The notes under the pieces are model-generated. The model had not been told where the DNA came from. It made no database searches and was given only the letters and a program-made list of their open reading frames with translations. The translations under genes were made by a program, and so were the position numbers. From UHGV virus genome UHGV-0202355: 17,538 bases of DNA, one strand, 5' to 3'. The stretch is from a virus. Below are positions 1-17,538 of the stretch, in pieces (positions within the stretch are counted from its first letter, which is position 1; each line of letters opens with the position of its first letter).

Positions 1-362
1 CCGTTGACGAAGTTCACCGCATCCAGAAAACGGGCGTAAACCTTACGCCGGACCACCGTTCCGCCGACCAGACTCTGCAGATCTTCCGCCATCCCGGTGA
101 CCATGCCGTACAGGTTAGAGACCGTCAGTGTCGGACGGGCAGCACTGCCCTTGCCGTTCAGTTCAAAACCGCTCCCCTGAATGGGATACGCCTGATACTG
201 TCGCCCCTGCCAGGTGGCCGGCTCACCTTTTTCGTTCTGCTCATTACAGAAAAAATAACGTTCACCACCGACCTCTGTCAGGTCGATTTCCCAGAGCACC
301 ACCTGGGCTGACTGAGTGAAGCGTGTCGTCTCATGATGTGTTTCCTGTGGAATATCCTGCAT
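1..362 (-). CDS. minor tail protein L (lambda gpL-like), N-terminal 120 codons only; the 3' end lies beyond the window edge
   Basis: Manual translation of the minus strand from ATG at 362-360 gives MQDIPQETHHETTRFTQSAQVVLWEIDLTEVGGERYFFCNEQNEKGEPATWQGRQYQAYPIQGSGFELNGKGSAARPTLTVSNLYGMVTGMAEDLQSLVGGTVVRRKVYARFLDAVNFVNG with no stop before position 1. This closely matches the lambda gpL N-terminus as I recall it. AGGAGG lies 5 nt upstream of the ATG and the gene follows M as in lambda. Not in the ORF track because it is truncated. Confidence 0.85.
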   Translation of the reverse strand, partial: MQDIPQETHHETTRFTQSAQVVLWEIDLTEVGGERYFFCNEQNEKGEPATWQGRQYQAYPIQGSGFELNGKGSAARPTLTVSNLYGMVTGMAEDLQSLVGGTVVRRKVYARFLDAVNFVN

Positions 363-371
363 CAGAGCCTC

Positions 372-701
372 CTATGCCACGACCTGTTCAAAATCTGCCG
401 TTATGGTTACCCACAACGCCCCCACGCTTGCCGACCATTTACGACAAACCACCCTGATCGGCTTCCAGTCATAAGGTGGCGTCCACTGAAATGCGCGGAC
501 GCCACCGTGCCGTTCCAGAAAGGCTTTTAAAGATGGGTGTTCACATTTACGAACACGTATCGTCACGCTGTAAGTCGACAACTGGTTATTCAGTCCCGCC
601 GCACGACGCTGTTCATAACCATCGCCCAGCTTCACTGTCACCACCTTCGGCTCCGATGCCACAGTCATATCAGGGCGAATTTTCCAGTGAAAAGTTTCCA
701 T
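372..701 (-). CDS. minor tail protein M (lambda gpM-like), 109 aa
   Basis: ORF translation METFHWKIRPDMTVASEPKV...WTPPYDWKPIRVVCRKW...FEQVVA has the same length as lambda gpM and aligns with it along its length (recalled sequence). Its ATG overlaps the tape measure stop as TAATG. Confidence 0.9.
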   Translation of the reverse strand: METFHWKIRPDMTVASEPKVVTVKLGDGYEQRRAAGLNNQLSTYSVTIRVRKCEHPSLKAFLERHGGVRAFQWTPPYDWKPIRVVCRKWSASVGALWVTITADFEQVVA

Positions 702-3700
702 TACCGATACGCTCCGCTTAACTGACCACCATCACGGGACTGCTGTTGCATAAAGTCCGCTGCTGCTTTTTTCCCGAGGTCATAAACCACCTTCAGGGCA
801 GCCGGACCTATCTGCCCGTTCGTACCATCGTTATTGATCTCGATGTTGTACTGCGGGGCAAACATCACCATACCTGAACCACCAATATCCGCCACAACTC
901 CCAGCTTGCCATCAGCACCACGACGCAGTGGCAGAATGGCTTCAGGCCCCGCTTCTCCCATCACACCCGCGCCTTTTGCAAAAGCAAAAAACGTCGGACG
1001 GTTAACCACCGTGCCACTGTAGCGACTCAAATCAGCAGACTGATAAACACCGCCATCCGCATTTGGCGTCACGCTGGCAGCTGCTGCACTCCCCCAGCCA
1101 AACGCCGAACCAATCCCCTTAACTGCCTGCATCATGGCCATCTGCGACATGATTTTTGCTAGATCAGAAAGGAGCGAGGCGGTAAAGGATTTGAAGTTCA
1201 GTTTTCCGGTGGTACAGAACGTCGCCAGTGCATTACCTGCGCTGTTAAATGCCGCTGTAAACATCTGCTCAGCGGTACCTGCCGCGTTATCCGCACTCTC
1301 TGTAAAATTCTGAAACGCCCGCATGGCACCGTTTTTCCAGTCTGCCTGCATCAGTTCCTGCTCCTGCCAGTAACGTCTGTTTTCGTTCAGTTGCCGGTTA
1401 AGACTGTCTGTCAGCATCTGCTCAGCATTCCGGTATTCATCTGTGCCGTATGTTCCTTTCTGCTTACTGTCACGCTCCAGCTGTTCCAGTTGCTGCTGGT
1501 ATTTTTGTTGCAGACTGAACTGCGCCTGGTATCGCTGACGCTGTTTATCCCCCATCCCTGTCGTGGCGATATCCAGGTCATGTTGCTGACGCAGAGTCCG
1601 TTCCTCTTCCGCCAGCTGGCTGGCAAGCTGAATAGATTTTTTCTTAAGGTCATTCAGCGCCGTCTGCTTCTGCAGCTCCTGCTGTTTTGCATCCAGCAGC
1701 GTCAGCGCCTGAATCAGTTCATCCTTATGCGCCAGCACGCTTTTTTCATCTGCCGTCAGCTTTTTACCGGCTAAATCACTGATACGCTGCTGCAGGGCCA
1801 GAAGCTGCTTATGCGCTTCCGTCATTTTTTCCGTGGTCAGTCCCGCGGACTGTCTGGCGGCGGCGATCTGCCCCTCCACCTGCGCCTGCTGCTGACTGTA
1901 CTGCAACAGCAACCGGGTAGCTTCATCATTGCGGTTTTCAGATGTTTTTTTCTTAATGGCTTTTTCGTAACGTTCATTTTCACGCTGTATCGCTGCGTCC
2001 CTGACCGCCTGATCGGCGTACTGCATGGCATTAATACGCGCAATTTCACGCTGATGTCGTGCTGCTTCCGTTTCGTTCATCCGGTTCAGCGCGGCATTTT
2101 CAGCATTCCGGCGTTTCTGCTGCTCCTGATAATTTCGCTCAGCCTGCTCTTTTGCATCCTGCAAATCCTGCTGGCGCTTTCGCTCTTGCAGCGCATCCAG
2201 TTGTTGCTGATCGTATTCCACCGTGGTGGACGCCTTAGTCCACGGAAATTTCTTCGCCCGCTGAATTTTTTCCTGCAGCGACGCAATCTGCGCATCAAGG
2301 GAATCTTCCCGACCAATGTTCATGGCCGCATCCCAGAACTGCTTCCACCAGTCAGACAAGGTTTGCAGCGTACTGCCCAGCGCATTGAGGTTATTATCAA
2401 TATCCGACGTACGTTTACCGGTTTCCTCTGCCAGTGCAGACATGGCTATCCGGGCGGCGTCACTGGTGCGCCCCTGCTCTCCGAGCACACGGATCTGTTC
2501 AAGCTGGGTGGCTGTCAGAAAATGCAGTTCATCATCCAGCGCCTTCGCAGCACTGACCGGATCATCCTTCAGCCGTTTAAACTGACTGATGGTGTCACTG
2601 ACAGACTGCCCTACCGAGCGTTCCATCTGTGCGGCAGCTTTCGCCACCATACCAATATCGTTACCGTGAAATGCACCGCTCCCCACTACCTGCGCCAGTG
2701 ACCCCGCCATGGCATGTTGCGTGATGCCATTACCGGAAAGATTTTTACTGAGCGCCCACAACTGCCCGACTGTCACACCGGCATAGTGTCCGGTGAGCTC
2801 AAGCTGCCGGTTAAAGGCTTCGCCTTCTTCCCGCCCCTCCATCCAGGCTTTACCCAGACCAATAACCGCAGCAGTGATCCCTCCGATAACCCCCCCCACC
2901 GCCAGGCCTTTCGGAGTCATTAATTTATCAATCCAGCCGGCACGGTTAGCCAGGGTGATCCCGGAGCCACGAAGCGCACCGAAATTACCCCGGGCAATTT
3001 CACCTATCAGAACACCCATCTCCTGGCGGGCCGCCGCACTTTTCAGCCCCAGCGAATGCGTGACCTTCCCGGCTTTTTCCATTTTGCTGATATACACCTC
3101 AGCCGCACTACTGACACCCAGCTGCGCGGCTTTTGCCCTGAGCAGCTCCGTGGATGAAAGATTCTGAGCGGATACCTGCTCCTTCAGCCGCCGGATAAAG
3201 GCCGTCTTCTGGCGGGCGGCGGATTCTTCAGCCTGAGCCAGCACGCGGGTTTTTGCCGTCACTTCGGAGATTAACGCCAGATAATCCTGCTGCGCGATGC
3301 CACCATTGTTTCTGGCCTGACGGACCTGCTGCTGAATACGCTGCAGCTCCTGCAGTCCGGCCCCCGCCTGTTTCACACTGTCAATCTGACGGTAAAATGC
3401 AGCAGCGGCTTTATCCTGAGCAGCAGCCAGTGCCGCCGCCTGCGCCTGCTCCTCGCGCATTTTCCGGTTCAGGGCATCAAGTCGCTGACGGGTCTTCTCC
3501 ACATTCTCCGCCAGCGAAACATGCTTCTGCGCATTCCCTGCCAGCGCCTGAGCCTGTTTCACTGCGGTGGTCGCCGCCTGCTTCTGACTCGCTTCAAACT
3601 GCCTGACCCGCGCCTCCGCACGCGCCGCTTCGCTGGCGGTACCGTTGAGCTGTGCTTTGATACGCGGAAGCTGTTCCTTAAAATCAGCCGCATCAACACT

Positions 3701-3733
3701 TAAATCAATAACAAGATCAGCTATCTGGCTCAA
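701..3733 (-). CDS. tail tape measure protein (lambda gpH-like), 1010 aa, probable TTG start
   Basis: Largest ORF in the window, sitting between the G/T chaperone pair and M. It has a long Q/A/E/R-rich coiled-coil middle region, hydrophobic Gly-rich segments and a conserved C-terminal region. The first codon at 3733-3731 is TTG, preceded by GGGAGG at 8 nt spacing; the next in-frame ATG is about 90 codons in. Confidence 0.9.
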   Translation of the reverse strand: MSQIADLVIDLSVDAADFKEQLPRIKAQLNGTASEAARAEARVRQFEASQKQAATTAVKQAQALAGNAQKHVSLAENVEKTRQRLDALNRKMREEQAQAAALAAAQDKAAAAFYRQIDSVKQAGAGLQELQRIQQQVRQARNNGGIAQQDYLALISEVTAKTRVLAQAEESAARQKTAFIRRLKEQVSAQNLSSTELLRAKAAQLGVSSAAEVYISKMEKAGKVTHSLGLKSAAARQEMGVLIGEIARGNFGALRGSGITLANRAGWIDKLMTPKGLAVGGVIGGITAAVIGLGKAWMEGREEGEAFNRQLELTGHYAGVTVGQLWALSKNLSGNGITQHAMAGSLAQVVGSGAFHGNDIGMVAKAAAQMERSVGQSVSDTISQFKRLKDDPVSAAKALDDELHFLTATQLEQIRVLGEQGRTSDAARIAMSALAEETGKRTSDIDNNLNALGSTLQTLSDWWKQFWDAAMNIGREDSLDAQIASLQEKIQRAKKFPWTKASTTVEYDQQQLDALQERKRQQDLQDAKEQAERNYQEQQKRRNAENAALNRMNETEAARHQREIARINAMQYADQAVRDAAIQRENERYEKAIKKKTSENRNDEATRLLLQYSQQQAQVEGQIAAARQSAGLTTEKMTEAHKQLLALQQRISDLAGKKLTADEKSVLAHKDELIQALTLLDAKQQELQKQTALNDLKKKSIQLASQLAEEERTLRQQHDLDIATTGMGDKQRQRYQAQFSLQQKYQQQLEQLERDSKQKGTYGTDEYRNAEQMLTDSLNRQLNENRRYWQEQELMQADWKNGAMRAFQNFTESADNAAGTAEQMFTAAFNSAGNALATFCTTGKLNFKSFTASLLSDLAKIMSQMAMMQAVKGIGSAFGWGSAAAASVTPNADGGVYQSADLSRYSGTVVNRPTFFAFAKGAGVMGEAGPEAILPLRRGADGKLGVVADIGGSGMVMFAPQYNIEINNDGTNGQIGPAALKVVYDLGKKAAADFMQQQSRDGGQLSGAYR

Positions 3734-4031
3734 TTCTTATTCCTCCCGCGATACCTTCCCCCAGAAACATCAGTTCTTCATCTGTCCGGACGAGCGCTTC
3801 TGTCTCTGAGGGCAACAGGCTGAACATATCCGCCGCTACGGTTTTTCCGGAAACCATCTGCACAATCAGCGTTTTCAGTGTGGCAAATTGCGCATCCAGC
3901 CACACATCACTGAAACTCTGCCGCCGGAAATAATCCCCCCACTCTCCCAGTTCTGTGGCTGACATTTCTGACAGCATTCGCCGCCAGTCGCCCCGCCGGA
4001 ACTCCCGGGCCAGCCGCATGACAAACTGCAT
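3717..4031 (-). CDS. tail assembly chaperone T segment (lambda gpT-like), expected to be made only as a G-T fusion by -1 frameshifting
   Basis: 104-aa ORF in the -1 frame relative to G, lying between G and the tape measure as in lambda. The T frame is open upstream to 4073, overlapping the end of G, and has no convincing SD of its own. Confidence 0.75.
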   Translation of the reverse strand: MQFVMRLAREFRRGDWRRMLSEMSATELGEWGDYFRRQSFSDVWLDAQFATLKTLIVQMVSGKTVAADMFSLLPSETEALVRTDEELMFLGEGIAGGIRIEPDS

Positions 4032-4039
4032 TTCCTGCG

Positions 4040-4429
4040 TCAGGACTTTTCCGGCGTCAGCACCTCCTTCACATCATCCCCCTCTGTCGCCACTGTCAGT
4101 GCCATACCGCTCAGCGCCAGAATGCTTTCCGCCGCCACCCCCAGCGCATCCCAGGACCATGTCACGCGCACGGAGGAAAAAAGCGCCGCCACATTCTGAG
4201 ACTGGTCGGCATTCCACAACGAACGGGAAACCAGCCAAGCGTTGATGTCCATCCCCATTTCCATAAAAGCAATCTGGCGGGCCCCTTCTTCCATTCCTGC
4301 AGAAGCCTCATCAAACTGCGCCGCGCGTTCACGGGCATAAGCCAGGTATTCCACACGCTGCAGACCAGACAGTTCATTCAGTACCACCGACTGATTGCCG
4401 TAATTAAACGTATCCTGTTTCAGAAACAT
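4040..4429 (-). CDS. tail assembly chaperone G (lambda gpG-like), 129 aa
   Basis: Starts MFLK like lambda gpG, has a similar length, and sits between V and T. GGGAG SD lies 7 nt upstream of the ATG at 4429. Confidence 0.85.
   Translation of the reverse strand: MFLKQDTFNYGNQSVVLNELSGLQRVEYLAYARERAAQFDEASAGMEEGARQIAFMEMGMDINAWLVSRSLWNADQSQNVAALFSSVRVTWSWDALGVAAESILALSGMALTVATEGDDVKEVLTPEKS
4046..4052 (-). promoter_or_regulatory. candidate -1 programmed ribosomal frameshift site (G GAA AAG) producing the G-T fusion
   Basis: The last codons of G read CCG GAA AAG TCC TGA; the -1 frame reads GGA AAA GTC CTG ACG CAG GAA ATG (T frame). This is the only slippery-like heptamer inside the 34-nt G/T overlap. 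An SD-like AAGGAGGTG (4069-4061) lies 8 nt upstream, an arrangement resembling the dnaX frameshift stimulator. Confidence 0.55.
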
Positions 4430-4446
4430 CTCTCTTCTCCCCGAAT

Positions 4447-4467
4447 AAAAAAACCCGGCGAACCGGG
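4447..4467 (-). terminator. intrinsic terminator between major tail gene V and G
   Basis: Minus strand reads CCCGG-UUCG-CCGGG followed by UUUUUUUAUU (plus strand: A-run 4447-4453, stem 4454-4458 and 4463-4467). Confidence 0.6.
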
Positions 4468-4489
4468 GCTGATGATAAATATGGCCCTG

Positions 4490-5260
4490 TTATCCCCGGG
4501 CGCGTCCGGTACTCTTCTCCTCAGCAGGGGCCACGGTCACCGTGACCACCTGCCCCGTACTGCCATTACCGCTCATACCCACAATATTGACCACACCTTC
4601 CTGGCGGGCAGATACCGTAGCCACAAGGCCGCTCAGGCTTACCGTTGCTGTCTGCGGATCCGTGGAAAACACCGTGAGCGTTTTATCCGAGGCGTTTTCC
4701 GGTACAAGCGCAAACGTCAGTACGGACGTTTCACCAGGGTGCAGTGTCACCGCCGTCGGTGTCACCGTCACACCGGTGACGCTGACCACCTCCTGACACT
4801 CTTCCGCCAGGTACGGACGCCCAATCCCAGTGATTTTGATGGTCCGGGTCATCACTTCCGTTGACGTCACCGCCTTGCCCAGCGAACTCAACCAGCCACG
4901 AAAAACATCAACTGTGCCGTTGGGGTACAGAATGCGAAACGCACAAACCTCGCCGGAATAAAACAACTCAACCAGTTTTTTCTGTCCGCTGTCGCCCGGA
5001 CGCCATGCCAGTGTGGCAGACGTATCGCCAGCGGTTTTCTGGCCCTGAGATGTGCTCTTCCAGTCCGCATTCTCATCATCAAGATACGTGTCATCTTCTG
5101 CATCAGCGGTCATTTCGCCAGGTTGCAGATCCTTCACCATCGCAAGACGCAGCCAGGCAGTGTCCGACAAAGGGTTCGCAAACGCATCGCCGTTGCCGGT
5201 ATACATCCAGAACGTTGTCCCCGCACCTTTCGTCTTTGCCAGTGGATTTGGTGTGGTCAT
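4490..5260 (-). CDS. major tail protein (lambda gpV-like) with C-terminal Ig-like (Big_2-type) domain, 256 aa
   Basis: Translation MTTPNPLAKTKGAGTTFWMYTGNGDAFANPLSD...NGTVDVFRGW parallels lambda gpV (recalled), and the C-terminus is a Thr/Val-rich Ig-like region. Start chosen at the internal ATG 5260, preceded by AAGGAGGTGGTA; the longer ORF-track N-terminus is an artefact. Confidence 0.9.
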   Translation of the reverse strand: MTTPNPLAKTKGAGTTFWMYTGNGDAFANPLSDTAWLRLAMVKDLQPGEMTADAEDDTYLDDENADWKSTSQGQKTAGDTSATLAWRPGDSGQKKLVELFYSGEVCAFRILYPNGTVDVFRGWLSSLGKAVTSTEVMTRTIKITGIGRPYLAEECQEVVSVTGVTVTPTAVTLHPGETSVLTFALVPENASDKTLTVFSTDPQTATVSLSGLVATVSARQEGVVNIVGMSGNGSTGQVVTVTVAPAEEKSTGRARG

Positions 5261-5270
5261 TACCACCTCC

Positions 5271-5672
5271 TTAATTCGTGTACGTGATCTGGTACGTGAT
5301 TTCCGCCATCGCCCAGGTGGCCATCTCATTATCACGTTGATAGTTAAAACCGAGTGGGTTCATGGTGTCGATGAGTCCGGAAAGTGCCGGTACATCATTC
5401 AGGGCCGGGAAAATGGTGCTCTCCATCCACGTATCCAGCTCTGAATCCGGTGCCTGTGCCCGGATGAAGACGGCAATATGCAGAACAGCCTGCCAGTCAT
5501 CTTCATCCGTCATTTTTCCGGTGTACTGTGCATCACTCAGCCACACCGCCACGGCAGGCAGTTCCTGCGCATCAACAAATGCCGGAAGCCCGTCAAAAAA
5601 CGTGGCGCTGTCTCCACACTGTTCCCGAAGGCGTGCCAGTACGACCTGGCGGATTTGTGTATGTCGGTTCAT
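5271..5672 (-). CDS. tail terminator protein (lambda gpU-like), about 133 aa
   Basis: MNRHTQIRQVVLARL...ATFFDG...PAVAVWL...DSELDTWMES aligns with lambda gpU (recalled). Start chosen at ATG 5672, which overlaps the Z stop as ATGA; the alternative ATG at 5684 would add 4 residues. Confidence 0.85.
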   Translation of the reverse strand: MNRHTQIRQVVLARLREQCGDSATFFDGLPAFVDAQELPAVAVWLSDAQYTGKMTDEDDWQAVLHIAVFIRAQAPDSELDTWMESTIFPALNDVPALSGLIDTMNPLGFNYQRDNEMATWAMAEITYQITYTN

Positions 5673-6247
5673 CGTGTCAGCCATAACCTCAGTTGTTGTT
5701 TCAGTGCATACCCCAGCTGTTTCGGCATTTCCGCAGTAATGATGCGGTCGCGGGCATCTTCAAATGCCTGTGTCAGCGGTCCGGACAGCGGGATTTTCAC
5801 CACATCAATGGGGTAACGATTTTTGCCATCAATACGCCGCATCACATGCCAGCGACCATTCGCCAGCTGCTGAATAAACGCATCCCGGAAAAGATATTTA
5901 CCCACCTTCAGCACACTGCCACGGTACTGCAGTTTTCCACCACGCCGGGCCAGTCTGACCCGGGCCGTCCCCAGCTTAATGGCGGGCAGGTTGCCCCGGT
6001 TAACGCGGATCCTGGCCGTCATTTTTCCTGACGGACTGGCTTTAAACACCCGGACACGCTGACGTACCAGTTTCAGGGGTATCCCTTTCACCTGGTTATC
6101 TCCCGCAACGGTATTCCCGGCAACCTGCCGGGTTGCAACCGAGACCGCTTTCTGTGCCACACGGTTTATCGCCCATGCGCTGGCCTGTGGCACCATACGG
6201 GTATCAAGGCTGTTCAGATTGCGGATGGCATTCTCAAGCCCCTTCAT
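5669..6247 (-). CDS. tail completion protein (lambda gpZ-like), 192 aa
   Basis: Same length as lambda gpZ, with shared motifs such as NGRWHVMRR, GKNRYPIDVVKIP and LGYALKQQLR (recalled). GAGGTG lies upstream of the ATG. Confidence 0.85.
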   Translation of the reverse strand: MKGLENAIRNLNSLDTRMVPQASAWAINRVAQKAVSVATRQVAGNTVAGDNQVKGIPLKLVRQRVRVFKASPSGKMTARIRVNRGNLPAIKLGTARVRLARRGGKLQYRGSVLKVGKYLFRDAFIQQLANGRWHVMRRIDGKNRYPIDVVKIPLSGPLTQAFEDARDRIITAEMPKQLGYALKQQLRLWLTR

Positions 6248-6258
6248 CCCACACCTCT

Positions 6259-6534
6259 TTACTCAATAAAGATCATTGGCTTACCGTTAAAGCGTTCATG
6301 CCGTGTGACCGTCCATTGTTGTCCGTCATAAACAACGCGATCCCCGCGCCGTGGGCGGTATCCCGAAGAAAACACCACCAGAGAGACCGCAGGTCCGGAC
6401 AGAGCATTCAGCTCTGCCAGTGTTTCTCCCGGGATCACTGTCATATCGACATCATTAATCGAGGCTGTCTTTCCCATCTTTCTGACCGTGATCGCATCCA
6501 TACGCGCTGCCAGCCGGGAAAAGGGATCAGACAT
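6259..6534 (-). CDS. head-tail connector / head completion protein (lambda gpFII-like), 91 aa
   Basis: Position between the head genes and Z, and an RRGD-containing C-terminal half reminiscent of lambda gpFII. Its ATG overlaps the upstream stop (ATGTCTGA). Confidence 0.65.
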   Translation of the reverse strand: MSDPFSRLAARMDAITVRKMGKTASINDVDMTVIPGETLAELNALSGPAVSLVVFSSGYRPRRGDRVVYDGQQWTVTRHERFNGKPMIFIE

Positions 6535-6850
6535 TGAGTTTTACCGGCACTTCTTCTGCACTGGTTCCGGCATCTGCCCAGACAACCCCGACCAGCGGAT
6601 CAGAGCCGCTGTTAGTCAGCTGAACTTTTCCGGACTTCAGATAAACCTTCTTACCCGTTTTCATGTCATCCGTTTTCAGCTTCGGCAACATAAATACGCC
6701 TTCAGCGATACCATCTCCCGTTTCGCCTTTCGCAATATCGGTCAGTGCCACCGCAAAAACATCTCCCACCTGCACCAGTTCTCCGCTACTGATATTTGCA
6801 CCAGCAACAATCGCCACCGTTTTTCCTTCTTCTACAAAATTCTTTGCCAT
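6527..6850 (-). CDS. small head-associated protein (DUF2190-like; putative capsid decoration/cement protein), 107 aa
   Basis: Gly/Val-rich small protein (MAKNFVEEGKTVAIVAGANISSGELVQVGDVFAVAL...) directly downstream of the major capsid gene, in the position of lambda D/FI. Start at internal ATG 6850 with GGAG at 7 nt; the family and function are from memory and not verified. Confidence 0.55.
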   Translation of the reverse strand: MAKNFVEEGKTVAIVAGANISSGELVQVGDVFAVALTDIAKGETGDGIAEGVFMLPKLKTDDMKTGKKVYLKSGKVQLTNSGSDPLVGVVWADAGTSAEEVPVKLNV

Positions 6851-6893
6851 AACTGTCTCCACACAGCCCCTGAGCGGGGCTGATTTCAGGTAC

Positions 6894-6912
6894 AAAAAAA
6901 GCCCTTACGGGC
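6894..6912 (-). terminator. intrinsic terminator directly downstream of the major capsid gene
   Basis: Minus strand reads GCCC-GUAA-GGGC followed by UUUUUUU (plus strand: A-run 6894-6900, hairpin 6901-6912), 25 nt after the capsid stop. Confidence 0.6.
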
Positions 6913-6936
6913 CATCTGAGTTGTTGTCTGCGACGT

Positions 6937-15437: not shown

Positions 15438-15635
15438 TCATTGATAATGATCATTTATTTTAACGCAGCATCTAACAGCGTCGACAATTTCACAGACCTG
15501 AGAGGCTGTATCGAAAAGCTGACGCGCTTTATCCAGGCTGACGCATCCCACCAATAAAAAAGGCACCAGTATCTCTACCAGTGCCCATTTCGCCGCCGTT
15601 CGCGGCATTCTGTGCGTCCAGTGTTTTCTGCTCAT
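15438..15635 (-). CDS. putative small lipoprotein (signal peptide with LLVGC lipobox), about 65 aa precursor
   Basis: Internal ATG 15635, 15 nt after the endolysin stop. Translation MSRKHWTHRMPRTAAKWALVEILVPFLLVGC|VSLDKARQLFDTASQVCEIVDAVRCCVKINDHYQ has a basic n-region, a hydrophobic h-region and an L-V-G-C lipobox. Not Pro-rich, so not a typical o-spanin. Confidence 0.45.
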   Translation of the reverse strand: MSRKHWTHRMPRTAAKWALVEILVPFLLVGCVSLDKARQLFDTASQVCEIVDAVRCCVKINDHYQ

Positions 15636-15649
15636 AACACACCTGGTTA

Positions 15650-16027
15650 TCAGCGTTTCAACTGAAAGTGAGGCCCGTCTTTCAGTGTTTTCCAGTCCCC
15701 GCCCCATTCGATGGCAGTCCCCAGCTCTGCAGCAGCCTGCTTAAATGCCTGCGCGATTTTCTCGTACAGAGGCCAGTCCCATGACACCTGGCTGCCAATG
15801 TAGGCCACAACATCCACCGCATCACCGGTCAGGTGGCGGCTGTTCATGGTCTGGCTTTTCCCTTCCGCGACCAGCTGTTTCTGGCGATACTTACTGCGCA
15901 GGCCTTCCGTAATACCGAAATCAACCTCCGTCAGCTCCAGCGCACGGCGAACGACAGCAACCAGCTGTGGTTTAACGCCCTCCAGATTCTTTTCGCTGCG
16001 ACGACTAAATCTGAATTTACCCGACAT
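15650..16027 (-). CDS. endolysin, peptidase M15 family (L-alanyl-D-glutamate endopeptidase-like), about 125 aa, no signal peptide
   Basis: Zn-peptidase-like motifs (SRHLTGDAVDV, DWKTLKDGPHFQL) in a small soluble protein directly downstream of two membrane-protein genes. Start at ATG 16027; the ORF-track start at 16033 is GTG. Confidence 0.8.
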   Translation of the reverse strand: MSGKFRFSRRSEKNLEGVKPQLVAVVRRALELTEVDFGITEGLRSKYRQKQLVAEGKSQTMNSRHLTGDAVDVVAYIGSQVSWDWPLYEKIAQAFKQAAAELGTAIEWGGDWKTLKDGPHFQLKR

Positions 16028-16029
16028 AT

Positions 16030-16305
16030 TCACCTCAACAATGGAAAGATTTTTGTGACGTTCCCGCGTGCGCGTATCACCAGCACGCAGAACAGCAGGT
16101 TAAAAAACACTTCCAGCCAGCCCGTTGCTAACGGGCGACCACACAGATAGCTGAGGGGCGCAAAGGCATACAGCAGCATCAGCAGCCAGGCCAGCCATGA
16201 CATCAGCGGTTTATGTCTGGAATCACGGCGACGATAAAAAAAGAGCGTCAGCACGATAACCGTGCATAACGCCACATTCAGTAATCCGGGAAGGTTACTT
16301 AACAT
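16030..16305 (-). CDS. small 3-TM membrane protein, holin- or antiholin-like, 91 aa
   Basis: Internal ATG 16305 preceded by GGAGGAGG at 5 nt, overlapping the upstream gene by 11 nt. Three hydrophobic segments (LLNVALCTVIVLTLFFY, LMSWLAWLLMLLYAFAPLSYL, WLEVFFNLLFCVLVI); lies between the putative holin and the endolysin. Confidence 0.6.
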   Translation of the reverse strand: MLSNLPGLLNVALCTVIVLTLFFYRRRDSRHKPLMSWLAWLLMLLYAFAPLSYLCGRPLATGWLEVFFNLLFCVLVIRARGNVTKIFPLLR

Positions 16306-16687
16306 TGCCGCCTCCTCCGCCACGCAGACGGGAGAACAGGCCGGACACCAGTGATGCAATATCCTGCTGGTGGATGAATGACAGAATCTTCACCGACACC
16401 ACTGACACCAGTACTGCACACAGTGCGTCAACAGGTGCACCGTCAAACCCTGTATGCTTTACCAGCCAGGATGCCAGAACCTCTGCGCCCAGCACGCCGA
16501 TAATGAACGACACCAGAAAATGCGCCGCCACACGCCAGGCTGAAAGCGCCTGCGGCATCGTTGCCACAAATAACGCCCCGGCGAACGCACCAAACACAAT
16601 CCCGAAATCCGTTCCGGTAAACAGCCCGAATACCGTCGCCCCACCGAGCGCCGCAGCCGTGCCGGAACCGGACAAGGGTTCAGACAT
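16295..16687 (-). CDS. putative holin (Gly-rich multi-TM membrane protein), 130 aa
   Basis: First gene after the terminator cluster. AGGAGA lies 7 nt upstream of ATG 16687. Several hydrophobic Gly/Ala-rich segments and a charged C-terminal tail. Confidence 0.6.
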   Translation of the reverse strand: MSEPLSGSGTAAALGGATVFGLFTGTDFGIVFGAFAGALFVATMPQALSAWRVAAHFLVSFIIGVLGAEVLASWLVKHTGFDGAPVDALCAVLVSVVSVKILSFIHQQDIASLVSGLFSRLRGGGGGNVK

Positions 16688-16704
16688 ACTTTTTTCTCCT
16701 GTAA

Positions 16705-16728
16705 ATAAAAAAGGGCCGCCAGCGGCCC
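16705..16728 (-). terminator. intrinsic terminator immediately upstream of the lysis cassette
   Basis: Minus strand reads GGGCCGC-UG-GCGGCCC followed by UUUUUUAUUU; plus-strand hairpin 16713-16728, A-run 16705-16712. Confidence 0.65.
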
Positions 16729-16815
16729 GTAATAAAACACCCCGTCGAAGGCATCCACCGATGTCTTTTATGTGATGTATTCAGATTCAATACACGTTGA
16801 GTGAAACGCAGATAT

Positions 16816-16839
16816 AAAAAAGGCCCGCCGCAGCGAACC
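16816..16839 (-). terminator. intrinsic terminator, related in sequence to those at 16705 and 15126
   Basis: Minus strand reads GGUUCGC-UGCG-GCGGGCC (two G-U pairs) followed by UUUUUUAU. Confidence 0.5.
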
Positions 16840-16861
16840 ATAAAGAAACGAGATTCTGAAT

Positions 16862-16887
16862 AAAAAAAACCGCCGGATACGGCGGTT
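16862..16887 (-). terminator. strong intrinsic terminator
   Basis: Minus strand reads AACCGCCG-UAUC-CGGCGGUU followed by a U-run of 8; plus-strand hairpin 16868-16887, A-run 16862-16869. Confidence 0.7.
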
Positions 16888-17248
16888 GGTCAATGCAAGA
16901 AATACATTCTTAATTGTAATAAAACCGAGGTGTCGGGTGCCTCCCGAAGTATTCCGTCCTGTATGAATACTGTGATTTCCCGTTAAACCGACTCTTTTAA
17001 CCACCCTCGCTCTGAGGAACACCCCGGTGGTGTTATTTACAACACCAGAATGATGCATCACCGACCCTGCCAGGAAATACAAAATCTCCACCAGCAATGC
17101 ACCATTCTGCTGTCGCAGAAAAATCAGCACTGAGGCTAACCTGGCCTCAAATCATAGCCAGAGAACAGAATGCTTTTTCAAAACAACCTGCTCCCACGTA
17201 ATAAAAAATACGCCAGTGCTGCAATACAATAAGGCTTATTTCAAATGC

Positions 17249-17323
<75 letters not shown>

Positions 17324-17326
17324 ATA

Positions 17327-17402
<76 letters not shown>

Positions 17403-17538
17403 ATTGGTTCCTCAGGAAAAATAAAAATGACCGCGCTTTACATCTCCCTTGGAACCGCAGGGAATATTAATGAGGACAGATACTTTTTCAATTAAAAACT
17501 GTGTCAATATTCGTAAATATATGTATAAATTTCTATTA

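What the first reader, a model, noticed from the sequence alone, without database searches (positions are those of the whole stretch)
4031..4073. G-T frameshift uses a non-canonical heptamer with an upstream SD-like stimulator
The only slippery-like sequence in the G/T overlap is G GAA AAG rather than lambda-type G GGA AAG, so P-site re-pairing would be imperfect. An AAGGAGGTG element 8 nt upstream could stimulate -1 slippage through anti-SD pairing, as described for dnaX. This predicts a low-abundance G-T fusion made by a mechanistically variant site.
Basis: partly seen in the sequence, partly recalled or inferred. Interest (0 to 1): 0.5.

Follow-up and report, generated by a model that had tools for sequence, protein, structure and literature searches.

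The report
Ordinary G-T frameshift site, possible SD booster
This is the tail-chaperone (G/GT) -1 frameshift site of a lambda-like E. coli prophage; its "odd" slippery sequence GGAAAAG is the commonest form in this gene family and is already annotated in phage N15, and the strong ribosome-binding-like sequence just upstream is real and well placed but shows no sign of being selected.

Summary
On the minus strand, gene G (4429..4040) ends ...GTG AAG GAG GTG CTG ACG CCG GAA AAG TCC TGA. The T frame is -1 and open from 4073. The only shift-prone site in the 33-nt overlap is G_GAA_AAG (4052..4046). A perfect 9-nt Shine-Dalgarno match, AAGGAGGTG (4069..4061), lies 8 nt upstream.

The heptamer is not unusual. 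In 55 distinct junctions from enterobacterial prophages, 42 carry GGAAAAG at the position of lambda's GGGAAAG. The lambda form is the minority. The N15 RefSeq record already marks GGAAAAG as the slippery sequence. The T-frame Lys codon is AAA in 61 of 61 sequences, and T-frame protein conservation starts at that codon, before any start codon. So a GT fusion (237 aa) made by tRNA-Lys slippage at A_AAG is well supported.

The SD-like element is specific to this lineage. The sister clade keeps only GAGGTG or GAGGCG, and N15, phi80 and lambda have nothing there. A synonymous-codon null gives 26 SD-like sites observed against 25.8 expected across the family. For this window, 6.5% of shuffles are as strong. 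It may raise frameshifting as in dnaX or B. subtilis cdd, but that is untested.

Verdict: a new member of a known kind, of low interest.

The parts
4040..4429 (-). Gene G, tail assembly chaperone (129 aa); zero frame of the frameshift
   Evidence: ORF list, translation, PF06894 E = 6.5e-35. Annotated as gpG in E. coli genomes that are 98-99% identical.
3717..4049 (-). T-frame coding part, read after the shift (K-V-L-T-Q-E-M-Q-F...; 110 codons plus stop)
   Evidence: Translation, PF06223. It aligns without gaps to 60 other T sequences starting at the Lys codon.
3717..4429 (-). Predicted GT fusion: G residues 1-128 joined to T-frame residues, 237 aa
   Evidence: Computed. The junction ...TPEK|VLTQEMQF is in register with lambda ...SAGK|VFDGELSF.
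4046..4052 (-). Shift heptamer G_GAA_AAG (zero-frame codons GAA, AAG; -1-frame codons GGA, AAA)
   Evidence: Sequence. The same heptamer sits at the homologous position in 42 of 55 distinct junctions. The N15 record annotates it as 'slippery sequence for -1 translational frameshift'. The T-frame AAA is invariant in 61 of 61 sequences.
4061..4069 (-). SD-like AAGGAGGTG inside G (codons K-E-V), 8 nt upstream of the heptamer
   Evidence: Sequence. Duplex with the 16S 3' end is -15.0 kcal/mol. Three copies in the window against 0.14 expected, the other two being RBSs. No start codon follows within RBS range.
4074..4076 (-). TGA in the -1 frame; upstream limit of the G/T overlap
4040..4042 (-). G stop codon TGA, two codons after the shift site
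   Evidence: In relatives the G stop lies 1, 2 or 6 codons after the site.
4029..4031 (-). ATG that PGAP uses as the start of a separate T CDS; probably not the real way T is expressed
   Evidence: PGAP annotation in L001 and L002. The only SD-like AGGA is 1 nt from this ATG. There is no conserved start codon at this position in the family.
701..3733 (-). Tape measure gene downstream of T (context)
   Evidence: ORF list; PF06791, PF09718 and PF24622.
4490..5260 (-). Tail tube gene (lambda V type) upstream of G (context)
   Evidence: PF16461 and Big_2. RBS AAGGAGGTGGTAATG at 5272..5258. PGAP CDS length 771 nt.

Best explanation
This is the programmed -1 ribosomal frameshift site of a lambda-type tail assembly chaperone pair in an E. 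coli prophage. Most ribosomes finish G at TGA 4042..4040. A small fraction slip back one base when tRNA-Lys sits on AAG (4048..4046) and re-pairs with AAA (4049..4047). The P-site tRNA-Glu moves from GAA to GGA, which leaves only a G.U or mismatch at the second position. Translation then continues with GTC CTG ACG... and gives a 237-aa GT fusion.

The heptamer G_GAA_AAG is the usual form in this family, not an exception. In effect it works as an A_AAG single-tRNA slip. The perfect 9-nt SD-like AAGGAGGTG upstream can pair with the 16S rRNA of the elongating ribosome. At this distance it probably raises the shift frequency somewhat. It is a lineage-specific by-product or modulator, not a conserved or required part of the signal.

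Shown: the anatomy, the frames, the homology and the conservation of the site. Inferred: that the shift occurs, its frequency, and any effect of the SD.
For: Context:
- G and T match the lambda families PF06894 and PF06223 and lie between the tail tube and tape measure genes.
- T is in the -1 frame with a 33-nt overlap.

The site:
- The heptamer is homologous in position to lambda's G_GGA_AAG, with the junction K|V in register.
- GGAAAAG is found in 42 of 55 distinct junctions across Escherichia, Citrobacter, Kluyvera, Enterobacter, Proteus, Providencia, Sodalis and others. It is also in N15, phi80, HK225, mEp460, Fels-1, Gifsy-1 and Gifsy-2.
- N15's RefSeq record marks it as the slippery sequence.
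- The T-frame Lys codon is AAA in 61 of 61 sequences. T-frame protein conservation (K1, E6, F9, LAREF...) begins at the shift site, and first Met positions vary.
- Other family variants (GGCAAAA, GGTAAAG, AGAAAAG) keep the A-site slip but not the P-site re-pairing.

The SD-like element:
- Duplex energy is -15 kcal/mol.
- It fits the 6-17 nt rule used by Sharma et al. 2014.

Precedents:
- dnaX.
- B. subtilis cdd: a -1 shift at CGA_AAG, 16% efficient, with an RBS-like sequence 14 bp upstream.
Against: - No protein data exist for this prophage.
- G_GAA_AAG gave mainly zero-frame product in a reconstituted E. coli system and was used there as the 'less slippery' sequence (PMC6924986).
- The A_AAG tetramer alone is barely above background in vivo without a stimulator (about 0.15% against 0.11%, PMC4066793).

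Against a role for the SD:
- It is absent from most relatives, including N15, phi80 and lambda.
- Family-wide there are 26 SD-like sites observed against 25.8 expected under a synonymous-codon null. For the window, 6.5% of shuffles are as strong.
- 26 of 74 sister-clade sequences carry GAGGCG instead of GAGGTG.
- The raw spacing of 8 nt is shorter than the dnaX optimum.
Confidence: 0.8

Rival explanations
1. The SD-like AAGGAGGTG is a selected, necessary stimulator that makes up for a weak heptamer. This is the first reader's model: a dnaX-like mechanism as a designed feature of this site.
For: - It is a perfect 9-nt complement to the 16S 3' end, -15 kcal/mol.
- The 9-mer is otherwise used only as an RBS in this window: 3 copies against 0.14 expected.
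- No start codon follows it.
- It lies within the experimentally stimulatory range.
- The GAGG core sits at the same place in all 74 sister-clade sequences sampled.
- The heptamer is intrinsically weak.
- No downstream structure is available as an alternative stimulator.
Against: - Phages with the same heptamer (N15, phi80, HK225 and the E-P-V-T clade) have no SD-like sequence there. Many have weaker anti-SD affinity than synonymous shuffles give.
- Family-wide, observed equals expected: 26 against 25.8.
- The window's own codon choice is not significant: 6.5% of shuffles match it.
- The apparent positional enrichment (26 of 64 against 9-13 of 64 in shifted controls) follows from a conserved Glu codon in an acidic tail.
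- Sister-clade variants weaken the SD (GTG to GCG) without loss of the site.
Confidence: 0.25
2. T is made on its own, by initiation or termination-reinitiation at ATG 4031, as PGAP annotates it. No frameshift is used.
For: - The ATG at 4031 lies 9 nt after the G stop.
- PGAP calls a separate 104-aa T CDS in the near-identical E. coli prophages.
Against: - The only SD-like AGGA is 1 nt from that ATG, and the strong SD is 29 nt upstream.
- There is no conserved start codon in the family. Some members have no Met before residue 25 of the conserved domain.
- T-frame amino-acid conservation starts at the Lys of the heptamer, upstream of the ATG, and that AAA is invariant.
- The -1 frame is open back to the heptamer in every member.
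- From memory, Levin, Hendrix and Casjens 1993 showed that lambda T is made only as GT.
Confidence: 0.05
3. The GT fusion arises by transcriptional slippage of RNA polymerase on the A run rather than by ribosomal slippage.
For: The site contains a run of four A residues.
Against: - By established knowledge, productive transcriptional slippage in bacteria needs homopolymer runs of roughly 8-9 or more. Four A is far too short.
- Family variants such as GGCAAAA and GGTAAAG keep only the A_AAR pattern expected for tRNA-Lys slippage.
Confidence: 0.02

Closest known systems
Bacteriophage N15 genes 14/15 (also phi80, HK225, Gifsy-1/2, Fels-1, mEp460/cdtI): lambda-type G/GT frameshift at GGAAAAG
   Same: - Same gene families, gene order and -1 frame relation.
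- Same heptamer at the homologous codon.
- The N15 record explicitly annotates GGAAAAG as the slippery sequence.
   Different: - N15, phi80 and HK225 have no SD-like sequence in the 6-17 nt window upstream.
- Here the G stop is 2 codons after the site, against 6 in N15.
Bacteriophage lambda G/GT frameshift at G_GGA_AAG (Levin, Hendrix and Casjens 1993; Xu, Hendrix and Duda 2004, 2013)
   Same: - Homologous G and T.
- The shift is at the same Lys codon, and the K|V junction is in register.
- The fusion is expected to be a low-abundance tail assembly chaperone.
   Different: - The P-site codon is GAA (Glu) instead of GGA (Gly), so P-site re-pairing is near-cognate only.
- T identity to lambda is only about 38%.
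- Lambda has no upstream SD-like element.
B. subtilis cdd -1 frameshift at CGA_AAG with an upstream RBS-like stimulator (Mejlhede, Atkins and Neuhard 1999)
   Same: - Single tRNA-Lys slip on A_AAG, with a P-site codon that cannot re-pair properly.
- Close to the zero-frame stop.
- SD-like sequence upstream.
   Different: - Different gene and organism.
- The SD there is 14 bp upstream and was tested experimentally. Here the spacing is 8 nt raw, or about 11 nt when aligned on the anti-SD register, and nothing has been tested.
E. coli dnaX frameshift (A_AAA_AAG with an SD 10 nt upstream and a 3' stem-loop; Larsen et al. 1994)
   Same: An internal SD-like sequence upstream of an AAG-ending shift site in E. 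coli.
   Different: - dnaX has a fully slippery heptamer and a strong 3' hairpin, and shifts at about 50%.
- Here there is no significant 3' structure, and the expected level is low.

Membership tests
Lambda-type G/GT tail assembly chaperone frameshift | Two overlapping ORFs between the major tail (tube) gene and the tape measure gene | tested here: met
   The order is tail tube 5260..4490, G 4429..4040, T frame 4073..3717, TMP 3733..701, all on the minus strand.
Lambda-type G/GT tail assembly chaperone frameshift | Sequence homology to lambda G and T | tested here: met
   PF06894 E = 6.5e-35 and PF06223 E = 5.3e-11, both above the gathering scores.
Lambda-type G/GT tail assembly chaperone frameshift | The downstream ORF is in the -1 frame and lacks its own conserved start; conservation begins at the shift site | tested here: met
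   Frames. Sixty-one T sequences align from the invariant AAA Lys codon, with variable first Met positions.
Lambda-type G/GT tail assembly chaperone frameshift | A shift-prone sequence in the overlap, in the right frame | tested here: met
   G_GAA_AAG at 4052..4046. The same heptamer is found in 42 of 55 homologous junctions and is annotated as slippery in N15.
Lambda-type G/GT tail assembly chaperone frameshift | A GT fusion protein is actually produced at a few percent of G | not testable with these tools
   This needs a reporter assay or mass spectrometry.
Canonical X_XXY_YYZ tandem-slippage heptamer | Both the P-site and the A-site tRNA can re-pair in the -1 frame at the first two codon positions | tested here: not met
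   The A site (AAG to AAA) is fine. The P site (GAA to GGA) has a second-position G.U or mismatch (the same point is made in PMC6924986).
SD-stimulated -1 frameshift (dnaX / IS911 / cdd type) | An internal sequence complementary to the 16S rRNA 3' end | tested here: met
   AAGGAGGTG, 9 of 9 complementary, -15.0 kcal/mol.
SD-stimulated -1 frameshift (dnaX / IS911 / cdd type) | Spacing within the experimentally stimulatory range | tested here: inconclusive
   [quoted passage not shown] The raw spacer of 8 nt is below the dnaX optimum of 10-14, and the dnaX effect is lost at 7. Aligned on the anti-SD register it is about 11 nt against 10 in dnaX; that alignment is my inference from the dnaX sequence recalled from memory.
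SD-stimulated -1 frameshift (dnaX / IS911 / cdd type) | The SD-like element is conserved among homologues or favoured at synonymous sites | tested here: not met
   26 of 64 have an SD-like tetramer or pentamer, against 25.8 expected from synonymous shuffles. Mean duplex energy is -4.33 observed against -4.83 null. For the window, 6.5% of shuffles are as strong. Only the GAGG core persists in the closely related sister clade.
SD-stimulated -1 frameshift (dnaX / IS911 / cdd type) | Frameshift level drops when the SD is mutated | not testable with these tools
   This needs a reporter assay.

The most novel reading that the evidence does not exclude
Most lambda-type G/T sites, this one included, use G_GAA_AAG. 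In reconstituted translation this sequence behaves as a poorly slippery control. The family shows no conserved upstream SD and no conserved 3' structure. Either GT is needed at much lower levels than in lambda, or an unrecognised stimulator sets the shift rate. Candidates are the acidic nascent C-terminal tail of G, the zero-frame stop 1-6 codons downstream, or a special tolerance of tRNA-Glu for a second-position G.U in the P site. In this lineage the perfect SD would then be an add-on that tunes the G:GT ratio.
Probability: 0.2. Interest if true: 0.5.

Novelty: new member of a known kind. Interest (0 to 1): 0.2.

Why it matters
There is little here for discovery. The G/GT frameshift has been a textbook recoding event since 1993, and the GGAAAAG form is already annotated in N15.

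Two modest practical points follow:
- Annotation pipelines (PGAP) still call T as a separate CDS from an internal ATG. A rule that recognises [GA]G[N]AAA[GA] at the G/T junction would give the correct fused product in many enterobacterial prophages.
- For people who study frameshifting, lambda's G_GGA_AAG is the minority form. The common natural site is one used in vitro as a "less slippery" control. This prophage (strong SD) and N15 or phi80 (no SD) would make a natural pair for measuring what an upstream SD adds to an A_AAG slip.

Tried and rejected
- Downstream stimulator. Folding 60 and 100 nt after the heptamer gave z-scores of +0.75 and -1.15. The UCCUG-ACG-CAGGA hairpin starts right at the heptamer's 3' edge, too close for the 4-10 nt rule, and is not conserved. 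An RNAalifold run on 13 diverse junctions gave -4.5 kcal/mol with covariation of -0.14. Rejected.
- Rfam scan of 3850..4250 at E up to 10 gave only noise.
- Family-wide synonymous conservation downstream of the site: none beyond the invariant AAA.
- SD as an RBS for an internal start: no ATG, GTG or TTG lies within 4-12 nt of it. Rejected.
- Apparent positional enrichment of SD-like motifs (26 of 64 against 9-13 of 64 in shifted controls). It disappeared under a synonymous-codon null. It comes from a conserved Glu codon in an acidic tail.
- Ribosome collision at the slow UGA-C stop as a stimulator: a trailing ribosome would sit about 30 nt upstream, not on the heptamer. Rejected by geometry (inference only).
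- Literature. Xu et al. 2004 and Mejlhede et al. 1999 are not held. Text searches for GGAAAAG together with phage terms gave nothing specific.

Full report
**1. What is there**

All genes in this part of the window lie on the minus strand.
- The ORF 4429..4040 encodes a 129-aa protein that matches the lambda tail assembly chaperone G family (PF06894, E = 6.5e-35).
- The frame shifted by -1 is open from 4073 to 3717 and matches lambda minor tail protein T (PF06223).
- A lambda-type tail tube gene lies upstream, and a 1010-aa tape measure gene follows.

The 3' end of G reads GTG AAG GAG GTG CTG ACG CCG GAA AAG TCC TGA. A -1-frame TGA at 4076..4074 and the G stop at 4042..4040 bound a 33-nt overlap. 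Within it, only A_AAG satisfies the Z_ZZN rule for A-site slippage. With the preceding codon the heptamer is G_GAA_AAG at 4052..4046. AAGGAGGTG lies at 4069..4061, 8 nt upstream.

**2. Where the window comes from**

The G-T region is 98-99% identical to prophages in two E. coli chromosomes. It is 99-100% identical at the T-protein level to six IMG/VR viral contigs. The next relatives, at about 75% nucleotide identity, are the very common CP-933M/Sp3, mEp460, cdtI and Ayreon-type prophages, found in 1,295 of 5,426 E. coli genomes.

**3. The heptamer is the family norm**

I scanned one genome per bacterial species with a T-domain alignment and extracted the junctions.
- Among 55 distinct sequences, 42 have GGAAAAG at the position homologous to lambda's GGGAAAG.
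- The lambda form appears only in the three lambda-type junction variants (L064, L065, L072), in an Edwardsiella prophage and in an E. albertii prophage.
- Other variants are GGCAAAA, AGAAAAG, GGTAAAG and GGGAAAA. VT1-Sakai has AAAAAAG.
- N15, phi80, HK225, mEp460, Fels-1, Gifsy-1 and Gifsy-2 all have GGAAAAG.
- The N15 RefSeq record carries a misc_feature 'slippery sequence for -1 translational frameshift' on exactly these seven bases.

So the non-canonical heptamer is both common and already recognised.

**4. Evidence that the shift happens here**

- The junction is in register with lambda...SAGK|VFDGELSFALKLARE in lambda against ...TPEK|VLTQEMQFVMRLARE here.
- Sixty-one distinct T-frame sequences align without gaps from that Lys codon.
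- Lys1, Phe9 and the LA.E core of LAREF are invariant, and Glu6 is nearly so.
- The first Met varies in position, and some sequences have none before residue 25.
- The Lys codon in the T frame is AAA in 61 of 61 sequences.
- The -1 frame is open back to the heptamer in all members, and the G stop is always 1, 2 or 6 codons after it.

These facts argue against independent initiation of T, although PGAP annotates T from ATG 4031. That ATG has only an AGGA 1 nt upstream. The predicted GT fusion is 237 aa.

**5. How it most likely works**

The A-site tRNA-Lys re-pairs perfectly (AAG to AAA). The P-site tRNA-Glu would face GGA, which gives a second-position G.U or mismatch. Family variants with GCA or GTA in the P site cannot re-pair at all. 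The conserved element is therefore effectively the A_AAR tetramer, preceded by GG or AG.

This agrees with Sharma et al. 2014 (PMC4066793), who found that in E. coli cognate A-site re-pairing is what matters, and that A_AAG is by far the best tetramer. They measured it at up to 5.6% with a pseudoknot but only about 0.15% without a stimulator.

Peng et al. 2019 (PMC6924986) used G_GAA_AAG as their less slippery mRNA and obtained mainly zero-frame product. PRFect (PMC10885494) has already proposed non-canonical tail-chaperone motifs and G.U re-pairing of GAA on GGA. A low GT yield is therefore expected. This suits a product that in lambda is needed at roughly 1:30 (review PMC5009743).

**6. The SD-like element**

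It is real and strong: -15.0 kcal/mol against the 16S 3' end. The 9-mer occurs three times in the window against 0.14 expected by chance. The other two copies are true ribosome-binding sites, both reading AAGGAGGTGGTAATG, at the tail tube gene and at the gene starting near 8995. No start codon follows the copy inside G, so it is not an RBS.

[quoted passage not shown] Its raw 8-nt spacer is shorter than the 10-14 nt optimum reported for dnaX, where the effect disappears at 7 nt. Aligned on the anti-SD register it is about 11 nt against 10 in dnaX. That alignment is my inference and relies on the dnaX sequence as I remember it.

Comparison with relatives does not support a selected role.
- The sister clade keeps only GAGGTG (48 sequences) or GAGGCG (26).
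- N15, phi80, HK225 and lambda have nothing in that window.
- A first count looked like enrichment: 26 of 64 against 9-13 of 64 in shifted control windows.
- A null that keeps each protein sequence and reshuffles synonymous codons gives 25.8 expected against 26 observed. Mean energies are -4.33 observed and -4.83 null.
- The positional signal comes from a conserved Glu codon in an acidic tail.
- For this window, 6.5% of synonymous shuffles are at least as strong.
- Two other internal sites in the window are equally strong (4793 and 2884).

My estimate is about 50% that it measurably raises frameshifting here, because the physical effect is well documented. I put about 25% on it being a selected, required stimulator.

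**7. No other stimulator was found**

- The region downstream of the heptamer does not fold better than shuffles.
- A 13-sequence consensus fold is negligible.
- Rfam finds nothing.

One local oddity remains. Between this prophage and the sister clade, nucleotide identity is 97% from 4066 to about 3990, against 60-75% elsewhere. There is only one synonymous difference in T codons 1-23, against 14 in codons 24-66. More distant relatives do not share this block. A recombination tract is as likely an explanation as an RNA element.

**8. Comparison with what is known, and verdict**

In family terms this is a member of the lambda-type G/GT frameshift class, N15 subtype. All testable defining features are met. 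It is not a canonical X_XXY_YYZ site.

In mechanism it most resembles B. subtilis cdd, which shifts at CGA_AAG and has an RBS-like sequence 14 bp upstream. Membership in the SD-stimulated class fails the conservation test and cannot be tested functionally here.

The finding is a correct reading of an ordinary, already annotated type of site. It adds a plausible but unsupported lineage-specific SD hypothesis. Interest is low.

Noticed in passing
window 3990-4066 (minus strand), compared with L003: This block is 97% identical at nucleotide level to the otherwise about 75%-identical sister clade. It starts exactly at GAGGTG and runs about 60 nt past the G stop. There is only 1 synonymous difference in T codons 1-23, against 14 in codons 24-66. 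It could be a recombination tract or a lineage-specific RNA constraint.
   Followed up: partly
window 5258-5272 and 8995-9009 (minus strand): Two gene starts, the tail tube gene and the gene downstream of portal, use the identical 15-mer AAGGAGGTGGTAATG as RBS plus start codon. The same 9-mer core recurs inside G.
   Followed up: partly
window 4446-4468 (minus strand): A terminator-like hairpin, CCCGG-TTCG-CCGGG followed by T7, lies between the tail tube gene and G. Ayreon, mEp460 and N15 annotate a rho-independent terminator at the same place.
   Followed up: no
L001, L002, L003 (E. coli RefSeq annotation of the same locus): PGAP annotates T as a separate CDS from an internal ATG and does not join G and T. 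Many phage records do the same. The GT fusion is systematically missing from annotation.
   Followed up: partly
L065-L077, L080-L084 (genome-contig hits): Sixteen identical lambda G/T junctions sit on short, low-coverage contigs of unrelated organisms (Kitasatospora, Neobacillus, Oceanobacillus, Shewanella, Leeuwenhoekiella, Enterococcus and others). This is almost certainly lambda DNA contamination or spike-in in those assemblies.
   Followed up: no
L017, L018, L021, L022, L043, L045, L044, L170: Rarer heptamers occur at the same junction: GGCAAAA (Ewingella, Kluyvera), AGAAAAG (Morganella), GGTAAAG (Pantoea), GGGAAAA (Providencia) and AAAAAAG (VT1-Sakai). Several of them rule out any P-site re-pairing.
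   Followed up: partly
all junction loci: The base after the heptamer is always a pyrimidine, and the G stop is always 1, 2 or 6 codons downstream. Both could be protein-coding constraints, or they could contribute to shift efficiency.
   Followed up: no
window 4784-4793 and 2875-2884 (minus strand): Two other very strong internal SD-like sequences lie inside the tail tube Ig-like domain (GGAGGTGGTC, -17.8 kcal/mol) and the tape measure gene (GGAGGGATCA, -15.3 kcal/mol). Neither has an obvious function.
   Followed up: no

Follow-up and report, generated by a model that had tools for sequence, protein, structure and literature searches.

The window, the whole 17.5-kb stretch of viral DNA that was analysed, carries on its minus strand a cassette of four genes, in the order Phage_holin_8 gene, Phage_holin_3_7 gene, M15 endolysin gene and prolipoprotein gene. 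Their coordinates and profile matches agree with the content and order given in the initial annotation (two membrane proteins, an M15 endolysin and a lipoprotein), and the four are found together in 75-78 of 80 related viral contigs, a recurrence which indicates that the arrangement is not due to chance. The cassette lies within a prophage late operon in which terminase, portal, capsid and tail genes come after it. Upstream of the cassette ARAGORN identified tRNA-Thr(TGT) and tRNA-Gly(TCC) (17249..17402, minus strand) and, just upstream of the first holin gene, there are three terminator-like hairpins (16713..16887, minus strand, at 16887-16868, 16839-16822 and 16728-16713) that fit a Q-antiterminated late operon; in the closest complete prophage a Q antiterminator is located upstream of the same tRNAs and cassette. 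Comparison of the annotations of this tRNA region in phiP27, SerU-LTIIb and STEC276 indicates that related phages have tRNAs plus stx2e at the position upstream of the cassette, and that the LT-IIb phage (SerU-LTIIb) has the same tRNA-Gly/tRNA-Thr pair, with its toxin genes downstream of its endolysin. Among complete phage genome records the cassette occurs in phiP27, phiSTEC1575-Stx2k and vB_Apl-pPE4, and 373 of 5,426 complete E. coli genomes contain matches to it. The phiP27 holins and endolysin are 94% identical to those of the window at the DNA level, and the lipoprotein cassette is carried with both Mu-like (phiP27) and lambda-like (this window) tails. The four genes are taken to be the conserved core of a lysis cassette in the late operon of a lambdoid prophage.

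The first gene of the cassette (16295..16687, minus strand) encodes a holin-like membrane protein of 130 aa with three to four TMDs, which matches PF16931 (Phage_holin_8; E=1.2e-22, 80.7 bits against a gathering cutoff of 26.4) and the holin family phrog_198 (E=8e-43) and is present in 75 of the 80 related loci. The second (16030..16305, minus strand) encodes a holin-like protein of 91 aa with three TMDs, present in 78 of these loci, that matches PF05449 (Phage_holin_3_7; E=6e-22, 77.9 bits against a cutoff of 25.4) and the holin family phrog_217 (E=1.5e-38). Its ATG start has the SD GGAGGAGG ahead of it, and the 11-nt overlap with the stop of the 130-aa holin gene that had been described earlier is confirmed by the coordinates. 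The TMD scan gave a holin-type topology for both proteins, whose genes are positioned upstream of the endolysin gene, and no dual-start motif was found in either gene; an N-out/C-in topology is predicted for the 91-aa protein from its positively charged loop 1 and C-tail. By their profile matches, both membrane proteins fall in the holin families PF16931 and PF05449. They may form a holin/antiholin pair from separate genes, as the initial annotation suggested, but in divergent relatives the endolysin and lipoprotein stand behind one S-like holin alone. The third gene (15650..16027, minus strand) encodes a soluble endolysin of 125 aa, the start of which is likely to be the ATG at 16027 rather than the GTG at 16033 (127 aa). 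This protein matches PF13539 (Peptidase_M15_4; E=1.6e-12, 48.2 bits against a gathering cutoff of 25) and phrog_465 (E=2e-75), its relatives in the PDB are 23ri, 8q2g and ChiX 5opz (E~1e-43), and its identity to ChiX of Serratia, an L-Ala-D-Glu endopeptidase of solved structure, is 59%. The Zn-binding H-x6-D and C-terminal H are kept, with SRHLTGDAVD and DGPHFQL aligning with ChiX, which together with the profile score upholds the earlier call of an M15 peptidase and places the enzyme, as judged from these motifs, in the M15 L-Ala-D-Glu type (T5 Lys / ChiX type). The N-terminus is hydrophilic, and no export signal or SAR sequence is present in the endolysin.

The fourth gene (15438..15635, minus strand) begins 14 nt past the endolysin stop and encodes a prolipoprotein of 65 aa; its ORF spans 15438-15707 and the real start was taken as the ATG at 15635. 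A 30-aa signal peptide with a long basic n-region and the lipobox LVGC (Cys31) is followed by a mature part of 35 aa, CVSLDKARQLFDTASQVCEIVDAVRCCVKINDHYQ, which contains four Cys (Cys31, Cys48, Cys56 and Cys57) and no Pro, in agreement with the small non-proline-rich lipoprotein of the initial annotation. The +2 residue is Val, and is V/A/T/E/G in relatives, from which an outer-membrane location would follow by the E. coli +2 sorting rule. The protein matches phrog_7528, a family of unknown function, with E=2.6e-33 over profile positions 1-58 of 60; the phiP27 homologue matches the same family with E=7e-37 and is 86% identical over 59 residues. A HMMER profile search of 1.84 billion representatives identified 23 family members, confined to a few enterobacterial genera, and no link from the family to a known spanin family. 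No Pfam match at E<=0.1 and no NCBIfam or PADLOC match to the lipoprotein was obtained; a PDB profile match to a designed repeat protein was rejected as spurious. The mature part is 35 aa long in the window and 30 aa in most relatives, and the AF2 model, used as a secondary-structure call only, shows one long helix, with a pLDDT of 74-80 over the mature part and a low pTM of 0.29. This helix is amphipathic with a heptad-like hydrophobic stripe, and the net charge of the peptide is -4 to +2, so it is not cationic. In the family alignment Cys1 and Cys18 of the mature part are invariant and Cys27/28 nearly so, and the lipoprotein probably forms a disulfide-linked oligomer. Among 44 unique alleles the lipoprotein is under purifying selection, with a dN/dS of 0.21 in its mature part and 0.31 in its signal peptide. 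In the family alignment conservation is higher in the signal peptide, including its long basic n-region, than in the mature part. Within the signal-peptide codons the terminator scan identified a hairpin plus T-run resembling an intrinsic terminator (15561..15586, minus strand; RNA fold -17.9 kcal/mol, z=-5.5), in the stem of which synonymous sites hardly vary, and where they do the changes are compatible with wobble pairing. This embedded RNA/DNA hairpin, whose synonymous sites are frozen, therefore accounts for part of the conservation of the signal peptide.

The lipoprotein gene is found after the endolysin gene in 80 of the 80 related loci, directly adjacent in 44 and separated from it by variable moron inserts in the other 36. 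Divergent homologues of 43-64% identity keep this post-endolysin position behind a lambda-S-type holin, where the endolysin and lipoprotein pair stands behind a single S-like holin, and also sit after a GH108/PG_binding_3 endolysin. Given that the position is kept across holin, endolysin and tail types, the gene tracks the lysis module and not the holin type, the endolysin chemistry or the receptor-binding module. In one related partial prophage, SerU-LTIIb, there are LT-IIb toxin genes and no lipoprotein after the endolysin. No promoter-like site was found between endolysin and lipoprotein. Given the 14-nt gap without a promoter, the three upstream terminators and its own hairpin, the lipoprotein is predicted to be expressed late only, co-transcribed with the lysis genes.

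These observations bear on the possibility that the lipoprotein is a late accessory (moron) product, such as a factor for superinfection block, debris-adsorption block (like T5 Llp or Cor) or conversion. Small Cys-containing outer-membrane lipoproteins with exclusion-type roles are known, Llp and Cor being the precedents; a hot-spot for morons lies between the lysis genes and terminase, the mature peptide is quick to diverge (pN 0.45 between two divergent alleles), and the family is restricted in its host genera. Nevertheless, this is unlikely: true morons are found nearby in only 9-13 of the 80 loci against 78-80 for the lipoprotein, and the latter stays constant in the lysis module across tail and receptor modules, whereas genes for receptor masking should track the tail. 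Furthermore, in the absence of its own promoter and with terminators ahead of it, the gene would not be expressible in a lysogen, and no defence-family match was found. The lambda Bor and Lom conversion proteins were considered specifically, given that the initial annotation had named a Bor/Lom-like identity as grounds for discarding a lysis role; no Bor or Ail/Lom Pfam match was obtained, and terminators lie both upstream of and inside the gene. The earlier suggestion of an atypical outer-membrane lysis or exclusion factor is therefore narrowed: linkage and predicted late co-transcription make lysis the best reading, whereas exclusion is weakened.

If the lipoprotein acts in lysis, the question arises as to whether it has a partner. 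All ORFs, from any start, in the window, in phiP27, in a complete prophage and in the 80 related loci were scanned for proteins with a lipobox, an N-terminal TMD or a C-terminal TMD, and the scans returned the lipoprotein only, plus out-of-frame shadows, StxB and Lom. In the window the lipoprotein is the only lipobox ORF on either strand, and no ORF with an N-terminal TMD and periplasmic domain (i-spanin), no ORF with a lipobox and C-terminal TMD (u-spanin) and no embedded o-spanin ORF was found. No i-spanin or u-spanin ORF was found in the whole phiP27 genome, in the closest complete E. coli prophage (L097) or in the 6-kb neighbourhoods of the 80 related viral contigs, and there is no PGAP spanin annotation in two complete E. 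coli prophages. The absence of an Rz/Rz1-like pair, as first reported for the window, thus extends to the complete related phages and prophages that were scanned. Several candidates were rejected as i-spanins or partners. The 68-aa Cys-rich soluble protein of phrog_4298 (15173..15379, minus strand) has no TMD and lies outside the conserved core, being the product of a downstream accessory gene present in 13 of the 80 loci; p68 and p93, both downstream ORFs, encode soluble proteins and occur sporadically. Within the endolysin-lipoprotein inserts, the reverse-strand protein and the 93-aa protein are soluble, and the tiny tail-anchored peptides have at most three periplasmic residues.

Nevertheless, phiP27 has been catalogued as having a 'separated' two-component spanin, with the o-spanin at 20706-20861 and the i-spanin, a 64-aa ORF, at 20348-20542 of NC_003356 (Kongari et al. 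2018, PMC6139136). The lipoprotein of the window is a homologue of this catalogued o-spanin and falls in the same PHROG, and a spanin pair found by dedicated search had been named in the initial annotation as what would overturn its claim, which the phiP27 entry formally touches. The phiP27 i-spanin ORF, however, lies on an insert of ~490 bp that is missing from the window and from 44 of the 80 related loci, and is antisense to a 90-aa reverse gene that matches phrog_36812 over its full length (E=5e-20). In a 46%-identical variant this reverse gene keeps its own frame, and the forward i-spanin ORF shrinks to 36 aa. The catalogued i-spanin is therefore probably a shadow ORF of the conserved reverse-strand gene and, given that it is both absent here and antisense to a conserved gene, the claim that there is no spanin pair survives. 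The published start of the phiP27 o-spanin, MPRTAAKW (51 aa), is probably too short, as its Met10 is not conserved and an upstream M-x-R-K-H-W-T-H-R is.

It could still be argued that the lipoprotein is the o-spanin of a genuine two-component spanin whose inner-membrane partner has been overlooked, be it an atypical i-spanin outside the window, one of the holin-like proteins doubling in this role or the 64-aa ORF of phiP27. In addition to the published listing, the lipoprotein has the hallmarks of an o-spanin: a lipobox (LLVG then C), Val and not Asp at +2, periplasmic Cys and the post-endolysin position. This is distinctly improbable for several reasons. First, the 64-aa ORF is missing from the window and 44 of the 80 loci and is not conserved where its reverse gene is, and the whole-genome scans of phiP27 and the complete close prophage identified no type II (N-in/C-out) membrane protein with a periplasmic domain, whether embedded, overlapped or nearby, nor did those of the window and the 80 loci. 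Second, the lipoprotein is kept when a single S-like holin replaces the two holins, and so neither holin can be an obligate partner. Third, the summed periplasmic length of the phiP27 pair is 62 residues, the shortest of all listed spanins (PMC6139136) and far under the others, and the 35-aa mature part of the window's lipoprotein, predicted to be one helix, would not bridge the inner and outer membranes.

A third possibility, with only a slim probability, is that the lipoprotein regulates lysis. It could do so in an antiholin-like manner, by restraining or timing the endolysin or holin from the periplasm or the outer membrane, or its signal peptide could be the active part and act on the inner membrane, as that of colicin release proteins does. 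In colicin lysis lipoproteins, which are about as large, part of the activity comes from stable signal peptides, and both these proteins and entericidin B resemble the lipoprotein in having a mature lipopeptide of ~30 residues, expression tied to envelope permeabilisation and an unusually conserved signal peptide; moreover, the cassette has no dual-start antiholin. However, the embedded hairpin explains part of the signal-peptide conservation and the mature Cys pattern is under selection. Although the size fits (about 28-35 aa), there is no profile match to the colicin lysis proteins (PF02402) or to any antiholin family, and the lipoprotein differs from these lipopeptides in its helical, Cys-rich composition and in its phage late-operon context with a holin and endolysin. 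Occurrence behind a GH108-type endolysin indicates, in addition, that it is not specific to one enzyme. That the ORF arose by chance or is decaying, in a cassette without an outer-membrane step, is scarcely credible: there is a frameshifted remnant in phage GER2 and a few truncated or fused alleles in databases, but the gene is intact in 78 of the 80 loci with a dN/dS of about 0.2, a conserved lipobox and Cys, and a strong PHROG match.

Taken as a lysis factor, the lipoprotein shares with lambda Rz/Rz1 and the Serratia chiWXYZ spanins (chiY/chiZ) the slot straight after the endolysin, a predicted outer-membrane lipoprotein and periplasmic Cys. It departs from the Rz/Rz1 type in that the cassette has no inner-membrane subunit and the protein is too short to bridge the periplasm, and from Rz1, which is 40 aa and Pro-rich, in its helical, Pro-free mature part of 30-35 aa; no sequence similarity to the Serratia o-spanin was found on comparison with the chiWXYZ locus. 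Type 10 secretion systems are chromosomal cassettes of holin and endopeptidase, with or without a spanin, that serve cargo release outside phage; here, by contrast, the cassette is in a prophage late operon and the window contains no cargo or toxin gene. The holin of the divergent relatives does belong to the same lambda-S family as ChiW of the Serratia chiWXYZ system (PMC4259817). Likeness to the unimolecular spanin T1 gp11 extends to the single gene, the N-terminal lipoprotein anchor and the lysis-cassette position, but the C-terminal TMD is lacking, the end of the lipoprotein (...RCCVKINDHYQ) being hydrophilic and the signal peptide its only hydrophobic segment, and gp11 has a longer, beta-rich periplasmic domain in place of a helix of ~30 aa. 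In the spanin-less phage phiKT the disruptin gp28, a cationic antimicrobial-type peptide, is proposed to breach the outer membrane (bioRxiv 10.1101/515445). Like the lipoprotein, gp28 is small, helical and amphipathic and belongs to a phage without spanins, but the lipoprotein is lipid-anchored, has a type II signal peptide, is near-neutral or acidic and contains Cys. In the literature searched, gp28 was the only alternative to spanins, and nothing on spanin-less or orphan o-spanin systems concerned this lipoprotein family.

The reading favoured here, for which the chances are judged to be roughly balanced, is that the lipoprotein is a partner-less outer-membrane lysis factor acting in the last step. 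The holin or holins would permeabilise the inner membrane and let out the endolysin, which would destroy the murein. By then the lipoprotein, after export and lipidation, would already be in place in the outer membrane's inner leaflet, where it would form a Pro-free amphipathic helix of ~30 residues, probably within a disulfide-linked oligomer, and would carry out the final step, in which the outer membrane is breached. It would thus hold the genomic slot of the Rz/Rz1 spanin pair without a dedicated inner-membrane subunit. With the wall gone, turgor may push the inner against the outer membrane, such that the lipid-anchored helices engage or destabilise the apposed bilayers; the outer-membrane step would then, as with spanins, have to wait for murein degradation. 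In the Serratia locus chiX is followed by an overlapped i-spanin and a Pro-rich o-spanin (PMC4259817), and a Yuavirus relative of the endopeptidase has an annotated spanin adjoining. Given that homologous endopeptidases adjoin classical spanins, the post-endolysin slot is normally a slot for outer-membrane disruption. Several observations speak against a lysis factor: a helix of 30-35 residues, at about 5 nm, is too short to reach across an intact periplasm, the peptide lacks the cationic character of the spanin-free disruptor gp28, the faster evolution of the mature part relative to the signal peptide also fits an arms-race (exclusion) role, and SerU-LTIIb has no lipoprotein in this slot. Spanin-defective lambda still lyses in shaken, low-Mg2+ cultures and a phage can therefore persist without an outer-membrane factor, which makes the argument from the slot circumstantial.

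A more tentative proposal, possible albeit doubtful, is that phages have a third class of outer-membrane disruptor, of which the lipoprotein would be the first member: a one-gene 'mini-spanin' of 65 codons with no separate inner-membrane protein. In one version the disulfide-linked, lipid-anchored helices would, after murein removal, insert into the apposed inner membrane and then fuse or rupture both bilayers. In a bolder version, uncleaved precursor would be held in the inner membrane by the unusually long, conserved signal anchor and would pair in parallel with the mature outer-membrane form through a four-heptad helix and in-register Cys-Cys bonds, such that one gene would give both halves of a SNARE-like bridge.

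The literature record for phiP27 would be corrected, in that its 'shortest known two-component spanin' probably amounts to an orphan lipoprotein combined with an artefactual i-spanin call, where the likeness to the window lies in the homologous o-spanin and the difference in the missing i-spanin half. No spanin can be recognised in about 13-15% of the phages that infect Gram-negative hosts. The cassette sits in medically relevant converting phages (Stx2e phiP27 and Stx2k), and a related two-holin cassette without the lipoprotein adjoins LT-IIb in SerU-LTIIb. Given that the host is E. coli, the question can be tested on the standard lambda Rz/Rz1 complementation platform. Toxin release by these converting phages depends on lysis.

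The lysis cassette, like all genes of interest, lies on the minus strand in the late region of a lambdoid prophage and comprises a Phage_holin_8 gene (16295-16687, 130 aa), a Phage_holin_3_7 gene (16030-16305, 91 aa, three TMDs) that has a good Shine-Dalgarno sequence and overlaps the former by 11 nt, a Peptidase_M15_4 endolysin gene (best read as 15650-16027, 125 aa) and a prolipoprotein gene (15438-15635). The initial annotation of these genes was accurate in coordinates, gene content and order, overlap and the Pro-free, 35-residue mature part with four Cys. Its statement that no spanin pair is present was borne out by a scan that took in every ORF on either strand from each possible start codon: the sole lipobox ORF of the 17.5-kb window is the lipoprotein, and no ORF pairs an N-terminal TMD with a periplasmic domain or a lipobox with a C-terminal TMD. 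The same scan of the complete genome of the Stx2e phage phiP27, of the closest complete E. coli prophage (between potB and potC; 92% identity over 90% of window positions 9000-17538) and of the 6-kb neighbourhoods of 80 viral contigs with an endolysin 97-100% identical to that of the window returned shadow ORFs, StxB and Lom and nothing else, and the NCBI pipeline's annotation of two complete prophages contains no spanin.

The nearest phage is phiP27, whose holin and endolysin genes share 94% identity with those of the window at the DNA level. Kongari et al. (2018) described its spanin as a 'separated' two-component system that, at 62 periplasmic residues, is shorter than any other, and their supplement places the inner-membrane i-spanin at 20348-20542 and the outer-membrane o-spanin at 20706-20861. 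This o-spanin is a homologue of the window's lipoprotein, and the initial reading of a cassette lacking a recognisable spanin pair, largely right, was incomplete in that this homologue had already been catalogued. The i-spanin sits on a ~490-bp stretch (20187-20675) absent from the window, the opposite strand of which carries a 90-aa ORF with an end-to-end match to phrog_36812 (E=5e-20); the 64-aa 'i-spanin' ORF has a TTG start, runs antisense inside this gene and matches nothing. In a further insert variant, the reverse gene persists at full length with 46% identity while the forward frame collapses to 36 codons. The published phiP27 i-spanin is therefore most likely the shadow of a moron in reverse orientation. 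We conclude, from sequence comparison, that phiP27-type cassettes probably carry an orphan lipoprotein, one that is already known but misfiled as an 'o-spanin' and is without a partner. The published phiP27 o-spanin start (MPRTAAKW) is probably wrong, because Met10 is not conserved in the family alignment.

The lipoprotein gene lies 3' of the endolysin in 80/80 related loci, directly adjoining it in 44, as in the window; in 36 it lies behind variable inserts of ~230-700 bp, which contain no gene for an i-spanin-like protein. This junction (phiP27 20187-20675, L027 3511-3786 and other IMG/VR loci) is an insertion hot-spot with at least eight insert classes across the 36 loci, including the reverse-strand phrog_36812 gene, a 93-aa soluble protein and tiny tail-anchored peptides (e.g. 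...AAAFAIRLVAVAVLIWAVRWW) abutting or overlapping the lipoprotein start. Of the 80 loci, 75-78 have the four-gene core (two holins, endolysin, lipoprotein) but only 9-13 the flanking small ORFs; 3' of the window's cassette these are a 68-aa Cys-rich soluble protein ending in C-x2-CC-x2-C (phrog_4298, 15173-15379 (-), 13/80 loci) and a 93-aa protein (phrog_33497, 14812-15093 (-), 9/80), whose gene, unlike in the window, lies between endolysin and lipoprotein in some relatives. Divergent lipoproteins (43-64% identity) occur in cassettes with a single lambda-S-type holin, 3-6 nt past an M15 endolysin, others follow a GH108/PG_binding_3 endolysin, with the window's two holins in the E. coli PSS-15 example, and virion modules differ, phiP27 having a Mu-like contractile tail and the window a lambda-like one. 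Given these swaps, the lipoprotein travels with the lysis module whatever the holin family, endolysin chemistry or receptor specificity. This tracking argues against receptor masking and against obligate partnership with either holin. A late accessory or exclusion factor is an unlikely, if the least unlikely, alternative, and an unrecognised partner, which would restore a two-component system, is less probable still.

Both holin-like proteins score above Pfam thresholds with holin-like topology, the 91-aa protein being predicted N-out/C-in with a basic loop 1 and tail; neither gene has a dual-start motif, and the overlapping pair is found in nearly all 80 loci. One of the two may be the holin and the other an antiholin. 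In porcine STEC, a holin gene directly 3' of stx2e is reported to be required for induced Stx2e release (2025 study, PMC12571312). The endolysin has no signal or SAR sequence, shares 59% identity with the L-Ala-D-Glu endopeptidase ChiX, for which a crystal structure exists, and retains the metal-binding motifs. ChiX belongs to the Serratia type 10 secretion system and is among the endolysin's closest solved relatives, a kinship that links the toxin-phage lysis module to domesticated holin/endopeptidase secretion cassettes.

Next downstream come genes for a DUF1441 small-terminase-like protein, a gpA-type terminase, a lambda-family portal protein, a ClpP/capsid fusion, gpZ, the tail tube and the tape measure; the fusion is a single long ORF (6937-8940 (-)) that encodes both a ClpP-like prohead protease domain and a major capsid protein domain, as also annotated by NCBI in related prophages. 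Upstream are tRNA-Thr(TGT) and tRNA-Gly(TCC) (17249-17402 (-)). At this position phiP27 and STEC276 have tRNAs plus stx2e, and no toxin gene is present in the window. SerU-LTIIb (KU052038) has the same tRNA-Gly/tRNA-Thr pair and the same two holins, then a GH108-type endolysin and LT-IIb toxin genes; it is the only relative seen without a lipoprotein homologue, in a 6.8-kb stretch of a partial record. In the Stx phage GER2 (MG710528, 3488-3681), a frameshifted lipoprotein remnant lies 3' of a classical S-R-Rz cassette, which is sequence evidence for past module exchange. 'Actinobacillus phage vB_Apl-pPE4' (PP818812.1), recorded as infecting Actinobacillus pleuropneumoniae, has this E. coli-type cassette (90% DNA identity, 98% endolysin identity), and its host label or isolate purity looks doubtful.

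Three terminator-like hairpins lie within ~180 bp (16713-16887 (-)) between the tRNAs and the first holin, and downstream of them the lipoprotein starts 14 nt past the endolysin stop, with no promoter-like site of its own. A further, strong terminator-like hairpin (15561-15586 (-); GGGCACTGGTA-GAGA-TACTGGTGCCT then a T-run; -17.9 kcal/mol, z=-5.5) is embedded in the signal-peptide codons, where synonymous sites of the stem are almost invariant among 27 unique relatives, rare changes retain pairing (G.U), and pS is 0.17 against 0.40 in the mature region. Given the absent promoter, the upstream terminators and the internal hairpin, the lipoprotein can be made solely from the antiterminated late transcript.

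The 30-residue signal peptide (15546-15635 (-); M-x-R-K-H-W-T-H-R-x-P-R...ALVAILVPFLLVGC) has a basic n-region of 16-17 residues and ends LLVG|C, with Val at +2. Mature peptides of the family (consensus CVSLDKARQLFDTASQVCEIVDGVRQCMQN) lack Pro, carry a net charge of -4 to +2 and have an invariant lipidated Cys and Cys18, with Cys27/28 nearly invariant and a heptad-spaced hydrophobic stripe (L4, A7, F11, A14, C18, V21, L28); AlphaFold predicts a helix (pLDDT ~75-80). Unusually for an exported protein, the signal peptide is better conserved than the mature part, and the hairpin accounts for just part of this. A lysis regulator or signal-peptide-mediated activity is improbable. Over 44 unique alleles, dN/dS is 0.21 in the mature part and 0.31 in the signal peptide. 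The family is tiny, numbering 139 clusters at the 90% identity level and 23 representatives at 50%, among 1.84 billion proteins, named sources being Escherichia, Salmonella, Citrobacter and Cronobacter. Linkage, core conservation, dN/dS, family distribution and the conserved mature-peptide features indicate that the lipoprotein is real and important, and a non-functional remnant is very improbable.

In Serratia chiWXYZ, the endopeptidase gene precedes a classical overlapped i-spanin and Pro-rich o-spanin (PMC4259817), the latter without similarity to the lipoprotein, and in a Yuavirus with a 66%-identical endolysin an annotated spanin adjoins it. The simplest interpretation is that the lipoprotein is a non-orthologous substitute for the spanin pair. 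It is suggested, with evenly balanced confidence, that this protein acts by murein-gated disruption of the outer membrane without an inner-membrane subunit. The holin(s) would let the cytoplasmic endolysin out, while the lipoprotein would be lipidated and, following the +2 rule, Lol-sorted to the outer membrane, probably as disulfide-linked helical oligomers. At ~5 nm it would be too short to work across an intact wall; with the murein gone, turgor would push the inner against the outer membrane and the anchored amphipathic helices could reach the bilayers and destabilise or fuse them. Such an action would keep the murein-gating logic of spanins and differ in having no inner-membrane subunit. 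This raises the more tentative possibility that the lipoprotein represents a new class of outer-membrane disruptor, which is directly testable in E. coli.

Follow-up and report, generated by a model that had tools for sequence, protein, structure and literature searches.

The closest described relatives of the element reported here are the sRNAs of the STnc100 family (Rfam RF02076), equated with the Hfq-binding EcOnc27/sRNA103 found downstream of stx2B in Stx2 phages (PMC12711010, PMC12370729) and related in a preprint to PasD1 and PasD2 (bioRxiv 10.64898/2026.05.13.724894). The latter are Hfq-dependent sRNAs of EPEC E2348/69, validated by Northern blotting, that adjoin Q and holin-lysozyme genes (bioRxiv 10.64898/2026.05.13.724894, PMC8550237), and the STnc100/PasD sRNAs bind Hfq and need no induction to be expressed (PMC8550237, PMC5331693). 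Short terminated RNAs are also made from lambda-type PR'-tR' units, e.g., the 6S RNA of lambda and StxS of Stx phages (PMC7547250). In phage 933W, the late order is pR'-qut-terminators-pT-tRNAs-terminator-stx2AB-STnc100-...-S holin, with the STnc100 archetype (207.7 bits) located 75 nt past stxB2. Lambdoid phages also carry morons, which are promoter-gene-terminator cassettes inserted between phage genes.

The window, by which we mean the whole 17,538-nt stretch of DNA analysed, is the late region of a lambdoid prophage, and all features described below lie on its - strand unless stated otherwise. Two tRNA genes detected by ARAGORN, tRNA-Thr(UGU) (17402-17327; Rfam tRNA score 72.2 bits) and tRNA-Gly(UCC) (17323-17249; 65.6 bits), are followed by an interval of about 560 bp and then by a gene from the ORF list (16687-16295) encoding a 130-aa holin (Phage_holin_8, PF16931, E 1.2e-22) with the SD sequence AGGAG (16700-16696). 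Downstream of this holin, Pfam analysis identified a second holin (Phage_holin_3_7) and an M15 endolysin; past the endolysin come small ORFs without Pfam match, and the further late genes encode DUF1441, a gpA-type large terminase, a lambda-family portal protein, a ClpP-capsid fusion and a tape-measure protein. A metagenome scaffold (L180) is identical to the window over 17538-15400, and an IMG/VR contig (L157), nearly identical with one visible mismatch, reaches 2.2 kb farther upstream. Contigs of this type carry a Q-type gene about 1.7 kb upstream (DUF1133, E 2.5e-103; Phage_antitermQ, 28.2 bits for a cutoff of 26), and a small ORF and a DNA methylase gene lie between Q and the tRNAs in L157.

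This organization resembles that of 933W in that a tRNA promoter and tRNAs are embedded in a Q-dependent late operon together with an intrinsic terminator, an STnc100-type RNA and a lysis cassette. The two differ in their tRNAs (Thr and Gly in the window, Ile, Arg and Arg in 933W), in the holin family (Phage_holin_8 in the window), in the absence of toxin and esterase genes from the window, in the three consecutive terminators that abut its holin and in the methylase gene between Q and the tRNAs. The window also resembles a moron, with an autonomous candidate promoter, a cargo (tRNAs and sRNA) and a terminator within the late operon, next to a slot whose cargo varies; unlike a moron, its cargo is wholly non-coding, and its expression in the lysogen is only predicted. 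We consider it reasonably probable that the interval corresponds to the 3' half of a small non-coding transcription unit of the late operon, followed by an insulating stack of terminators. The first-pass annotation had described it as a non-coding spacer, which holds as far as the lack of a convincing ORF is concerned, but about 390 nt of this spacer form a conserved structured RNA that includes an STnc100/PasD-like sRNA.

Three intrinsic terminators occupy the holin-proximal part of the interval. T1 (16887-16860), at the 3' end of the sRNA, has an 8-bp stem and a U8 tract (AACCGCCGTATCCGGCGGTT followed by T8 at 16887-16868 in the consensus scan), T2 (16839-16816) starts 21 nt past the T tract of T1 (GGTTCGCTGCGGCGGGCC followed by T6 at 16839-16822, same scan), and T3 (16728-16705), in the holin leader, is formed by GGGCCGCTGGCGGCCC followed by T6 (stem 16728-16713, T tract to 16707). 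Their hairpin energies (-13.4, -12.0 and -12.6 kcal/mol, respectively) each beat nearly all shuffles (z -3.5, -2.7 and -2.5). Scanning the region for hairpins with a T tract gave 9 sites, compared with 2.6 +/- 1.6 in shuffles, and the consensus scan found zero such sites on the + strand of the interval. Among the late-strand sites with at least five G-C pairs, of which there are seven in the whole 17.5-kb window, three fall within 183 bp, a clustering with a probability of roughly 4e-5 under a uniform spread (rough estimate); other strong late-strand terminators are located at 15586, 15150 and 14046, ahead of the terminase genes. The scan and the energies thus recovered all three of the late-strand terminators that had been proposed, facing the lysis genes. 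The gap of 18 nt previously given between T3 and the SD sequence is in fact the distance from the T tract of T3 to the holin ATG (16687), and the gap to the SD is 7 nt. A fourth, weak terminator-like hairpin, T0 (17150-17130; -9.1 kcal/mol, z -1.2), had been overlooked; it lies inside domain I of the RNA described below.

The 394 nt that separate the end of tRNA-Gly from T1 fold with an energy of -144.3 kcal/mol, compared with -109 +/- 5.5 kcal/mol for shuffles (z -6.5), and three parts, two trailer domains and an sRNA core, recur in the consensus folds of 14 and 20 relatives. Domain I (17221-17119), recovered both in the single-sequence fold and in the two consensus folds, is a branched structure closed by CAGCACUG/CAGUGCUG (17221-17214 with 17132-17125) and followed by AUUUUU. 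Domain II (17119-17036) appears in the consensus fold as an imperfect hairpin of about 34 bp directly 5' of the sRNA core. In a test that used the same sequences from which the structure was derived, 98.4% of the cells in the trailer domains are paired, compared with 40-56% in slid controls; only four pairs exhibit compensatory change, because these domains vary little among relatives. Helices 7 and 8 of domain II comprise 31 pairs, 98.6-98.8% paired, with one compensatory pair. This long hairpin, which explains the spurious matches to miRNA precursors obtained in the Rfam E-value scan, may be a processing site of the RNase III type. In the single-sequence fold, the 25 nt that open the trailer pair with the tail of the sRNA, but this long-range contact was lost in the consensus of 20 relatives and was not retained.

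The sRNA core (17028-16924) has five helices: the closing helix P1 (GGGGUG/CACCUC), the hairpins P2 to P4 and the hairpin P5 (CGGG-AGGCA-CCCG). It is followed by a single-stranded, A/U-rich 3' tail (16923-16888), variable in the alignments save for UGCAUUGACC (16897-16888). We infer that this segment is the candidate seed for any regulatory target that the sRNA may have; the seed of PasD occupies the equivalent place, directly 5' of its terminator (PMC8550237 supplement). Viral contigs and E. coli genomes provided 26 distinct relatives of the element, with identities of 69-100%. Across these variants, the 44 pairs of the core are paired in 95.4% of the cells, compared with 45-56% in slid controls, and nine pairs have compensatory double changes (five in P4 and two in P1), compared with zero to three in controls. 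The stem of T1 is kept in 26 of 26 variants with a varying loop, and T1 is predicted to be the sRNA's own terminator. A small RNA ending at the terminators, mentioned in the first-pass annotation as a mere possibility, has thereby become the main content of the interval.

The last 200 nt or so of the trailer (17053-16858) are, we think with good confidence, a divergent STnc100/PasD relative at the edge of detectability. The Rfam STnc100 model matches 16858-17053 over its full length (1-206) and ends at T1, with 28.6 bits (E 2e-4), short of the gathering threshold of 47 bits; the validated sRNAs PasD1 and PasD2 likewise score below this threshold (37.7 and 41.4 bits, respectively). None of the 13 loci with window-type copies reaches the threshold, and the copy of L175, 87% identical in the sRNA, has no Rfam match even at E 0.1. 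A model built on the window-type core gave full-length alignments to genuine STnc100 copies with 20-32 bits, in loci pre-chosen by a shared 18-mer, compared with 8-16 bits, and 20.3 bits in one case, for chance carriers of the 18-mer used as negative control. The 933W archetype obtained only 20.3 bits with this model, the same as the best chance control, and PasD was not found. BLAST searches of PasA, PasD1 and PasD2 against the spacer produced chance words only. Because the score is below threshold, L175 has no match and 933W does no better than chance, the family link leans on architecture, context and the shared 18-nt motif more than on score.

The architecture of the core matches the Rfam STnc100 consensus helix for helix, with a closing helix, four hairpins, a tail and an intrinsic terminator. 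The window element and the STnc100/PasD sRNAs share a size of about 170-200 nt, the helix order, the CGGG-AGGCA-CCCG hairpin beside the 3' strand CACC, the A/U-rich tail and the terminator with a long U tract. The 3' motif of STnc100, CAC-CGGGAGGCACCCGGCACC, is present in the window with one change (CGGGAGGCACCCGACACC, 16946-16929). The 5' motif GGUGAAUCCCCCUGUGCGGAGGGGC is absent, and GGGGUGUUCCUCAGAGCGAGGG stands in its place, so that the hallmark hairpin of the family, GGUGAAUCCCCC...GGGGC, is replaced. The context is also that of STnc100-type sRNAs in prophages (near Q, tRNAs or lysis genes), the window copy being located, like STnc100 and PasD, downstream of Q or tRNAs and upstream of the lysis genes within the late region; in a Salmonella diarizonae locus, the gene order is tRNA, tRNA, STnc100. 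Besides its score and the replaced hairpin, the window sRNA differs from the described members by the lack of a -35 element and by its fusion to a 195-nt tRNA trailer, itself conserved, that contains a long hairpin. On these comparisons, we regard it as a divergent, previously unannotated subfamily of a known family. Its existence suggests that the STnc100/PasD family reaches below the Rfam threshold.

Other assignments were rejected. Weak Rfam matches to TarB, STnc240, isrK, OmrA-B, RNAI and miRNA precursors each cover only a terminator or the long hairpin and are attributed to chance. An antisense sRNA resembling AsxR or PasA would be expected on the + strand, which has no hairpin with a T tract and no Rfam match. 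A search of the literature on the LT-IIb prophage returned nothing relevant.

Upstream of the tRNAs, the promoter scan detected a candidate sigma-70 promoter, P_tRNA (17491-17464), with a -35 element TTGAAA (17491-17486), a 16-nt spacer and a -10 element TAATAT (17469-17464), located 62 nt before tRNA-Thr. Across 12 distinct relatives, neither hexamer changes and the distance between them stays at 16 nt, while the sequence in between is variable, a pattern that usually marks a working promoter. A putative tRNA promoter, pT, is annotated at the analogous place in 933W, and in L175 a promoter-like sequence without homology to P_tRNA lies equally far from tRNA-Thr. Two other candidates were discarded. 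A sigma-54 promoter seen by eye in the trailer (TGGCA...TGCA) has a GG-to-GC spacing of 13 nt instead of 10, and a promoter-like TCGGCA-16-TATAAT (17335-17308) sits inside the tRNA genes and turns up with them at each locus, so that it is considered coincidental.

How the sRNA itself would be produced is a separate question. The PasD1 promoter (TTGACT-18-TAAAAA-7-G) places the start of transcription on the first base of the closing helix, and many genuine STnc100 copies have TTGACA-type promoters with a -35/-10 pair and start at P1. By analogy, the window sRNA could be transcribed on its own, from a dedicated promoter and without any link to the tRNAs, in which case the trailer would be a regulatory region or a separate RNA. 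The sequence TAAATA, 7 nt 5' of P1 at the position homologous to the family -10, and the almost invariant 80 nt upstream of the sRNA agree with this reading, which we nevertheless hold to be unlikely, since there is no acceptable -35 element 16-18 nt upstream of this -10-like sequence, the promoter scan is also empty there and the invariant stretch corresponds to the 3' arm of the long hairpin. A -10-like sequence without a -35 element suggests instead that the tRNA precursor is probably the source from which the sRNA is freed, with the 34-bp hairpin as a possible site of release. The most specific version of this idea, in which the trailer of about 390 nt is a single precursor and the conserved hairpin directs the cleavage that frees the STnc100-class sRNA, is tentative; if true, it would be a tRNA-linked, promoter-less way of making an sRNA of this family. 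An sRNA copy without a -35 element could also be poorly expressed.

A mosaic comparison of the window with about 60 related loci identified two modules. The first extends from the tRNAs to the end of T1, where homology stops exactly in most relatives. The second begins 30-80 nt before T3 and carries the holin; its leader (16765-16705), made of a degenerate hairpin H (16765-16750) and T3, moves together with the holin gene. A hairpin of the T3 type with a T tract precedes the SD sequence in 34 of the 35 holin loci examined, the exception being L131, in which the left arm is replaced, and the T3-holin piece is shared with phage P27, from 16781 downstream, and with many prophages. The junction between the two modules (16806-16788) is empty in the window and filled with 0.3-1.3 kb of DNA in relatives. 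Homology to L003 ends at 16807 and resumes at 16787, with the last 11 nt of the L003 DUF3927 gene, and this exact junction (16807 | 16787) should be useful for screening prophages for cargo. TerB and DUF3927 genes occupy the slot in five loci (L003, L145, L147, L153 and L182), single ORFs in two others (126 aa in L167 and 174 aa in L181), about 300 bp of non-coding DNA in L175-L177 and L185, and a second copy of the sRNA in L150, L164 and L170. T2, missing from many relatives, is retained before the TerB cassette in L003 and also in L147, L156 and L163. The alignments place T2 at the left edge and T3 at the right edge of a cargo slot that is empty in the window. In phage P27, stx2e is followed by part of a DUF3927-like gene, after which comes this same module of T3 and holin. 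The earlier suggestion of an empty cargo site at the stx position is therefore supported by the relatives with cargo and by P27, but the slot corresponds only to the 70 nt or so between T1/T2 and T3 and not to the whole interval; the comparison with related prophages proposed at the same time did reveal unrelated inserts, all at one junction.

The terminators had also been interpreted as a tR'-like barrier making the lysis and morphogenesis genes dependent on Q. Since the distance from T3 to the holin ATG is just 18 nt, no promoter fits between them, and every holin transcript must read through T3. Together with the Q gene upstream, this supports the need for read-through, but T1-T3 are not the equivalent of tR'. 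Within 110 nt of the Q stop codon, L157 has a promoter-like sequence (TTGATT-17-TTCAAT) and a terminator (AACCCGC-tttat-GCGGGTT followed by T7, about 640-668 of that contig), and L175 has this motif after its Q gene as well. The place directly past Q is thus already taken by a candidate PR' and a strong terminator, which implies that T1-T3, more than 2.2 kb downstream of this PR'-proximal terminator (itself outside the window), are extra insulators rather than tR' itself. The arrangement is like that of lambda in having terminators before the late genes for a Q-modified polymerase to pass and in the short terminated RNA expected in the lysogen. It is different in that the lambda tR' sits directly past PR' and qut, whereas T1-T3 are farther on and would stop transcripts from other promoters.

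Three simpler explanations of the interval have to be weighed against a structured RNA unit with an insulating terminator stack. It could be functionally empty DNA whose only role is a tR'-like block that makes the late genes Q-dependent, as the three strong terminators, the Q gene upstream and the lack of room for a promoter between T3 and the holin would suggest. We find this improbable, because the canonical promoter-proximal terminator is located directly after Q, conservation of the 390 nt before T1 exceeds that of a neutral spacer and their fold has a z of -6.5, the core has compensatory changes, and T1 travels with the RNA module while T3 travels with the holin module. Stacked terminators could also simply be leftovers of mosaic recombination, and one may go further and see both the terminators and the sRNA-like element as decaying junction remnants with no present function. 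The coincidence of module junctions with terminators, the sub-threshold Rfam score, the missing -35 element and the absence of T2 from many relatives all fit such a scar. It is nonetheless very unlikely given that helices are kept through compensatory changes over 69-100% identity, that T3 is kept in nearly all holin loci and that 308 of 5,426 complete E. coli genomes (about 6%) contain the element, mostly without an annotated feature beneath it.

The interval could finally encode a protein. The sole long ORF (120 aa, GTG start, 16768-17130, - strand) is a hypothetical protein in some pipelines and was annotated by gene callers in L176 and L179. This ORF has no Pfam match, however, and it runs across two terminators, T1 and T2. 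Its frame is open only in the nearest relatives and broken in 14 of 18 others (longest open stretch 37-99 codons), with single-base indels among relatives falling within it. We thus give the coding reading almost no credence, in agreement with the initial view that the interval contains no convincing ORF.

Under the preferred reading of a non-coding unit with a terminator stack, the sigma-70 promoter at 17491-17464 would drive tRNA-Thr, tRNA-Gly and the structured trailer, including the sRNA, probably in the lysogen. The last 200 nt of the trailer would form an STnc100/PasD-type sRNA ending at T1, whose hairpin and U8 tract could also serve as an Hfq-type 3' end, and this sRNA would be freed from the tRNA precursor, perhaps at the long hairpin, rather than transcribed from its own promoter. 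T1, T2 and T3, presumably efficient, would block Q-independent transcription before the holin, the first gene that they shield and one that would be lethal if leaked in the lysogen. The most plausible specific job of the stack is thus to keep a lysogen-active tRNA/sRNA promoter from reaching the holin, with T2 and T3 doubling as the edges of a moron insertion slot. After induction, Q-modified RNA polymerase coming from PR' would pass T1-T3 and the later terminators at 15586, 15150 and 14046, which would all act as added barriers passable only by a terminator-resistant polymerase, and reach the lysis and morphogenesis genes; for T1-T3, this read-through is deduced from position. The resulting picture is one of prophage safety, with a lysogen-active tRNA/sRNA cassette about 170 nt upstream of a holin held by stacked terminators that only Q-modified polymerase would pass. 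This arrangement is ordinary for lambda-like prophages and leaves the current view of lambdoid late regulation unchanged. For annotation, a stretch left blank or called hypothetical protein can be reassigned as a structured RNA locus.

A put-like antiterminator role of the core was considered and rejected, since the RNAs of this family stop at terminators of their own and accumulate at a size of 170-200 nt. The laboratory strain E. coli W carries the element with the same architecture as in the window (NC_017635.1, 1518218-1519516). The five-helix core of the family also occurs elsewhere across Enterobacterales, in tandem arrays, beside tRNAs and before ORFs, and it could therefore be a structured module with a function of its own, for instance in binding a protein or in stabilizing the RNA, instead of merely carrying the seed.

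Of 5,426 complete E. coli genomes, 5,421 have tRNA genes on the chromosome that match the pair carried by the phage, tRNA-Thr(UGU) and tRNA-Gly(UCC) (positions 17249-17402), in most cases with 95-99% identity; the Salmonella matches fall under features annotated as tRNA-Tyr, tRNA-Thr and tRNA-Gly. From these matches, the pair looks to have been captured from a host tRNA operon. The top promoter-like match of the region, TCGGCA-16-TATAAT (10/12; 17308-17335, minus strand), extends from the end of tRNA-Thr into the D-arm of tRNA-Gly and reappears in every place where these tRNAs are found; it probably arises incidentally from the tRNA sequence.

A candidate for the late promoter itself lies upstream of the window. 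Directly 3' of the gene encoding the DUF1133-type antiterminator Q, the nearly identical but further extending locus L157 (557-668) and the related locus L175 (2150-2272) share the motif TTG(A/C)(T/A)TTTT...ATAAACTG(T/C)TTCAAT...GCTTCGCAAAGCTGTA(C/T)CGCGAGGCGAA, with a strong terminator behind it. We consider this arrangement a candidate PR'/qut/tR' for the DUF1133-type Q; the short RNA that it would produce is some 75-80 nt long. Three further strong intrinsic terminators are present on the minus strand between the endolysin and terminase genes (14027-14046, 15129-15150 and 15561-15586), interleaved with small ORFs (15173-15379, 14812-15213, 14324-14689, 14068-14313 and 13709-14011), none of which has a Pfam match. 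This region looks like a second moron-rich stretch, and it seems that late transcription must read through its terminators as well.

The cargo slot upstream of the holin gene, delimited by the terminators T1 and T3, holds about 300 bp of non-coding DNA in four related loci: L175 (3063-3363), L176 (3191-3466), L177 (3181-3439) and L185 (E. coli W). These inserts contain several G+C-rich hairpins, one of which is a terminator-like site on the minus strand, no ORF of at least 45 codons and no Rfam match at an E-value of 0.1; they may correspond to another unannotated RNA. In the LT-IIb toxin prophage, phage SerU-LTIIb (L001, KU052038), the enterotoxin genes do not occupy the slot that precedes the holin gene but are located 3' of the endolysin gene. 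The whole module (tRNAs, the trailer RNA 3' of them, the sRNA-like element, the terminator T3 and the holin) is present twice in tandem in this phage (996-4172), the first of the two holin copies being truncated.

Genuine copies of STnc100 form tandem arrays of two to five copies, spaced by about 220-270 nt, in genome contigs of Enterobacter, Superficieibacter, Pantoea and other Enterobacterales (L010, L039, L055, L061, L062, L063, L089, L101, L105, L116 and L122). Each copy has a promoter-like element and a terminator of its own, and tRNA genes and isrI are often intermixed with the copies. At four other loci (L028, L029, L036 and L084), the 30-45 nt behind the conserved core motif of STnc100 (CAC-CGGGAGGCACCCGGCACC) bring a Shine-Dalgarno sequence and an ATG in place of a terminator; with 47.8 bits, L029 reaches the Rfam threshold. 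Since a Shine-Dalgarno sequence and a start codon replace the terminator after the core motif, some members of the STnc100 family may be 5' leaders of protein genes.

Among the morphogenesis genes of the window, a ClpP-type protease domain and a major capsid domain are joined in a single ORF of 750 aa (6937-9189, minus strand). Because the TTG start listed for this ORF overlaps with the end of the preceding portal gene (8942-10447), its true start is probably located further downstream.
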